Shown here piece by piece: positions 1-60,083 of a stretch of DNA of 60,083 nucleotides. The notes under the pieces were generated by a model that ran no database searches, was not told where the DNA came from, and saw nothing but the letters and a program-made list of their open reading frames with translations. Location of the stretch: IMG/VR virus record IMGVR_UViG_3300030109_004892, positions 1-60,083 of that record, one strand, 5' to 3'. How positions within the stretch are numbered: position 1 is the first letter of the stretch; each line of letters starts with the position of its first letter. Position numbers and translations under genes: made by a program. Origin of the DNA: a virus. Lineage: Duplodnaviria; Caudoviricetes.

Positions 1-70
1 ACAAAAGGAGCTAGAGGAAAAGATAGATAAGCGAATTAAAAGAGCGCTAGAAAATCCTCTTGGTGGATAA
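1..70 (+). CDS. 3' end of the coiled-coil membrane protein begun at 59544 (diverged allele; wraps the contig)
   Basis: Frame from base 2 reads QKELEEKIDKRIKRALENPLGG*, 21/22 aa identical to the last codons of the window. Confidence 0.85.
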   Translation, partial: QKELEEKIDKRIKRALENPLGG

Positions 71-228
71 TGGCAAATAAACAATACAAATGGTTTTTAA
101 CAAAACGCAATAGAGCTATGAAAAAGAATAACCCTATTGCGAAAGAACTATATACTCCTCAATATAAACCAAAAGTTGTAGAGAGTAAAAAGGTATATGA
201 TAGGAAAAATGATGAAAATATCAGATAA
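70..228 (+). CDS. Small basic protein, ArfA-like (52 aa), not in ORF track
   Basis: TAATG coupling; MANKQYKWFLTKRNRAMKKNNPIAKELYTPQYKPKVVESKKVYDRKNDENIR. Confidence 0.65.
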   Translation: MANKQYKWFLTKRNRAMKKNNPIAKELYTPQYKPKVVESKKVYDRKNDENIR

Positions 229-604
229 TACAAGTGTAAGTATGCCTATGAGAAATCTTCTCAGCATACTAGGAGCTACAGCTCTGGGTGTGTGGGCTTA
301 TTTTGGCGTGATAGAGCGCTTAAACAACATCGAGACACAAGGTAAGTTAATGTTATCAGACGTTGAAAAAAACACAGAATTTAGAATTAAATGGCCTCGT
401 GGTGAAATGGGTAATTTGCCAGCCGATAGTCAACAAGACATGCTCATTGAATTTATGGCAACACAGATAGAAGCCATGCAAGAAGAAATGGAGGGTATGA
501 TGAGTAACACCGTAAATATAAAAAGAGCACAGCAAGATATAGAAAAATTAATTACAGATACAGAAAAGCTGGAGGACAAAGTGAGGGCCAATGGAAGTCA
601 TTAG
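197..604 (+). CDS. Membrane-anchored coiled-coil protein
   Basis: One TM segment (LLSILGATALGVWAYFGVI) followed by a heptad-rich C-terminus. Confidence 0.75.
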   Translation: MIGKMMKISDNTSVSMPMRNLLSILGATALGVWAYFGVIERLNNIETQGKLMLSDVEKNTEFRIKWPRGEMGNLPADSQQDMLIEFMATQIEAMQEEMEGMMSNTVNIKRAQQDIEKLITDTEKLEDKVRANGSH

Positions 605-896
605 CGTAATACTCATGTTTGTTTTTGGTAATATGAATGACCAAGCAACTCAAATGACACAGTATATTCCTATGAAGTCATTATCTTCTTGTATGAAAGA
701 AGTACGATTACTTAAAAAGAAAAATACTGGATATGATAAAGATGCTTTCTGTGGTCCTGGTATAGTAGAAATTAAAGATGGTGAAGTAATGGCTCTTTAT
801 AATGAAATACCAGAAGGTGCCACGATGGTAAAAAAAGATATAGATGCAGCAGCATTTGAGCGATGGTCTTTAAGAGCAAAAGCGAAGTGGGATTAA
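591..896 (+). CDS. Hypothetical exported protein
   Basis: Hydrophobic N-terminus, two Cys, overlap with upstream gene, GAGG RBS. Confidence 0.7.
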   Translation: MEVISVILMFVFGNMNDQATQMTQYIPMKSLSSCMKEVRLLKKKNTGYDKDAFCGPGIVEIKDGEVMALYNEIPEGATMVKKDIDAAAFERWSLRAKAKWD

Positions 897-967
897 TGGA
901 ACCAGTAACAGTAATTTATATTATTTTTGGAACTTTATGGGTTATGGGTGCTATTACTTATTTATAA
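896..967 (+). CDS. 23-aa single-TM microprotein
   Basis: TAATG coupling; MEPVTVIYIIFGTLWVMGAITYL. Confidence 0.5.
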   Translation: MEPVTVIYIIFGTLWVMGAITYL

Positions 968-970
968 AAT

Positions 971-1111
971 ATGGCTCAAAAAATACCATCAAACGAATAT
1001 TTTACTCCAGTTAAAAAAAGAACTTCAATTGGTCATTCTTCAAGATCTAAACCTAAAAATAAACATAAGTTAAAATCATGGAAAAGTTACAACCGACAAG
1101 GCAACAAATAA
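971..1111 (+). CDS. Small basic protein (46 aa), KRTSIG...K(S/K)YxxQG type
   Basis: MAQKIPSNEYFTPVKKRTSIGHSSRSKPKNKHKLKSWKSYNRQGNK; fills the gap in the operon. Confidence 0.65.
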   Translation: MAQKIPSNEYFTPVKKRTSIGHSSRSKPKNKHKLKSWKSYNRQGNK

Positions 1112-1662
1112 TCGAAGACGTTAGACTTTGGTCTAAACATTTTTTAGAAGTTCCCAACCTCCATTTAGGTGGAGTGCCTGCGTGTCCTTTTGCTAAAAAA
1201 GCTTGGGTAGATAAAAAAGTATGGGTTGCTGTTAAAACCAAACACAGCTCATATAAAAAAGAATTAAATGACCATCTTAAAAATTTAGACTTTACTAAGA
1301 AAGAAATATTAATATTTTGTGACCCTTATTTTAGTTATTCTCCTGATGAACTTCATATGGCTACTGAAGATTTTAATGAATGGTATAATAGAAAAGACTT
1401 CTATTTTATGAGTTTTCATCCTTCTAATCCTGCAACGGAAGAAGAACAAAGGTTCCTTGTTTCCCCAAATAAGGATGTAGATGTATCAGGACCTGATTAT
1501 AAATATTCTATGATGTTGGTACAAAAGTTCTCGCAATTACAGGAAGCTTCTGATAAATTGCACAAGCAAGGTTATTATAAACAATGGCCTGACGAATACT
1601 ATCGAGACGTCGTAGTATCACGTGCTAATAAATACAAACAGATCAATGGAGGTCTATCATGA
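1078..1662 (+). CDS. DUF1415-like protein
   Basis: CPFA and FHP motifs typical of DUF1415-like proteins. Confidence 0.65.
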   Translation: MEKLQPTRQQIIEDVRLWSKHFLEVPNLHLGGVPACPFAKKAWVDKKVWVAVKTKHSSYKKELNDHLKNLDFTKKEILIFCDPYFSYSPDELHMATEDFNEWYNRKDFYFMSFHPSNPATEEEQRFLVSPNKDVDVSGPDYKYSMMLVQKFSQLQEASDKLHKQGYYKQWPDEYYRDVVVSRANKYKQINGGLS

Positions 1663-2033
1663 TGGGTAAAAAGAAAACTGCTAAAATGAGAGGCGGAGGA
1701 AGAGTTAAAAAAACTGCTAAAATGCGTGGTGGTGGTAAAGTTAAGAAAATGAATATGGGTGGTCGTACAGGCGACATGATGTATTCAAGAGGATACGGAG
1801 TCGATGAAAAAGGAAAACGTATGCCTACTATGTTAATGGATCGTGGTCCAGAAGGCATGAAAAAAGGTGGTAAAGTTAAGAAAAAAAAGCAAGGTTATAA
1901 AGATCGTAAAGATGAATCTATTGCTATGCGTATTAAAAAGAAAAGAACAAAGAAACAATTAAAAGCAAGCAGAAATGAATCTTATGGTAAGTTTGGTAGT
2001 AAAGCCCGTAAAAAAGGCAAGATTAATAAATAA
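1659..2033 (+). CDS. Lys-rich small protein with repeated MxxGG motifs
   Basis: KKTAKMRGGG x2, MNMGG, MKKGG; GGAGG RBS; ATGA overlap. Confidence 0.75.
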   Translation: MMGKKKTAKMRGGGRVKKTAKMRGGGKVKKMNMGGRTGDMMYSRGYGVDEKGKRMPTMLMDRGPEGMKKGGKVKKKKQGYKDRKDESIAMRIKKKRTKKQLKASRNESYGKFGSKARKKGKINK

Positions 2034-2737
2034 TGCCAACTTATGCCAGTACTGCTGATTTTGATCTTTCAATAAGTGAAATTGTTGAAGAGGCTTTTGA
2101 ACGCTGTGGATTACAAGATCGAAGTGGTTATGAATTAAAAACTGCTCGTAGATCTTTAAATCTTTTATTAGCTGAATGGTCTAATAGAGGACTTAATCTA
2201 TGGACTATAAAAAAACAAACTGCTGCGTTAGCAGCAGATACAACCAGTTTATCTGGTACTTCTTTGTATGGTGCAGGAGCAAATGCTGCTTCTGAAATTG
2301 TAGAAATAACAGACATGGTTATTCGTGATTCAAGTAATAATGAATATTCATGTTCTCCCATTAGTCGTTCAACATATTTAAATTATACGGTTAAAACTTC
2401 TAGTGGAAGACCTACTCAATTTTATTTTGAAAAGACTATTAATCCTACTTTGTATTTATATCCGGCAGCGGATGTAGCTTATACTGTAGTTTATTATGCT
2501 ATGTTAAGAATGAAAGATTCTGGTGCTTATACTAATAATGCAGAAATACCTTTTTCTTTTTTACCGTGTTTAACAGCAGGTTTAGCTTATTATATAGCTT
2601 TAAAATATGCTCCTGAAAGAACTCAAATTTTAAAAATAGCTTATGAGGAAGAATTTAGAAGAGCAGCAGATACTAATAGAGGAAATGTAAGTTCACACTT
2701 TGTGCCTAAATTAGGAATTACAGCGGGGACATACTAA
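2033..2737 (+). CDS. Head-tail adaptor / tail tubular protein A-like
   Basis: ARRSLNLLLAEW...GRPTQFY...LYLYP...GLAYYIA pattern; position in structural operon. Confidence 0.7.
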   Translation: MPTYASTADFDLSISEIVEEAFERCGLQDRSGYELKTARRSLNLLLAEWSNRGLNLWTIKKQTAALAADTTSLSGTSLYGAGANAASEIVEITDMVIRDSSNNEYSCSPISRSTYLNYTVKTSSGRPTQFYFEKTINPTLYLYPAADVAYTVVYYAMLRMKDSGAYTNNAEIPFSFLPCLTAGLAYYIALKYAPERTQILKIAYEEEFRRAADTNRGNVSSHFVPKLGITAGTY

Positions 2738-3126
2738 TGGGACGTTATTCATCCGGACAATTTGCTTTAAGAATCTCTGATAGAGATGGACAAGCATATC
2801 CATATAATGAAATGGTTCAGGAATGGACAGGAGCCTGGGTTCATATTTCAGAATACGAACCTAAATCTCCTTTATTAAATCCTACTAATCATCCTACCGA
2901 TGCACAATCATTAGAACATGCAAAACCTCAAGTAGTAGATTCTACTGTTGAGGTAGGATTAATTGGAATAGCCGCTAATAATTTTGGAGCTTTAAATGAA
3001 ACAGCTACTCTTTCTGATGGTTCAGTAGTTACTGTTAAAAGTATGATGCCATTAGGTATACAACGACCTTCAAAAATAACTAAGATGCAAAGTTTTATAG
3101 GAAATGTTACAGTGAGTACGTCATGA
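2737..3126 (+). CDS. Conserved virion-associated hypothetical protein
   Basis: ISDRDG...EWTG...EYEPK motif; coupled to adaptor gene. Confidence 0.65.
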   Translation: MGRYSSGQFALRISDRDGQAYPYNEMVQEWTGAWVHISEYEPKSPLLNPTNHPTDAQSLEHAKPQVVDSTVEVGLIGIAANNFGALNETATLSDGSVVTVKSMMPLGIQRPSKITKMQSFIGNVTVSTS

Positions 3127-3788
3127 CCGATTATTCAGATTTAAATGATAATGTAAGAAACTATACAGAAACAGATAATAATATTTTATCTGATAGTATT
3201 ATACAACCTTTTATAAAATCTATTGAGGATCAAGTAATGAGAACAGTAGATCTTACTTATTATCGTAAATATGACACAGCAACATTAACAATAAATAATC
3301 CTTTTTTACCCCTTCCTAGTGATTGGCAAAATACACGTTATGTTCAAATTTTTAATGCCGCTTCAGCAACTCCTGAGAGAACTTACTTGCTACAAAAAGA
3401 TATTTCGTTTATGAATGAATATTGGCCAGATAGAACTGCAACTGGTACCCCTAAGTATTATGCTATGTGGGATCAAGACACGCATTATATTGCGCCAACT
3501 CCCGATGCTGCCCTTACTGTGGAGCTCGCATACACGTACAAGCCTGATGGCTTATCAAGTGGACAAACATCTACTTGGTTAAGTCAAAATGCTCCGAACG
3601 TGCTATTATATGGTTGTATTTTACAAGCACTTGGATACTTGAAAGGTCCGGCAGATATGATACAATATTATGATAAAATGTTTAATCAGTCTATGCAATC
3701 TTTAGCCACATATGAGATGGGGCGTGATCGTAGAGACGAATTTCGGGACGGCGTTATTCGTATCCCTCTCGAATCAAGGAACCCATAG
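3123..3788 (+). CDS. Second phage adaptor/neck protein
   Basis: GTPKYYA...APTPD...Y...TWLS..APxxLLYG pattern. Confidence 0.7.
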   Translation: MTDYSDLNDNVRNYTETDNNILSDSIIQPFIKSIEDQVMRTVDLTYYRKYDTATLTINNPFLPLPSDWQNTRYVQIFNAASATPERTYLLQKDISFMNEYWPDRTATGTPKYYAMWDQDTHYIAPTPDAALTVELAYTYKPDGLSSGQTSTWLSQNAPNVLLYGCILQALGYLKGPADMIQYYDKMFNQSMQSLATYEMGRDRRDEFRDGVIRIPLESRNP

Positions 3789-3797
3789 GAGATTATT

Positions 3798-4244
3798 ATG
3801 GCAATTACTCAAGCTGTATGCAACAGTTTTAAAGTGGAGATCCTGAAAGGCCTACACAACTTCACGGCAACGACAGGGAACGCTTTTAAATTAGCATTAT
3901 ACGACAACGAAGCGACTTTAAGTAAATCAACAACTGCATTTCAACAAACTGACGAAGTGGGTGCATCAGGCACTTACGCTGAAGGTGGTGGTGCGTTAAC
4001 ATCTGTTACGCCAGCATTATCTACAGACACTGCTGTTTGTGATTTCAGTGATATTTCATTCACAAGTGCAACTATTTCAGCACAAGCTGCTGTAATTTAT
4101 AATAGTTCAACTGTATCTGGTTTGACTACCAATGCGTCCGTTTGTGTATTAGATTTTGGTGCAGTAAAAACTTCGACTTCAGGAACATTTACAATTACGT
4201 TCCCTGCTGCTGAAGCTACTGCTGCAATTTTAAGGATCGCATAA
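3798..4244 (+). CDS. Tail structural protein
   Basis: SFKxEIL...FKLALY...VLDFG..KTS..GTFTITFP; AGGAGA RBS. Confidence 0.7.
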   Translation: MAITQAVCNSFKVEILKGLHNFTATTGNAFKLALYDNEATLSKSTTAFQQTDEVGASGTYAEGGGALTSVTPALSTDTAVCDFSDISFTSATISAQAAVIYNSSTVSGLTTNASVCVLDFGAVKTSTSGTFTITFPAAEATAAILRIA

Positions 4245-4255
4245 GGAGATAAATT

Positions 4256-6028
4256 ATGGCCTCTCTTCAAGGATGGGGCCGACAGACCTGGAGTTCGGGT
4301 GCTTGGGATCAACAAGCACCTGTAGACGCTACAGGTAGTGGTCTCACTTCTACAGTTGGAACTGTATCGCTTTCGACGACAAATATATTTAGCGTAACAG
4401 GAAACCAACTTACATCTAGTATTGGCGACGCTACTCAGGCATCTGAGTATGCAGCGACTGGTAATGCGGTAACAACATCGTTAGGCACAATGCCTAATCC
4501 AACGATTGTTGATGACCAATTATTAACTGGATGGAACAGAGGTGTAGGCACATCAGTACCACTAGGATGGAACGCAGCATCTTGGGGTAATGGCGATTTT
4601 ATTTTAACTACAAGCAACGGATTATCTGGTGCTTCAATGACTTCTTCTCTTGGAGAAGAATCACCAATAATTAGTGTAGACTTTACACCTACTGGAATAG
4701 GTACCACTTCATCTGTAGGAACAGCTACGGCAATTGGTAATCAAATTACAACTCCTAATGGTAATGTTATTACATCATCTTTAGGTACAGAGACTGTAAC
4801 TGGATCTTCAACACATACTCTCACTGGCATAGGATTAACTTCGCAAGTAGGAGATGAAGATGCTCAAGGTGTTCGCCAATCAGGTTGGAACCGTGGAGCA
4901 AACCAAGTTACCGGTGAATTAATTGGTTGGGGTGATAACCTTTGGGGTACTTTAACAACCTCTTATGCTTTAACAGGAGCTCAAGCAACCACAGCAACCA
5001 CAGCCCCTGCGATTAATACAGACTTTAATATTACTGTTACTGGTGTTGGCTTAACTAGTTCAACTGGTGTACTTGGCGGCTTTGCTCAAGCTACTGGCGT
5101 TTCAGCTACATCATCAATAGGAACATTCTCTATATCAGGAGATTCAACATTAACTATCGTTGCTGCTAGTGAACCTGAAATGGATATTTCTACAGGAACC
5201 GCAGTTGTTGAAATTGGTAAAACAGCTTTCCCATCAGGAAATGCTATTAATGCAAGTCTTGGTTCTTTAACTGTAACTGGTACCGGTGTAATTTCGCCAA
5301 CAGGTGTTAATTTAACTGGTAGTATAGGAACTGAAGCAGTATCTACTGATGTCAATGTTGTAGGCGTAGGTGGACTTGTCACAAAAACTGTAACTGTTGT
5401 AAGTACAGCAAGTGGAAATAAATATTTTATTGATGGTGTTCAACAAGAAACTTTAGAGTTAGCTGAAGGAAACACATATAAATTTGATCAGTCAGATAAT
5501 ACTAATGATGGACATCCATTCCGTTTTTCTACAACATCAGACGGCACACACGGTGGAGGGTCTGAATATACAACTGGTGTAACAACAAATGGAACTCCAG
5601 GTAACGCAGGAGCATATACTCAAATAACTATAGCTTCTAGTGCACCAACTCTTTATTACTATTGTACTCAACATCCAGGCATGGGTGGTCAAGCTAATAC
5701 CCCTGCTTCTGATGGAAATGAATTTACTGCAAACGGCGCAACCAGTAATGTGGGATCTGCTACAATTAGTGGCGGAGCAACTGTTTCAGCAAGTGGAAAT
5801 GGATTAACTTCATCACTAGGTGAAGAAACACAAGAAACTAGCTATGAAGCACCTAGCGTTCAAGCGGTTGCAGATGTTGGTAATCCTACTATTAATATAA
5901 GTGTGGACTTTACACCTACTGGAGTTTCTGCTACAAGTAGTACAGGAACTTTACAAGGTACTTTTTGGAATGTTGTAGATGATTCTAACTCAGCAATAAG
6001 TTGGACGGAAGTCCATAAAGCTGCATAA
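4256..6028 (+). CDS. Tail fibre-like protein, Thr/Gly/Ser-rich repeats, with an inserted cupredoxin-like domain
   Basis: TGxxxTSSxG repeats; GWG/GWN motifs; HPF...LYYYCTQHPGMG. Confidence 0.75.
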   Translation: MASLQGWGRQTWSSGAWDQQAPVDATGSGLTSTVGTVSLSTTNIFSVTGNQLTSSIGDATQASEYAATGNAVTTSLGTMPNPTIVDDQLLTGWNRGVGTSVPLGWNAASWGNGDFILTTSNGLSGASMTSSLGEESPIISVDFTPTGIGTTSSVGTATAIGNQITTPNGNVITSSLGTETVTGSSTHTLTGIGLTSQVGDEDAQGVRQSGWNRGANQVTGELIGWGDNLWGTLTTSYALTGAQATTATTAPAINTDFNITVTGVGLTSSTGVLGGFAQATGVSATSSIGTFSISGDSTLTIVAASEPEMDISTGTAVVEIGKTAFPSGNAINASLGSLTVTGTGVISPTGVNLTGSIGTEAVSTDVNVVGVGGLVTKTVTVVSTASGNKYFIDGVQQETLELAEGNTYKFDQSDNTNDGHPFRFSTTSDGTHGGGSEYTTGVTTNGTPGNAGAYTQITIASSAPTLYYYCTQHPGMGGQANTPASDGNEFTANGATSNVGSATISGGATVSASGNGLTSSLGEETQETSYEAPSVQAVADVGNPTINISVDFTPTGVSATSSTGTLQGTFWNVVDDSNSAISWTEVHKAA

Positions 6029-6033
6029 AAGTT

Positions 6034-6062
6034 TTGACAAACTTTATTTTAACTAATAATAA
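6034..6062 (+). promoter_or_regulatory. sigma70-type promoter for the second tail-fibre operon
   Basis: TTGACA-17 nt-TAATAA, then AGGAGA RBS before 6079. Confidence 0.5.
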
Positions 6063-6078
6063 TTATATAGGAGATTAA

Positions 6079-7416
6079 ATGAGTTCAACATATTCAACAA
6101 GTTTGAGAATAGAGCTTCAAGCTACTGGTGCAAATTCAGGAACTTGGGGAACTATTACGAACAATAACTTTTCACAATCATTAGAGTTTTCGATTGCTGG
6201 AGTAACTAATGTTGCATGTGGAGATGCTGCTGTAACTACACTTACAAATGGCGATGGCCCACAATCACAAGCAAATAACCAAGCAAGAAATGCTCACATA
6301 AGACTTACAGGTGCACACGGTGCAGTAAGAATAGCTCAATTTCCAGCTACTCAAAAAGTTTATTTAATTACTAACGCAACTACAGATTCTGGATCTTCTG
6401 GTCCTTATGCAATGACTTGCAGATTAGGTGCTTCAGGTAATACAATTTCAATAGCTAACGGAGCAACAAGACTTGTTTCAACTGATGGCACAAACTGGTA
6501 TGATGTTTTTGCTGCTGGTGGAGTTTATGGTGGTGGTTTCTTAGCTGATAGCGCAGTAGACGTTAATGGAAAAGAATTAATTTTAGATGCAGATGCAGAC
6601 ACAAGTTTAACAGCAGACACAGATGATCAAATAGATGTAAAAATAGCTAACATAGATGTTGCTACTCTTACTACTGCAAATTCTGGTGACTTAGTAATTA
6701 CAAATGCAGTTCAAGATAAAGATTTTGTAGTTAAAGGTGATGACAATGGCGGTGCTATTACTGCACTAACACTTGATATGTCAGAAGCTGGAGCAGCAGA
6801 ATTTAATTCAACTGTTACTGCAACTCAAGGTATTTTTACAGCAGGAGCACAAGTTAAAAATGGTGCTACAGGCGCAGGTTTTATAGAATTTTATGAAGAC
6901 TCAGATAATGGAACAAATAAAGTTACTTTCGCAGGTCCTTCAGCAACAGCAGATGTAACTATTACACTGCCAGCACAAGCAGGCACAGTGGTTGTTTCAA
7001 ACACAACGGCTGGTAATGATGTTCAATTAGATTCTTTAGGTATTGCGACAGCAGCTTCAGGAACAGCAGGCGAGATTAGAGCAACAAATGATGTAACTGC
7101 TTTTTATTCTTCTGACGTTTCACTTAAAGAAAACATAGTTAACATTCCTTCACCAATGGATTTAGTTTCAAAATTAAATGGTGTTCTATTTGATTGGAAA
7201 AAAGATTATATAGATCAAAAAGGCGGAGAAGATGGTTATTTTGTTCGTAAAAAAGATGTTGGAGTTCTTGCACAAGATGTAGAAAAAGTCTTACCTGAAA
7301 TAGTAGGAACAAGAGATGATGGAATTAAAGCTGTTAAATATGATCGTTTAACTTCTTTGTTAATTGAATGTGTAAAAGACTTGCAAGGACAAATAGATAA
7401 ACTAAAAAGGAGTTAA
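6079..7416 (+). CDS. Tail fibre with C-terminal intramolecular chaperone (peptidase S74)
   Basis: AFYSSDxxLKENI...GVLFDW...GVLAQDVEKVLPE...VKYDRL followed by a coiled coil. Confidence 0.85.
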   Translation: MSSTYSTSLRIELQATGANSGTWGTITNNNFSQSLEFSIAGVTNVACGDAAVTTLTNGDGPQSQANNQARNAHIRLTGAHGAVRIAQFPATQKVYLITNATTDSGSSGPYAMTCRLGASGNTISIANGATRLVSTDGTNWYDVFAAGGVYGGGFLADSAVDVNGKELILDADADTSLTADTDDQIDVKIANIDVATLTTANSGDLVITNAVQDKDFVVKGDDNGGAITALTLDMSEAGAAEFNSTVTATQGIFTAGAQVKNGATGAGFIEFYEDSDNGTNKVTFAGPSATADVTITLPAQAGTVVVSNTTAGNDVQLDSLGIATAASGTAGEIRATNDVTAFYSSDVSLKENIVNIPSPMDLVSKLNGVLFDWKKDYIDQKGGEDGYFVRKKDVGVLAQDVEKVLPEIVGTRDDGIKAVKYDRLTSLLIECVKDLQGQIDKLKRS

Positions 7417-7418
7417 TA

Positions 7419-8420
7419 ATGCCTACTCCCAGTGCACCTAATGCAATATCACTCTCAGACGTAAACGACGAACTAGGTAATTCATCAACTGCTCAAATTA
7501 ATATGAGCGCTGCAGCAGTTAGAAGTTTAGCAGGAATTGGTTCTGCACCCGCAGTAATAACAATGGACGATCTTAGAGGCGTATCTGCTGAATATGACAT
7601 AGATTATTTATCAGTTGCAGGTGGCGGATCTGGTGGAACAGCTGAAGGATATTCAAATGGTACAACAGGTGGTTCTGGAGCAGGTGGCATGCTTACAGGA
7701 ACATTTACAGGAATTACCAGTGGAGGAACTCTTACAGTCACCGTTGGTGGCGGAGGAGCTGCAAGATCTGGTGGACAAAACGATGGAAACGCTGGATCAA
7801 ATTCTGGAATAGCTTCACCTTTAATTACAAACGTTACTTCTATTGGTGGCGGATATGGAGGTGGCGGTGGAAGTGATGACCCTGGTGGTGTTGGTGGTTC
7901 TGGTGGGGCAGCTTCAAGCTATCCTGGACCAGGAAATGCTGGTGCTGCTGGTACATCTGGTCAAGGCAATTCTGGTGGAACATCAAATACAGACAACAAC
8001 CGTGGCTCTGGTGGCGGCGGTGGAAAAGGCAATCCTGGAGGAAACTCATCAAGTCACTCTACCCCAGGCGGTGGTGGCGCTGGAGGATCAAGCAGTATAC
8101 AAGGCTCTCCTGCTACTTTTGCAGGTGGCGGTGGCGGTGGCGGCTCTAGTAGTAATAATGGTGGCTCCGGTGGTTCTGGCGGGGGAGGTACTGGTGGAAA
8201 AACTGATACTGGACAATCAGGAACTGCAAACACAGGCGGTGGTGGCGGTGGTGCTGGAAACAGTAGTGGTGATACATCAGGTGCAGGTGGTTCTGGCGTT
8301 GTAATTTTAAGTGTACCTACAGATAATTATTCAGGAACAACAACAGGTTCTCCAACAGTAACAACAAGTGGAACTAATACCATTATTAAATTTACTGGTT
8401 CAGGAACCTTAACAACTTAG
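7419..8420 (+). CDS. Glycine-rich tail/receptor-binding protein
   Basis: VAGGG...poly-GGG...ANTGGGGGG...GGSGVVIL glycine-rich domain. Confidence 0.8.
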   Translation: MPTPSAPNAISLSDVNDELGNSSTAQINMSAAAVRSLAGIGSAPAVITMDDLRGVSAEYDIDYLSVAGGGSGGTAEGYSNGTTGGSGAGGMLTGTFTGITSGGTLTVTVGGGGAARSGGQNDGNAGSNSGIASPLITNVTSIGGGYGGGGGSDDPGGVGGSGGAASSYPGPGNAGAAGTSGQGNSGGTSNTDNNRGSGGGGGKGNPGGNSSSHSTPGGGGAGGSSSIQGSPATFAGGGGGGGSSSNNGGSGGSGGGGTGGKTDTGQSGTANTGGGGGGAGNSSGDTSGAGGSGVVILSVPTDNYSGTTTGSPTVTTSGTNTIIKFTGSGTLTT

Positions 8421-8428
8421 GATTATGT

Positions 8429-8869
8429 ATGGCTCATTTTGCACAACTAGACGATAACAATATTGTAACAGGAGTTTTCGTTGTTAATAACGATGTTATT
8501 ACTGATGAAAACGGCGATGAACAAGAATCTCTTGGTCAAGCTTTTTTTCAAAACCATCATGGCGATACTAAAACATATTTAAAATGTTCATATAACACAA
8601 TGAGAAATAAGTATTGGGATGATATAGTTAATAGAGTTGAGGGAGATCAAAGTAAAAAATTAAGAGGTAATTATCCGAGTATTGGATACACATATGATCC
8701 AACGGCAGATGTTTTTTATGAACCTAAACCTTGGCCTTCTTGGGTTTTAGACACAACAACTTATACGTGGAAAGCTCCTACTGTTCAACCAACGGCAAAT
8801 GATAGTGATACTTTTGATTGGAAATGGGATGAATCATCAACAAGTTGGGTAAAATCCCCTCCTGAGTAA
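8429..8869 (+). CDS. Tail-fibre-associated protein (MAHFA family)
   Basis: MAHFAxLD...SYN...RGNY..IGYTYD...PWPSW...W; usual partner of glycine-rich genes. Confidence 0.7.
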   Translation: MAHFAQLDDNNIVTGVFVVNNDVITDENGDEQESLGQAFFQNHHGDTKTYLKCSYNTMRNKYWDDIVNRVEGDQSKKLRGNYPSIGYTYDPTADVFYEPKPWPSWVLDTTTYTWKAPTVQPTANDSDTFDWKWDESSTSWVKSPPE

Positions 8870-8870
8870 A

Positions 8871-9404
8871 TTAAAACCAATTAAAATTAATTACTCCTCT
8901 TACTTGTGAATCTGTATGCGTAGATCCTGCGTGTAAAACTTTTGTTGGAAAAATAACTATTCTGTTTTCTACACAATCAACTTTCTTGTTATTTTCAAAA
9001 ACAGACGGACCATTCGTTGTATTTAAAAAATATATAGCTGTCTTCATTTGATTTAAACTTAAATCATCATCATAATCTTGATGTAGACCGTAAGGTTTTA
9101 TTTCAGTTTCTTTTATAGTTAAATTTGCTTTAACTCTTTTTATAGCGTTTGGTTGTAAAATTTTAAAGAAAGGAAGTAAGTTATTATAATAAGCACTATT
9201 TGGAATAAAGTCATAATAAAACATATGAGTAAATTGCGTAACACCATCATCTATAACTTTATTGTAATTTAAAAACCAAGGGAATTCACTTTTGTTTAGT
9301 AATATGTCTTGCAAATTTTTAAATATTTTTTTGTCTAAAAAATTATCTATTACTCTTATTTCGTCGTGTTTCATTACTTCAATATCAAACATTAAAATAC
9401 CCAC
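8871..9404 (-). CDS. 2OG-Fe(II) oxygenase
   Basis: HQD...HAG...R; IDNFL; ENRIVIFP. Confidence 0.8.
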   Translation of the reverse strand: MGILMFDIEVMKHDEIRVIDNFLDKKIFKNLQDILLNKSEFPWFLNYNKVIDDGVTQFTHMFYYDFIPNSAYYNNLLPFFKILQPNAIKRVKANLTIKETEIKPYGLHQDYDDDLSLNQMKTAIYFLNTTNGPSVFENNKKVDCVENRIVIFPTKVLHAGSTHTDSQVRGVINFNWF

Positions 9405-9979
9405 GATATATAGGTGTAACGAGTTCTTTTGGTAACAGGTTCTACTTTATGAGGAAACATAAAAGAAGAAGGAAAAATTAATACTTCCCCTGCTTTTATT
9501 TTATATTCTTTTTTATCAAACATAATAAATTCACCGCCCTCATAATCATCATTTAAAGAACCTAAGATACTGAGGAAAGGAATACCTTTTCTTTTACCAT
9601 CAAACATAGAATGAATATGATCACAATGAAGAGCCATTTTTTTGTTTTTTTTGTATCTATTAAATCTTATAGCTGTGTAACCATGCCATTCAGTAAACCA
9701 AGGCGTATCCAAATCTTTAAAATATTTATTAAGAGCATGCCATATTGAATCCATTATAATCTTTTTTTGTTCCCCAAGAGCTTGATGATAATAAAGAACA
9801 GACAACTCTTTACTACCTGATCTTGTGTGTGATTTTTTTAATCCTTCGTTATAAAAAGTATGTTGATTCCAACCCTCACTTTTATTTATGTTTTTAATAC
9901 AACTTTTACAAACGTCTTTGTCTATAACTTTATATGTTTTTATAAATTGATATAAAAACTCATTGTTGTAATTTATCAT
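9392..9979 (-). CDS. 2OG-Fe(II) oxygenase, prolyl-4-hydroxylase-like
   Basis: HCD...LNDDYEGGEF...FPSSFMFPHKVEPV...R. Confidence 0.88.
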   Translation of the reverse strand: MINYNNEFLYQFIKTYKVIDKDVCKSCIKNINKSEGWNQHTFYNEGLKKSHTRSGSKELSVLYYHQALGEQKKIIMDSIWHALNKYFKDLDTPWFTEWHGYTAIRFNRYKKNKKMALHCDHIHSMFDGKRKGIPFLSILGSLNDDYEGGEFIMFDKKEYKIKAGEVLIFPSSFMFPHKVEPVTKRTRYTYISWVF

Positions 9980-10602
9980 AGTATTAATTCTGTAAGACTT
10001 TTTGTATCACCTAGTGTTCCTTTTATGTATGTATTAAAAGCCAAACTTATTCTTTCATTATTATCTTTTTTTGTTTTTACACTATGAGGAGTAGTAGAAG
10101 GAAAGAGTATTAACATTCCTGTTTTTATTTTATAGTTCCATTGAGCAGAATTAAAAAGACCATAGGTATGAGGATTCATTAATATATTTTCTAATGGTTG
10201 TCTTTTTTCCAATACAATACTATCAAACTCTGGATTAGCTTTTATGTAAAGAACTCCTGACACAAAAGAATTTTGATGCGAATGTAAATGATGAAACTCG
10301 TTATTTTTTGTATAGTTAAGCCACGATTGAGTAATATAAAGTTTTAAATCTTTTTTCTTTGGCATATAAACTTTTTGAAAATACTCATTAATATGTCTTG
10401 TTAAAGTGCTTTTTAATTGTTGAAAAGATTTTGTGTTTAAAACATAAGTATTATTACTTGTAATATTTCCAATGTTTCCATAACAATTTTTTTTATGATT
10501 ATTAACAGCTGTTAACTCTGCTTTAGTAAATTTTTTTACATCAAACGAATAATAAATAGGTACAGGAAAAATACCATCTATAGCGTAATCAAAAGTTTTC
10601 AT
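9976..10602 (-). CDS. Putative 2OG-Fe(II) oxygenase, TIGR02466-like
   Basis: FPVPIY...SWLN...HSH..SFVSGVLY...FPS..HSV...RISLAFN. Confidence 0.85.
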   Translation of the reverse strand: MKTFDYAIDGIFPVPIYYSFDVKKFTKAELTAVNNHKKNCYGNIGNITSNNTYVLNTKSFQQLKSTLTRHINEYFQKVYMPKKKDLKLYITQSWLNYTKNNEFHHLHSHQNSFVSGVLYIKANPEFDSIVLEKRQPLENILMNPHTYGLFNSAQWNYKIKTGMLILFPSTTPHSVKTKKDNNERISLAFNTYIKGTLGDTKSLTELIL

Positions 10603-11333
10603 TAGTAAATTTTATTACCTGTTGTAAAAGGGGTTGAATAACTTCTTTGTAAACCCGTTGTAGGAGTAGATATTTCATTAAAAAAAACAATTAATGTTAA
10701 CCTGTCTTGATCAATATTTGTATCAAATTTTCCTGCTCCATGCCATAGATAACCATCAAATCCAATGCACCTATTAAATAAATTTTTAAAACTAGCGGTC
10801 TCAGTAAAAAGAGAATTGTTTAATTTGTGAACTTTATTAAAAAATTTTTTTTCTTTTTCTGTTATTTCAACATTATCTCTAATCTTTTTATAATATAATT
10901 TTTTTGCTGATGCATAATCATTTGGAATTGTTTTAGCGCCATCTTTTTGTTCGTAAAAAGAAGTGCCTGAATTTAAATCAGCCAAGGGTGAGAGATAAAT
11001 AATAAAGGTGTGATTAACAGGATAGTCAGTGTGAATCCACCCTTCTGTATACTTAGTATTAACAATTTGAAAGTGAGCGTTTGCTTGATAGTAAAGATGT
11101 TTCATGTCCTCTTCACTATGATGGGCTCTTAAATATTTTATACAAATATGAGAGAAAAAATCTGGATAAATAATATGCAACGGTTGAGATCTGTATCCAG
11201 GCCATCTTCCCTCATCATCAGCCTCATAAGACAAAGTATTTGCATAATTAACTATTGAGGTAGGATTTTGAAAAAAATTATCTATACAAGTTAAAGGATA
11301 TTTAATCATTTGGATCTTTTCCAGGGTTAACAA
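10602..11333 (-). CDS. 2OG-Fe(II) oxygenase, DUF6445-like
   Basis: IDNFF...WPGYRS...WIHTD...IYLSP...GTSFY...FNR...WH...RLT. Confidence 0.8.
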   Translation of the reverse strand: MLTLEKIQMIKYPLTCIDNFFQNPTSIVNYANTLSYEADDEGRWPGYRSQPLHIIYPDFFSHICIKYLRAHHSEEDMKHLYYQANAHFQIVNTKYTEGWIHTDYPVNHTFIIYLSPLADLNSGTSFYEQKDGAKTIPNDYASAKKLYYKKIRDNVEITEKEKKFFNKVHKLNNSLFTETASFKNLFNRCIGFDGYLWHGAGKFDTNIDQDRLTLIVFFNEISTPTTGLQRSYSTPFTTGNKIY

Positions 11334-11625
11334 AATAAGTTAGATTACCTATTTTTTCATTAGATAAAATTGCATCTTTTAATTTAAGATAAATTTTATG
11401 AGTGGTTTTATTTACAACTTCAGCGGGTTGTTCAAAGTTTAAATTGTGTTTAATATATTCTTGAGTTTTTTTCTTAGTAAAAAGAATTATAGATCCAGGA
11501 GTTAAATTAACAGAAAATTTTGGTTGAACGCTTATTGCTCTAACATCATTTCCGTAGAAAACTTTCACACCTTCATAATTAGATTTTTTATATTTTAAGT
11601 CTTTTAAATAATTTATTTCTTCCAT
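11302..11625 (-). CDS. Hypothetical protein
   Basis: ORF tightly packed within the oxygenase operon. Confidence 0.55.
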   Translation of the reverse strand: MEEINYLKDLKYKKSNYEGVKVFYGNDVRAISVQPKFSVNLTPGSIILFTKKKTQEYIKHNLNFEQPAEVVNKTTHKIYLKLKDAILSNEKIGNLTYFVNPGKDPND

Positions 11626-11627
11626 TA

Positions 11628-12296
11628 TTATAATTGCATTCTTTGATTATTAGAATCAAAAATACTTAAATTACCTGCAACAGATACTCTTTCTCCTTTT
11701 GTTTTATAAGGAATTACAGCGTGCATTAAATTGTGTGGAAACAAATATAACTCTCCTACCTCGGGTAAAAAACTATGTCCGTTATTAACCCAAAAATTAG
11801 GTTCACCATAATAAAAATCAAGGGCTCCTGGCCCTGCTGAACTTCCTTGATATTTATTTCTTTCTTTCTCAAGTTTAGGAACTTTTACAAATAAAACAAA
11901 AGACATGTGACAATTGGTGTGAACATGACTAGGATTAAATTCATTTTCTTGCATAAAATTAATCCATAAATTATCCAATTTAACATTTTGTAAGGCACCA
12001 AGAGGATAACTTTGTCCTGCACGTCGAGGAGACCATTTCTTCATAAAATGGTGTAAATATCCGTGAGCTATTTTAACAATATGAGGTTCAAATGATGCTT
12101 TAATATCATCAGAAAAATAATATTCTTTTTCTATGACTCCCGCTAAATCTTTTCTTGCATCATTATTTTTTTGTTTTCTCCCTGCTTTTAACAACTTGTT
12201 AGTAATTTGTTTACTAACCTTAGTTCTAAACAACAAAGGTCCCCAATAAAAATAATTAAAACTTATCTCTTCCATTCTTTTTTCTGTCTCTTTCAT
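11628..12296 (-). CDS. Putative 2OG-Fe(II) oxygenase, HxH type
   Basis: LWINF...FNPSHVH...SFVLF...FP..LMHAV.P...RVSVAGN. Confidence 0.85.
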   Translation of the reverse strand: MKETEKRMEEISFNYFYWGPLLFRTKVSKQITNKLLKAGRKQKNNDARKDLAGVIEKEYYFSDDIKASFEPHIVKIAHGYLHHFMKKWSPRRAGQSYPLGALQNVKLDNLWINFMQENEFNPSHVHTNCHMSFVLFVKVPKLEKERNKYQGSSAGPGALDFYYGEPNFWVNNGHSFLPEVGELYLFPHNLMHAVIPYKTKGERVSVAGNLSIFDSNNQRMQL

Positions 12297-12338
12297 AGCA
12301 TATTTTCTCTGTCAAGAAAACAATTATAAAAAGATTGC

Positions 12339-12367
12339 TTGATATATTTGGCACACATGTTTAAATT
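12339..12367 (+). promoter_or_regulatory. sigma70-type promoter for the isolated 71-aa gene
   Basis: TTGATA-17 nt-TAAATT; AGGAGA RBS before 12403. Confidence 0.5.
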
Positions 12368-12402
12368 AGATCTCACCCAAAATTTAAAAATCAGGAGATA
12401 TT

Positions 12403-12618
12403 ATGGAAAATCAAGAAGTATTGAAGGCTATAGCTACCCTTGTAGATAAGGTGAGTAAGTATCACGAACGTTTATTACAATTAGAACGAGAAAAAGAAAG
12501 GTTAAGTGATGCCTTTGCAAGACATCTTCAAGGATGTGCTTGTCATAATACTTCAGATGAAGAAGTAATATTAACAGGCTTAGATTCTGATATAGAGTGC
12601 GAAGCTTGTAGTGCTTAA
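12403..12618 (+). CDS. Small coiled-coil protein with CxCH and terminal CxxC
   Basis: Strong RBS; ends ...DIECEACSA. Confidence 0.75.
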   Translation: MENQEVLKAIATLVDKVSKYHERLLQLEREKERLSDAFARHLQGCACHNTSDEEVILTGLDSDIECEACSA

Positions 12619-12870
12619 TTATTCAGGTGTTTCGCCTAGCATATCTGCTAATGATGGAGCAAATACTTTTACATCTCTCCTAATTTTTTCTGCTGTTGTA
12701 GAAGTTCCTGGATTATCAACATCAGCTTGAGCTGCATCTTCTGATTCATATTCAACACCTGTATCAGCGTGAGTAATTGTTGTTTCAGTTTTTACTTTAT
12801 AGTGAGGAATTCTTCTTCCATCACTTGTTGTAATGTGTCCTAGTAATTCAGCGGGTTCAACTATCGGCAT
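12619..12870 (-). CDS. Hypothetical protein
   Basis: ORF overlapping the upstream oxygenase; acidic composition. Confidence 0.7.
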   Translation of the reverse strand: MPIVEPAELLGHITTSDGRRIPHYKVKTETTITHADTGVEYESEDAAQADVDNPGTSTTAEKIRRDVKVFAPSLADMLGETPE

Positions 12871-13453
12871 CTTTGTCTCTCCAATTTATGTTAAAACTAA
12901 TGATAACTCTATCTTCATCAGAATTATTTGTTTGTACTTCATGTTGTAACCAAGATGGGAAAAAAATCAAGGAATTTTCAATAGGTTCCCATTGTACGCT
13001 GTGAGCGAGGTGTATAGAAGCTTTATCTGTTTTTGGGGGTGATAGTACCTCTGACTGTGGTTTTGGCTCTAGAAACACAATACTGCCACTTTTTTTAGGT
13101 GCCTTTAAATAAAATACACCAGATAGATAGTTATAAGGATGAGTATGAACATTATTTCTAGATCTTGGTGGATTAATCATGCCCCACATTCCAGTCACTT
13201 CAGGAACATAATTATCTTTGACATCCATGTGATTAAAACAATCTTTAGAATATTTAAGAATATCATTAACTAAAGGCTTAAACTTTTTTATTTTATATAT
13301 TTCATCATTACTATGCCATCCACCAATGTTTGATCGAGGCATTCCTTTTTGATCCTTTTCTCGTAATTGATAAATAGCATCAACAAGATTTTCATGACCT
13401 TCAAGTGGAAGAGAAAATACAGGGGTAATAAATAAAGAATGAAGATTAATCAG
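12857..13453 (-). CDS. TIGR02466-family 2OG-Fe(II) oxygenase, probable CTG start at 13453
   Basis: Frame open 37 codons upstream of the tracked ATG, adding LFITPVF; RSNIGGWHS...HTH...LSGVFY...FPSWLQHEV...RVIISFN. Confidence 0.8.
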   Translation of the reverse strand: MINLHSLFITPVFSLPLEGHENLVDAIYQLREKDQKGMPRSNIGGWHSNDEIYKIKKFKPLVNDILKYSKDCFNHMDVKDNYVPEVTGMWGMINPPRSRNNVHTHPYNYLSGVFYLKAPKKSGSIVFLEPKPQSEVLSPPKTDKASIHLAHSVQWEPIENSLIFFPSWLQHEVQTNNSDEDRVIISFNINWRDKDADS

Positions 13454-13812
13454 AGTTGTCCTTTCGTAATCTCCAAATAACTTGCAGTAACATGTACTTG
13501 GTTAGCTGCATTAGCTTGAACTTTCATAACATCACTTTCTTGTAAAACTAATGGTTGTTCTAATAATTCTGTTGTTGTTTTTGTAGCAACACTTTTTTCT
13601 TTAAATACTTCAAACGTCGCTGATGATCTCAAAACTTCTATATCAAGAAGAGTGGTATTAGCTGAGTCATTACAAACTAAAATAGATTTAATAACTGCTG
13701 TTGTGGGTGCAACGGGAGGTGATGCACCAGGATCCGCTGCTGGTACAGTAATTAAAGTTGTTAAGTCTGTCGTAGTAACATCCAACATTGCGCTTTTAAA
13801 TACATTAGCCAA
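13450..13812 (-). CDS. Virion (tail) beta-sandwich protein
   Basis: MANxFK...KSILVCN...PLVL..SD.....SYLEI pattern of small tail proteins. Confidence 0.7.
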   Translation of the reverse strand: MANVFKSAMLDVTTTDLTTLITVPAADPGASPPVAPTTAVIKSILVCNDSANTTLLDIEVLRSSATFEVFKEKSVATKTTTELLEQPLVLQESDVMKVQANAANQVHVTASYLEITKGQL

Positions 13813-13972
13813 AGAAAAAAGCCTCCTGCTCGGATTCTTCTTTTAATTCGTTTTGGTAGTTTGTATTAAGAAGTAAAATAATTTGATCCAACATAGCAAT
13901 CATTTGATTAAATTGACTAGCACTATATTCTGGTGTTGCGTTAGGTAATCTTGTTATTGTTATTTTAGCCAT
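13805..13972 (-). CDS. Small tail-associated protein (55 aa), not in ORF track
   Basis: MAKITITRLPNATPEYSASQFNQMIAMLDQIILLLNTNYQNELKEESEQEAFFFG. Confidence 0.7.
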   Translation of the reverse strand: MAKITITRLPNATPEYSASQFNQMIAMLDQIILLLNTNYQNELKEESEQEAFFFG

Positions 13973-13973
13973 A

Positions 13974-14504
13974 CTATCTTTTAGAATAAATTAGGCTTAA
14001 AGTCATTCTAAATTTAGGCCCTTTTATGGATTGTGGTCTAATTGTGTGTGGAATAGAACCGTCAAACAGTAATATTCTACCTGGTATAAAAGATGAGGCA
14101 AAATCAATTTTTTGTAAATTTAAGGGATCATAGAATAATGTTTCACCATACCATCCATCTTTCCAATCCAAGTTCACATAATACAATGCTATCTGTTTAT
14201 TCCAATGTGTGTGAATATAATGCACATCTTCGGACTTTACTAAGTTAATTATAATGCGTTCTAGTTTTTTATTTTGAAACCAAGGTGTTTCTTCTATACA
14301 ATTTTCAATACACGGAAGTATATTTTCTTTTGATAAATCTTTTATAGACCATTCTGAAAATAAATTAGGTTCACTTTCTTTTACAACAACTGCATCTTCC
14401 CATCCTAATTTGTAAAAAGAATTATGTGTTGATTTATATATTTCACTTCTTGTTTTAAAAGATACTTTGTTGTCAAATATTTTTATTTTTTTATCTTCTT
14501 CCAT
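13974..14504 (-). CDS. 2OG-Fe(II) oxygenase (likely start MEEDKK at 14504)
   Basis: HTH...LYYVNLDW...GETLFY...PGRILLFDG.IPH.IRP...R. Confidence 0.8.
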   Translation of the reverse strand: MEEDKKIKIFDNKVSFKTRSEIYKSTHNSFYKLGWEDAVVVKESEPNLFSEWSIKDLSKENILPCIENCIEETPWFQNKKLERIIINLVKSEDVHYIHTHWNKQIALYYVNLDWKDGWYGETLFYDPLNLQKIDFASSFIPGRILLFDGSIPHTIRPQSIKGPKFRMTLSLIYSKR

Positions 14505-16335
14505 CAGGTCTAAGTTGAAGCTTAGTTGAGCCAAGTCTCCAAGCTGTATCACCTATAGTATTTGACTCCCATTTTATCTTCACTGCTCTTCCTCTCCCTC
14601 TTACATTAATTTTCTGCGTTGTGCTAGAAATAGTTCCTGAAGTAGAAACACTATTTGTGGATTGAGGATATTGGTTTAATGTTAAAGTAGCCGTTAAGGT
14701 ATTTGATAGATTATCAAAGTCAGGAACTAATTTACTAACTGACATTAAATTATCCCCATCTGCTATTTCTACTGAACCTGTAGTTAAAAAAGCTGAAATT
14801 GCTGCACCATTCGCTTGATTATTACCTGTCTCATGTTCATAAACATAAGAAGCTCCTGCGGTCAAACCTAATATAGTAGATACATTTGCTGTTACACTTG
14901 TGCTATATTCTGTTGCGATTGGTTGTTCATATACATAAGCACCGAGCCAGGTTGTTCTGGCTAAACTTATTGTGTACCAAGTATTTTCTAAATAATTGTA
15001 AACAACACCTCTATCTATTTGTGTTGCATTAGATGATGGGTAGTACCAAATAATTTCATTAAAGGCTGTGTTTAATCCAACGGCGATATCATTTCTATTT
15101 GTATAACTCATATCATCGAATACATAATCCTGTACAGAGCAAGGCATTTTTTTAACAACACCATCATACAAATAAAAAGAATCATCTGACATCCAATATG
15201 CTTTTCCATTTACCTCTATTGCTGCGTGTTGTGCTATCAATCCACAGTTAGCACCAAGTTGTCTCATACCAAAAGTAAAAGGTGTTCCAACAAATTGAAT
15301 ACCGTGCATAGAAGTATCGGTCCAAACAAGTATTTGACCTGAAGATTTAACAGCGCCCATTATTTTAGAACCGTCAGATATACGAAGTGAACCTGCTTCA
15401 TTAGTAGCTACAGGAGTATAATCAGTAGCATCTTCTCTATCAGAAAAACGAAAAAATAAATCATCCTGAGTAGAAGTGTTACCAATTGTTGTTTCTGTTC
15501 CAAAAATTAATAAGTGTCTGGTATCAGTAGAAACCAAACTAAATCTAGAAGCTGTCGGAGCATTAGATAAAGCTGTTGCTCTATTGCTTACTCCCCCTGA
15601 TGTATCCCAAACAAAAGTACCACCATTTAAAACAGTAGCAATTAAATCTTCTCCAAAGTTATCTAAGGACCATTGACGTGCTGACAATACAACATCTGAA
15701 CTAGACCTAGCAGTGCCCCAAGTACTTAATCCCCAAGTTAATGTACCCCAACCATATCCAAAAGTAGAAGTAGCAGGTCCTGTAGTTATTTGATAGTTAG
15801 CATTTCCTGCTCCGCCTCCTCCGGATGTTGAGCCAGAGGCTGTACTAGTATGAGTAACTTTATATGTGTTAGCATCTACATAAGTTGTAACTTCAAACTC
15901 GTTGTTCATATCTAAACCATCAATCGTAGAAAAAGAATCAAAAGTTACAAAGTCTCCTGCAGCAGCTCCATGATCTGCGTCTGTAACAGTTACTGTAGTA
16001 GTGCCGTTTGTTGTAAAAGGATTGGTTAAAGAAGCTGTTTCTCTAATAGGGGTAATATCAGTAAAGCCACCACCTACATAAATATATAGTTTTCTATCTG
16101 TTCCTAAAGCTAGATATCTGGTTCCATCTAAACCAATCCAGGAATATGTATCACGGACCACGCCCACAATAGTTTTATTAGGACTAGGTAAGTATGCCCA
16201 ACCACTCCATCTCTCAGGTTTTCCGTAGTGAAAACGTACAAAATCAGAGTCAACATATTTACGTTGGTCTCCTGCTGAATAAGCAGTATCTTGTTTATCT
16301 ATACCTGGTTGGAACTTTAAATCAGTTAATTTCAT
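14491..16335 (-). CDS. Tail nozzle / DNA stabilisation (tubular protein B-like) protein
   Basis: PGI.K...VRF..G.PE...W; WSLDNFGEDL; RFSDRED; EIIWYYPS...YNY.E..W beta-propeller-type motifs. Confidence 0.75.
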   Translation of the reverse strand: MKLTDLKFQPGIDKQDTAYSAGDQRKYVDSDFVRFHYGKPERWSGWAYLPSPNKTIVGVVRDTYSWIGLDGTRYLALGTDRKLYIYVGGGFTDITPIRETASLTNPFTTNGTTTVTVTDADHGAAAGDFVTFDSFSTIDGLDMNNEFEVTTYVDANTYKVTHTSTASGSTSGGGGAGNANYQITTGPATSTFGYGWGTLTWGLSTWGTARSSSDVVLSARQWSLDNFGEDLIATVLNGGTFVWDTSGGVSNRATALSNAPTASRFSLVSTDTRHLLIFGTETTIGNTSTQDDLFFRFSDREDATDYTPVATNEAGSLRISDGSKIMGAVKSSGQILVWTDTSMHGIQFVGTPFTFGMRQLGANCGLIAQHAAIEVNGKAYWMSDDSFYLYDGVVKKMPCSVQDYVFDDMSYTNRNDIAVGLNTAFNEIIWYYPSSNATQIDRGVVYNYLENTWYTISLARTTWLGAYVYEQPIATEYSTSVTANVSTILGLTAGASYVYEHETGNNQANGAAISAFLTTGSVEIADGDNLMSVSKLVPDFDNLSNTLTATLTLNQYPQSTNSVSTSGTISSTTQKINVRGRGRAVKIKWESNTIGDTAWRLGSTKLQLRPDGRR

Positions 16336-16351
16336 GTTGGAGTATACTAAA

Positions 16352-17140
16352 TTATTTATTGTTTTGTGGCAAGAATTGAGTGGCTACATTACCTTTGAAA
16401 GGGTAATTACCAAAATGAGTCATACCACTAAGAATATCAGCATATATTTTACCACCTATTTTCTGCCATAAACGACAAAAAGAATAATCTTCAGATAAAT
16501 ATCTTTTAGTTTCTGGTTCCACCATAGTATCAAAAAATGCATAGTTCCAATCAGATGTATCATGATAATCAAATTCTGTATCATGTGGTTGATTTAAATG
16601 TTGGTCAGATTTAAATTTTAAATCAGGATAGGCCTTAGCCATTTTCTCAAACACTTGTCTTTTTATCAACATAAAACCTGTTGCACCGTCTAACACTTCA
16701 ATAAATCCTTTTTCCACTTTAACATTGTTTGGATCTTTAACATTTAAATTATATTGTAAAGAAGCTGCGTGTAATTCATCTTCTCCTATGTTAGGATCTT
16801 CAGTTACTCTTCTTTTAACTTTTGTCCAATCAATTAATTTACGAGGATAAACACCTGTTGTTACATCCTGATCTAAATCTAACATACGAAAAACTGATTC
16901 AGGATTAAAAGCAATATCAGCATCAATAAATAAAAGATGAGTATATTTTTTTTCATCCATAAATAATTGCACTAAAGTATTACGAGCCCGTGTTACTAAT
17001 GATTCATTACCAATTGTACCAATTTGAATTTCTATTTTCTTTTGAGAAGCTAAAGCAATAAGTTGTAAACAACTTTTAAAATAATCTGCTGTAAGCATAC
17101 CCCCATAACAAGGGGTACCTATGAAGATCTTATGTGACAT
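16352..17140 (-). CDS. GT-A fold glycosyltransferase
   Basis: TPCYGG, ESLVTRARN, DxD motif (FIDADI), ATGFMLIKR, YLSEDYSFC. Confidence 0.85.
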   Translation of the reverse strand: MSHKIFIGTPCYGGMLTADYFKSCLQLIALASQKKIEIQIGTIGNESLVTRARNTLVQLFMDEKKYTHLLFIDADIAFNPESVFRMLDLDQDVTTGVYPRKLIDWTKVKRRVTEDPNIGEDELHAASLQYNLNVKDPNNVKVEKGFIEVLDGATGFMLIKRQVFEKMAKAYPDLKFKSDQHLNQPHDTEFDYHDTSDWNYAFFDTMVEPETKRYLSEDYSFCRLWQKIGGKIYADILSGMTHFGNYPFKGNVATQFLPQNNK

Positions 17141-17642
17141 CTTTATAAAATATGTTTAATGTAGATCTATTAGAGCTATCACCGAAAGATTGTAAATCTG
17201 AATGTGGTATTTTCATGCCATTAAAAAACAAAGCTCTATTTTCTACAAAACCTATGTGAGAAGATAATTGATTGTTATGCATAAACCCAGTGCCATTATT
17301 AAGGAGGGGTTCTCCCTTAACAAATAAAAGAAAGTTTGCGACATTTCCTTTATCATCATCTGTATGAAACAAAGGTTCTTTGTTATTTTGTCTATAGTGT
17401 GCACTCACGGATATCGGCTCAAGGTTCCTGTGCGGAAAAAAATATTGTTTAATTAACTTTAACAATGGATCATCGTGAAAACTTTTAGGAAAGGTGTGTC
17501 TATGACCATACACTTGACCTTCTGGATTATCTACTTGAGTATAGCTTAAATTCATAAGAGTATTTTGTAATGATTTTAATGTAGCTTCATCCAAAAAATC
17601 ATCAACATACATAACAAATTTTGTATTTTTATTGTGTTGCAT
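17130..17642 (-). CDS. 2OG-Fe(II) oxygenase
   Basis: VDDFL...HTD...GTGF...ENRALFF...PHS...R. Confidence 0.75.
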   Translation of the reverse strand: MQHNKNTKFVMYVDDFLDEATLKSLQNTLMNLSYTQVDNPEGQVYGHRHTFPKSFHDDPLLKLIKQYFFPHRNLEPISVSAHYRQNNKEPLFHTDDDKGNVANFLLFVKGEPLLNNGTGFMHNNQLSSHIGFVENRALFFNGMKIPHSDLQSFGDSSNRSTLNIFYKDVT

Positions 17643-17913
17643 AATCTACTTTTAAATATTCTATTTTCTTTAACCAATCTTTGGGTATAGCAATAGCGCC
17701 ACCACCTGTAACATCATCTTTGTCTTTGCTGTAAGATCTCATAATAACTATTCTTTCATCATTATTAGTAATCATCCAACCTACTTCTTGGCACACGGCC
17801 AACGGTGCATTAATAACTTCTTTTATATCCAGCCACCCAGTTTCTGTATCACGGGCATCGAGCCACGTCACACGGACCATTGGAATTTTATTTATATCAA
17901 ACCCTTCACCCAT
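17629..17913 (-). CDS. Conserved small phage protein (WxDA family)
   Basis: VxWLDA...W...C..VGW...IPxxW. Confidence 0.7.
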   Translation of the reverse strand: MGEGFDINKIPMVRVTWLDARDTETGWLDIKEVINAPLAVCQEVGWMITNNDERIVIMRSYSKDKDDVTGGGAIAIPKDWLKKIEYLKVDYATQ

Positions 17914-18584
17914 TATTCATTAATAGGTTCTTTTTTCTTTAGCTGTAAATTAAAAGAAACAGATCTTCTCTCTTCATTTTGTGTTCTGAAAGGATAAACA
18001 CCATGAGATAACCAAGCAGGAAAAAGATATATTGCGCCAACCTCTGGAGTAGCTTGATGTTTATGACCACTAAAAGTTGCTGCTTGTCCACAGTGCCAAA
18101 TAATATCTCCCACACAAGGATAATGATCTTCTTTTGCGTATTCGTCTTTAAGACTAGGGGGTACACGTAAATAAATTACACCTGATAATTCTCCTTGATG
18201 AATATGAAAAGGATTGAAGTCTCCCGCCCACTGGCTCACGGCCCACATAGATTCAACAACCATTGATCCTACAAAAGCAGGTGATATAGTATCACTTGCA
18301 GGAGGAATAGAAATGTATTGTTTAACTATTTCACCTATCGCATTAATGATTGGTTTAAATTTTTTACCCTCTAAATCTTCCATAGGATATCTAACTTCTT
18401 GCTTAACATTGCCTGCTAAGTTCATTGAATGATCATATTCCTTAGCTAATTTTTTATCATTAAATAACTGTGATGCCTTATCATCTAACACTTTAATCAT
18501 ACTATTAGGTAATTTACCTTGTAATATAGTAGGACCAAAAGGTCTTACGGCATGAAATTCTATTTTAGTTGGTTCTTTATTCAT
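17913..18584 (-). CDS. Putative 2OG-Fe(II) oxygenase, HxH type
   Basis: PFGP...LAG...W...GDFNPFHIH..LSGVIYL...FPAWLSHGVYPF...RRSVSFN. Confidence 0.85.
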   Translation of the reverse strand: MNKEPTKIEFHAVRPFGPTILQGKLPNSMIKVLDDKASQLFNDKKLAKEYDHSMNLAGNVKQEVRYPMEDLEGKKFKPIINAIGEIVKQYISIPPASDTISPAFVGSMVVESMWAVSQWAGDFNPFHIHQGELSGVIYLRVPPSLKDEYAKEDHYPCVGDIIWHCGQAATFSGHKHQATPEVGAIYLFPAWLSHGVYPFRTQNEERRSVSFNLQLKKKEPINE

Positions 18585-18726
18585 CTTTTTTCTCTTTTTT
18601 CTTTTCTGTTTGTTCTTTATGTTTTCTCATATTTTCTTTTACAAATTCTATTTCATCTTTATTTAAAGGTCTTCCATATGGGGGTGCAGGAACTACAGGG
18701 GTTGGGGTTTTCTTGGTAGCCATCAT
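18577..18726 (-). CDS. Small charged protein (49 aa), first gene of the leftward operon
   Basis: AAGGA RBS; MMATKKTPTPVVPAPPYGRPLNKDEIEFVKENMRKHKEQTEKKKEKKDE. Confidence 0.55.
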   Translation of the reverse strand: MMATKKTPTPVVPAPPYGRPLNKDEIEFVKENMRKHKEQTEKKKEKKDE

Positions 18727-18864
18727 TCTTTCCTTTCGGTTAGCTATAAATATCTATTGTCATATAGCAATAATTTGCCTATAAATATATAATTAAATTG
18801 GCATTTCTACAAGTTTAGCCTCCTTGCACTATTTACCGACAATCATGATTTGCAGAAGGAGAAC

Positions 18865-19656
18865 ATGCTAAAGAAGATTTTTAAAGCAGCAAAAAAAGCA
18901 GCACCTATAATTGGTGCAGGATTAGGATATTTATACGGAGGCCCAATGCTAGGCTCTGCTATTGGCGGAGGTCTCGGAAGTTTGGTTGCTGGTAAAAGTC
19001 CACAAGAAGCTCTTAAATTTGCAGCCTTATCAGGATTAGCAGGAGGAGCTCTTAGTAAATTTGGAGGTGTTCAGGCAGGTCAAGGATTAGGTGGAATATT
19101 TAATAAACCTGTAGGCACAAATATAACTAGAGAAATTGCTGGAAGACCTATGCAAGCAGCTACTTTTCCTAAACAAAATATACTTCAAAAAGGTTTGGGA
19201 TATGTTAAAAAAAATCCAATTAAATCTGCATTAGCAGGTTTAGGTATAGCTACTGCAGCAGGAGCAGGTGGAGAAGAAGAAGTAACATCTACCTATGAAG
19301 ACGTATATGGAAAAGTTCCTGGATTTAGAGATCTAGGTCAAGCGGATATTGCGCCTCCTCAATTAATACCTTATGGTACTGCTAATCAACCTTACGGTTT
19401 TAGTTTAGCTAATGGGGGAATAATAAGTTTAGCAGATGGTGGAGACTTTCCTCGTAAGAATGGTAGGATAGCAGGACCAGGAACCGAGACTAGTGATGAA
19501 GTGCCAGCGATGTTAAGTGATGGAGAATTTGTTGTTAATGCAAGAACAGTCCGAGGACTTGGGGCAGCGATGGGTGCTGAAGGAAGAGAAGATGAAAGAG
19601 ACAGAGGATCAAAATTTTTATACAGTATACAAAATAATTATGGAGGAAAAGCATAA
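18865..19656 (+). CDS. Internal virion/ejection protein with glycine zippers and a GPGT..SD..PAMLSDGEFV domain
   Basis: AAGGAG RBS before ATG 18865; domain also common in tape-measure proteins. Confidence 0.75.
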   Translation: MLKKIFKAAKKAAPIIGAGLGYLYGGPMLGSAIGGGLGSLVAGKSPQEALKFAALSGLAGGALSKFGGVQAGQGLGGIFNKPVGTNITREIAGRPMQAATFPKQNILQKGLGYVKKNPIKSALAGLGIATAAGAGGEEEVTSTYEDVYGKVPGFRDLGQADIAPPQLIPYGTANQPYGFSLANGGIISLADGGDFPRKNGRIAGPGTETSDEVPAMLSDGEFVVNARTVRGLGAAMGAEGREDERDRGSKFLYSIQNNYGGKA

Positions 19657-20645
19657 TGGTTGAAACTTACACAAATATTACTGCCCAGCCACCTTACATA
19701 GAAAAAAGAGCAGAACAATTATTAGCTTCCGTATATGGAGATCCAAAGGCTGTAAAAAAGGCGGGTGAAACCGATGAAGCTTTTAACTTACGAAAATTTG
19801 GTAGAGCAGGTATAGCTCAACCTATTCCACAATTTCAATTTGCAAGTTTTTCACCAGAACAACAACAGGCATTTCAATTAGCTAGTCAAGGTATTGGTTC
19901 GTATGCGCCGTACTTACAACAAGCAGGACAACAAGCAGGACTTGGAGCTACTACACAAGCTATTGGAGCAGGACAATTATTAAGCGGAGCACAAGCTTAC
20001 AATCCTAATCAGGCGCAAGCTTTTATGAATCCTTATCAACAAAGTGTAACACAAGAAGCTCTTAAAGAATATGATCGTCAAGCACAAATAGCTCAACAAG
20101 GTTTAGCTTCTCAAGCACAAAAGGTAGGTGCTTTTGGTGGATCACGTATGGGTGTTCAAGAAGCAGAAATGGGAAAAAATTTAGCTGACATTAAATCAAG
20201 AAGAATTTTTGAAGACTTATCAAGAAACTTTCAACAAGCACAAGGTGCAGCAATGGGATCATTTGCTGATCAACAACGAAGAGCATTACAAGCAGGCCAA
20301 GGTTTAGGTCAATTAGGTTTAGGTCAAGCAAGCACAGGTAAAACTATGGCTGGTCTTGGTGCATTAACTCAACAACTAGGTCAAGGGGATGTTCAGTCAC
20401 TTCTTGGTATTGGTGGTATGAAACAACAACTAGGTCAAGGAATGTTAGAAGCTCAAAGACAACAACAACTGATGGCACAACGTGAACCATTTACTAGACT
20501 TGGATTTGCTAGTGATATTTTACGAGGAGTTCCAAGTGGTCAATATCAATATACTCAACAACCACAAACTAATCCATTTGCTCAAGCATTAGGACTTGGT
20601 ATCGCAGGACTAGGAGCTTATGGACAATTTCAAGGTGGTAGTTAA
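19656..20645 (+). CDS. Internal virion / DNA ejection protein (Gln/Gly/Ala-rich)
   Basis: FMNPY...AFGGSR motif; hydrophobic Gly-rich C-terminus. Confidence 0.75.
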   Translation: MVETYTNITAQPPYIEKRAEQLLASVYGDPKAVKKAGETDEAFNLRKFGRAGIAQPIPQFQFASFSPEQQQAFQLASQGIGSYAPYLQQAGQQAGLGATTQAIGAGQLLSGAQAYNPNQAQAFMNPYQQSVTQEALKEYDRQAQIAQQGLASQAQKVGAFGGSRMGVQEAEMGKNLADIKSRRIFEDLSRNFQQAQGAAMGSFADQQRRALQAGQGLGQLGLGQASTGKTMAGLGALTQQLGQGDVQSLLGIGGMKQQLGQGMLEAQRQQQLMAQREPFTRLGFASDILRGVPSGQYQYTQQPQTNPFAQALGLGIAGLGAYGQFQGGS

Positions 20646-21832
20646 TGGGTTTAAATAATATACAAAAATCAAACCGAAAAGTTTTAGATAGACCAATGTT
20701 TGCTAAGATGAAAGATGGCACTATTAAGCCAGTGCAATATCATTATGTTGGTGCAGCAATTAGTGTAGGAAGCAGAACATTGCCTTATATAGCAAAAGGA
20801 TTACAAGCAGCTAAAAATACTTTACCAGCAATAATAAGCAAAGGAAAAAATTTAATAACTAGAGGAGGACCAAAAGTTACAGGCGGAGGAACAACAGGCA
20901 CGGCTATCGTTCCTTACACAGGAGGGGGTGCTGGTTTACCTGCTGTTAGTAGTGTAGCAAAATCTAAACTACCTCTTCTTAGAATGCTTGGTTTAGGCAC
21001 GGCACCATTTGCTATAAGTGAAATAAGTGATTTGGTAATGAAGGAAAAGGAAGAAAAAGAAGATCCATACAAAGGTAGTGGCAAAATAGAAAGACCTAAA
21101 GACTCGCCTACAGGGATACCTTCAAAAAAAGATGAGGGAACTAAAATTGAAGAGGATGTTATTACAGATATTAATAAAGGTAATCTTGATGAGATGATTA
21201 GCGAGAAAATAGAATTATTTAAAAGTAAATTAGGAGATGGATCTGATAGGAAAAAAACAGCGGGTTTTGGAATGCTTACGGAAATAGGTTTAAATTTAAT
21301 GCAAGCTAGAGGAGGAAACTTTTTAGATAAATTATCTCGTTCTGCTACAGACCCATTAAAAACTTTTACAAAAATAGGACAAGCTATTAATGATCGTATG
21401 GATAAGATTACAATGGCAGGTATAGAATCAGGTATTAAATCTTTTGAAGCAGATAAAGATCGTGCACTTACAGAAAAAGACATTGCAGCTAGGGCTAAAC
21501 CTGATGATGTAAGAACCTTAGAATACCTACAACAATTGCCGGGTGTTAAAGATTTACCTATTGAACAGATTATTCGTCTATCTAAAAACAAAGCTATTAT
21601 GAGTGACCAAGAATTCTATCAAGAATTATCTTTAAATTTAACTAGAGGTAATCCTGATATTACAGCGCAAGAAATTTCAGATATATTTACTTCAATTAAA
21701 CAAGGTAGTCCTGGAGAAACTATGACAATTGAAGCACAAATTTCTCAATTAAAAAAAGCAGGAAAAACAGATACCGAAATTAAAGCAGCCTTAATTCAAA
21801 TAGGTGAAGACCCATCTAAATATGTAATTTAA
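20645..21832 (+). CDS. Putative internal virion protein
   Basis: VLxRPMF N-terminal motif; position among ejection genes. Confidence 0.65.
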   Translation: MGLNNIQKSNRKVLDRPMFAKMKDGTIKPVQYHYVGAAISVGSRTLPYIAKGLQAAKNTLPAIISKGKNLITRGGPKVTGGGTTGTAIVPYTGGGAGLPAVSSVAKSKLPLLRMLGLGTAPFAISEISDLVMKEKEEKEDPYKGSGKIERPKDSPTGIPSKKDEGTKIEEDVITDINKGNLDEMISEKIELFKSKLGDGSDRKKTAGFGMLTEIGLNLMQARGGNFLDKLSRSATDPLKTFTKIGQAINDRMDKITMAGIESGIKSFEADKDRALTEKDIAARAKPDDVRTLEYLQQLPGVKDLPIEQIIRLSKNKAIMSDQEFYQELSLNLTRGNPDITAQEISDIFTSIKQGSPGETMTIEAQISQLKKAGKTDTEIKAALIQIGEDPSKYVI

Positions 21833-21833
21833 A

Positions 21834-24800
21834 ATGGCTAATCAATTATTAGATCAATTTGATTTAACTACAAAAAAAGAAGAAGTAACTGTTCCAAATA
21901 ATACAGGTAACAGGTTATTAGACCAATTTAATAATAGTGGAGGTAACTACACTTCTACCACTGAAGAACCAGAAAAAAAAGCGGGATACATAGTATCAGC
22001 AGGTGCAGGTGTATTATCAGGTGCAGAAAAAGCAGTTGAAGGATTAGTTACAACAGGAACTCTTCTTGCAGATTTAGGACTAGGAACAGAACTTACAAAG
22101 AAAGTAGAAGACTGGTTTGACAGCCAAGAAGCTTTTAATAAACTAGAAGATCTAGCTGATGATACATGGTTGGGTAAGACAACAGAAATTTTAACTCAAT
22201 TAGGTGTACCAGGAGGCTTTGCTTTAAAAGGTGCTAATGCTTTACTCAAAGCGAAAAATTTAGGAATATTAAATAAGTCTCCTAACCTAGCTAGGTTTGG
22301 TGCAGCGGGTGTAGCAGATGCTATAGCTAGCACAAAAGACATTCCTACAATAGGAGATTTTCTTGGTGCAGGACCCACGGAACAAAGATTAAATCAAGGA
22401 GAAGAAGGAAGGGCTGAAGCCTTTAGAAGATTAACTAATAAATTTAAATTTGGAATGGAAGGTGCATTAGGGTTTTCTTTATTTGATAAAGTATTAATAC
22501 CCGGTGCAAAAGCAGGTTTTAAAAAAGTTATACCCACTGTTGCAGGAGTAATAAGAGGTATTAAAGGACCGGGTAGCACTATCGTAAGAAAAGAATTTGA
22601 TCCTCGATATGAAGCATACATTAAAGTAAAAGATGAAATAGATGCAATAAAAGCTAAAGGTAAGAGAGAGGGTTCTCTAGATGTTAAAAGCGTTGAAGAT
22701 CTTAAAGTAGCACAAGCTAAATTAAAAAACTTTATAAAACAAGGGGTAGACAAACTAGATCAACCACGGGATGTTACTCAACAATTAGAAACAGGATGGC
22801 AATTTAGTAGTAATAATATCATTAGAAAGTTTCAAGAATTAATTGGTTCTAAACTTACGGCCGCTTCTAAATATGCGGGAACAGATATTTTTAAACAAGT
22901 TAGAGATAAAATTAATCTTACTAGAGGTTTAGAAGAAGATGTAAGAATTAATACTCAACGATTAGGTAATGCTGTTGATGAATTATTAAATCCTAAAAAT
23001 TCTAACAACATGATTAAAGAACTAGAAAAAAGAGGGTTAAAGAGTAGAGAAAAGTTAATGGAAGCAATGCATGAATTCTTGACCACGGGTGGCATGGGAA
23101 GAATGGTTAAGTATACTTCAGGTCCTAAAAAAGGAAAAACAGAATATCGCCCATACACACAACAAGAGCTTGTAAAAAGAAAACAATTTGTTGACAGTAA
23201 TATTCCTGAAGAACTTCTCCCTCACATGATAACCATACGAGATCAAATAGATGCTCTTAGTAATACATTATTAAAGACTCCTGGTATTGAAAAAGCTGCA
23301 GGAGTAACTCCTCAATTTTTAGATACAGTGCGAGCAAACATAGGGGAATATATTGTTAGGCAATACAGGGCAAAAGGTGCAAACAAAAAAATGTCAGAGG
23401 AGTGGATTGAAAGTTTATATAATACTAAAGAAGGACTTAAAATTATAGACCGAGCAAAAGTTTTAATTAGTAAAGCTAACCCAAAAATGTATGGAGAAAT
23501 AATAGGCGAAACAGTAGATCCTATAACAGGAAAAAAATTTGGTGGAAGATTTGTTCCGTACAATGAATTAAATGCAAGACAAATGGATGATGAAATTAAA
23601 AAGATTTTATATTCAGGTGGAGACTTTGAAAAATTAGGGGATAGTTTTGAAAGATTAATTACTGTAGATAAAAGTATTGCAAGGGGACGAAAGCAAGTTC
23701 CTAAAGCTATTCGGGATCTTTTAGGAGAAGTACGTAATTTAGATGAGTCTTATATTAATACTGTAAGAAAATTAAATGATTATGCTTCTACTACCAAATT
23801 TTATAATGATGTTTTAGCTAGCGGTGACGGAAAATATTTTTTTAATACACCAGAAATAGCAGAAGGAGGATTAAAATTTACTACACGTATTAATTCTGAC
23901 AATGCATTAGATGGTTTGTATACGACTCCTCAACTAGCAAAAGCTCTTGGAGAATTAGCTTCTAATAATAATAATCGTTTTTTAAATTCACCTATTTACA
24001 ATACTTTTTTCTTAGGACCTAAAGCCTTTACACAAGAATCTCTTACAACATTAAATCCATTTACTCATGTACGTAACGTTGTAAGTGCTCTGTCTTTTAC
24101 AGGAATGAATGGTAATTGGTTTCGTAATCCTGGAAAAATATATGAAGAATTTACCGATACTTTAAATGTAATTAAAGGAGAAACTAAAAGTAAATTAGAA
24201 ACAGAATTAGGTAGGAAAATATACAGAGATAAAAAAAGTTTAGCACAAATAGATGCTTATGTTAAAAATGTTCGTGAACTTCAAGAACTAGGTGTTATTA
24301 ATAATAGTCCTAGACTTCAAGACATGGCTAATCTGGTTGATGATGTATCTAAAACATTTGATGGTTCAGAAACAGTTGTTCCAGAAAGTGTTCTTTATAA
24401 AATATTTAAAGGATTTGATCCTGCTGGAAAAAGTGGACTTAGTAAACTTAGAAGAACAGCAAGAAACTTATATGCTTCAGAAGATAATTTTTTTAAAGTT
24501 CAAAATTATGTAGCTGAACAAAACAAATACAAAAGTGTTTGGGATGATTTTTATAAAAATGATGTCAATGGTTTTGTTAATAAATATAAAAATGAAGCAG
24601 CAAAATATGGTGTGAGTAGTGAGGATTTATTTACTCGTCGAGGATACGATAGGTTTGTTAAAGAAAAATCAGCGGACATTGTAAAAAATAATATACCTAA
24701 CTATGATTATGTAGGAGACTTTATCCAACAATTAAGACGTCTTCCTCTTGGAAACTTTGTTTCATTTCCTGTAGAAACAATTCGTACGGGTATTAACACA

Positions 24801-26150
24801 TTAAGACAAGGAGTAAAAGAAGTAGGAGACCCAATGACTGCGGGTATAGGAATGAAAAGAATACTAGGTGTCACAACTTTTGGAGGATTAATGGGCCAAG
24901 GAATGGTAGAATTAGGACAATTAATGTACGGTGTATCAGATAAAACACTAAATGCACTTAAAGAATATTTACCTGATTGGTCTAAGAACTCTAGTATTGT
25001 TCCAATTAAACAAGGTGGCCAATTATACTTTATAGATTTTTCACATACTAATGCTTATGATTTACTTACAAGACCAGCACGAGCTGCTATTAATGCTTTT
25101 AATCAAGGTCGAGAAAATGAAGAAACAGTTCTTAAATCTGTTGAGGCTGCAGGTTTTGATGCTCTTAGAGAATTAGCACAACCTTTTATATCCGAATCAA
25201 TTATTACTGAATGGTACGGGGATGTTTTATTTAGAGGAGGCGAAAAGAAAAATGGTAAAAGAATATGGCAAGAAAACGATCCTTTCCCTGAAAAATTTTT
25301 TAAAGGAGCGGTATCTTTATTTGGTAGAGCAGCCCCTTTTGGATACAAACAAATGGAAAGAATTTATTTATCGGGTGTAGGAAATAAAGACCAATACAAT
25401 CGTGGTTATAAATTTATGAACGAAGTGTCAGGAACTTTTGGATTTAGAATTCAAGACCCATTTATTGAACAAGGACTTAGTTTTAAAATTAATGGTCAAC
25501 AAAAACAAGAAAGAGCGGCGAAGAAAGAAATTAGTTCTGTAGTTTTTGATGGTAATGCTACAGTAGAAGACGTAATAAAAGCTTATGAAAGAGCAAATGA
25601 AATTAAATTTAAAGCGGATCAAGCTTTGTTTAAACAAATAGAAGCTGCAAAATATTTAGGATTGTCAGAAAAATTAATTAAAAAAGAATTAAGAGATAGA
25701 TATTCTAATAAAGAAGCTTCTGCTTTAATACGAGGTAATTTTTCTCCTATTAAACTTTCTTCTTTTGCTATGAAAACAGTAAAAGATAATCACTTAATGA
25801 GAGGACAAAATGATCCTACCCAATTACTTAGACAACTTTCCAGGGATATCTTTAATAACTATAAAGGAAATGTATTCTTTGAAGATGTAGAAGGATTGTT
25901 TGAAAGACCCTTAGATTTAATGGGGGATAGAACTCCTAACTTAGTAGTCCCTCAAGGAGAAACCGTTGCCCCTCCTGTTATTAATACTCCTAATGTACCT
26001 AGTGGAGGTGGAAATCTTTTATTAGAACAGTTTGATTCTAGCCAAATGATACAACCATCAGGTAATGTAATTAACCCATCTGACACATCTCAACTTGCCA
26101 AAAGCGGAGATATTGATATAACAGAAGCTATAGCAGCAAGGAGAACATAA
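21834..26150 (+). CDS. Large internal virion / ejection protein (1438 aa)
   Basis: LNP.TH.RN, ED.FFK, PNY...LRRLPLGNFVSFP.E..R, LP.WSKN motifs of large podoviral core proteins. Confidence 0.75.
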   Translation: MANQLLDQFDLTTKKEEVTVPNNTGNRLLDQFNNSGGNYTSTTEEPEKKAGYIVSAGAGVLSGAEKAVEGLVTTGTLLADLGLGTELTKKVEDWFDSQEAFNKLEDLADDTWLGKTTEILTQLGVPGGFALKGANALLKAKNLGILNKSPNLARFGAAGVADAIASTKDIPTIGDFLGAGPTEQRLNQGEEGRAEAFRRLTNKFKFGMEGALGFSLFDKVLIPGAKAGFKKVIPTVAGVIRGIKGPGSTIVRKEFDPRYEAYIKVKDEIDAIKAKGKREGSLDVKSVEDLKVAQAKLKNFIKQGVDKLDQPRDVTQQLETGWQFSSNNIIRKFQELIGSKLTAASKYAGTDIFKQVRDKINLTRGLEEDVRINTQRLGNAVDELLNPKNSNNMIKELEKRGLKSREKLMEAMHEFLTTGGMGRMVKYTSGPKKGKTEYRPYTQQELVKRKQFVDSNIPEELLPHMITIRDQIDALSNTLLKTPGIEKAAGVTPQFLDTVRANIGEYIVRQYRAKGANKKMSEEWIESLYNTKEGLKIIDRAKVLISKANPKMYGEIIGETVDPITGKKFGGRFVPYNELNARQMDDEIKKILYSGGDFEKLGDSFERLITVDKSIARGRKQVPKAIRDLLGEVRNLDESYINTVRKLNDYASTTKFYNDVLASGDGKYFFNTPEIAEGGLKFTTRINSDNALDGLYTTPQLAKALGELASNNNNRFLNSPIYNTFFLGPKAFTQESLTTLNPFTHVRNVVSALSFTGMNGNWFRNPGKIYEEFTDTLNVIKGETKSKLETELGRKIYRDKKSLAQIDAYVKNVRELQELGVINNSPRLQDMANLVDDVSKTFDGSETVVPESVLYKIFKGFDPAGKSGLSKLRRTARNLYASEDNFFKVQNYVAEQNKYKSVWDDFYKNDVNGFVNKYKNEAAKYGVSSEDLFTRRGYDRFVKEKSADIVKNNIPNYDYVGDFIQQLRRLPLGNFVSFPVETIRTGINTLRQGVKEVGDPMTAGIGMKRILGVTTFGGLMGQGMVELGQLMYGVSDKTLNALKEYLPDWSKNSSIVPIKQGGQLYFIDFSHTNAYDLLTRPARAAINAFNQGRENEETVLKSVEAAGFDALRELAQPFISESIITEWYGDVLFRGGEKKNGKRIWQENDPFPEKFFKGAVSLFGRAAPFGYKQMERIYLSGVGNKDQYNRGYKFMNEVSGTFGFRIQDPFIEQGLSFKINGQQKQERAAKKEISSVVFDGNATVEDVIKAYERANEIKFKADQALFKQIEAAKYLGLSEKLIKKELRDRYSNKEASALIRGNFSPIKLSSFAMKTVKDNHLMRGQNDPTQLLRQLSRDIFNNYKGNVFFEDVEGLFERPLDLMGDRTPNLVVPQGETVAPPVINTPNVPSGGGNLLLEQFDSSQMIQPSGNVINPSDTSQLAKSGDIDITEAIAARRT

Positions 26151-27859
26151 TGCCACCACCGGGATATAAAGGTAAAAGACCAAGTAGACCTAAAAGAAAT
26201 AGGCCTAAAAGAAGTGGGCCTAAACGAGGTGCTGGTGGTAGAAGAGCTAACCTTAGACGTTCGGCACGAAGAAGTGCAGAAGCTAGGCAAGACAAAGCTC
26301 GTAGTGGTCAAGCGAGTAGAAGAAAAGCTGATGTAAGAAAAGGGGGCGAAAGTACAGGCAGAGAAGCAGGTATTGCTGCTGCTAATAAATATATTCCTAA
26401 GAAAAAACAAACATCTTTAGAACAAAGTGTAGGTAGTCTTGATAGACGAATTAATACAGCCTTACAAAAAGGAAACACAGCTTTAGCTAAAGACCTTCGT
26501 TCAAAGAAAAAAGGGTTTGTTAAAAAACTAGGATTGTCAAGAGCGCATGACGCTATGATTAATGCAGCTCCTCTTAGTAAAAGAGACCAAATAAAAAAAC
26601 AAATAAAAGCTAATCCTAATATGTTAAACACAACAGGTAAGGAAATTTTTGATGAAACAATGGACATGGATTTTCTAGATCCAACAAGACAACTACAAAA
26701 CGAATATCCAGAAGCCTATGCAGATATGTATCCTATTTCTAATCAATTACAAAAAGGATTACCAGGTGTACGTTTTGCTAAAGAGGCTTTAGGGTTAGAC
26801 AAGAAAAAAATTCCTTACACAGATCCTGATATGCCAGGAGTACGATACCCATTGGACATAACTTTTGGTGCAGGTGAGGGTGCAACTCCTATAACAACAA
26901 GATCAGATAGACAAAGCCCATTAGATGAAAAACCTTTTACTATTTCAGACAGACAACCAGGAATAGATTTTATTCCAGAAGTAAGAACAGTTACAGAAAA
27001 AGACAAACAAGCAGCTATTGACAGAGGAATTAGTCCCGAGTTTATTTTTTCTCTTCCCGATGATCCTCGCACAGAACTTATAGAATCAGATTTAAATACA
27101 GGTTCAGCTTTGCAATTAGCAGAAGCAGCAAATGTACAAGATACTTTATCAGATTTAGTTAGACCTGAGTTTACCTCCTCTAATGTGTTTGCTTTACCAG
27201 AACAAGTTAAAGAAAACTTAAATAAAGATGCTAAAGAAAATGTAAAAACTTACGAAATAGAAACATATGGCAAAGAAATAACAAGCGATGACTTAGCCAA
27301 GGCTGGTGTAAATGAAGCTTATTATAACATGAATTTTGATACTCCTATAATTCAAAAACAATTGTTTGAGTCAGGTGTAATCAAGGAAAAAGATGTTCAA
27401 GCTCCTATAGTAAAGGATGTTGAAGCAGCACAGAGTGGTAACTTAGCAGGACAAATTGCTGGGGTTCCATTAGATCTAATAGGTTTTATGGGTGGAAATT
27501 TGGTTCCTGGTTATGAAAACATGACAGACTATGTTAAAAATCGGGCTTTTGTTCCTCAAAAAACATACACCGGAACAGAATATTTAGATAAATTAGCTGC
27601 TGACAAACAAACTGCTATTAATAATGTTAATAGATTAAATATAGATGATATTAAAAAAACAGAGTTAACAAATTTTATAAACAACCCACCAGATATGACT
27701 ACTGGTTTGTTGGATCAAAATAATTTAAGTCTTTCTGATATGGTGGTTAACGAAAATTTTGATACGGGAGTAAACACGGATCAAGGTTCTCTTGATGTAT
27801 TAAATTCATTAGCAGAAAAACCTAATTATTTAAAAAGATTATTTGGTTTTAATCAATAA
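26150..27859 (+). CDS. Putative virion protein, basic N-terminus and acidic C-terminus
   Basis: Coupled 569-aa ORF; Arg/Lys-rich first ~130 aa. Confidence 0.65.
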   Translation: MPPPGYKGKRPSRPKRNRPKRSGPKRGAGGRRANLRRSARRSAEARQDKARSGQASRRKADVRKGGESTGREAGIAAANKYIPKKKQTSLEQSVGSLDRRINTALQKGNTALAKDLRSKKKGFVKKLGLSRAHDAMINAAPLSKRDQIKKQIKANPNMLNTTGKEIFDETMDMDFLDPTRQLQNEYPEAYADMYPISNQLQKGLPGVRFAKEALGLDKKKIPYTDPDMPGVRYPLDITFGAGEGATPITTRSDRQSPLDEKPFTISDRQPGIDFIPEVRTVTEKDKQAAIDRGISPEFIFSLPDDPRTELIESDLNTGSALQLAEAANVQDTLSDLVRPEFTSSNVFALPEQVKENLNKDAKENVKTYEIETYGKEITSDDLAKAGVNEAYYNMNFDTPIIQKQLFESGVIKEKDVQAPIVKDVEAAQSGNLAGQIAGVPLDLIGFMGGNLVPGYENMTDYVKNRAFVPQKTYTGTEYLDKLAADKQTAINNVNRLNIDDIKKTELTNFINNPPDMTTGLLDQNNLSLSDMVVNENFDTGVNTDQGSLDVLNSLAEKPNYLKRLFGFNQ

Positions 27860-27861
27860 CA

Positions 27862-28071
27862 ATGAATCTATCAATGCGTGATTGGATATGGGTTGGTTGT
27901 ATAGTAGCTGGTATCGCTTTCACTAACGGGATGATGTCATCACGAGTCACGGCCCTTGAATCAAAAATAAAAGATATGGACATGCTACGTATTGATGCAC
28001 GGCTCTCGGTTATTGAAATACAAGTAAAAGAAATAAATCAAAAGTTAGATAAAATTTTAAGTATTAATTGA
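27862..28071 (+). CDS. Small TM + coiled-coil protein (holin/XhlA-like)
   Basis: N-terminal TM; ends EINQKLDKIL. Confidence 0.6.
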   Translation: MNLSMRDWIWVGCIVAGIAFTNGMMSSRVTALESKIKDMDMLRIDARLSVIEIQVKEINQKLDKILSIN

Positions 28072-28605
28072 TACATTAAACAAGTTTGGATATTCTCTTA
28101 ATAGGTATCCTATTGTTGCTTTTAATTTAGGAATATAATTAGGATCTACAGCATATCCTTTCAAAGTTTCTATTAATGCAATAACATCTATTTCTTCGCT
28201 TATATATTGTTTTACCCTTAAATCTTGGTAATCTTTAAAAAGATGATGTCTATTTAAAAGTTGAATATAATCAGCAACTGATTCACATTTACGTTCATAC
28301 ACACGAATCATAATACTAGGATCACCTAAAGCTTTTAAATGTTTTGAAGTAGGATCAGTTTCTATTATTCCATAAAAATTATTTCCTTCTTTAGCAAAAC
28401 GAGAGTTACCCCAATCAGATTCAAGAGCTGCTTGAGCAACACTAATAATTATAATAGATCGTGAAGGAGGGGGAAGATAACTATTTGTTAACTGCGTACA
28501 TTCAATAATACCTTCTACAAATTCTTCTTGTGTAGAGTAATTAAAATCAAAATTATTTAATGTTGTATTGCATAGTAAAAATAAAGTTAAACATAAAGAT
28601 TTCAT
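28057..28605 (-). CDS. Glucosaminidase (GH73/Bax-like) with signal peptide
   Basis: AQAALESDWGNSRFA..GNNFYGI...YA.DPNY. Confidence 0.85.
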   Translation of the reverse strand: MKSLCLTLFLLCNTTLNNFDFNYSTQEEFVEGIIECTQLTNSYLPPPSRSIIIISVAQAALESDWGNSRFAKEGNNFYGIIETDPTSKHLKALGDPSIMIRVYERKCESVADYIQLLNRHHLFKDYQDLRVKQYISEEIDVIALIETLKGYAVDPNYIPKLKATIGYLLREYPNLFNVSINT

Positions 28606-28614
28606 ATCATGAAC

Positions 28615-29052
28615 TTATTTATTTTTTTTAAGATATGCAATCATTCTCCTTAATTCTGTTGTACTTTCTTTAACCATACCTAAACTTAAATTATGTCGCT
28701 GACATATTAAACCTCTTGGTAAAAGCTTAGGATTGTTTCGATAATCTTTTCTTGTATATTTATGATCATGATCAATAACTAATTCTGCTAGATTACTTCT
28801 CCCCTTTTTTCTACTTGGAGCCTTATTATATAAAACATCTTTATCACACATCACACATTTAGGTTCTTGTTTAAGCCACCAGTCTGCCACACTTTTACCC
28901 CATTCACATTTAACTTTGCGATAACGCAGAGTTATTCTACCTTCAAGTGTAGATCGTAGTTTTGTCTGTTCTTTTTTTCTTGATCTATTAATAGCAGCTT
29001 TTCCCTTTGCAGTATTAATATATGTTTCCTGTCTTTTTCTTGCGTATGCCAT
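28615..29052 (-). CDS. Endonuclease VII-family nuclease
   Basis: CxxC...IDHDH...RGLICxxHN..LG. Confidence 0.85.
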   Translation of the reverse strand: MAYARKRQETYINTAKGKAAINRSRKKEQTKLRSTLEGRITLRYRKVKCEWGKSVADWWLKQEPKCVMCDKDVLYNKAPSRKKGRSNLAELVIDHDHKYTRKDYRNNPKLLPRGLICQRHNLSLGMVKESTTELRRMIAYLKKNK

Positions 29053-29053
29053 A

Positions 29054-30922
29054 TTATTTTGCCTCCCCCCATGAAGGACCTATCTCTGCATCTACTTTAG
29101 ATGGCACACGTAATTCAATCGCATGTTCCATTACTTCAATAATCTTTTTCTTTTCTTCTTCAGAAGAAAATGACATGTCTAATTCATCATGCACCTGGAT
29201 CAAGGGAAGGAACCCTTCTTTATGCAATTTGACCATAGCCATTTTAGTTTGATCTGCTGCTGATCCTTGGATTAATCTATTCAAAGCTTTGTATGTCCAA
29301 GCACGTTTAATTTTATTCATTCCACCATGTTTTATTTCTGCTTCTTCCCTAGGCAATGCTTTATGAACACCAAAATAATTTGGTTCCCATAAATGAAACC
29401 GACATTTACGACCTAGAATAGTTCTAATGTATCCTTTTTCTCCTGCCCTACGCATAGTTTTATCTGTTAATTCTTTTACAAAAGGCACAGTTGAATGGTA
29501 TTGTTTAAAGACTGTATCTATATCATCTTTATCTAGCCCTAATTCGCTCATCAGTTTACCTTTACCCATTCCGTACATCATCCCTAGGTTAATTGTTTTA
29601 GCCTGCTTACGGTCTATATTTGCCATGTTTGCAACAGCTTGATGAAAGTCTATATCTTGGTTGGTATAGCCATCTACTAAAGGAGCTACCCCTTCTAATT
29701 CTATTCGGTCACTTATTATAGCACCATAATGAACTAATAAACGTGGCTCTTGCTGTGAATAATCAAAAATCCCCCACTTCTCCCCTTCTTCCGGGATAAA
29801 TAATGATCTTATTTTAGGACTAATTTTAGGGTTTCTTGCAGGAATCTGTTGTAAGTTAGGGTTTTGCATACTTAATCTTCCGGAAATAGTACCACCTGTT
29901 TCCGATCTCAATTGATTTACATCTGCATGAATGCGCCCTTTATGAGAATGTTTTAAAATAGAATCAATAAAAGTAGTATATGCTTTGTTTATTTCTCTTG
30001 CCTCAACAATTTGTTTAGCAAAGGGATGGGAATGAGTAGATAAAAAGTTCTTATCAAAACTAGGAAGACCTGTAGGTGTACGATTGTAAGGTATCTTTAA
30101 CTTATCAAAAGCTTTTGCAATAGATAATGGTGCTAAAATCTCTACCTCAAACCCACACTTCTTATATAAACTCTCTAATATCTTTTTCTCTCCCGCTTTA
30201 AACTCTGCTTTAAGACGTTCTGCTTTTTCTATATCCACTCTCACTCCTCTTCTTTTCATGTGAAATAGAATAGGAAGAAGTTCTGTTTCTAAATTAAATA
30301 CCGATGTTAATTCTTGTCTAATTAATTCTACCTTTAGTGCATTCCATAGCTTTAATGTGACAGCAGCATCTTGTTCAGCATAAGGACCCACGTACATAGC
30401 TGGTAACAAATGCATCTCTGCTTTTGCATCTACACCAAAGTCTTTTGCAGCTTCATACAATCCAGCCTCTGATTTTGTTTCTCCTACATATTCTTGCGCT
30501 ATTTCTTTTAAAGAATAATTTCTTCTGTTCTCATCAATCAAAGGAGCAGCAATCATTGTGTCACAAATACGGCCTTTTACTTCAAGGCCCATGGCACTTA
30601 ACCATCCCACATCATAGATAGCATTATGAAATATTTTATCGCACGGTAAATCTAATATCTTTTGTAATTGTCGTTTAAAAACTTTCTCGTCAAAGTTGCC
30701 ACCACCAGGATGTGCAAGAGGAAAGTATCCTTGCCAACCCTCCACGGCCAACGCTACACCAATAACTTTTCCTTTTTTAACAGCCCATCCAGGTCCTGTT
30801 GTTTTTAAACCAGGATCATGAGTTTCTAAGTCGATAGCTATCTCTGTTGCAGCTTCAAGATTAGGAATGTTTTCCGGAGGAATCCACTCACTAGGTGCTT
30901 GGAACAAAGACGGCTGTCTCAC
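29054..30922 (-). CDS. polA: Family A DNA polymerase with 3'-5' exonuclease domain
   Basis: DLET, HNA.YD, YAEQD (exonuclease); GRLS..PNLQQIP, DYSQQEPR, KTINLGMMYG, QGSAAD, VHDE. Confidence 0.97.
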   Translation of the reverse strand: MRQPSLFQAPSEWIPPENIPNLEAATEIAIDLETHDPGLKTTGPGWAVKKGKVIGVALAVEGWQGYFPLAHPGGGNFDEKVFKRQLQKILDLPCDKIFHNAIYDVGWLSAMGLEVKGRICDTMIAAPLIDENRRNYSLKEIAQEYVGETKSEAGLYEAAKDFGVDAKAEMHLLPAMYVGPYAEQDAAVTLKLWNALKVELIRQELTSVFNLETELLPILFHMKRRGVRVDIEKAERLKAEFKAGEKKILESLYKKCGFEVEILAPLSIAKAFDKLKIPYNRTPTGLPSFDKNFLSTHSHPFAKQIVEAREINKAYTTFIDSILKHSHKGRIHADVNQLRSETGGTISGRLSMQNPNLQQIPARNPKISPKIRSLFIPEEGEKWGIFDYSQQEPRLLVHYGAIISDRIELEGVAPLVDGYTNQDIDFHQAVANMANIDRKQAKTINLGMMYGMGKGKLMSELGLDKDDIDTVFKQYHSTVPFVKELTDKTMRRAGEKGYIRTILGRKCRFHLWEPNYFGVHKALPREEAEIKHGGMNKIKRAWTYKALNRLIQGSAADQTKMAMVKLHKEGFLPLIQVHDELDMSFSSEEEKKKIIEVMEHAIELRVPSKVDAEIGPSWGEAK

Positions 30923-31183
30923 TTATCCCTTTCGTTAAGTTCTCCCGCTATAGCTGCGTAGGCTGCTAAGTCTATATAGCTATCTGTTTTATGTGCATGC
31001 ATTAGTCTTGCCACTTTAACTAAAGCCATACACATCGCCACATCATGTGCAGTTATCTTTTTGCGGAGGAAAATAGACCACAATGCAGCGATGTTCTTGT
31101 GATTAGTAAGCTTATCGCCATAATCGTCTTGACGGTCCTTACCTATTAATTCTTTTGCTAGTTCTAAAATATTTTGAGAGATC
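30919..31183 (-). CDS. DUF6378-like protein
   Basis: R..DYG...I..LWS...VA.CM..VK.AR...DS..D.A.Y; likely ATG start at 31183. Confidence 0.75.
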
Positions 31184-31637
31184 ATTTTTTTAAAATAAAG
31201 CAAGCAATATGCCTACCTAATCCTTTCCCGTGACTATTATCTTCTGTTGCCAACCATTTAACATCTTTTAAATTTCTAACTTCTGCTCCAGCTTCTAGCA
31301 TCATTAATATCCATTTATCTACTGGAAAAACAAATACTACATCTTTACCTTTTTCATGTTCTGCAAGAACTTTTCTAACCCATGCTGTTGGACCTTTCTT
31401 TTTTCCTTCATGTATTATAGATCCAAAGGGAGGGTTAACATAACTAGATTTTCCCCACTCACACGTAAGACCATCAAAATCTTTTGGTAAAGGATAAGGA
31501 CACGGATCAAAATCAAAATTAAATTCTTTGTCTAACTTGTTATATAAATCTGGTGGAGTTAACCAATAATGTTTTCCATCTTTAGGATTACCTATTTTAA
31601 ATTTATTTTTATTTGGATCTTTAACTACTTTAACCAT
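31182..31637 (-). CDS. Phage DNA N6-adenine methyltransferase
   Basis: WLTP...FDFDPCP...DGL..EW....VNPPF. Confidence 0.85.
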   Translation of the reverse strand: MVKVVKDPNKNKFKIGNPKDGKHYWLTPPDLYNKLDKEFNFDFDPCPYPLPKDFDGLTCEWGKSSYVNPPFGSIIHEGKKKGPTAWVRKVLAEHEKGKDVVFVFPVDKWILMMLEAGAEVRNLKDVKWLATEDNSHGKGLGRHIACFILKK

Positions 31638-33187
31638 TAAAATATTTCTTGGAATTCTCGTGTGGATTCAGATTCAATAATATGTAAAGATTTTTTTGCT
31701 CTTGTTACTCCCACGTAAAACACTCGCCTCTCATCGTCTTGTTGCAAAAAATAGTTGTCATCAACTTTTTTTGGTAAATCTGTTAATAGCATAACATGGT
31801 CAGCTTCGCCACCCTTAGCTGCATGAATGGTAGATAATTTTATATTTTTAGATACATTAAAGTCTTTTTGGCGCTGTAATGCAGCGTTTATATATATTTT
31901 TTGAGAGTCTGGTATGTTGTCTAAAGCATAGTCCCAAGGTCTATCTTTATGTACATTTAACCCATGATTCAAAATTAAAGTATCGTGATCATAATCTTTT
32001 TCTTCATCAGCACCACGTAGTTCTTTATATCCATGTGCTATATGATTATTACCGGACATATAATAATACATATCCTTTACCATCCGAAAAGGAATAACAC
32101 CTCCCTCTTGTATTCTCTTCCATCCAATAATAGCATTCAACATTTTCTCGGATACACTTGAACGATTGTATCTTTCAAAAAACAATCCTCTTGTTTTAAG
32201 GTCCTCGGCTATTTGATCTAATAAATAATTTGTACGACCTAGTATCAACCAGGTCCCTTGTGTTAAATCCATTGTATAATTTAAACGACTACGATGATAA
32301 ACAACTTTGCCTTCTTCTTCTCGTGGCTGCCATTCTTTTTTTACTCTGTCAACAACAGGAGTAATTATTTTTTGAGCAATCTTATGGACTTTCTTAGGAA
32401 TACGATAAGACTTATTAAGTATTTCTCTTTTGCTTTTAATCTTTTTTAATCTTCCTATGTCGGCACCGGCCCAATTAAATATAGCTTGGTCATCATCACC
32501 TGCAATGTATGCACGATCAGCCTTACGAATAAGTTGCTCTACCATTTGCCATTGAATAAAACTTAAATCTTGGGCTTCATCAACAATAACTACATCTAAA
32601 GTAGGTGCATTATCCATCTTAATAAATTCTAAAATCATATCGGTAAAATCAAATAGGGTATGTTTCTTTTTATATTGGGCTATCCCTCTATCGACATAAC
32701 TTAATTTTTCAAACCCACCTTCTATATGTAAATTACTTCTCATAAATTGATTCTGTAATGACACTCCTTGAATCTTTGCTTGATCTATTAAAGATAAATA
32801 AACATCCTTAGAACTAGAAATCCCTAATTCATTAACAGTCTTATTGGGATTATCTATTCTAATTTGTAACCAGTCAGAAAGTTCTTTATAATTTAAATCA
32901 CCCATCACGTCTGCTGGTTTTAAATTTAAATGATGATAAGCTAAACTATGTAGTGTTCTAAAATAAGTAAAATCTTTTTTGTCTAATTTAAATTTTATTA
33001 TCGCTCTTGTAACAGCTTCTCGTGCAGCTTTTTGTGTAAAAGAAAAGTATCCTATTTTCCCTACAGGTGTGCCATTATTAATTTCTTCCTCCACTATATT
33101 TAAAAGTCTTGTGGTTTTACCTGTACCAGGTGGACCAAACACAGTCACAATTTTCTCTGCATGTCTATCGTTTAGAACCATCTTCAT
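31637..33187 (-). CDS. UvrD/Rep-like SF1 helicase
   Basis: GPPGTGKT, DEAQD, GDDDQAIF, SYR, STIH.AKGGE, YVG.TRAK. Confidence 0.93.
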   Translation of the reverse strand: MKMVLNDRHAEKIVTVFGPPGTGKTTRLLNIVEEEINNGTPVGKIGYFSFTQKAAREAVTRAIIKFKLDKKDFTYFRTLHSLAYHHLNLKPADVMGDLNYKELSDWLQIRIDNPNKTVNELGISSSKDVYLSLIDQAKIQGVSLQNQFMRSNLHIEGGFEKLSYVDRGIAQYKKKHTLFDFTDMILEFIKMDNAPTLDVVIVDEAQDLSFIQWQMVEQLIRKADRAYIAGDDDQAIFNWAGADIGRLKKIKSKREILNKSYRIPKKVHKIAQKIITPVVDRVKKEWQPREEEGKVVYHRSRLNYTMDLTQGTWLILGRTNYLLDQIAEDLKTRGLFFERYNRSSVSEKMLNAIIGWKRIQEGGVIPFRMVKDMYYYMSGNNHIAHGYKELRGADEEKDYDHDTLILNHGLNVHKDRPWDYALDNIPDSQKIYINAALQRQKDFNVSKNIKLSTIHAAKGGEADHVMLLTDLPKKVDDNYFLQQDDERRVFYVGVTRAKKSLHIIESESTREFQEIF

Positions 33188-33326
33188 CCTGAATTAACAT
33201 TAAATTTAACTTGATCATTTTTAAATCATCAACTAGCATTCGCCTGGTTAATTTTTGTCTTCTATTCTCTGCTTTAGCTACAAGCTTAGAAGCTATAGCT
33301 AGAGTTTCTTTAATTAGTTTACTCAT
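33165..33326 (-). CDS. Small hypothetical protein (53 aa)
   Basis: GGAGG RBS, ATGA overlap; MSKLIKETLAIASKLVAKAENRRQK... Confidence 0.55.
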   Translation of the reverse strand: MSKLIKETLAIASKLVAKAENRRQKLTRRMLVDDLKMIKLNLMLIQDEDGSKR

Positions 33327-33490
33327 TTTTTATCCTCCAATCCCGTTGCCTCTGGATGACTCCAATAATCTTTACGAAGTATTTTAAAAAGTTTGTAGCA
33401 GCTATCACAATAAAACTTATCTTTTGGATCTTCTATTACTGCATCTTTATCACAGTATTTACATTTTACATATTCATCTTCATTTGACAT
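33323..33490 (-). CDS. Small zinc-finger protein (55 aa)
   Basis: CKYC...CDSC; GGAGG RBS, TAATG coupling. Confidence 0.65.
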   Translation of the reverse strand: MSNEDEYVKCKYCDKDAVIEDPKDKFYCDSCYKLFKILRKDYWSHPEATGLEDKK

Positions 33491-34995
33491 TAAAATGGTA
33501 CCTCCTCATTATTTTCTTTTGGTAAATTAAATTCGTCTTTTTGTTTTTCTATTTTTGGAACCCACCATACTCGTGTATTCCTACCTCTAATCCTACGAAC
33601 AACACAATCCCCATTCAATTGTCTAAGTCGTGCGCCTATTCTTGTAGGATCAAACCCTTTAAATCTTTTCTTCTCTAAATATTCTTCTAACTTTGCCATT
33701 AAGAAATATGTTTTATCTTCTTCAGTAAATGCTTTACCTAATCTCAGCTCATCTAAATGAGTTCCTTCTCCTTGATCCAAAATGAAAGCTTCCAAGTGTC
33801 CATCAAATCGTCCCTCTATTCTTACATCATCCGGCATTTCAATTACTTCTACATTCTCAATTAATTCTTTTATTTTATTCATCCACTCTTGACGGCTCAC
33901 GGTATTTAACACCACATTAATTTGATCAATACATGCAAGAATAAATTCAGATTGATTATAAAGCTGCCGAGTAGATAAGCTGACCCCCTGGCCATCGACA
34001 CTTATAAACCAAACAGAATTATCTGATTGATACTTTTGTAAGTTAGAAAATTTATGTTCATAAGCAAAGCCAATACCATATTCTCTTTTGCGACATTCAA
34101 TTGAGTCACAAAAAGCACACATAGGTTGGTCTTTACATTTGTATTGGTATTCTTGTTTCGTATGTTGATTGATTATTTTTTGTACTTGTTTATACTCTAA
34201 AGGGGGAGTGATATGTTGATGATTAAAAGAAGAGACTTTATCTTCCCACCCTTCTTTCCATTTCTTTTTTGCATACACTGCATATTGATAAAGAGTATTG
34301 TCTCTTCCTCCCTCCCCAATTCCTTGATCCATTAATGTTTGAATACATGGAGGACCATCACTTAATTCATTCTTATCATCTATATTAATTTTAGGTTTTA
34401 CTTTATTTAAGTCTTTGACTTTGTATTTATCATAGAGTTCATAAAATTCTTGCAACGAAGCAGAAGTACCATCATCCAAAAAAGCATAACGATTAGACTC
34501 ATCGCCATTAAAATAGGGAAGATTAAGAAAATTACCAGTATCGCCCCTTTCAGTATTAAGTTTAATTTGTTTAGGAAATACTTCACAATTACCATACCCT
34601 AGCACTGCAGCTAATTGAGTTAACTTATTACGAAGATCCTCTGCTGCAACTGGATATTCTGTAAATAAAAATAAATGTGCACCACCACTTTTAGATCGAC
34701 ATACTATAAAAGGTAGTTCTAATTTTCTAATTTTTTCTATAATTTTTTTATGTTCTAAAGGATAAGTATCAATATCAATACAACCCCAAGAACAAGTGCT
34801 ATCATCTCTAATGGGGATGATACCAAGACTAGGTTCCACACCCTCAAGATGATTCTTCCATAATGTATCTGATACATTATCTTTTTTAATGTATGCATTT
34901 CCTCCCTGCTTTCCATTTTTTAAATCCCCTGAAAGGTATTGGCCATAGGCTCTATCTAACCCGGAAAATATTTGTTTAAATTTTTCTATACTCAT
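33490..34995 (-). CDS. AEP-type primase with PriCT-like domain
   Basis: W..HL.G...GIIP...WGCIDID...RSKSGGAHLFLF...FPKQ...GNFLNLPY; EGGRDNTL. Confidence 0.85.
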   Translation of the reverse strand: MSIEKFKQIFSGLDRAYGQYLSGDLKNGKQGGNAYIKKDNVSDTLWKNHLEGVEPSLGIIPIRDDSTCSWGCIDIDTYPLEHKKIIEKIRKLELPFIVCRSKSGGAHLFLFTEYPVAAEDLRNKLTQLAAVLGYGNCEVFPKQIKLNTERGDTGNFLNLPYFNGDESNRYAFLDDGTSASLQEFYELYDKYKVKDLNKVKPKINIDDKNELSDGPPCIQTLMDQGIGEGGRDNTLYQYAVYAKKKWKEGWEDKVSSFNHQHITPPLEYKQVQKIINQHTKQEYQYKCKDQPMCAFCDSIECRKREYGIGFAYEHKFSNLQKYQSDNSVWFISVDGQGVSLSTRQLYNQSEFILACIDQINVVLNTVSRQEWMNKIKELIENVEVIEMPDDVRIEGRFDGHLEAFILDQGEGTHLDELRLGKAFTEEDKTYFLMAKLEEYLEKKRFKGFDPTRIGARLRQLNGDCVVRRIRGRNTRVWWVPKIEKQKDEFNLPKENNEEVPF

Positions 34996-35012
34996 AAGAC
35001 AGCTTTGTTTTG

Positions 35013-35111
35013 CGAGTCGTTGGGTGTATAAGTTTAAATGAACCTCGTTGGATACCTATACACCCTAGTGAAGTGACTCGAACCTCCATGCCTTTTGGAA
35101 CTACCCAACGA
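35013..35111 (-). promoter_or_regulatory. Structured intergenic leader of the primase gene
   Basis: Long hairpin plus two alternative partners for an upstream 9-10 nt segment. Confidence 0.5.
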
Positions 35112-35113
35112 AA

Positions 35114-35881
35114 CTAGAATGGAGTTTTATCGTTTTGTTTTTCTTCCATATCAGGTACTAACTTATCTTTAGCTAGTGCCATCTCTTCAGAAAACGAACG
35201 AGCTTCTCTAACCTGTGCCTCATTTGAAAGCATTGAATCAACTTCAATCTTCCATTTGTACCAGGTTTTATCCCCGTTCTTTGTCTTTTCTGATTTCAAC
35301 AAATACGAATGAGACCACATCGGTGGTGTAAAATGTACACCCTCCGAATTCTTGATCTTCAAATTCTTCATCTTACTATTCCAATTTCTACTTGGAGTTA
35401 GCTGAGATGATTTCATTGATATAACAGCTTGACTTGTCTCTCCCTTCCCACCAATTATTAATACAAAATAATTTGCTGTCTCTTCAATGTAATTACCTGA
35501 ATTATCATTGGTGTAATATTTACTATCCTCCCCACGAACAGTATTGTTCATGACATCTTTGGATTGGTGCACGGCCACCGGCCCTTTAGCACCACTTCCA
35601 ACCGGAGCCCATTCAACGTACGTTTTATGGTAGACACAAGGAACCACTTTGACTCCTTGGTCTGAAGGCCACCAGTCGCCAGTCACAGAGTTAAATATAT
35701 GACCACTTCTCAGTGACTCATCATTCTCTATTTCTGGAGACATAGCTTGTAGTAGTTTTAATCGAGGAAGTTGCAGATCATCTGCATTCATATCCTCAAA
35801 ACCAGTTTGTACATTTTCAAACTGACTCATAATTGCAACGGCCGAACTGCCATTGTTTTTTTTCACAACTGTTTTATTCAT
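35114..35881 (-). CDS. Single-stranded DNA-binding protein
   Basis: LPRLKLLQ..SP...YVEW...SMKSSQL..SR.WN; tail ending in PF. Confidence 0.7.
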   Translation of the reverse strand: MNKTVVKKNNGSSAVAIMSQFENVQTGFEDMNADDLQLPRLKLLQAMSPEIENDESLRSGHIFNSVTGDWWPSDQGVKVVPCVYHKTYVEWAPVGSGAKGPVAVHQSKDVMNNTVRGEDSKYYTNDNSGNYIEETANYFVLIIGGKGETSQAVISMKSSQLTPSRNWNSKMKNLKIKNSEGVHFTPPMWSHSYLLKSEKTKNGDKTWYKWKIEVDSMLSNEAQVREARSFSEEMALAKDKLVPDMEEKQNDKTPF

Positions 35882-35904
35882 AATTTATACCTCATTGTTT
35901 AAAG

Positions 35905-36465
35905 TTACGATTGTTTGATACTGACTTTATTAAGCCTAAAGGCACCAAACAATTTATCATCAAAGTCTACTCCATCTCTGGATTTTGCATTCAAGTACGA
36001 CCTAAGTGTACTCGGATGTATTGATGAATTCTCATTCGGAACGAGTCCCGAATCTTCTGCTAGTTGTCTGAATTCCTGGGCAATTTTGTCTTCACCCTTT
36101 TTGAAATCCACACTTACTATGTTCTTTATTATATCACCATCTCCTTGATCTCGCACCCAATTAAATGCAGCTACTTTATTCTCTTCTTTAATACTGCAAT
36201 AGAGTTGCTCTTTTGTAGTGACTTTAGATCCATCAGTTAATTTTAATTCTGATACACCTTTTGATTGTAGAAGATCAGTAATACTATCTGCTAGGACCTG
36301 TTCTTCTTCTTTTAATTTTTTGACCATCGTCTCAGCCGTCATGATCTTATCTTGTATAGCTTTTATTCTTTCCAACTCTGCGCCTAGCTGACCTAGTGCC
36401 TCATCATCAATTTCATTAAAAGCTTTGGTAGATTCTTCTTCAAATAAATTTGTTATTTTATTCAT
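35905..36465 (-). CDS. Conserved replication-module coiled-coil protein
   Basis: AF.W.R..G.GDIIKN...HPSTL motif. Confidence 0.7.
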   Translation of the reverse strand: MNKITNLFEEESTKAFNEIDDEALGQLGAELERIKAIQDKIMTAETMVKKLKEEEQVLADSITDLLQSKGVSELKLTDGSKVTTKEQLYCSIKEENKVAAFNWVRDQGDGDIIKNIVSVDFKKGEDKIAQEFRQLAEDSGLVPNENSSIHPSTLRSYLNAKSRDGVDFDDKLFGAFRLNKVSIKQS

Positions 36466-36491
36466 ATCTATTCTCCCACATTATCTTTTAT

Positions 36492-36527
36492 TATTTACTT
36501 GCATTAAATCTTATAGTCAAGTATAAA
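36492..36527. promoter_or_regulatory. Overlapping divergent sigma70 promoters with ATCTTAT operator
   Basis: + TTGCAT-17-TATAAA; - TTGACT-17-TAAATA. Confidence 0.65.
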
Positions 36528-36538
36528 AAAAATTAATT

Positions 36539-38005
36539 ATGGGAGAGTATAAATTTAAGACAAAACCTTACGATCATCAGCTAAAAGCTTTACAGAAATC
36601 CTGGGATAAAGAATACTACGGTCTCTTTATGGAGATGGGTACAGGTAAATCTAAGGTTTTAATTGATGAAATTGCTAGTCTTTATATGCGAGGTAAGATT
36701 ACGGCTGCATTAATTGTTGCTCCTAAAGGTGTGTATAGAAACTGGGAAAAGGGGGAACTACCTGCTCATATGCCTGATGAAATACCTATTCATGTGGCTG
36801 CATGGAAAGCTCCAAGTGAGATGACGATCCAAGATAAAAAAGATTTAAAAGAAATATTAATAGCTAATGGTAGACTTCGTATACTGTTAATGAATGTCGA
36901 AGCTTTTAGTGGAGTAAAAGGTAGTAAGTTTGCTGCACAGTTTTTACACAAATCTAACACACTCATGGCCATAGATGAAAGCACCACGATTAAAACACCA
37001 AGTGCTTCTAGAACAAAAAACATTTTAAAGATTGGTAAGTTAGCTAAGTACCGTAGGATTATGACAGGTTCTCCTGTCACTAAGAATCCTTTAGATGTGT
37101 ACTCCCAATTAGAATTTTTAAGTGATAAGATACTGCGCCAGAATTACTGGGCGTTCAGATCTAGGTTTGCGATTATGCGTAATGTGAACTTTGGTCCACG
37201 CTCCACGCAACTTGTTGTTGGGTTTCAACGAATACCAGAACTCAATACTATTGTAGAGAACCATTCATACCGAGTATTGAAAGAAGATTGTTTGGATCTT
37301 CCGGATAAAGTTTATGAAAAAAGATTTGTTGGTCTTACTCCTGAACAAGTGAAAGCGTATGAAGAGATGAGACGATTTAATATGACTGAACTAGAAGGGG
37401 AAACCATGACAAGTTTATCAAGCCTCACGGCTCTTATCAGGTTACATCAGATAAGCTGTGGTCATATTGCTCTTGATAATGGAGAAACAAAACCTTTGAA
37501 AAGCAATAGGATGAATGAACTTCTTAATGTTCTTGATGAAGTTGAAGGCAAGGTTATCATCTGGGCTAGTTATAGATTTGATCTCAAACATATTGAAGAA
37601 ACATTGAAAGAAAAATTTGGAGAAGAAAGTACAGCATCTTATTTTGGAGATACAAAAGATAAAGACCGACAAGCAATTGTTGAACGATTCCAGGATAAGA
37701 ACTCTAAGCTGAAATATTTTGTGGGTAATCCATCAACTGGTGGATACGGCTTAACATTAACAGCAGCTCATACTGTAATTTATTATTCGAATACTTATGA
37801 CTTGGAAAAGCGAATGCAATCTGAGGATAGGGCGCACAGAATTGGTCAAGTTAATAAAGTGACTTACATTGATTTGATTAGTGAGGGAACTATAGATGAA
37901 AAAATTGTTCAGAGCTTACGTAGCAAGATTGATATCGCAAGTGCTGTGATGGGTGAGGACGTTAAACAATGGTTAATTGAACCAGTAAATAAAAGGAGAA
38001 AATGA
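36539..38005 (+). CDS. SNF2-family (SF2) helicase
   Basis: MEMGTGKS, DEST, TGSP, GGYGLTLT, QSEDRAHRIGQ. Confidence 0.95.
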   Translation: MGEYKFKTKPYDHQLKALQKSWDKEYYGLFMEMGTGKSKVLIDEIASLYMRGKITAALIVAPKGVYRNWEKGELPAHMPDEIPIHVAAWKAPSEMTIQDKKDLKEILIANGRLRILLMNVEAFSGVKGSKFAAQFLHKSNTLMAIDESTTIKTPSASRTKNILKIGKLAKYRRIMTGSPVTKNPLDVYSQLEFLSDKILRQNYWAFRSRFAIMRNVNFGPRSTQLVVGFQRIPELNTIVENHSYRVLKEDCLDLPDKVYEKRFVGLTPEQVKAYEEMRRFNMTELEGETMTSLSSLTALIRLHQISCGHIALDNGETKPLKSNRMNELLNVLDEVEGKVIIWASYRFDLKHIEETLKEKFGEESTASYFGDTKDKDRQAIVERFQDKNSKLKYFVGNPSTGGYGLTLTAAHTVIYYSNTYDLEKRMQSEDRAHRIGQVNKVTYIDLISEGTIDEKIVQSLRSKIDIASAVMGEDVKQWLIEPVNKRRK

Positions 38006-38178
38006 TGGATACATCTAAATATAAATCAGTAGCCACGAAAATGGATACTTATCATAAGGCCAAATTAATGGCTGAGAATACACATAGAAGCATTGGTGCT
38101 TACATTTCTATGGTCATTGATGAGGCTTGGAAGAAACAAAAACCTGCATTAAAGAGTAAACTTAATAGTGCCTCGTAA
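38002..38178 (+). CDS. Ribbon-helix-helix-like transcription regulator (58 aa), not in ORF track
   Basis: AAGGAG RBS; MDTSKYKSVATKMDTYHKAKLMAENTHRSIGAYISMVIDEAW. Confidence 0.65.
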   Translation: MMDTSKYKSVATKMDTYHKAKLMAENTHRSIGAYISMVIDEAWKKQKPALKSKLNSAS

Positions 38179-38341
38179 ACTTTCTCTTGAAGTGAGATTG
38201 AAAAGAGCGCTGGAAAAAGTATCGAAGTCAGCGCTTCGAGACCCACGGACCAGGGAACAAATGGTTGTTCGCATGAGGTGGGAGCGTTTAAGAAATATTG
38301 TTTGGAGAAGATATGACCAAAAAAATATGTCCGAATTGTAA
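38168..38341 (+). CDS. Small basic hypothetical protein (57 aa, GTG start)
   Basis: Fills the gap, overlapping both neighbours. Confidence 0.5.
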   Translation: MPRKLSLEVRLKRALEKVSKSALRDPRTREQMVVRMRWERLRNIVWRRYDQKNMSEL

Positions 38342-38552
38342 TGGTAATGGATTCACACGACATACTTGGGAGGCAACAGATGTAATAATTCAATGCAAAG
38401 TCTGTCATTCCCAAGGGGAATTAGACGAAGATAAACATTATTCTCAGAGCTGGGATGAGACAGATCATCTGGGAAAACCTTATAGAACCTTATATTATGG
38501 ACCACTTTTAGATCCTGAGAGCTTTCCTGGATATAAAATTGACCAAGATTAA
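38313..38552 (+). CDS. DnaJ-type zinc-finger small protein
   Basis: CPNCNGNG...CKVCHSQG; GGAG RBS before 38313. Confidence 0.75.
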   Translation: MTKKICPNCNGNGFTRHTWEATDVIIQCKVCHSQGELDEDKHYSQSWDETDHLGKPYRTLYYGPLLDPESFPGYKIDQD

Positions 38553-38605
38553 GTAGATTTTTTATACAAATTATCTTATAATGCGTCTTTTAACTAAGGC
38601 TACTT

Positions 38606-38809
38606 ATGAGTATTCGATTGCCTGATAGTCCGATAAGAAAAATTTATCGGTGTAATAAATGTAATAAACTCTCTGTTAATTTTTGGAATGCGAAACATGA
38701 CAGAACTTATACAATAGAGGAATGGTTATCTGTTTGTGAAGAGGGAAAAGAATCTTTGCGCAAGATCCTCGCTCCTATTATGGAAGACCCTAAATTTTTT
38801 TTAGATTAA
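38606..38809 (+). CDS. Small hypothetical protein (CxxC)
   Basis: ORF track; LPDSP...CNKC. Confidence 0.6.
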   Translation: MSIRLPDSPIRKIYRCNKCNKLSVNFWNAKHDRTYTIEEWLSVCEEGKESLRKILAPIMEDPKFFLD

Positions 38810-38843
38810 AAAGTTGAATATGACTCTAGGTTAATTAATCAGC

Positions 38844-39440
38844 TTATCTGATTTTCATTCTTTTTAATTTAGTTTTATATTTTTTAATATAAGTTTTGGC
38901 TCTTTGTTCTTTTGTTCCCCAAGACTTAATTAATTTTTCTAAATTAATTCTTTTAGCATTTTGTTTTTCATCTTTAGTAGGTTTAGCTTTTGGTTTACTT
39001 TTAAGTTTACCTTCAAGCCAACCACTATTAATGACAAACTGTGCCATCTCTTGCTCAATTTTAGCTTGAGCAAGGTCATGATCATTTGAATTTGGAAAAC
39101 GAAAATCATGAACATAATGTGAAACATCATGTACTAATCTTCGCCAACCTTTTGAAAGAGTATTGGTATCACCATTAAGACTTAACCAACATTTTCTAAC
39201 TTCGGTTTTCCAAGTTTTAGTTTTCTTAAATCTCCACCTTCTAACAGGTAGTTTATAAGTTATCCATTTATTGGATAATTCAGACCAAACTTTTTTAGTT
39301 CCAAATTTAGCTATCAATTTTTTGTAAGCTCTTTCAGCTTCATCTCTTTCTAAGATGGGTAGTTGATCAGGAAACATACGATTAACTTGACCATAAGTTT
39401 TTTTAGCAACCTGATTTATTTGTTGATGCAAAGTTTGCAT
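38844..39440 (-). CDS. Hypothetical protein with HExxH-like (HDVSH..H) metal motif
   Basis: GWRRLVHDVSHYVH...H. Confidence 0.7.
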   Translation of the reverse strand: MQTLHQQINQVAKKTYGQVNRMFPDQLPILERDEAERAYKKLIAKFGTKKVWSELSNKWITYKLPVRRWRFKKTKTWKTEVRKCWLSLNGDTNTLSKGWRRLVHDVSHYVHDFRFPNSNDHDLAQAKIEQEMAQFVINSGWLEGKLKSKPKAKPTKDEKQNAKRINLEKLIKSWGTKEQRAKTYIKKYKTKLKRMKIR

Positions 39441-39836
39441 AATTCACTTCCTTTTAGTTAAGAGTCATATTCACTTTTTAAAGAACAGTATCTAATCATT
39501 ACTTATGAAGTAATTTTTAATACAACAACAAAAAGATTATAACATTTTTTTAAAAAAATTTCTTACGACTAAAAATTTTGGGAATCAAAATCTGCTAAAT
39601 ATTTTTTTTAATCGCAGAAAATCATGCGACAATGTTTCCATAATAGATGAAATTAGTTTTTTTGAGGGTTAAATTTTTTCCTCGCAACAGCGCAGTTTAC
39701 TTGGGGTGATTTTTTTTATCCACAGGATTTTCTGCCAATTATTTTTTAGATCCGAAGTGTCTTTCCCCAGCTATAAAGATCATAAGGGCAATACAAATCA
39801 AAACAATAAGTATCGCCCCTAGTAGAATATTAGTTA

Positions 39837-40067
39837 TCAAGCTACCTCCTCCTTTTTTACTTCTTCTTCGTAATACCCTTTAGCAATCGCAACCTCATGA
39901 TCAAAGTTGTAATGATCTTTAATTTCAGAAATATCAGGGTAGAATTTACAGTAGTGCATAATATCTGCAATTATATCAGCAACTCTACCATGATCTTTAT
40001 CTTCTCCAATCATTTCTTTAATTCTATTTGCTCTTTCGTAGTTTGATTTATAAAAAGGATTACTCAT
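39837..40067 (-). CDS. Early hypothetical protein
   Basis: D.IAD.MHYC motif; coupled operon. Confidence 0.7.
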   Translation of the reverse strand: MSNPFYKSNYERANRIKEMIGEDKDHGRVADIIADIMHYCKFYPDISEIKDHYNFDHEVAIAKGYYEEEVKKEEVA

Positions 40068-40540
40068 GCTACCCCCTCAAGTTTGGTGCTGTTAGCGTAT
40101 GGTTTCCATTCTCTCTTCCACATAAAAGTCTTTCTTTCTTTTCCATCCAAATTATTGATAATAAATGATTCCTTTTTAATTTTAAGTTTTGGATAGACAA
40201 CTCTTAGCATAGCTCTAATGGAAGATGATATGTTTTTATAATGTTTATCGTCCTCCACTATGTCGTATAGATTTTTCAAAAATGGATTATCTGTATCCTC
40301 AGTATAGTAATCTCCGACTATCGCTACATGATCACCGGTCCACCGGCCAATGAATTTATGACCAGATACATCACCACCTCCTCGATTGTCATTACCTTGC
40401 GCAATCATCAAACAATAAAGGACATCGGCCATTGAACCTTCAAATCCTATTTGTTCGTAATGTTTTGCCATGATTCCTATATCATGGCCCACGACATATT
40501 CTTTTTTAGTTATGTTAATTAACTTATGATACTGTCCCAT
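40064..40540 (-). CDS. Early conserved protein (MGQY...GRWxGD...VGDY family)
   Basis: Motifs seen in translation; GGAGG RBS. Confidence 0.75.
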   Translation of the reverse strand: MGQYHKLINITKKEYVVGHDIGIMAKHYEQIGFEGSMADVLYCLMIAQGNDNRGGGDVSGHKFIGRWTGDHVAIVGDYYTEDTDNPFLKNLYDIVEDDKHYKNISSSIRAMLRVVYPKLKIKKESFIINNLDGKERKTFMWKREWKPYANSTKLEGVA

Positions 40541-40776
40541 TACGCTACCTCCAATAGAAATTCACTGCACCTTGTTTTCTCGTTCCAATCGCAAGTAAAA
40601 TTTTCTGCTCTTGGACAATCAGCACAAGGTAACATTTCCTTATGATTACATTCTGAACAATTAGATTTACCATGAGATAAAATCTCAACTTGACATCCAC
40701 AATCTGGACATACTTCATTAACAGTAAATGGTTTAGTAAATCTAACTTTCCATTGCTCTTGTAAATAGTCAATCAT
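40540..40776 (-). CDS. Cys-rich zinc-ribbon early protein
   Basis: CPDC...CSEC...PCADC...C...C. Confidence 0.7.
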   Translation of the reverse strand: MIDYLQEQWKVRFTKPFTVNEVCPDCGCQVEILSHGKSNCSECNHKEMLPCADCPRAENFTCDWNEKTRCSEFLLEVA

Positions 40777-40940
40777 TGCGCAACCTCCTCTGGTTCTCTC
40801 ATTCCATCATCATAATTAGGATCATTAACTCTATCCCAAATGTCCTGATTTATTGCGCCATGCTTTAAACAAAACTGAAGTTTTGATAATTCAGCCGCCT
40901 CTTCTTCCATAGTAAGCAACCATGCTTTCATTTTACCCAT
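40773..40940 (-). CDS. Early small protein (55 aa), MGKMKAW..MEE type
   Basis: GGAGG RBS; first gene downstream of the promoter at 41002. Confidence 0.7.
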   Translation of the reverse strand: MGKMKAWLLTMEEEAAELSKLQFCLKHGAINQDIWDRVNDPNYDDGMREPEEVAQ

Positions 40941-40973
40941 ATTCGCCTCCGTTTTTAAGGGTTATTTATATAC

Positions 40974-41002
40974 TAAATATCCCATGTAATATAAGATGTC
41001 AA
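40974..41002 (-). promoter_or_regulatory. Early sigma70 promoter with operator half-sites
   Basis: TTGACA-17-TATTTA; ATCCCAT and ATAAGAT overlap the spacer. Confidence 0.65.
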
Positions 41003-41106
41003 TAAAAAATGTCCCTCACACAGAAGAATGAAAACTATGTGAGGGAAGGGAGTGAATAACCTCTTTTTGATTGAGGCAAGACCATCTATACACATAATCA
41101 ATACAG

Positions 41107-41266
41107 TGTATAGTGTTTTTTGACCCTATTCTCTTTACAAAAACTCACTTACCCCCTTGTAGCGGCGTAGCAGTGTAGCAGTAGAGAAAATCACTATACA
41201 TATCAATGATTTAAACCTCAATTTGATGCTACGTCAGTGCTACACCATAGAAATCAGGCGTAGCAG
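41107..41266. repeat. Iteron-like YGTAGCRG repeats around an IHF-consensus site (origin/pac candidate)
   Basis: Three tandem, two inverted and one further direct copy; TATCAATGATTTA at 41201-41213. Confidence 0.6.
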
Positions 41267-41315
41267 TAAATAATTAAAATCTTTATTTTCTGCCAATTTA
41301 AATTATAAGAATAGT

Positions 41316-41819
41316 ATGGATATTGATATCATTAGAGATAGATTAACCCCTAAACAGATTAAATTTTGTGTTTTGTTCGTTGAACATGGAGAAGAAATGA
41401 CAGCCAAAGATTGTGCAATCCAAGCAGGATATGCTGAATCAGTGGCGGCAAAGACTGCATCTGAACTTAGAAAAAAACCTCATGTGGCTGAGTATATTAG
41501 AGAACTTAGAAATCAGGAGGAAAAGAAATATGAGGTTAATCTTCATAGGCATTTGAAAAGATTAGATCAATTAAGTAAAGGTGCTGAGGATAAAGGCAAC
41601 TGGAATGCGGCGGTTCAAGCTGAGAAATCTAGAGGTCAAGTGGCTGGTCTTTACATTGATCGAAAAGAAATCATGCATGGATCTATTGACCAGCTTAGTC
41701 GAGAAGAAGTGGATAAATTACTAACAGATATGGATAAGAAATTATCTATCGAAGGGAGCTTTGAAGTATTAGATGACGACAAAACCGGAGACAAAATTCT
41801 GGAAAAGGATAAAGGATAA
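41316..41819 (+). CDS. terS: Terminase small subunit
   Basis: LTPKQ.KF...AIQAGY...ASEL...V..YI; AV.AE..RG...GLY. Confidence 0.85.
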   Translation: MDIDIIRDRLTPKQIKFCVLFVEHGEEMTAKDCAIQAGYAESVAAKTASELRKKPHVAEYIRELRNQEEKKYEVNLHRHLKRLDQLSKGAEDKGNWNAAVQAEKSRGQVAGLYIDRKEIMHGSIDQLSREEVDKLLTDMDKKLSIEGSFEVLDDDKTGDKILEKDKG

Positions 41820-42183
41820 GTTTACAAAAATTACCCTCACTAGAGTTGAGGCCATTACTCCTACAGGACTGCCTGATTTAAATGCTTTTTTTATTGACAA
41901 CGAAAAAAGATGTCATGAATTTTGGATCGAGTTGAAGGTAAGTTCAGGTAATCAGGTTAAGCTATCGCCAGGTCAAATATCGTGGCATATGCACAGATTT
42001 AAATTGGGTGCTAAATCAATTATCATGGTACAGACCCCCTCTCGAAGAGGCATTGCTCTGTACTCTGGGGGAAGGTCCTTGAACCTTGCGTCCCAAGGCT
42101 TGAACCTTGAACCCTGTGCCTTGTTCCCTGAGCCTTGTGCCTGGCAGGAGCTTGAGTCTTGCCTCATGAATCTTGCGTCTTAA
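41773..42183 (+). CDS. PD-(D/E)XK nuclease (VRR-NUC / Holliday junction resolvase-like)
   Basis: E..FW...R.E...GLPD...WIELK...LSP.Q..WH. Confidence 0.8.
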   Translation: MTTKPETKFWKRIKDKFTKITLTRVEAITPTGLPDLNAFFIDNEKRCHEFWIELKVSSGNQVKLSPGQISWHMHRFKLGAKSIIMVQTPSRRGIALYSGGRSLNLASQGLNLEPCALFPEPCAWQELESCLMNLAS

Positions 42184-42211
42184 CCTTGATCCTTGTGCCT
42201 TGATCCTTGTT
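42077..42211 (+). repeat. Heptamer tandem array 1 (consensus CCYTGWN)
   Basis: CCTTGAA CCTTGCG ... CCCTGTG CCTTGTT CCCTGAG CCTTGTG ... CCTTGAT CCTTGTG CCTTGAT CCTTGTT. Confidence 0.85.
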
Positions 42212-42341
42212 CAATCCTATCGCATTCCTCACATATTATTTCTAATTCGTATTCATAACCTTTTTCTGTGTCAGATATTTTTACATCACATCTGTCACAA
42301 ACTAGTTCTATGTCTTCATCATAAAGATTAATGAGCGACAT
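42180..42341 (-). CDS. Small zinc-finger protein (53 aa)
   Basis: CDRC...CEEC; overlaps the stop of the upstream gene. Confidence 0.55.
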   Translation of the reverse strand: MSLINLYDEDIELVCDRCDVKISDTEKGYEYELEIICEECDRIEQGSRHKDQG

Positions 42342-42957
42342 AACTTACATTCTGTATATTGATATTCCAACAAGCCCTGCAAGACTTGCATTCGTTGCCT
42401 TGCTTATTAGCTGGGCAACTGTAACCAATTGCTTTTGATTTTTGGTGAACTGTTGACGTTAGCCCCACGTTAGAGTGAGGCTTTCCGTCAATCATCGTAG
42501 CTGAAACCCTGATCGCCAGGTTTCCAGGAAGTGAATGACCCTCTTTTAAATAGGTCTTCAAGATACCGGCTTCACGTGTTGGCAACCAATGTCTCACTTT
42601 TGGCGTTGCCATTGCTACAGCTACAATCTTTTTAAGATGGTCAAGTGACTGTAAATCGCCTGAATCGTGCCATCTGAAATAAGGAATTTTTTTACTATAG
42701 TTATTTATTAATAGAATCATAGACTCAACCCAATTGTCATTGGTGATAGATTCTAATCTGTTAGCGTGAGCCGCTTTCACGCCCTTAAAAGTATAGCGAC
42801 CCTTCAATGCATAACACATTGAGCAAGTACTATTTTTTATTAGTCTAAGTTTAGATCCTACGCTGCATTCAAATGCGCTTAGACCGTAACCATACCCAGG
42901 CATCTTGGATGGTTTACTTAAACCGCCAACGTTTGCCCATGCTTCTTTTATATTCAT
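42328..42957 (-). CDS. Gp88-family Cys-rich protein (true start ATG 42957)
   Basis: SKMPG...C..G......C..CYA..G.Y...FRWHDSGD...HWLPTRE...CPA...C..C..CW; AAGGGGTG RBS. Confidence 0.8.
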   Translation of the reverse strand: MNIKEAWANVGGLSKPSKMPGYGYGLSAFECSVGSKLRLIKNSTCSMCYALKGRYTFKGVKAAHANRLESITNDNWVESMILLINNYSKKIPYFRWHDSGDLQSLDHLKKIVAVAMATPKVRHWLPTREAGILKTYLKEGHSLPGNLAIRVSATMIDGKPHSNVGLTSTVHQKSKAIGYSCPANKQGNECKSCRACWNINIQNVSYVAH

Positions 42958-42984
42958 AATATTCACCCCTTTATTATTTATTAT

Positions 42985-43013
42985 TATATAAGATATTATG
43001 GGAACATAATCAA
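42985..43013 (-). promoter_or_regulatory. Early promoter with operator half-sites
   Basis: TTGATT-17-TATATA; ATAAGAT-att-ATGGGAA. Confidence 0.55.
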
Positions 43014-43033
43014 GTAAATAATTAAAAAAAATT

Positions 43034-43114
43034 TCTTGATTCCTGGGCCTTGTGTCTTGTTCCCTGTGGCCCTTGTTCCCTGTGGCCCCTGTTCCTTGTT
43101 CCCTGTGCCTTGTT
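43034..43114 (+). repeat. Heptamer tandem array 2 (CCYTGTK)
   Basis: About 11 units such as CCTTGTT/CCCTGTG; non-coding. Confidence 0.85.
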
Positions 43115-43127
43115 TCTTTTTTAATGT

Positions 43128-43292
43128 AGTGGGGGGACGTTTGCAAAACTTCGAATCGGATTCAGAATCCCCCCGTGTGCCATGGTATACTTCGGGCGAC
43201 CATGCTACCCCTTTTTGGGCTGGTGGGTATACACTAGAAATTAATCGTTTTAACACCAACCCAAAACTCTTAAATTTATTCACCCATAATTT
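43128..43292 (-). ncRNA. Candidate structured non-coding RNA
   Basis: GC-rich, several hairpins, no credible ORF, just downstream of a leftward promoter. Confidence 0.35.
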
Positions 43293-43315
43293 ATTCCCTT
43301 TTTTAAAATTAATAA

Positions 43316-43347
43316 TTGACATTACATAAGATTTATCCCATAGTCAA
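43316..43347. promoter_or_regulatory. Overlapping divergent promoters with palindromic operator
   Basis: + TTGACA-17-CATAGT; - TTGACT-17-TAATGT; ATAAGAT-tt-ATCCCAT. Confidence 0.7.
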
Positions 43348-43378
43348 GTATTAATTAACCATAACAGAGGAGTGTATT

Positions 43379-43948
43379 ATGGCTGAAATGAAAGTATATC
43401 AGAGGGAACATTTTGAGAGAAAAATAAATCAGCTCTTAACCCCTGAGATTGAAAAAGAAGAGATGTTATTATCATCAACTATTGCTGATATGACAGAGTC
43501 GGCTGAGAAAAACTTAGCAAAAAAAATCGGGGCGGATAAGATTATTAATGAACTTGAACTTGCTGAATTACAATTAGAAAGAGCAAGAAGCAAGGCAATA
43601 AGTTTTTTTAGACAAGCGTCTAGGAAGCGGGTATCATTTAAAAAATCTTTATCGTATGATTTTGAATATAGGGAAAATTCAAAAACTATAACGCCAAAGT
43701 ATTGTAGAGACCAGATTAGAACTTGGGCTCAGAAACTTGCACAAAAAGAAGCCGAGAAGCTACCTATTGGAAGACGCATTAGTTATCTTAAAGCAGTACA
43801 AACAAATGCTCAGGATACTATTATGGAATGTCATGTAGGTACTGAGTTAAAAGATATGTTAGGTGATATCTTGAAACCTTTAGGTTTAGCTTGGCAGCGA
43901 CCACTACCTGCGATTGCCCCACCAAGTAAGGACATACCTGAAGATTAA
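43379..43948 (+). CDS. Early helical hypothetical protein
   Basis: GAGGAG RBS; own promoter and terminator. Confidence 0.75.
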   Translation: MAEMKVYQREHFERKINQLLTPEIEKEEMLLSSTIADMTESAEKNLAKKIGADKIINELELAELQLERARSKAISFFRQASRKRVSFKKSLSYDFEYRENSKTITPKYCRDQIRTWAQKLAQKEAEKLPIGRRISYLKAVQTNAQDTIMECHVGTELKDMLGDILKPLGLAWQRPLPAIAPPSKDIPED

Positions 43949-44015
43949 GAGTTTTAATTGCAACATAAGGCGTAAAGCATGGATATACTTGCCACCATGT
44001 GAGCGGTTAAAAATT

Positions 44016-44038
44016 AAGGGGGCATAAGCCCCCTTTTT
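44016..44038 (+). terminator. Intrinsic terminator, probably bidirectional
   Basis: AAGGGGGC-ATAA-GCCCCCTTTTT between convergent genes. Confidence 0.8.
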
Positions 44039-44177
44039 AATTGGTTTTATTTAATCTTGAAACCTTGAGCATTAGCTCATTAATCTTATCAATCCAAATT
44101 CTCTTGAGCCATGTGTCTTGAGTTATAGATAATTGTTTTTCTAAGATCCTTATTTTATGTAGTAGTATCTGTTCCAT
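44037..44177 (-). CDS. Small early protein (46 aa)
   Basis: MEQILLHKIRILEKQ...WIDKINELM; likely ATG at 44177. Confidence 0.55.
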   Translation of the reverse strand: MEQILLHKIRILEKQLSITQDTWLKRIWIDKINELMLKVSRLNKTN

Positions 44178-44179
44178 TT

Positions 44180-44251
44180 TTAAATCCAATGCGGAACAGC
44201 TAACATTAACAAGCTTACAAATAAAAATAAAATAAACCAATGTGCTTTCAT
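44180..44251 (-). CDS. 23-aa TM microprotein
   Basis: GAGGAG RBS, TAATG coupling; MKAHWFILFLFVSLLMLAVPHWI. Confidence 0.5.
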   Translation of the reverse strand: MKAHWFILFLFVSLLMLAVPHWI

Positions 44252-44418
44252 TACTCCTCCTCACCTATTACTAAATCAAAACACTTAATCCAACAAATAG
44301 ATAAACCTATTAAGAATACATCGCTAAAAAATGTGTATTGAAATATATTATAATCAGTTAGCAGCCACGCTAACATTAACGTAGTTAGTATTAACATTAT
44401 AACTTTTACTTGTTTCAT
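44251..44418 (-). CDS. Small two-TM early protein
   Basis: Hydrophobic ORF; likely ATG at 44418. Confidence 0.55.
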   Translation of the reverse strand: MKQVKVIMLILTTLMLAWLLTDYNIFQYTFFSDVFLIGLSICWIKCFDLVIGEEE

Positions 44419-44420
44419 AA

Positions 44421-44585
44421 TTACAGCCCCCAAGTTTCTATAAATTTTTGTAAAGTAAGAACATCATTATAAATGTGATTATCTCTTTCTTGTTCCTCAC
44501 ACTCCTCATAGTGTTTTAGTTCAAACTCATGCATATATTCTACAACCTTCTTTAAACTTTTTATTTCATCATTGTTCATTTTCAT
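44421..44585 (-). CDS. Small acidic early protein (54 aa)
   Basis: AAGGA RBS; ...VVEYM..E.KHYEE....NHIY. Confidence 0.6.
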   Translation of the reverse strand: MKMNNDEIKSLKKVVEYMHEFELKHYEECEEQERDNHIYNDVLTLQKFIETWGL

Positions 44586-44598
44586 TCCTTTAATTTAA

Positions 44599-44622
44599 TT
44601 GGGGCGTTTAATTACGCCCCAA
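44599..44622 (-). terminator. Hairpin (terminator/attenuator) within the early operon
   Basis: TTGGGGCGT-ttaatt-ACGCCCCAA. Confidence 0.55.
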
Positions 44623-44626
44623 GTAT

Positions 44627-44824
44627 TTAATCTTCATTAGGTCTTTCCCAATCTCCATAATCTTGGGCACATTCATTGTGATATTCGTTAATCATCTCTT
44701 CAATGATTTCGTCTACCTCTTCAGGCGTATGACCTTGACTACGCAACAACGCTCTTTGTTGTTGCTCCCATTCCTCCTCTATTGAAAGTTGGTTATTCAA
44801 AGCCATTGTATTTACTTTACCCAT
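44627..44824 (-). CDS. Acidic small early protein
   Basis: ORF track; Glu/Asp-rich. Confidence 0.65.
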   Translation of the reverse strand: MGKVNTMALNNQLSIEEEWEQQQRALLRSQGHTPEEVDEIIEEMINEYHNECAQDYGDWERPNED

Positions 44825-45090
44825 TCAATACCCCCTATCTTAAGACTTGTTAAAGTATTAAGATTAATAGACCTCCAAGACTTTTTCGGCTCTTTAGTTT
44901 TTCTTAATACTGTAATGTCAATCACTTCTAATAAGTGGTCTCTATTCCCTTTTAATTCTCCACCATTGAAAAACTTTTCATTAGTGGGTAGTTTGCAAAG
45001 CATAGTTCTTTTTGTTTTATCTGCTTTTATAAATTGTACAGAAAACAATTTAGAGCCGATACTTTGTTTTACATTCTTTTTTATAAACAT
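44812..45090 (-). CDS. SH3/Sm-like beta-barrel (WYL_2-like) protein
   Basis: FSV.FIK.D...R.M...V.D......WRSIN. Confidence 0.7.
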   Translation of the reverse strand: MFIKKNVKQSIGSKLFSVQFIKADKTKRTMLCKLPTNEKFFNGGELKGNRDHLLEVIDITVLRKTKEPKKSWRSINLNTLTSLKIGGIEWVK

Positions 45091-45122
45091 TTTATTTTTC
45101 CTTTATGTTAAATGTTTAAATA

Positions 45123-45183
45123 CTTATAAAATCTTATATTTCATAAGTCAAGATAAAATAGGAATTTTCCTATATTATCTTAT
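45123..45183 (-). promoter_or_regulatory. Early promoter with four operator half-sites
   Basis: TTGACT-17-TATAAG; ATCTTAT, ATAGGAA-tt-TTCCTAT, ATCTTAT. Confidence 0.65.
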
Positions 45184-45402
45184 ATAGGTAGACGGCTAAA
45201 AATTAAGAGTGTTTTAAATTAATTTATTTATTTGGGGATAACTTTTTTTTTCTTACCTACAGCATAAAAAGAAGTATCATTCCTTCAAATTTGAAAATAA
45301 AAAAATAAAAAAGGGGGCAACCCCTAAATTTTGGGTAGGTATTTATTATTTATATATATATATATTATTTTACTCATATAGACTTTATGGTATAAACATC
45401 GG

Positions 45403-46893
45403 ATGGCTGACCTTAATGCTTTTAAGAGGCTAACTAATTTTGATAATTTAAGCCCGAGTGAATTAGAGACATTACAAAAAAAGTTAACACTACGTAAAAA
45501 AACCTTTGATCTAAAATCATTGGCGCAAAATAATTTTTTAAAGTTTGTTAAACAAGTATGGCCTGAGTTTATAGAGGGGCCCCATCACATAAAAATTGCA
45601 GAAAAGTTTCAAGCATTAGCCGAGGGGAAGATAAAACGGCTAATTGTAAATATGCCACCCAGACATACAAAATCAGAATTTGCATCATTCTTATTTCCCG
45701 CATGGATGATGGGCCGTGATCCACGGCTCAAGATTATTCAAACCACCCACACAGCAGAACTATCTTATCGTTTCGGTAGAAAGGTTCGTAACCTTATGGA
45801 AGAAAATACTTTCCAAGATATTTTTGATGACATTCAATTATCCCAAGATTCAAAAGCTGCGGGACGTTGGGAAACAAATAAAGGGGGAGAGTACTTCGCC
45901 GCAGGTGTAGGTGGTGCAATTACAGGACGTGGTGCAGATTTATTAATTATTGATGATCCACATTCCGAGCAAGATGCACTAAGTGAAACGGCAATGGAGT
46001 CAGCTTACGAGTGGTATACATCTGGTCCAAGACAAAGACTTCAACCAGGCGGAAAGATTGTTATTGTTATGACAAGGTGGTCTACAAAAGATCTAACCGG
46101 AGAATTAATGAAAGCACAAAAAGATGTGAAAGCAGATCAGTGGGACGTGATTGAGTTTCCAGCAGTCTTGAATGATAAACCTATTTGGCCAGAATATTGG
46201 AAGCTAGAAGAATTAGAATCGGTTAAAGCTTCACTATCCGTTCCGAAATGGAATGCACAGTGGCAGCAGAATCCAACTTCAGAAGAAGGTTCCATTATAA
46301 AACGAGAGTACTGGCAGATTTGGGATAAGCCCAATCTCCCTAAATTACAACATGTCATTCAATCGTACGACACGGCCTATAGTAAAAAAGAAACTGCAGA
46401 CTTCTCAGCGATAACAACGTGGGGTGTATTTATGCATAATGATATTACCCCTAATATAATTTTGTTAGATGTAGAGAAAGGACGATGGGATTTTCCAAAA
46501 TTAAAAGATGTTGCTTTAGAGCAATATAAATACTGGGAGCCCGAGACAATAATCATTGAGGCGAAAGCAAGTGGATTACCCTTGACTCAAGAACTACGGC
46601 GCTTTGGTATTCCTGTTGTTAATTTTACACCGAGCCGTGGTAATGATAAACATGTAAGAGTAAATGCTGTATCAACACTATTTGAAGCAGGACAGGTATG
46701 GTGTACAGAAGACCGTTGGGCAGAAGAATTAGTTGAAGAATGTGCTGCTTTCCCTTATGGTGACAACGATGATTTAGTTGATAGCATGACACAAGCGTTA
46801 ATGCGTTATCGACAAGTAGGTTTGGCTGTACATCCAGAGGATTATGAGGATCCTCCAGGTCTTCCTCCTACGCAATTGTTGGAGTATTATTGA
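45403..46893 (+). CDS. terL: Terminase large subunit
   Basis: MPPRHTKS, GRGADLLIIDDP, MTRW, SYDTA, IEAKASG, FP....DDLVDS. Confidence 0.97.
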   Translation: MADLNAFKRLTNFDNLSPSELETLQKKLTLRKKTFDLKSLAQNNFLKFVKQVWPEFIEGPHHIKIAEKFQALAEGKIKRLIVNMPPRHTKSEFASFLFPAWMMGRDPRLKIIQTTHTAELSYRFGRKVRNLMEENTFQDIFDDIQLSQDSKAAGRWETNKGGEYFAAGVGGAITGRGADLLIIDDPHSEQDALSETAMESAYEWYTSGPRQRLQPGGKIVIVMTRWSTKDLTGELMKAQKDVKADQWDVIEFPAVLNDKPIWPEYWKLEELESVKASLSVPKWNAQWQQNPTSEEGSIIKREYWQIWDKPNLPKLQHVIQSYDTAYSKKETADFSAITTWGVFMHNDITPNIILLDVEKGRWDFPKLKDVALEQYKYWEPETIIIEAKASGLPLTQELRRFGIPVVNFTPSRGNDKHVRVNAVSTLFEAGQVWCTEDRWAEELVEECAAFPYGDNDDLVDSMTQALMRYRQVGLAVHPEDYEDPPGLPPTQLLEYY

Positions 46894-47072
46894 TGAAGAA
46901 GTCAAAATATAAACCAGGGTTCACGGTTAAAGGCACTAAAAGAAAAAAAACAAAGTCAGAAAAGGAAGCTGCCTCTTTCCAAAACCCAAAAAAAGGTTAT
47001 TATAAGTTTACACAACCTAAAAGTTGGGTATCATTATTAAAGAAAAAACAGAAGAAGAATAGATTAGTATGA
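46890..47072 (+). CDS. Lys-rich small protein
   Basis: ORF coupled to terL; GGAG RBS. Confidence 0.5.
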   Translation: MMKKSKYKPGFTVKGTKRKKTKSEKEAASFQNPKKGYYKFTQPKSWVSLLKKKQKKNRLV

Positions 47073-47506
47073 CCAGTAAAAAAGAGTTAAAAATGCGAAA
47101 GCTTTATTTTGATTTAGGAAGAGATGATTATATGGCTATGGATGAATATCTTCAGAGTGGACAAGCAAAAAAAGATCTTAAAGAAGCAGGTTTTAAAAAA
47201 GGCGGATATGTTAAATCATCTGCTCAAACCTCAGTAATTCCTGGAGCAAAAGTCAAGGGTAGTGCACAAGGGTCCACGATCCCCGGTGCAAAAGCTAAAG
47301 GTTCGGCAGAAGGTTCTGTTATTCCTATGAAAATGAAACATGGGGGTGATCCAAAAAAAGGTAGTATGTTAAGTATTACTATTGAGAAAAAACCAATTGA
47401 TAAAAAAACAATGAATATGATTAAGGAAGCAGAAAAAACAGGTAATGTTGTTAAAATGAAATCAGGTGGCCTAGCGAAACGTGGCTACGGAAAGGCAAGA
47501 AGATAA
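47069..47506 (+). CDS. Basic small protein with xxxGG motifs and internal repeat
   Basis: FKKGG, MKHGG, MKSGG; (K)xSAQxSxIPGAK x3. Confidence 0.7.
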   Translation: MTSKKELKMRKLYFDLGRDDYMAMDEYLQSGQAKKDLKEAGFKKGGYVKSSAQTSVIPGAKVKGSAQGSTIPGAKAKGSAEGSVIPMKMKHGGDPKKGSMLSITIEKKPIDKKTMNMIKEAEKTGNVVKMKSGGLAKRGYGKARR

Positions 47507-49911
47507 TGGCAGTTGAAAGACCAGCAGGTTATGATCCAGCACCATCAGATCCGATGGGTGATGCTTCTAATGAAATAGAAATTCAAGAAGAAATAGGAGA
47601 AGGAATTATTGAAAACGAAGATGGTTCTGTAACTATTGGAGCAGAGGAAGAGATACAAGAAGATATTCCTTTTGGTGCTAACTTAGCAGAAATTTTAGAA
47701 GATGATGTATTAGAATCAATTTCATCTGAACTGAGAGAACAATTTGAAGATGATAAGTCTTCACGAGATGAATGGTATTTTTCTTACACAAAAGGTTTAG
47801 ATCTTTTAGGATTTAAATATCAAGAAAGATCACAGCCATTTCAAGGAGCAAGTAATGTTACACATCCACTTTTAGCAGAAGCTGTTACACAGTTTCAAGC
47901 ACAAGCATATAAAGAATTACTTCCAAGCGGGGGCCCTGTTAAATGTAATGTGGTAGGAGTACAAGATGTTCAAGTAGAAGAACAGGCGCAACGTGTTAAA
48001 GAATACATGAACTTTCTTATTACAGAAGAAATGGAAGAGTATGATGCAGACACAGACCAATTACTTTTTTATTTACCACTAGCAGGTTCTTCTTTTAAAA
48101 AAATTTATTACGATGCAGGATTAGCACGACCTGTATCTAAATTTATTCCGAGTGAAGATTTAATTGTTCCTTATTTAGCAACCGATTTACAATCAGCAGA
48201 ACGAGTGACGCATGTCATAAAAATGACAAAAAATGAAATTCGTAAAGCTCAGGTTGCAGGGTTGTATAGAGATGTAGAATTAATGAATCCAGATATGGAT
48301 GAAGACCGTATTCAAAAAAAATATAATCAATTAGAAGGTGTTTCTAAAGTTAACTATGATGAGTTGTATGAAATTTTGGAGATGCATTGCGATTTAGACA
48401 TAGAAGGTTTCGAAGATCAAGACGAGCAATCAGGAGAACCTACAGGTATAAAGATTCCATATGTTGTTACTATTGACGAGGGAACAGGAAAAATTTTATC
48501 CATCTACAGAAACTACCGAGAAGAAGATCCCCTTAGAAAAAAAATACCATACTTCATTCATTATAAATTTTTACCAGGTCTTGGTTTTTATGGCTTTGGC
48601 CTTATTCATATGTTGGGGGGTTTGTCCAGGACTGCTACGGCAGCTCTCCGTCAACTCGTTGATGCGGGAACATTATCTAATTTACCAGCAGGATTTAAAG
48701 CACGAGGGATTAGAATTGCTGATGATGATACACCATTACAACCAGGAGAGTTCAGAGACATAGATGCACCAAGCGGTGATCTTCGACAAGGTCTTATGCC
48801 TCTTCCTTACAAGGGACCTGATCAAACTTTATTTGCTTTATTAGGTTATGTAGTTGATGCAGGAAAAAGATTTGCTTCTGTAGCAGATCAGAAAATGGGT
48901 GAAGGTTCACAAGCAAACCCAGTTGGTACAACAATGGCTATTATTGAACAAGGTTCAAAAGTCATGAGTGCTATTCATAAAAGATTACACTATGCACAAC
49001 GAAAAGAATTTAAAATTTTAGCAAGAATTATTCAAGATTACTTACCACCAGAGTATCCATATGCAGTGGTGGGTGGTAATCAAATGATTAAGCAAACTGA
49101 TTTTGATAATCGTGTGGATGTTATGCCGGTTTCGGACCCTAATATCTTTTCTATGTCTCAACGTATTACGTTGGCACAAACACAATTACAATTAGCACAA
49201 GCAAACCCCCAAATACACAACCAATATGAGGCCTATAGACGTATGTATCAGGCAATGGGGGTACAAAATATAGAGGCATTACTTCCGCCTCCACCAAAAC
49301 CTATGCCAATGGATCCGGCAGTAGAGAATTCACAGATGTTGTTGCAAAAACCAGCGATGGCTTTTCCTCAACAAGATCATCTTGCTCATATTGACACGCA
49401 CCGTGCCTTTATGTCGACGTATTTAGTGAAAAATTCTCCACCAGTTTTGTCTTTAATACAGTCACATATTTCTCAACACATTAGTGAACAAGCAAAAGAG
49501 GAAGTTATGATGAAAAATCAACAAGAAATACAAAATTTAACACAACAATATGGTGGTCAGATACCACCAGAACTACAACAACAGTTCGATATTGAAATTG
49601 CTAAACAAACTGCTGTTAGAATTAAAGAATTAACAGAAGAAATGGTAGCAGAAGAGCAAGAATATCTAGAAGGAATGCAACAAGACCCACTAGTTACACT
49701 TAAAAAAGAAGAATTAGGTCTACGTGCAGAAGAATTAGAGCTTCGAGCTCAAAAAGATGGTGAAAGACTTGCACTTGATGAACAAAAAGCAGAGATTGAC
49801 GCTCTTCAAGAGCAAGAAAAAATTGATAATGCTAATAGACACGCTACAATTAGAGAAGAAATACAGCTAAAAAAGATTGATCAACCTTCTAAACTAAGGA
49901 ATAAATATTAG
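47506..49911 (+). CDS. Portal protein
   Basis: HPLLAEA..QFQA...ELLP..GPV; FLPG.GFYG.GL; PGEFRD; follows TerL. Confidence 0.9.
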   Translation: MAVERPAGYDPAPSDPMGDASNEIEIQEEIGEGIIENEDGSVTIGAEEEIQEDIPFGANLAEILEDDVLESISSELREQFEDDKSSRDEWYFSYTKGLDLLGFKYQERSQPFQGASNVTHPLLAEAVTQFQAQAYKELLPSGGPVKCNVVGVQDVQVEEQAQRVKEYMNFLITEEMEEYDADTDQLLFYLPLAGSSFKKIYYDAGLARPVSKFIPSEDLIVPYLATDLQSAERVTHVIKMTKNEIRKAQVAGLYRDVELMNPDMDEDRIQKKYNQLEGVSKVNYDELYEILEMHCDLDIEGFEDQDEQSGEPTGIKIPYVVTIDEGTGKILSIYRNYREEDPLRKKIPYFIHYKFLPGLGFYGFGLIHMLGGLSRTATAALRQLVDAGTLSNLPAGFKARGIRIADDDTPLQPGEFRDIDAPSGDLRQGLMPLPYKGPDQTLFALLGYVVDAGKRFASVADQKMGEGSQANPVGTTMAIIEQGSKVMSAIHKRLHYAQRKEFKILARIIQDYLPPEYPYAVVGGNQMIKQTDFDNRVDVMPVSDPNIFSMSQRITLAQTQLQLAQANPQIHNQYEAYRRMYQAMGVQNIEALLPPPPKPMPMDPAVENSQMLLQKPAMAFPQQDHLAHIDTHRAFMSTYLVKNSPPVLSLIQSHISQHISEQAKEEVMMKNQQEIQNLTQQYGGQIPPELQQQFDIEIAKQTAVRIKELTEEMVAEEQEYLEGMQQDPLVTLKKEELGLRAEELELRAQKDGERLALDEQKAEIDALQEQEKIDNANRHATIREEIQLKKIDQPSKLRNKY

Positions 49912-49912
49912 A

Positions 49913-50155
49913 ATGTTTAATATACATCATTTAGATGGTAATGATGCAGATATTAATAATTTAACTGCTATTGTCTATAATTCTATTCATGAATTATTAG
50001 TTAGAGATAAACTTGATCCAGTTCACTTGGCTATTGCCCTAACTTGTGCATCAAGAATGTTATTAAAAGATTTTGTAAATGGTAAGGATGTACCTGCTTT
50101 TGTAGAATATGCAAATAATCTCTTGATTGATCACGATAAAATCACTAAACATTAG
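49913..50155 (+). CDS. Hypothetical protein
   Basis: ORF track; operonic spacing. Confidence 0.55.
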   Translation: MFNIHHLDGNDADINNLTAIVYNSIHELLVRDKLDPVHLAIALTCASRMLLKDFVNGKDVPAFVEYANNLLIDHDKITKH

Positions 50156-50161
50156 TATATT

Positions 50162-50386
50162 ATGAAAGCAAAATATATCAATGGTTCTAAATACCCAAAT
50201 GCTAAAATGACTGTGACTACAGACATGAATCCTTATGCAGGACCTAATGTAAATAAAACTTCTATTCTTTCAACAGCATCAGCTGCTGTCGAAGGACCGA
50301 AAGTTGTTGACAATTTAGGTGCTGGACCAAAAGGTCAACGCAGTAAAGCACAAATTAAAAAGGTTCCTTTTAAAGGCGTTTTTTAA
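50162..50386 (+). CDS. Small basic virion-region protein
   Basis: Ends GPKGQ..QIKKVPFKGVF. Confidence 0.65.
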   Translation: MKAKYINGSKYPNAKMTVTTDMNPYAGPNVNKTSILSTASAAVEGPKVVDNLGAGPKGQRSKAQIKKVPFKGVF

Positions 50387-50481
50387 TGGAGTGTAAAAAC
50401 TGTGGGCATGGATGTCACTGTAGTGACGGCAGTTCTTGTCAATCATGTGATTGCAAAAACTGTGAACATGTAGTAGACTAA
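50386..50481 (+). CDS. Metallothionein-like microprotein (31 aa; 8 Cys, 3 His)
   Basis: TAATG coupling; MECKNCGHGCHCSDGSSCQSCDCKNCEHVVD. Confidence 0.65.
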   Translation: MECKNCGHGCHCSDGSSCQSCDCKNCEHVVD

Positions 50482-50504
50482 CGCACTTTAACAAAGGAGG
50501 TTGT

Positions 50505-50639
50505 ATGAACCTATTAAAAGATCTATGGGGCCATATTAAAGAATGGTCCGATTGGAAGATGAAGGACTGGATTAAGGCCGCTATCGTAGCGATCGTAGTT
50601 ATCTGGGTAATTAGCTGGATGACAGGCGGAGCAGCTTAG
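50505..50639 (+). CDS. Small membrane protein (44 aa), lysis-associated candidate
   Basis: AAGGAGG RBS; amphipathic Trp-rich helix plus TM. Confidence 0.7.
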   Translation: MNLLKDLWGHIKEWSDWKMKDWIKAAIVAIVVIWVISWMTGGAA

Positions 50640-50642
50640 ACG

Positions 50643-51038
50643 ATGGTCTGGCAACTTTTAGCAAAACCCCTACTCGGCGTTGCTGCGGATACAGTTCGTG
50701 GCTTCGTCGAGACCAAGAAAGCGAAAGCTGAATTAAAGATCACAGAAGTTAAAGCAGCTACTAAGCTGAAAGAAGATCAGATCGCCGGAAAAGTAAAATG
50801 GGAAGCATCAGCCGTGGATCAAATGAAAGGTTCGTGGAAAGACGAACTAATTTTAATTTGTCTTTTGGCTCCAGCGACACTCGTATTTTTTCCAGGAATG
50901 ACAGAACATATTCATGCTGGGTTTGTAGCCCTGCAGTCACTTCCGGACTATTATAAACACCTCTTATACATCGCCTGCTCAGCTAGCTTCGGCATCAAGG
51001 CCGGAAAAGGTGCAATGGGATTATTAAAAAAGAAATAG
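50643..51038 (+). CDS. Holin-like membrane protein
   Basis: SWKDE + TM...LP.YY...SFG pattern; near the lysozyme. Confidence 0.65.
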   Translation: MVWQLLAKPLLGVAADTVRGFVETKKAKAELKITEVKAATKLKEDQIAGKVKWEASAVDQMKGSWKDELILICLLAPATLVFFPGMTEHIHAGFVALQSLPDYYKHLLYIACSASFGIKAGKGAMGLLKKK

Positions 51039-51046
51039 GAGGACTA

Positions 51047-51319
51047 ATGAAAGATTTAAGTGGAGACGGTAAGATAACTCAAAAAGATGTTCTTATTGGT
51101 AGAGGAGTCATTAAAGCTAAAAAAGGTGGACGAGTAAAAAAGAAAAAACTTGACATTAAAAAAGCTATTAAAAAACCCGGTTCATTGCGTAAGTCTTTAG
51201 GTATAAAAAAAGGAAAAAAGATTCCTTTGAAAAAATTAAATAAAGCTGCGAAAGCACCGGGAAAATTAGGACAACGAGCAAGATTTGCCAAAACATTATC
51301 TAAACTTAGAAAAAAATAA
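51047..51319 (+). CDS. Lys-rich small protein with EF-hand/dockerin-like N-terminal loop
   Basis: DLSGDGKITQKD; AKKGG; IKKPGSL..SL...RARFA.TL. Confidence 0.7.
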   Translation: MKDLSGDGKITQKDVLIGRGVIKAKKGGRVKKKKLDIKKAIKKPGSLRKSLGIKKGKKIPLKKLNKAAKAPGKLGQRARFAKTLSKLRKK

Positions 51320-51582
51320 TGGGCAAGCTTTGTGCAAAAGGTAAGGCAGCAGCTAAACGTAAATTTAAAGTTTATCCGTCCGCTTACGCTAACATGTATG
51401 CAAGTTCAATTTGCTCTGGCAAAACAGTTGAGGGTGGAAAGAAAAAGAAAAAAGCCGGTGGTGGTATAATTAATAAAATTTCTCAACAACGAAAAAAAAT
51501 ATCTAGTTTTAATCAAGGCGGCATTGCAAAAGGATGCGGTGGAATTATGGAAAATAAACGTAAGGTAACAAAGTTTACGTAA
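51319..51582 (+). CDS. Basic small protein (PSAYAN family)
   Basis: KFKVYPSAYAN; KAGGG, FNQGG. Confidence 0.7.
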   Translation: MGKLCAKGKAAAKRKFKVYPSAYANMYASSICSGKTVEGGKKKKKAGGGIINKISQQRKKISSFNQGGIAKGCGGIMENKRKVTKFT

Positions 51583-52067
51583 TGGCTAAAAAAGGATTAA
51601 GAGCTTGGGTAAAAGAAAAGTGGGTTGACATAGGAGCCCCAAAGAAAGATGGAAAGTATCAACCTTGTGGAAGAAAAAAAGGAAGTAAAAGAAAATATCC
51701 TAAGTGTGTTCCATTGGCTAAAGCGAGGTCTATGAGTTCGTCTCAAAAAAGATCTGCTGTTTCTAGAAAAAGAGCTGCTGGTAATCCTGGTGGTAAACCA
51801 ACTAATGTAAAAACAATTATTAAAAAAGCTAATGGAGGATTGTCTTCTAAAAATTTAACTGTTCCTCAACGCATGGCAAATGCTGCTGGAATGAAACCAG
51901 TTATTGCTACTAAACCCAAAGGTGATCCTACAGGACAAAAACTAAAAGGTAAAGCATTAACAGGAGCAATTGTTCGTAAAACAAATGGAGGATTTATTGA
52001 AGTAACACCAAAAGGTTTTGGACGTATGCTTAAAAACAAAAGACCAATGACAAGGATATATACATGA
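51582..52067 (+). CDS. Basic protein (EKWVD...CGR...YPKCVP family)
   Basis: Motifs seen in translation; KANGG, KTNGG. Confidence 0.7.
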   Translation: MAKKGLRAWVKEKWVDIGAPKKDGKYQPCGRKKGSKRKYPKCVPLAKARSMSSSQKRSAVSRKRAAGNPGGKPTNVKTIIKKANGGLSSKNLTVPQRMANAAGMKPVIATKPKGDPTGQKLKGKALTGAIVRKTNGGFIEVTPKGFGRMLKNKRPMTRIYT

Positions 52068-52504
52068 ATATGGAAAGATTATTACAATCCGTTAAGGATC
52101 ACGAGGGGTACAGAAACAAGGTATACCTAGATACCCTAGGTAAGAGAACAGTGGGGGTAGGGCACCTCTGCGTCGAAGATTTTTGGGAAGATGACAAAGA
52201 GTATGAAGAAAAATTTTTAATGACTATACTAGAACATGATTTACAAACAGCAATTAAAGGTGCTGAAGACTTAATGCAAGAGCATGGATGTTCCGATATA
52301 GATGATTTAGCTAAGGAACTTATAATTGAAATGGTGTTTCAGCTTGGAAAAACAGGCGTGTCTAAGTTCCGTAATATGTGGAAACATTTATCAACACTTG
52401 AGTATTCTTTAGCGGCGAGCGAAATGCTCGATAGTCGTTGGGCAAAACAAACCCCCAACAGAGCCCAAAACATGAGTAACAAGATGAGCAGTATAGGAGC
52501 ATAG
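52064..52504 (+). CDS. Endolysin, T4-like lysozyme (GH24)
   Basis: HEG....YLDTLG..TVGVGH; EMLDSRWAKQTPNRA. Confidence 0.92.
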   Translation: MNMERLLQSVKDHEGYRNKVYLDTLGKRTVGVGHLCVEDFWEDDKEYEEKFLMTILEHDLQTAIKGAEDLMQEHGCSDIDDLAKELIIEMVFQLGKTGVSKFRNMWKHLSTLEYSLAASEMLDSRWAKQTPNRAQNMSNKMSSIGA

Positions 52505-52725
52505 TGGATATAGTAAGAGTTGTAGATTATCTCAAAAAAATATTAAAAACTAGACAAGACCAAGTAAATCAAGTTATAACATCAGATGTAAAAAACTTTG
52601 AAGAATATAAATATCTTCTAGGAAAATTACACGCTTATAAAGAAACTATACAGGAACTCACGGACCTGCTAAAAAAACAGGAGCAATATGAAGACGAAAT
52701 CGAAGATAATAACCCGAGAAAATAA
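52504..52725 (+). CDS. Small conserved protein upstream of GroES
   Basis: EEYKYL.G...; AGGAG RBS, GTG start. Confidence 0.7.
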   Translation: MDIVRVVDYLKKILKTRQDQVNQVITSDVKNFEEYKYLLGKLHAYKETIQELTDLLKKQEQYEDEIEDNNPRK

Positions 52726-53110
52726 TATCATAGATATTAATGAAAAACCCTACAAAACAAAAAAAGAAATAGGAAAAGTTCCAGATCCCACAGGTTTTAG
52801 AATTGTTTTATTTCCTTTGTTGTTAGAGAAAAAAACTAAAGCAGGTTTACATCTTACAGATGAAACTGTAGCTGAAGCACAAGTAGCTACTAATGTTTGT
52901 CGTGTTCTAAAAGTAGGACCCGATGCTTATAAAGATAAAGAAAGATTTCCCAATGGTCCTTGGTGCAAGAGTACTGATTGGGTACTTATTACCAAATATG
53001 CAGGATCTAGAATTCGTATTGATGGTGGTGAGCTTAGAATAGTGAATGATGATGAAATACTGGCGGTCATTGATCATCCAAAAGATATACTGCCAGCAAG
53101 TTTATTTTAG
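52688..53110 (+). CDS. groES: GroES-like co-chaperonin
   Basis: P.G.RIV...KTKAGL.L...V..VGP...KYAG.......RIVNDDEILAV. Confidence 0.88.
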   Translation: MKTKSKIITRENNIIDINEKPYKTKKEIGKVPDPTGFRIVLFPLLLEKKTKAGLHLTDETVAEAQVATNVCRVLKVGPDAYKDKERFPNGPWCKSTDWVLITKYAGSRIRIDGGELRIVNDDEILAVIDHPKDILPASLF

Positions 53111-53119
53111 GAGAGAAAT

Positions 53120-54008
53120 ATGGCGAAAGAAAAATTAGTTCCTTTAGATGTAACAGGCAACGCTGTTGAAGTAACTTTAAAGGATGAAGACTCTAAAGAA
53201 GAAGTTGTTGTAGAGGAAAGCAATGTAAAAGAAATTGTAGAAGAAGCTCCTCAAGAAGTTGAAACTAAAGAAGAAGTTGAAACTAAAAAAGAAGAAAAGA
53301 CTGAAGCTTCAGAAGATACAGATCCCTATAAAACTGATGACTTAGGAGACTACAGTAAAAATGTTAAAAAACGAATTAACAATCTTGTTGGCCGTATGCG
53401 AGAAATGGAAAGGCTTTACAAAGATGTTCAAGATGAAAACGAAGAATTAAAACAAAGATATACAAATGTTGGAAAAGGTTATGTATCTGAGTATGAAGGT
53501 AGAGTAACAAATGCTGCAGAAGCAGCTAAAGCTAGACTTAAAAAAGCAATAGAAGATAATGATACAGAAGGCCAAGTTTCTGCACAAGAACAGTTAGCTC
53601 AAGCTAAAGCAGACGCCACAAGATTAGCTTCTATGAAACAAGCTCAAAAAAATGATGAAAGAAATTATGCTTCTCAACCGGTTCAACAACAAGAACCCCA
53701 ACAAGATTATGCTGAACAACCGTCTTATGATCCTCGTGCAGAGGAATGGGCAGCAAGAAATGAGTGGTTTGGTGCTGATAGAATGATGACAGGAGCAGCA
53801 ATGGAACTACATAATCAACTTGTTAATGAAGAAGGATTTGACCCAACGTCAAATGAGTACTATAAAGAAGTAGATTCTCGCATGAGAAATGAGTTTCCTC
53901 ATAAAATCTGGACGCCGAGTAGTGAAGCTCACACCTTCACAAATAGCAATAGCGAAAAGACTCAATGTGCCATTGGAAGAATACGCAAAACACGTGAAGG
54001 AGGCGTAA
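53120..54008 (+). CDS. Capsid scaffolding protein, with frameshift/deletion near 53906
   Basis: Acidic N-terminus, YS..VKKRI..L, W..RN.WFG; typical C-terminus lies in the +1 frame and ends at 54008. Confidence 0.75.
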
Positions 54009-54009
54009 T

Positions 54010-54474
54010 ATGACTGAAAAATTAAAAAAATCCACACGCAAAATTGAAACCCGTGAAAAGAAAGCTCGTAAGAGAGGATGGGTTCCTCCTTCGAACTTGG
54101 ATGCACCCGAACCACCCGAAGGTTTTCACCATCGTTGGGTTCGTGCTGAATTTCGTGGCGAACAAGATGAAAAAAACATCATGGCTCGTTTACGATCAGG
54201 ATATGAATTTGTAAGAAAAGAAGAGTATCCTGACAGAATGGATCTTCCGTCTATTAGTGATGGAAAGTTCAAAGGTGTTATTGGAGTCGGAGGATTATTA
54301 TTGATGCGTTGTCCGATAGAAGTTAAGGAAGATAGGGATGCCTACTTCGCCGAAATTACTAAAGGAAAACAAGATTCCATTGATAATGATCTTATGAAAG
54401 ACGAGCACCCTTCTATGCCTATCTCGAAAGAGAAACGCAGTAGGGTTGAATTTGGTGGAAACAAAAAGTCTTAA
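54010..54474 (+). CDS. Conserved head-morphogenesis protein
   Basis: W.PP..L.AP.PP.G..HRWVR...GYE.V...GGL.L. Confidence 0.75.
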   Translation: MTEKLKKSTRKIETREKKARKRGWVPPSNLDAPEPPEGFHHRWVRAEFRGEQDEKNIMARLRSGYEFVRKEEYPDRMDLPSISDGKFKGVIGVGGLLLMRCPIEVKEDRDAYFAEITKGKQDSIDNDLMKDEHPSMPISKEKRSRVEFGGNKKS

Positions 54475-54519
54475 ATAAGTAAGGCCGATGTCTCTACCAG
54501 AGTCTAAAGGAGACATATT

Positions 54520-55125
54520 ATGGCAAATATAGATGCTGCTTTCGGATTACGACCTTTCGTAAGAGAAGGCTCTTCATATAATACCCAAGGTATGAATGCT
54601 TATGCTATTCAAACTGCTAGTATAGCTGGCGTTGCTAATGAAATTTTTACAGGACAAGGGGTAATACCTCTAGCTACTGGAGTAATTAGTTATGCAGGTG
54701 CAGCAGCAGGTGGCACAGTACCATATCTCGGTGTTTTTATGGGCTGTAAATATACAGCACTAGACGGCACGCCAACGTGGTCAGCTTATTATCCAGGCAC
54801 TGCTTCTTGTAAAGCAAATACAGAAGTTATTGGTTATATAATAGATGATCCAAATCAATTATTTTTAATAAATTGTGATGCGGCGGCAGCCGATGGACTA
54901 GTTTTTGCTAATGCAAACTTTGCTACAAGTATAACTGGAAGTACAACTTCTGGTTATTCTGCAGGCGAATTAGCAGTAAGTACAGCAAACACTACAGCCT
55001 CCCTTAACTTGAGAATTCTCGGTTTCGAAGATTCTCCTAGCAATGATGACGCAACCGTTGCTGGTCGATTAGCGATAGTTAAACTTAACGTACATTTCTT
55101 TAACACAGCGACAGGAATAAACTAA
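54520..55125 (+). CDS. Capsid cement/decoration protein
   Basis: MAN.DA.FGLRP...GVF.GC.Y...DDP; directly upstream of MCP. Confidence 0.7.
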   Translation: MANIDAAFGLRPFVREGSSYNTQGMNAYAIQTASIAGVANEIFTGQGVIPLATGVISYAGAAAGGTVPYLGVFMGCKYTALDGTPTWSAYYPGTASCKANTEVIGYIIDDPNQLFLINCDAAAADGLVFANANFATSITGSTTSGYSAGELAVSTANTTASLNLRILGFEDSPSNDDATVAGRLAIVKLNVHFFNTATGIN

Positions 55126-55139
55126 TAGGAGACTAGAAA

Positions 55140-56042
55140 ATGGCTATAAGTAGAGCACAACTAGCTAAAGAGCTAGAACCTGGTTTAAACGCCCTGTTTG
55201 GACTAGAGTACGCACGTTATGAAAACGAGGCCGCAGAAATCTTCGACAATGAATCTAGTGATAGAGCATTCGAAGAAGAGGTTATGTTGGTTGGCTTTGG
55301 CGAAGCTTCTGTAAAAGCGGAAGGTGCAGCAGTTGGTTTTGATACCGCTTCTGAATCTTTCACTGCGAGATACGTGCATGAAACAATTGCACTAGCATTC
55401 GCTTTAACGGAAGAAGCAGTCGAAGATAACTTATATGATACTTTATCTGCTCGTTATACAAAAGCATTGGCTCGTTCAATGGCGTATACAAAACAAGTTA
55501 AAGGTGCTGATGTATTAAACACAGCATTTGCAACGACTGGCGGTGATGGTGTTACTTTATGTAATACTGCACACCCAACTGCTTTAGGTGGTAACTTCTC
55601 AAACAGAAGTGCTACAGATGCAGATTTAAACGAAACCTCATTAGAACAAGCGATGATTGATATTGCTGGTTTTATCGACGAAAGAGGGCTAAAAATTGCA
55701 ATGCAGGGAAGAAAATTAATTATCCCAGTAAACATTCAATTCGTAGCTGATAGAGTCTTGAACTCAACTCTAAGAGTCGGTACTGCTGACAATGATATCA
55801 ACGCTCTGAAAAATATGGGTATGTTACCAGGTGGTTATACAGTTAACCACTATCTATCAGATACTGATGCATACTTTATTAAAACAGATTGTCCTAATGG
55901 ATTCAAACACTTCACAAGAGCTGCCCTTGCTACTGGCATGGAAGGCGATTTTGACACAGGAAATATGAGATACAAAGCTAGAGAGAGATACAGCTTTGGT
56001 TACTCTGATCCTAGAGCGGTTTACGGATCTCAAGGTTCATAA
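55140..56042 (+). CDS. Major capsid protein
   Basis: MAISRAQL.KELEPGLNALFG.EY...TEEA.EDNLY...YKARERYSFG.SDPR. Confidence 0.92.
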   Translation: MAISRAQLAKELEPGLNALFGLEYARYENEAAEIFDNESSDRAFEEEVMLVGFGEASVKAEGAAVGFDTASESFTARYVHETIALAFALTEEAVEDNLYDTLSARYTKALARSMAYTKQVKGADVLNTAFATTGGDGVTLCNTAHPTALGGNFSNRSATDADLNETSLEQAMIDIAGFIDERGLKIAMQGRKLIIPVNIQFVADRVLNSTLRVGTADNDINALKNMGMLPGGYTVNHYLSDTDAYFIKTDCPNGFKHFTRAALATGMEGDFDTGNMRYKARERYSFGYSDPRAVYGSQGS

Positions 56043-56069
56043 AAATTACTGGATCCTCCCAGATAGAAG

Positions 56070-56095
56070 AAGGCGGTTGCAAGACCGCCTTTTTT
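56070..56095 (+). terminator. Intrinsic terminator after MCP
   Basis: AAGGCGGTT-GCAA-GACCGCCTTTTTT (GNRA loop, U-tract). Confidence 0.9.
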
Positions 56096-56111
56096 GTTTT
56101 ACAATATAATT

Positions 56112-56188
56112 CCTAGTATTAATTTAGTTACGCAGACTGGCTAGGCAGACGGTATAGAGACGGCGTAGCGATAATGGTCTATACGACC
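56112..56188 (+). ncRNA. Candidate pseudoknotted cis-regulatory RNA / ncRNA
   Basis: Four helices, three interleaved; TATAAT just upstream, RBS just downstream. Confidence 0.55.
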
Positions 56189-56201
56189 AAAGGAGAATAA
56201 A

Positions 56202-56765
56202 ATGGCTAGAACTACTTTTCAAGGACCAGTAAGATCCCTTAATGGGTTCTTAGGAACAGGTCCTGATATGGCTCAATCAATAAGTGCAGGAACCACAGAC
56301 GGTGGAACTGATATTGCGGGCATAGATAAATATCAAGGCAAGGTTGTACAAATCGGAAACGCCGTTACTGTATTTAACTTACCTTCAATCATAGACACAG
56401 CAAGTTCTGAAACTGCAGGACCAGGAACTGATCCTAACTCTACAAATAGAGTTGGAATGATCTATGAGTTTTTAATGACTGCAAGTTTAACTTCAAGTAA
56501 CACTTTTACTTTAAATGCAGGAACTGCAGCAGGTAGAGATACAGCAGATGTGTTTAGAGGTATGGCGATCTACAACAACACAGCAACTGATCCAGGAGCC
56601 GTGACTGCTTTTAGCGCAGGTGGAACTGACACTTTAACTTTAACTGCTACTACTAAAGGTGGACTAGAAGGAGCTCACATTAGATGTAGAGCTGTTGATG
56701 GTTTAATTTGGTTAGTCGAAGCACAATTAATCGGAAACGGTACATTTGCTAATCCTTGGAGTTAA
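56202..56765 (+). CDS. Minor capsid/head fibre-like protein
   Basis: MARTTFQGPVRS.NGF N-terminus; AAGGAG RBS. Confidence 0.7.
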   Translation: MARTTFQGPVRSLNGFLGTGPDMAQSISAGTTDGGTDIAGIDKYQGKVVQIGNAVTVFNLPSIIDTASSETAGPGTDPNSTNRVGMIYEFLMTASLTSSNTFTLNAGTAAGRDTADVFRGMAIYNNTATDPGAVTAFSAGGTDTLTLTATTKGGLEGAHIRCRAVDGLIWLVEAQLIGNGTFANPWS

Positions 56766-56767
56766 TA

Positions 56768-57082
56768 ATGTTTGCTTTAAAAACTAAACAATTAACTTCT
56801 AGTGGACAAGTAACTACTAAAGTAAGTGCAGGAAGTAATACACTTAGTGCTCCTGCTCGGGTGTTAGGATTAACTGTTCAATGTGGTGGAACTGAAGGCA
56901 GAATTGATTTGGTAGATGATGGTGCAAGTGGCACTGTTAAATTTACTCAAGTTACTCCTGCTATTGGTTCTGGAGAAGATGAGATTCTTCAAATTGATTT
57001 TCCTGAAATGGGATTAAAATTTGATACCGATCTTTATGTTTTCTTTAACCAAGCTACTAAAGTTAATGTAATTTATGGCTAA
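56768..57082 (+). CDS. Small virion structural protein
   Basis: ARV.G...P..G.KF...YV...V..YG pattern; ATG after TAATA. Confidence 0.65.
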   Translation: MFALKTKQLTSSGQVTTKVSAGSNTLSAPARVLGLTVQCGGTEGRIDLVDDGASGTVKFTQVTPAIGSGEDEILQIDFPEMGLKFDTDLYVFFNQATKVNVIYG

Positions 57083-57353
57083 GGATAAACAACCACCAAA
57101 AACAAAAAAATATTTCCGCTCCACAAAGTCTGGGGCGGGAATGACTAAAGCTGGGACTGCACGTTACAGACGTGAGAACCCTGGTTCTAAATTAAAAACA
57201 GCCGTAACAGGCAAAGTTAAAAAAGGATCTAAAGCTGCTAAAAGAAGAAAATCATATTGTGCTAGAAGTGCAGGTCAAATGAAACAGTTTCCTAAAGCTG
57301 CAAAAAATCCTAACTCAAGATTACGTCAAGCAAGAAAAAGATGGAAATGTTAA
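57075..57353 (+). CDS. DUF6321-like basic protein
   Basis: GMT.AG...YR..NPGS.LK...RRKSYCARS...NSRL......WKC. Confidence 0.75.
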   Translation: MAKDKQPPKTKKYFRSTKSGAGMTKAGTARYRRENPGSKLKTAVTGKVKKGSKAAKRRKSYCARSAGQMKQFPKAAKNPNSRLRQARKRWKC

Positions 57354-57917
57354 ATGAGAATTCTTTTTTTTGTATTATGTTTTATTTTAGTTGCTAGTGC
57401 AATTACGAGCGCTAATGGAGCAGATACGAACACGGTGTCTTCGACCGTTGTAACGGACAAGGCACCACCAACTGCAAACTCACCAAGTGTTGTTGTAAAC
57501 AATTCTGATGTGTGTAAGACAGCGGCAGCAGGTGCGGTGCAAACCCAGATTCTAGGTATTAGCAGCGGAATTACTATTACGGACGAAAATTGTGAACGTA
57601 TAAAATTAAGTCGCTCACTTTACTCGATGGGCATGAAGGTGGCCGCAGTGTCAACACTTTGTGCTGATCCTCGTGTGTGGGATGCAATGTATATGGCAGG
57701 TACATATTGTCCGTACATGGGAGCTATAGGGGAAGAAGCTAAAGAAGGGTGGGAAAAAAATCCTGCTTTAGTACCTGAAGGATCTCAAGTATTTAAACAA
57801 ATAGAAATTAAACAAAAAGAACAACAAACAACTGGACTAACGGATGGGCAAAAACTTCTTAAATTTATTGTATTGGGTATGGCTATGCATTCTGGTATCG
57901 TGGCATTCGCCCCTTAG
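57354..57917 (+). CDS. Exported Cys-containing protein with C-terminal TM
   Basis: Signal peptide; PPTA.SP...C...DENCERIKL...GMKVAAV..LC.D...AGT.CP. Confidence 0.75.
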   Translation: MRILFFVLCFILVASAITSANGADTNTVSSTVVTDKAPPTANSPSVVVNNSDVCKTAAAGAVQTQILGISSGITITDENCERIKLSRSLYSMGMKVAAVSTLCADPRVWDAMYMAGTYCPYMGAIGEEAKEGWEKNPALVPEGSQVFKQIEIKQKEQQTTGLTDGQKLLKFIVLGMAMHSGIVAFAP

Positions 57918-59541
57918 AGCAGAATGTCCTGTTACTGCAACAGGATTATGTACGCCAGGAGTCGAAGAAACCATTGTTATAGATGAAGTAGAAACCATTG
58001 AATATGAAGCTGACGGATATACAGTTACAACAGAAACTACTACTACAACCACAACAATAACTACAACTAATGAAGATTCAGGAGATATTCTTGATGGAGA
58101 TGCTGGTTATGTTTCATCTAAATTTGAGGGGGACATGGATACAGACTGGGGAGGTCAAGGTCCTGCATCAATGCCTTCTGGCAATAGTTGTTATAATTTA
58201 GGTGCCGATAAATGTGCACAAATAACTGGTAGTGGCAATAGCACATCGACACAAGGTGTACCGGGCATGGGCACGACATTTATACAAACAATTGATATAT
58301 CAGATCTTGATATACAAAATGGAGGAAGAACTAATTATTCAATAAAAGTAGATAAGCAAGATTCACAGGATAGAATCTATATGCACATTACAGGTAAGGA
58401 TGGAAATACATCAGTCTTTAGTGGAACAGATATATTATCAGAATCAGGTGTTAATAGTGGTTATCAAACTTATGAAAGTGGTTTTGATTTTGCAGGAGGA
58501 ATTACAACATTAACCATAGAAATTGGAGGTAGAGATATTAATCTAGCAATCGGACCCTTGTTCGATGATGTTACAATTAATGTGCTCTATAACGTTGTCA
58601 GTCAAATAGTTACAGAACATATACTTAGTGTTGAAATGTGGGTAGCATATGGTGGTAGCACAGAAGCAGAAGTTATAGATATTGTAGAAAATATTTTTGA
58701 ACATAATGATGTTGTAGATGCACCAGGCGATGATCTATATTTTGAACCAGAGTTTGATGAGCCTGACATGAATATGTCATATGACACAGTTGAAATGGAA
58801 ATGGAGATGGACTTTGATTTCGAAATGGACTTTGAAATGCCTGTTATGGAAGTGGATATACCTGAAATGGAAATGGCAAATATTGAAATGGAAATGGAGT
58901 TTGAAATGGAGATGGAACTAGAGATGCCTGATTTAGAACTACCAGATCCTGAAATGAATATGGAAATGCCAGAACCTGAAATGGATATGGAAATGCCAGA
59001 ACCTAATATGGAACCAGAAACAGAATCTATGAACGAACCAGATATGGAAGAACCAGAATCTAAACCAGAAATAGAGGAGGTAAAAGATGAACCTATTGAA
59101 GAACCTACTGAAGAATCTAAAGAAAATGTGGCTGAAAAGCCAGAGGCTGAAGAAAGCGCACCAGAGGCTGATGCAGATGAAGATCAACCAGAAGATATGG
59201 AAGAACCAGAAGATAAAGGTGAAACCGAAGAAAAACCTGTAAAAAAAGAAGAACAAAAAGAAAAAGCTGCTAAAAAGATCGTGAAGAAGATGGGCGATAA
59301 AGGTAGATATGATTCAACAAATCAGTTAAAAACACTAATAGTCATGCAAGTTTTAGGTGATACAAAAACTTTTTTTGACTCACAAAAACAATTAAATGAT
59401 CGGGAAGGATTTTTTACAGACATGATAATACCTGACACACAAATACCTAATAATAATATAGGACAGTATTTATTATTTGCTGGAAGTGAAGGACTCATGA
59501 ATGAAATAATTGATAGTCAATGGCAGACGGATTTGGAGTAG
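57844..59541 (+). CDS. Large exported acidic protein with Met/Glu-rich low-complexity linker
   Basis: Signal-like N-terminus; beta-rich domain; EMEMEM/PEPEM repeats. Confidence 0.75.
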   Translation: MGKNFLNLLYWVWLCILVSWHSPLRAECPVTATGLCTPGVEETIVIDEVETIEYEADGYTVTTETTTTTTTITTTNEDSGDILDGDAGYVSSKFEGDMDTDWGGQGPASMPSGNSCYNLGADKCAQITGSGNSTSTQGVPGMGTTFIQTIDISDLDIQNGGRTNYSIKVDKQDSQDRIYMHITGKDGNTSVFSGTDILSESGVNSGYQTYESGFDFAGGITTLTIEIGGRDINLAIGPLFDDVTINVLYNVVSQIVTEHILSVEMWVAYGGSTEAEVIDIVENIFEHNDVVDAPGDDLYFEPEFDEPDMNMSYDTVEMEMEMDFDFEMDFEMPVMEVDIPEMEMANIEMEMEFEMEMELEMPDLELPDPEMNMEMPEPEMDMEMPEPNMEPETESMNEPDMEEPESKPEIEEVKDEPIEEPTEESKENVAEKPEAEESAPEADADEDQPEDMEEPEDKGETEEKPVKKEEQKEKAAKKIVKKMGDKGRYDSTNQLKTLIVMQVLGDTKTFFDSQKQLNDREGFFTDMIIPDTQIPNNNIGQYLLFAGSEGLMNEIIDSQWQTDLE

Positions 59542-59543
59542 CA

Positions 59544-60083
59544 ATGGCAGAGTTTGAATTTGCTGGAATGAAATTTAAAGGTGGCAAAATATTTGTTATA
59601 CTTACAGCATTAACTACACTTGGTGGAGGATTATGGGGTGGCTTTGAATTTTACAAAGACTACCTTAACATGAAAGAACAGATACAAAATTATGTTGCAC
59701 CTGATCTTTCAGAGTTTGATAAAAACATTGCACTTACAAAAGAAGAAATGAAAAGTAAGACAGATCTATTACAAACAGAAATAGAAATGTTAATGGGTGA
59801 AATGGAAATGATGATGCAAGAAATAAGATTAGTATCTGATGTAGCTAATGAATTAAAAAATGATTTAAGACAAGATGTGCGTAGAGTTGAATCAATTGTT
59901 AATGATGTTGAACAACAAATAAAAGAAGATTCAAGAGATAATGCTAAAGATTTAAAATCTACAATTGATACTTTAGAAGATGACATGAAAAAGTTAGAGG
60001 AAAAAATAAAACTAGCACAAAAAGAGTTAGAAGAAAAAATGGATAAAAGGATTAAAAGAGCATTAGAAAATCCTTTGGGAGGG
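59544..60083 (+). CDS. TM + long coiled-coil protein (runs off the end; continues as 1-70)
   Basis: GGAG RBS; MAEFEFAGMKFKGGKIFVILTALTTLGGGLWGGFEFY...; open for 180 codons to the last base. Confidence 0.8.
   Translation, partial: MAEFEFAGMKFKGGKIFVILTALTTLGGGLWGGFEFYKDYLNMKEQIQNYVAPDLSEFDKNIALTKEEMKSKTDLLQTEIEMLMGEMEMMMQEIRLVSDVANELKNDLRQDVRRVESIVNDVEQQIKEDSRDNAKDLKSTIDTLEDDMKKLEEKIKLAQKELEEKMDKRIKRALENPLGG

What the first reader, a model, noticed from the sequence alone, without database searches (positions are those of the whole stretch)
56105..56200. Compact multi-pseudoknot RNA between the capsid terminator and the next RBS
Seen: helix A CCUAGU(56112-17)/GCUAGG(56140-45); helix B GUUACGC(56127-33)/GCGUAGC(56163-69); hairpin GGUC-UAUAC-GACC (56176-88), whose loop UAUAC is complementary to GUAUA (56152-56; extendable to GUAUAGA/UCUAUAC). 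The order A-B-A'-C-B'-C' is a chained double pseudoknot with unpaired GAC-rich joiners (AGACUG, CAGAC, AGAGAC). A TATAAT lies 1 nt before helix A and the AAGGAG RBS follows the last hairpin immediately. Inference: four helices in 77 nt of a very compact genome suggest a functional RNA, such as a riboswitch-like translational switch, small ribozyme, protein-binding operator or virion RNA. I do not recognise it as a named family.
Basis: partly seen in the sequence, partly recalled or inferred. Interest (0 to 1): 0.85.

Follow-up and report, generated by a model that had tools for sequence, protein, structure and literature searches.

The report
Pseudoknotted leader RNA before capsid-cement gene
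A compact, evolutionarily conserved folded RNA sits at the very start of the messenger for a capsid accessory protein in an abundant group of ocean phages; it is a previously unmodelled, knotted version of a known but functionally unexplained phage RNA motif (Mu-gpT-DE) and most likely tunes how much of that protein is made.

Summary
In the single sequence they are only moderately unusual (24 of 2000 shuffles do as well), but comparison settles it. Upstream of homologues of the 187-aa gene I collected 148 distinct leaders. Helix B is paired in 92.7% of 710 cells, with double-sided changes in 10 of 10 pairs. Helix A has an exact complement in 96 of 96 cases against 18 of 6352 cross-type controls, and helix C in 56 of 57 against 49 of 2010. 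The "GAC-rich joiners" are three interlocking GAC triplets that close a three-way junction. Two 6-nt arm loops clamp the RNA's 5' end and the strand next to the Shine-Dalgarno sequence. There is one copy per genome. Rfam does not hit the window. A simpler, unknotted form in relatives is Rfam RF03012, Mu-gpT-DE, so this is a new variant of a known, uncharacterised family. The downstream protein looks like a capsid spike or cement protein. The likeliest role is cis control of its translation; the effector is unknown.

The parts
55140..56042 (+). Major capsid protein gene (300 aa), Mu-like gpT type
   Evidence: Pfam PF10124 Mu-like_gpT, 27.1 bits against a cutoff of 20.1. PHROG 371 major head protein. 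blastn to the capsid genes of HTVC023P and HTVC027P.
56070..56099 (+). Intrinsic terminator after the capsid gene: stem AAGGCGGU/ACCGCCUU, loop UGCAAG, then UUUUGUUUU
   Evidence: Read from the sequence. The scan lists the same 8-bp stem but calls it on the - strand only. Most relatives have the same arrangement.
56077..56105 (+). Predicted sigma-70-type promoter: TTGCAA (56077-82), 17 nt, TACAAT (56100-05). Predicted +1 is near 56112.
   Evidence: Promoter scan, 9 of 12 matches. TACAAT aligns with GTATAAT/TATAAA of relatives in the alignments. A TATAAT-like hexamer ends 5-9 nt before helix A in 56 of 92 distinct upstream contexts, with a mode of 7. The start site has not been mapped experimentally.
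56112..56117 (+). Helix A, 5' arm (CCUAGU), at the predicted 5' end of the RNA
   Evidence: Pairs with 56140-45. Exact complement in 96 of 96 distinct cases against 18 of 6352 cross-type controls. The 5 central pairs are 80/80 paired and all covary.
56118..56126 (+). L1, a variable A/U-rich linker
   Evidence: Length and sequence vary among relatives.
56127..56135 (+). Helix B, 5' arm (GUUACGC, then A mismatch, then G of GAC-1)
   Evidence: 92.7% of 710 cells paired, 10 of 10 pairs with changes on both sides.
56135..56137 (+). GAC-1. G pairs with C56161, A56136 is unpaired, C pairs with G56148.
   Evidence: Columns 11-13 of A3. G11-C37 is 68 GC and 3 AU. C13-G24 is 71/71.
56137..56148 (+). Arm 2: short stem C56137-G56148, U56138-A56147, G56139-C56146, closing the 6-nt loop GCUAGG 56140-45. 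That loop is the 3' arm of helix A.
   Evidence: columns 14-23 are paired in 71/71 with five pair types (GC 37, UA 30, CG 2, AU 1, UG 1). Columns 15-22 are paired in 41/71.
56148..56150 (+). GAC-2. G pairs with C56137, A56149 is unpaired, C pairs with G56159.
   Evidence: C26-G35 is 70 CG and 1 UA. The psg01 group also shows U-A here, by eye.
56150..56159 (+). Arm 3: the C56150-G56159 pair (G56151 faces A56158) closing the loop GUAUAG 56152-57. That loop is the 5' arm of helix C.
56159..56161 (+). GAC-3. G pairs with C56150, A56160 is unpaired, C pairs with G56135.
56161..56169 (+). Helix B, 3' arm (C, then G mismatch, then GCGUAGC)
56175..56189 (+). Subgroup-specific hairpin UGGUC-UAUAC-GACCA. 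It presents the 3' arm of helix C ((U)CUAUAC, 56178/79-84) in or next to its loop.
   Evidence: Helix C complement: 56 of 57 against 49 of 2010, and 84/84 paired with all 6 pairs covarying. The hairpin stem occurs only in the window's subgroup. It has one compensatory change (UGGUC/GACCA to CGGUC/GACCG in L036 and L046) and an analogue in L095.
56190..56204 (+). Shine-Dalgarno AAGGAG (56190-95) and the ATG (56202) of the downstream gene
   Evidence: The SD follows the last helix directly.
56202..56765 (+). 187-aa gene with the invariant N-terminus M-A-x-T-T-F-x-G-P-V-x-S. A probable capsid spike/cement (decoration) protein.
   Evidence: No Pfam or PHROG family. AF2 model pLDDT 79. VIA Z 9.9 to the phage Pa223 capsid spike and 8-9.5 to T4 gp9/gp10-like domains. 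The DSL-LC04 homologue is annotated 'cement protein'.

Best explanation
The element is the 5' leader of the mRNA for a capsid spike/cement protein. It is a pseudoknotted class of the Mu-gpT-DE RNA family.

Structure. Its core is a three-way junction closed by three interlocking GAC triplets: the G of GAC-1 pairs with the C of GAC-3, the C of GAC-1 with the G of GAC-2, and the C of GAC-2 with the G of GAC-3. One unpaired A lies in each junction strand. One arm is helix B. The other two arms are very short stems whose 6-nt loops pair outward. One loop pairs with the first nucleotides of the transcript (helix A). The other pairs with the strand just upstream of, or overlapping, the Shine-Dalgarno sequence (helix C). 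In the window that strand is itself presented by a small hairpin.

Inferred mechanism. The fold ties the ribosome-binding region into one compact unit and so sets or switches translation initiation of the cement gene independently of the capsid gene. The invariant junction nucleotides probably serve as the docking site for an effector, either a protein or a small ligand.

Shown: the base-pairing scheme, its conservation, its strand, its position and its family relationship. Inferred: the transcription start, the effect on translation, and the existence and identity of an effector.
For: Structure:
- Helix B: 92.7% of 710 cells paired in an ungapped alignment of 71 distinct cores. 10 of 10 pairs have double-sided changes. 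Covariation score 0.857 against 0.251 +/- 0.018 (0 of 500 shuffles). Slid controls give 30-41%.
- Helix A: an exact 5-nt Watson-Crick complement in 96 of 96 distinct cases against 18 of 6352 cross-type pairings. Helix C: 56 of 57 against 49 of 2010.
- On equal-spacing subsets the tool counts 80/80 and 84/84 cells paired, with every pair covarying.
- Junction pairs: C13-G24 in 71/71, columns 14-23 in 71/71 with five pair types, C26-G35 as 70 CG plus 1 UA.

Independent control. A pattern holding only the joiner sequences finds 114 viral matches with enough flank, and 102 of them have all three helices. The same pattern finds 119 mostly chance matches in prokaryote genomes, and only 3 have all three helices. 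Those 3 are followed by the same ORF type.

Strand. Helix B contains 50 G.U cells.

Position:
- The -10 lies 5-9 nt upstream of helix A in 56 of 92 contexts, and the promoter scan agrees.
- The SD follows or overlaps the last 3' arm in all types.
- 99 of 107 viral pattern matches are followed 27-46 nt later by an ORF opening M-x-x-T/S-x-F-x-G.
- R2 finds one copy in the window's genome and in 4 of 5 further complete genomes searched. The miss is DSL-LC04, where the motif is visible by eye.

Family. The unknotted relatives score 49.3-72.1 bits on RF03012 against a gathering score of 49. In that model the 3' strand of P1 is the SD itself and the model runs to the AUG.

Intermediate forms. L150, L151, L154 and L156 keep A and B but carry the RF03012-like GCCAAGAC.
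Against: - No experiment or read data here show the 5' end, any effect on translation, or a binding partner.
- Metatranscriptome contigs cover the HTVC027P-type leader. They cannot show a start or strand, and DNA may be present in those libraries.
- In the window's own type and in one other type, the SD lies 4-6 nt beyond helix C and is not itself paired. Simple SD occlusion therefore does not hold for every variant.
- The invariant N-terminal peptide of the downstream protein is not notably basic, which weakens the autoregulation idea.
- Whether the short arm stems and the loop helices A and C form at the same time or alternately is not known.
- The A and C registers were located by complementarity. 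They are validated only through the cross-type and chance-match controls.
Confidence: 0.55

Rival explanations
1. Passive leader. The fold needs no effector. It protects the 5' end of the mRNA from 5'-end-dependent decay, insulates the ribosome-binding site from upstream sequence, or both. This would give stable, context-independent expression of a structural protein.
For: Helix A begins at the predicted +1, as 5' stabiliser stems do (my recollection of ompA-type and phage leaders, not tested here). In the window the SD itself is free. The gene encodes a structural protein needed in many copies.
Against: A mere stabiliser would not need invariant unpaired nucleotides, yet A12, A25 and A34 are invariant across 71 distinct cores and A36 nearly so. 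It would not need a fixed 27-nt core in 111 of 148 distinct leaders. It would not need a 3' strand that overlaps the SD, as in the RF03012 form and in the CUAGG-AG types.
Confidence: 0.25
2. Small-molecule riboswitch. The junction formed by the three GAC triplets would be a ligand pocket, and ligand binding would stabilise the fold that holds the SD-proximal strand.
For: The architecture is a three-way junction with invariant junction nucleotides, peripheral tertiary pairings and a 3' strand coupled to the SD. As I recall, this resembles junction-type riboswitches such as the purine class. That is a lead, not a test.
Against: The regulated gene is a capsid accessory protein, not a metabolic or transport gene. 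No riboswitch family scores: preQ1-II reaches only 17 bits, E = 4.5. No ligand is suggested by the gene context.
Confidence: 0.1
3. Self-cleaving ribozyme or processing site that trims the mRNA.
For: The RNA is compact and pseudoknotted with conserved unpaired nucleotides, and small ribozymes are common in phage metagenomes (recalled).
Against: No ribozyme family reaches its gathering score. The window shows none. The only ribozyme row among 20 relatives is a sub-threshold Twister-P5 match at L157 178-227, away from the leader (22.1 bits against a gathering score of 37.6, E = 1). The element begins at the predicted +1, so no upstream RNA would be removed. The 3' end is fused to the SD and AUG in every variant.
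Confidence: 0.04
4. DNA-level element. The three AGAC-N-G-hexamer repeats and near-palindromes (CCTAGG, GTATAC) would be binding sites for a DNA-binding protein, or the helices would be a chance pattern.
For: The core reads as three similar units, and several arms are near-palindromic.
Against: Helix B varies freely in sequence while staying complementary: there are 78 distinct arm pairs among the 139 parsed leaders and 62 among pattern hits. G.U pairs occur on the + strand only, 50 cells. Arms A and C change to unrelated sequences together with their distant partners. Chance matches of the same pattern lack the helices, 116 of 119.
Confidence: 0.02

Closest known systems
Mu-gpT-DE RNA (Rfam RF03012). 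As I recall it was described in the supplement of Weinberg et al. 2017, NAR 45:10811. The main text I searched does not mention it, and supplements are closed.
   Same: Same genomic place: after a Mu-like gpT capsid gene and directly before a gene opening M-A-x-T-T-F-S-G-P. Same three GAC triplets. Same closing helix formed by the G of the first GAC and the C of the third. Same C-G closure between the first and second GAC. The 3' strand is coupled to the SD. Function is unknown in both.
   Different: The RF03012 model does not hit the window (0 at gathering; not listed at E <= 10). It also does not hit 10 class-I loci at E <= 1. In the window the P2 hairpin is reduced to 2-3 bp with a 6-nt loop that pairs with the RNA's 5' end. 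The conserved single strand ACUAGCCAA is replaced by a 6-nt loop that pairs downstream. The closing helix is 8-10 bp and no longer contains the SD. The result is two pseudoknots that RF03012 lacks.
Phage T4 gene 32 leader pseudoknot (an autogenous translational operator). Recalled, and cited as background in PMC10690425, passages seen.
   Same: A pseudoknotted 5' leader directly upstream of a phage gene that is needed in stoichiometric amounts. It is a model for protein-mediated translational repression.
   Different: No sequence or architectural similarity was tested or seen. The T4 element nucleates cooperative binding of an ssDNA-binding protein, and nothing comparable is shown here.
Junction-type riboswitch aptamers, for example the purine class (recalled)
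   Same: A three-way junction with conserved junction nucleotides, peripheral loop contacts that lock the fold, and the closing-helix or 3' strand linked to the expression platform.
   Different: Here the loops pair with the flanking strands rather than with each other. No ligand is known, the gene is non-metabolic, and no Rfam riboswitch model scores.
Candidate structured RNAs from IMG/VR (the 8,495 'DNAVirus_N' csRNAs of PMC10690425)
   Same: That screen used the same data source (IMG/VR intergenic regions) and the same kind of evidence (covariation). This abundant motif may well be among its unnamed candidates.
   Different: The main-text passages I saw do not describe it.

Membership tests
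Mu-gpT-DE RNA (RF03012) | Scores at or above the family's gathering threshold (49 bits) on the Rfam covariance model | tested here: not met
   Window: 0 matches at gathering. RF03012 is absent from the 11 matches at E <= 10 in 55900-56400. Positive controls: 8 class-II loci score 49.3-72.1 bits and CRP-902 scores 72.3.
Mu-gpT-DE RNA (RF03012) | Lies downstream of a Mu-like gpT major head gene | tested here: met
   The gene at 55140-56042 hits PF10124 Mu-like_gpT at 27.1 bits against a cutoff of 20.1. The element starts 70 nt after its stop.
Mu-gpT-DE RNA (RF03012) | Closing helix P1 whose innermost pair joins the G of the first GAC to the C of the third GAC | tested here: met
   G56135-C56161. 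Columns 11-37 of A3 are 68 GC and 3 AU. The equivalent pair is G5-C39 of the RF03012 consensus.
Mu-gpT-DE RNA (RF03012) | P2 hairpin closed by the C of the first GAC and the G of the second GAC | tested here: inconclusive
   The closing pairs are present and covary: C13-G24 in 71/71 and columns 14-23 in 71/71 with five pair types. However, the stem is only 2-3 bp and its 6-nt loop pairs with the 5' end instead of being a plain hairpin loop.
Mu-gpT-DE RNA (RF03012) | Conserved single-stranded ACAcUAGCCAcGA between P2 and the 3' strand of P1 | tested here: not met
   The window has G-GUAUAG-A at 56151-58 instead. Hybrid loci L150, L151, L154 and L156 keep GCCAAGAC.
Mu-gpT-DE RNA (RF03012) | The 3' strand of P1 is part of the Shine-Dalgarno sequence, and the model runs to the AUG | tested here: not met
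   In the window the 3' arm of helix B (56161-69) lies 21 nt before the SD. The SD is instead preceded by helix C and its hairpin.
Known self-cleaving ribozyme families in Rfam (hammerhead, twister, pistol, hatchet, HDV-like) | A match to the family covariance model | tested here: not met
   No such family appears at E <= 10 around the element. Among 20 relatives the only ribozyme row is a sub-threshold Twister-P5 match at L157 178-227, away from the leader (22.1 bits against a gathering score of 37.6, E = 1). No cleavage chemistry can be tested with these tools.
Known riboswitch classes in Rfam | A match to the family covariance model | tested here: not met
   The best is preQ1-II at 17 bits against a gathering score of 47, E = 4.5. 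Ligand binding is not testable here.

The most novel reading that the evidence does not exclude
The GAC-triad junction is a sensor. It could be an autoregulatory operator in which the probably trimeric spike/cement protein docks on the three-fold pseudo-symmetric junction when it is in excess over capsids. Docking would use its invariant N-terminal arm, the only part conserved across proteins of 67-306 aa. Alternatively the junction could be a new riboswitch class. Either way it would set cement-to-capsid stoichiometry in the ocean's most abundant pelagiphage group.
Probability: 0.2. Interest if true: 0.8.

Novelty: new variant of a known kind. Interest (0 to 1): 0.62.

Why it matters
[quoted passage not shown] Every complete genome of the type that I searched carries exactly one copy of this RNA at the same place.

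The work does four things:
- It links an orphan Rfam motif (Mu-gpT-DE, function unknown) to a specific downstream gene family and to its ribosome-binding site.
- It shows that the motif's core is a three-way junction of interlocking GAC triplets.
- It defines a double-pseudoknotted class that current models miss, so annotation pipelines overlook it.
- It gives a concrete and cheap experimental handle on how a phage decouples expression of a capsid accessory protein from its major capsid protein. The tools are compensatory mutants, toeprinting and binding tests with the encoded protein.

Tried and rejected
- My first structure string placed the 3' arm of helix C one base too far (56185 instead of 56184). 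The helix-3 figures (33% paired) are therefore meaningless, and model R1 carries a wrong C register. R1 was used only to show that the window holds a single strong match and to make alignment A2.
- Blind MAFFT alignments (A1, A4, and local trials) do not keep the A5' and C3' arms in register across types. A4 was not scored, and no third covariance model was built.
- The cross-match test that allowed G.U pairs and 5 of 6 matches was uninformative for helix A: 42% of cross pairings reach 5 or more. It was replaced by the exact-complement test.
- blastn of the 47-nt cores against cultured phages gave only HTVC023P and HTVC027P as credible hits. The Rhizobium and Salmonella phage hits lie inside coding genes at E of 0.3-3.
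- tblastn of the protein found the same two phages.
- The profile of the protein against PDB sequences found nothing meaningful.
- Metatranscriptome contigs (4 runs, one study) cover the leader of the HTVC027P-like locus L236, but they say nothing about a 5' end, strand or level.
- The idea that the RF03012 loop UAGCCA pairs with UGGCUA at the start codon: a perfect 6 bp in 8 of 13 distinct class-II or hybrid leaders, with 3 loop variants that do not covary and 1 that does. Left open.
- No complex prediction was run, because no protein-protein claim is made.
Full report
**What is in the window**

The window is a whole, about 98% complete IMG/VR virus genome of 60,083 bp. It is related to the HTVC023P-type pelagiphages. 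blastn of 55140-56770 matches HTVC023P at 67% identity, and also 023Pt_psg01 and HTVC027P.

The finding lies between two genes:
- The major capsid gene at 55140-56042. It matches Pfam Mu-like_gpT at 27.1 bits.
- A 187-aa ORF at 56202-56765 that has no Pfam or PHROG family.

The sequence after the capsid stop codon runs as follows:
- a GC-rich stem-loop at 56070-91 with a U-tract;
- a promoter-like pair, TTGCAA (56077-82), 17 nt, TACAAT (56100-05);
- the element at 56112-56189;
- AAGGAG at 56190-95;
- ATG at 56202.

**Checking the observation**

On the window alone the pattern is only moderately unusual. The best triple of helices in the order A-B-A'-C-B'-C' totals 20 bp, and 24 of 2000 dinucleotide shuffles reach that. 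An ordinary nested fold has z = -0.89. Rfam gives nothing at gathering thresholds in the whole window and only noise at E <= 10 around the element. There are no tRNAs.

**Relatives**

I searched IMG/VR with the 187-aa protein and with its homologues from HTVC023P, HTVC027P and psg01. This returned 80, 80, 22 and 80 loci. Some loci were returned by more than one search. The kept loci were the best 80 of 120, 156 and 277 relatives in three of the searches.

From these loci, plus the three named phages and the window, 245 leaders had at least 110 nt upstream of a start codon. They reduce to 148 distinct 100-nt leaders. The leader travels with the downstream gene, not with the capsid gene: in HTVC027P and psg01, extra ORFs separate the capsid gene from it.

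**Helix B**

In 111 of the 148 distinct leaders the stretch between the inner ends of helix B is exactly 27 nt: G-AC-NN-(6 nt)-NN-GACG-(6 nt)-AGA-C. Cutting 10 nt on each side gives 71 distinct 47-nt sequences, and these align without a single gap (A3).

On this alignment, which is anchored only by the conserved core:
- the ten pairs of helix B are standard pairs in 92.7% of 710 cells;
- all ten pairs show changes on both sides;
- the covariation score is 0.857 against 0.251 +/- 0.018 in shuffles (0 of 500 reach it);
- sliding the partner by 1-3 columns drops pairing to 30-41%.

Even the innermost G-C pair, made from the first and third GAC, switches to A-U in 3 sequences. Fifty cells are G.U, which would be A.C on the other strand. 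The structure therefore belongs to the + strand transcript.

In the window, helix B is G56127-C56169 through C56133-G56163, then an A56134.G56162 mismatch, then G56135-C56161.

**Helices A and C**

Their outer arms sit at variable distances, and MAFFT does not keep them in register. I therefore tested them in three ways.

1. Exact complements. For each distinct combination of inner arm and flanking region I asked whether the exact Watson-Crick complement of the five arm bases occurs in the flank (26 nt upstream for A; downstream to 4 nt before the AUG for C). It does in 96 of 96 cases for A and 56 of 57 for C. When arms are matched against flanks of sequences with a different arm, it occurs in 18 of 6352 and 49 of 2010 cases. 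There are 10 distinct A arms and 8 distinct C arms in this set.

2. Selection blind to the arms. A pattern holding only the joiners was scanned over IMG/VR and over one genome per prokaryote species.

| Source of pattern matches | Matches with enough flank | Helix B, 6 or more of 8 pairs | Exact A complement | Exact C complement | All three |
|---|---|---|---|---|---|
| IMG/VR viral contigs | 114 | 109 | 108 | 108 | 102 |
| Prokaryote genome contigs (mostly chance matches) | 119 | 8 | 6 | 12 | 3 |

The 3 genome matches with all three helices are followed by the same ORF type. In the viral set there are 11 distinct A arms, 14 distinct C arms and 62 distinct B arm pairs.

3. Equal-spacing subsets that align without gaps. 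The tool counts the five central pairs of A as paired in 80 of 80 cells, and the six pairs of C as paired in 84 of 84 cells. Every pair changes on both sides, and 0 of 500 shuffles reach the covariation score. These subsets were chosen using the complement's position, so they lean towards the structure. Tests 1 and 2 are the unbiased ones.

**The joiners are a three-way junction**

On A3:
- column 13 (C of the first GAC) and column 24 (G of the second GAC) are C-G in 71 of 71;
- the next pair, columns 14-23, is paired in 71 of 71 with five pair types (GC 37, UA 30, CG 2, AU 1, UG 1);
- columns 15-22 pair in 41 of 71;
- column 26 (C of the second GAC) and column 35 (G of the third GAC) are C-G in 70 and U-A in 1.

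The psg01 group has AAC, GAU and AAU in place of the three GACs. That pattern keeps two of the three closures as A-U or U-A. I read this by eye.

The three triplets therefore interlock: G1-C3, C1-G2 and C2-G3. Each leaves its A unpaired. 137 of 148 distinct leaders hold three or more GAC in the 85 nt before the AUG, against 7.5% of shuffles. Most of the 11 exceptions carry these covarying replacements.

The arms of the junction are:
- helix B;
- a 2-3 bp stem with a 6-nt loop, which is the inner arm of helix A;
- a 1-bp closure (plus a G facing an A) with a 6-nt loop, which is the inner arm of helix C.

Whether the short stems and the loop helices coexist, as fully paired 6-nt loops do in kissing complexes by my recollection, or alternate, cannot be decided here.

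GGUC-UAUAC-GACC extends to UGGUC/GACCA at 56175-89. It is found only in the window's own subgroup. There it shows one compensatory change (CGGUC/GACCG in L036 and L046), and L095 has an analogous hairpin with a different stem. In other types the 3' arm of helix C is a plain strand.

**Ends of the element**

5' side:
- It is the hexamer the promoter scan pairs with a -35.
- A TATAAT-like hexamer ends 5-9 nt before helix A in 56 of 92 distinct contexts, with a mode of 7.
- This puts the predicted +1 at about 56112, the first base of helix A. It has not been mapped.

3' side:
- The SD follows the last helix directly in most types, for example CUAUAG-AGGAG.
- In the CUAGG-AG types it overlaps the helix by 3-4 nt.
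- In the window's type and one other it lies 4-6 nt beyond helix C.

**Family relationship**

Some homologous genes carry a simpler leader: CCUGAC-hairpin-GAC-ACUAGCCAAGAC-AGGAG. Scanning 20 diverse loci against Rfam showed that this form is RF03012, Mu-gpT-DE.
- 8 loci score 49.3-72.1 bits against a gathering score of 49, and 2 more score 48.7 and 43.2.
- The Roseobacter phage CRP-902 scores 72.3.
- In that model P1 (CCUG/CAGG) is closed by the G of the first GAC and the C of the third.
- P2 is closed by the C of the first GAC and the G of the second.
- The 3' strand of P1 is the SD, and the model ends at the AUG.

None of the 10 class-I loci in that scan is hit by RF03012 at E <= 1, and neither is the window. 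Loci L150, L151, L154 and L156 are intermediates: they have helices A and B together with the RF03012-like GCCAAGAC.

The window's element is thus a double-pseudoknotted class of the same family. The closing helix has moved away from the SD, and helix C has taken over the contact with the SD-proximal strand.

The freshwater phage DSL-LC04 carries class I with a U-A innermost pair. My core model R2 misses it. R2 finds exactly one copy in the window and in HTVC023P, HTVC027P and two complete IMG/VR genomes.

**The downstream gene**

- 99 of 107 viral pattern matches with enough downstream sequence are followed, 27-46 nt after the core, by an ATG opening M-x-x-T/S-x-F-x-G.
- The listed proteins range from 67 to 306 aa and share little beyond M-A-N-T-T-F-S-G-P-V-R-S-x-N-G-F.
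- An AlphaFold model from 26 homologues (pLDDT 79, pTM 0.76, all-beta, N-terminal 20 residues at low confidence) aligns best with the capsid spike of Pseudomonas phage Pa223: Z 9.9, rmsd 2.4 over 98 residues.
- It also aligns with T4 gp9/gp10-like domains of baseplate and tailspike proteins at Z 8-9.5. The Foldseek E-value for the best PDB match is 2.4e-3.
- The DSL-LC04 homologue is annotated 'cement protein'. The paper on that phage does not discuss this.

I read the gene as encoding a capsid spike/cement protein with a conserved N-terminal anchor. This is an inference from fold and position, not a demonstration.

**Mechanism**

Shown: a conserved RNA fold on the coding strand, present once per genome. 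It starts at a predicted promoter's +1 and ends at the RBS of one gene family. In one class the SD is part of the closing helix, and in the other the SD abuts or overlaps helix C.

Inferred: the fold governs translation initiation of the cement gene. This decouples it from the capsid gene, whose transcript has its own terminator. The invariant junction (three As flanked by G-C pairs) is the feature hardest to explain by stability alone, and it suggests a binding site.

My estimates are:
- cis translational control, about 0.55;
- a passive stabiliser or insulator, 0.25;
- a small-molecule riboswitch, 0.10;
- a ribozyme, 0.04;
- a DNA-level element or chance, 0.02.

**Expression data**

One run search and one laying were possible. 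Contigs from four metatranscriptome runs of one study cover the leader of L236, a locus 99.9% identical to HTVC027P. Contigs cannot show starts, strand or level, and DNA may be present in such libraries. This is no more than compatible with transcription. An infection transcriptome of HTVC027P exists (PMC12753301; abstract and passages seen) and could be re-analysed.

**Literature**

- The term HTVC023P occurs in 10 papers of the library. In the main genomic one (PMC9599517) the words promoter, riboswitch, pseudoknot, secondary structure, intergenic and RNA polymerase do not occur.
- 'Mu-gpT-DE' occurs in 2 held records of one work (PMC7657543). There it is only listed among families for which CaCoFold finds extra covarying pairs.
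- The main text of Weinberg et al. 2017 (PMC5737381) does not mention it. I recall that the motif comes from that paper's supplement.
- PMC10690425 reports 8,495 unnamed candidate structured RNAs from IMG/VR. The passages I saw do not describe this one.

**Verdict**

It is a new, pseudoknotted variant of a known but uncharacterised family. Its function is inferred, not shown.

Noticed in passing
window 56202-56250, and the homologous ORF starts in L004-L376: The first ~16 residues (M-A-N/R-T-T-F-S/Q-G-P-V-R-S-x-N-G-F) are nearly invariant across proteins that otherwise differ in length (67-306 aa) and sequence. Codons differ synonymously between phages, so the constraint is on the peptide. The RNA motif and this peptide always travel together.
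   Followed up: partly
L129, L144-L146, L152, L153, L155, L156, L159-L161, L185, L378 (class II / RF03012 leaders): The conserved loop UAGCCA of Mu-gpT-DE is complementary to UGGCUA, which spans the start codon and the Ala codon. The 6 bp are perfect in 8 of 13 distinct leaders. Three loop variants (UUGCCA) do not covary and one does. It may be the class-II counterpart of helix C, or it may be coincidence.
   Followed up: partly
window 56077-56105: The predicted -35 (TTGCAA) lies inside the loop and stem of the capsid gene's terminator, so terminator and promoter overlap. Most relatives show the same terminator, then TGTATAAT, then leader layout.
   Followed up: partly
window 56140-45 and 56152-57 compared with L009/L024-type leaders: Between leader types the sequences of helices A and C are swapped. 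CCUAG/CUAGG is helix A and GUAUAG/CUAUAC is helix C in the window. CUAUAC/GUAUAG is helix A and CCUAG/CUAGG is helix C in the HTVC027P-like types. This fits a pseudo-symmetric core, but the swap is unexplained.
   Followed up: no
window 46434-46510 (+): A weak match (16.8 bits, E = 0.4) to the faulty full-length model R1. It mostly reflects promoter-like and RBS-like ends. The core model R2 does not find it. Probably just another promoter and RBS.
   Followed up: partly
L408, L466, L471 (prokaryote genome contigs): Three of 119 pattern matches in prokaryote genome contigs are complete class-I motifs followed by the M-x-x-T-x-F-x-G ORF. One lies in a contig labelled Gammaproteobacteria bacterium. 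They may be prophages or phage contigs binned with MAGs. Their context was not examined.
   Followed up: no
window 57075-57353: The 92-aa ORF two genes downstream matches Pfam DUF6321 (44.9 bits) and the C-terminal ends of several long PHROG families of unknown function.
   Followed up: no
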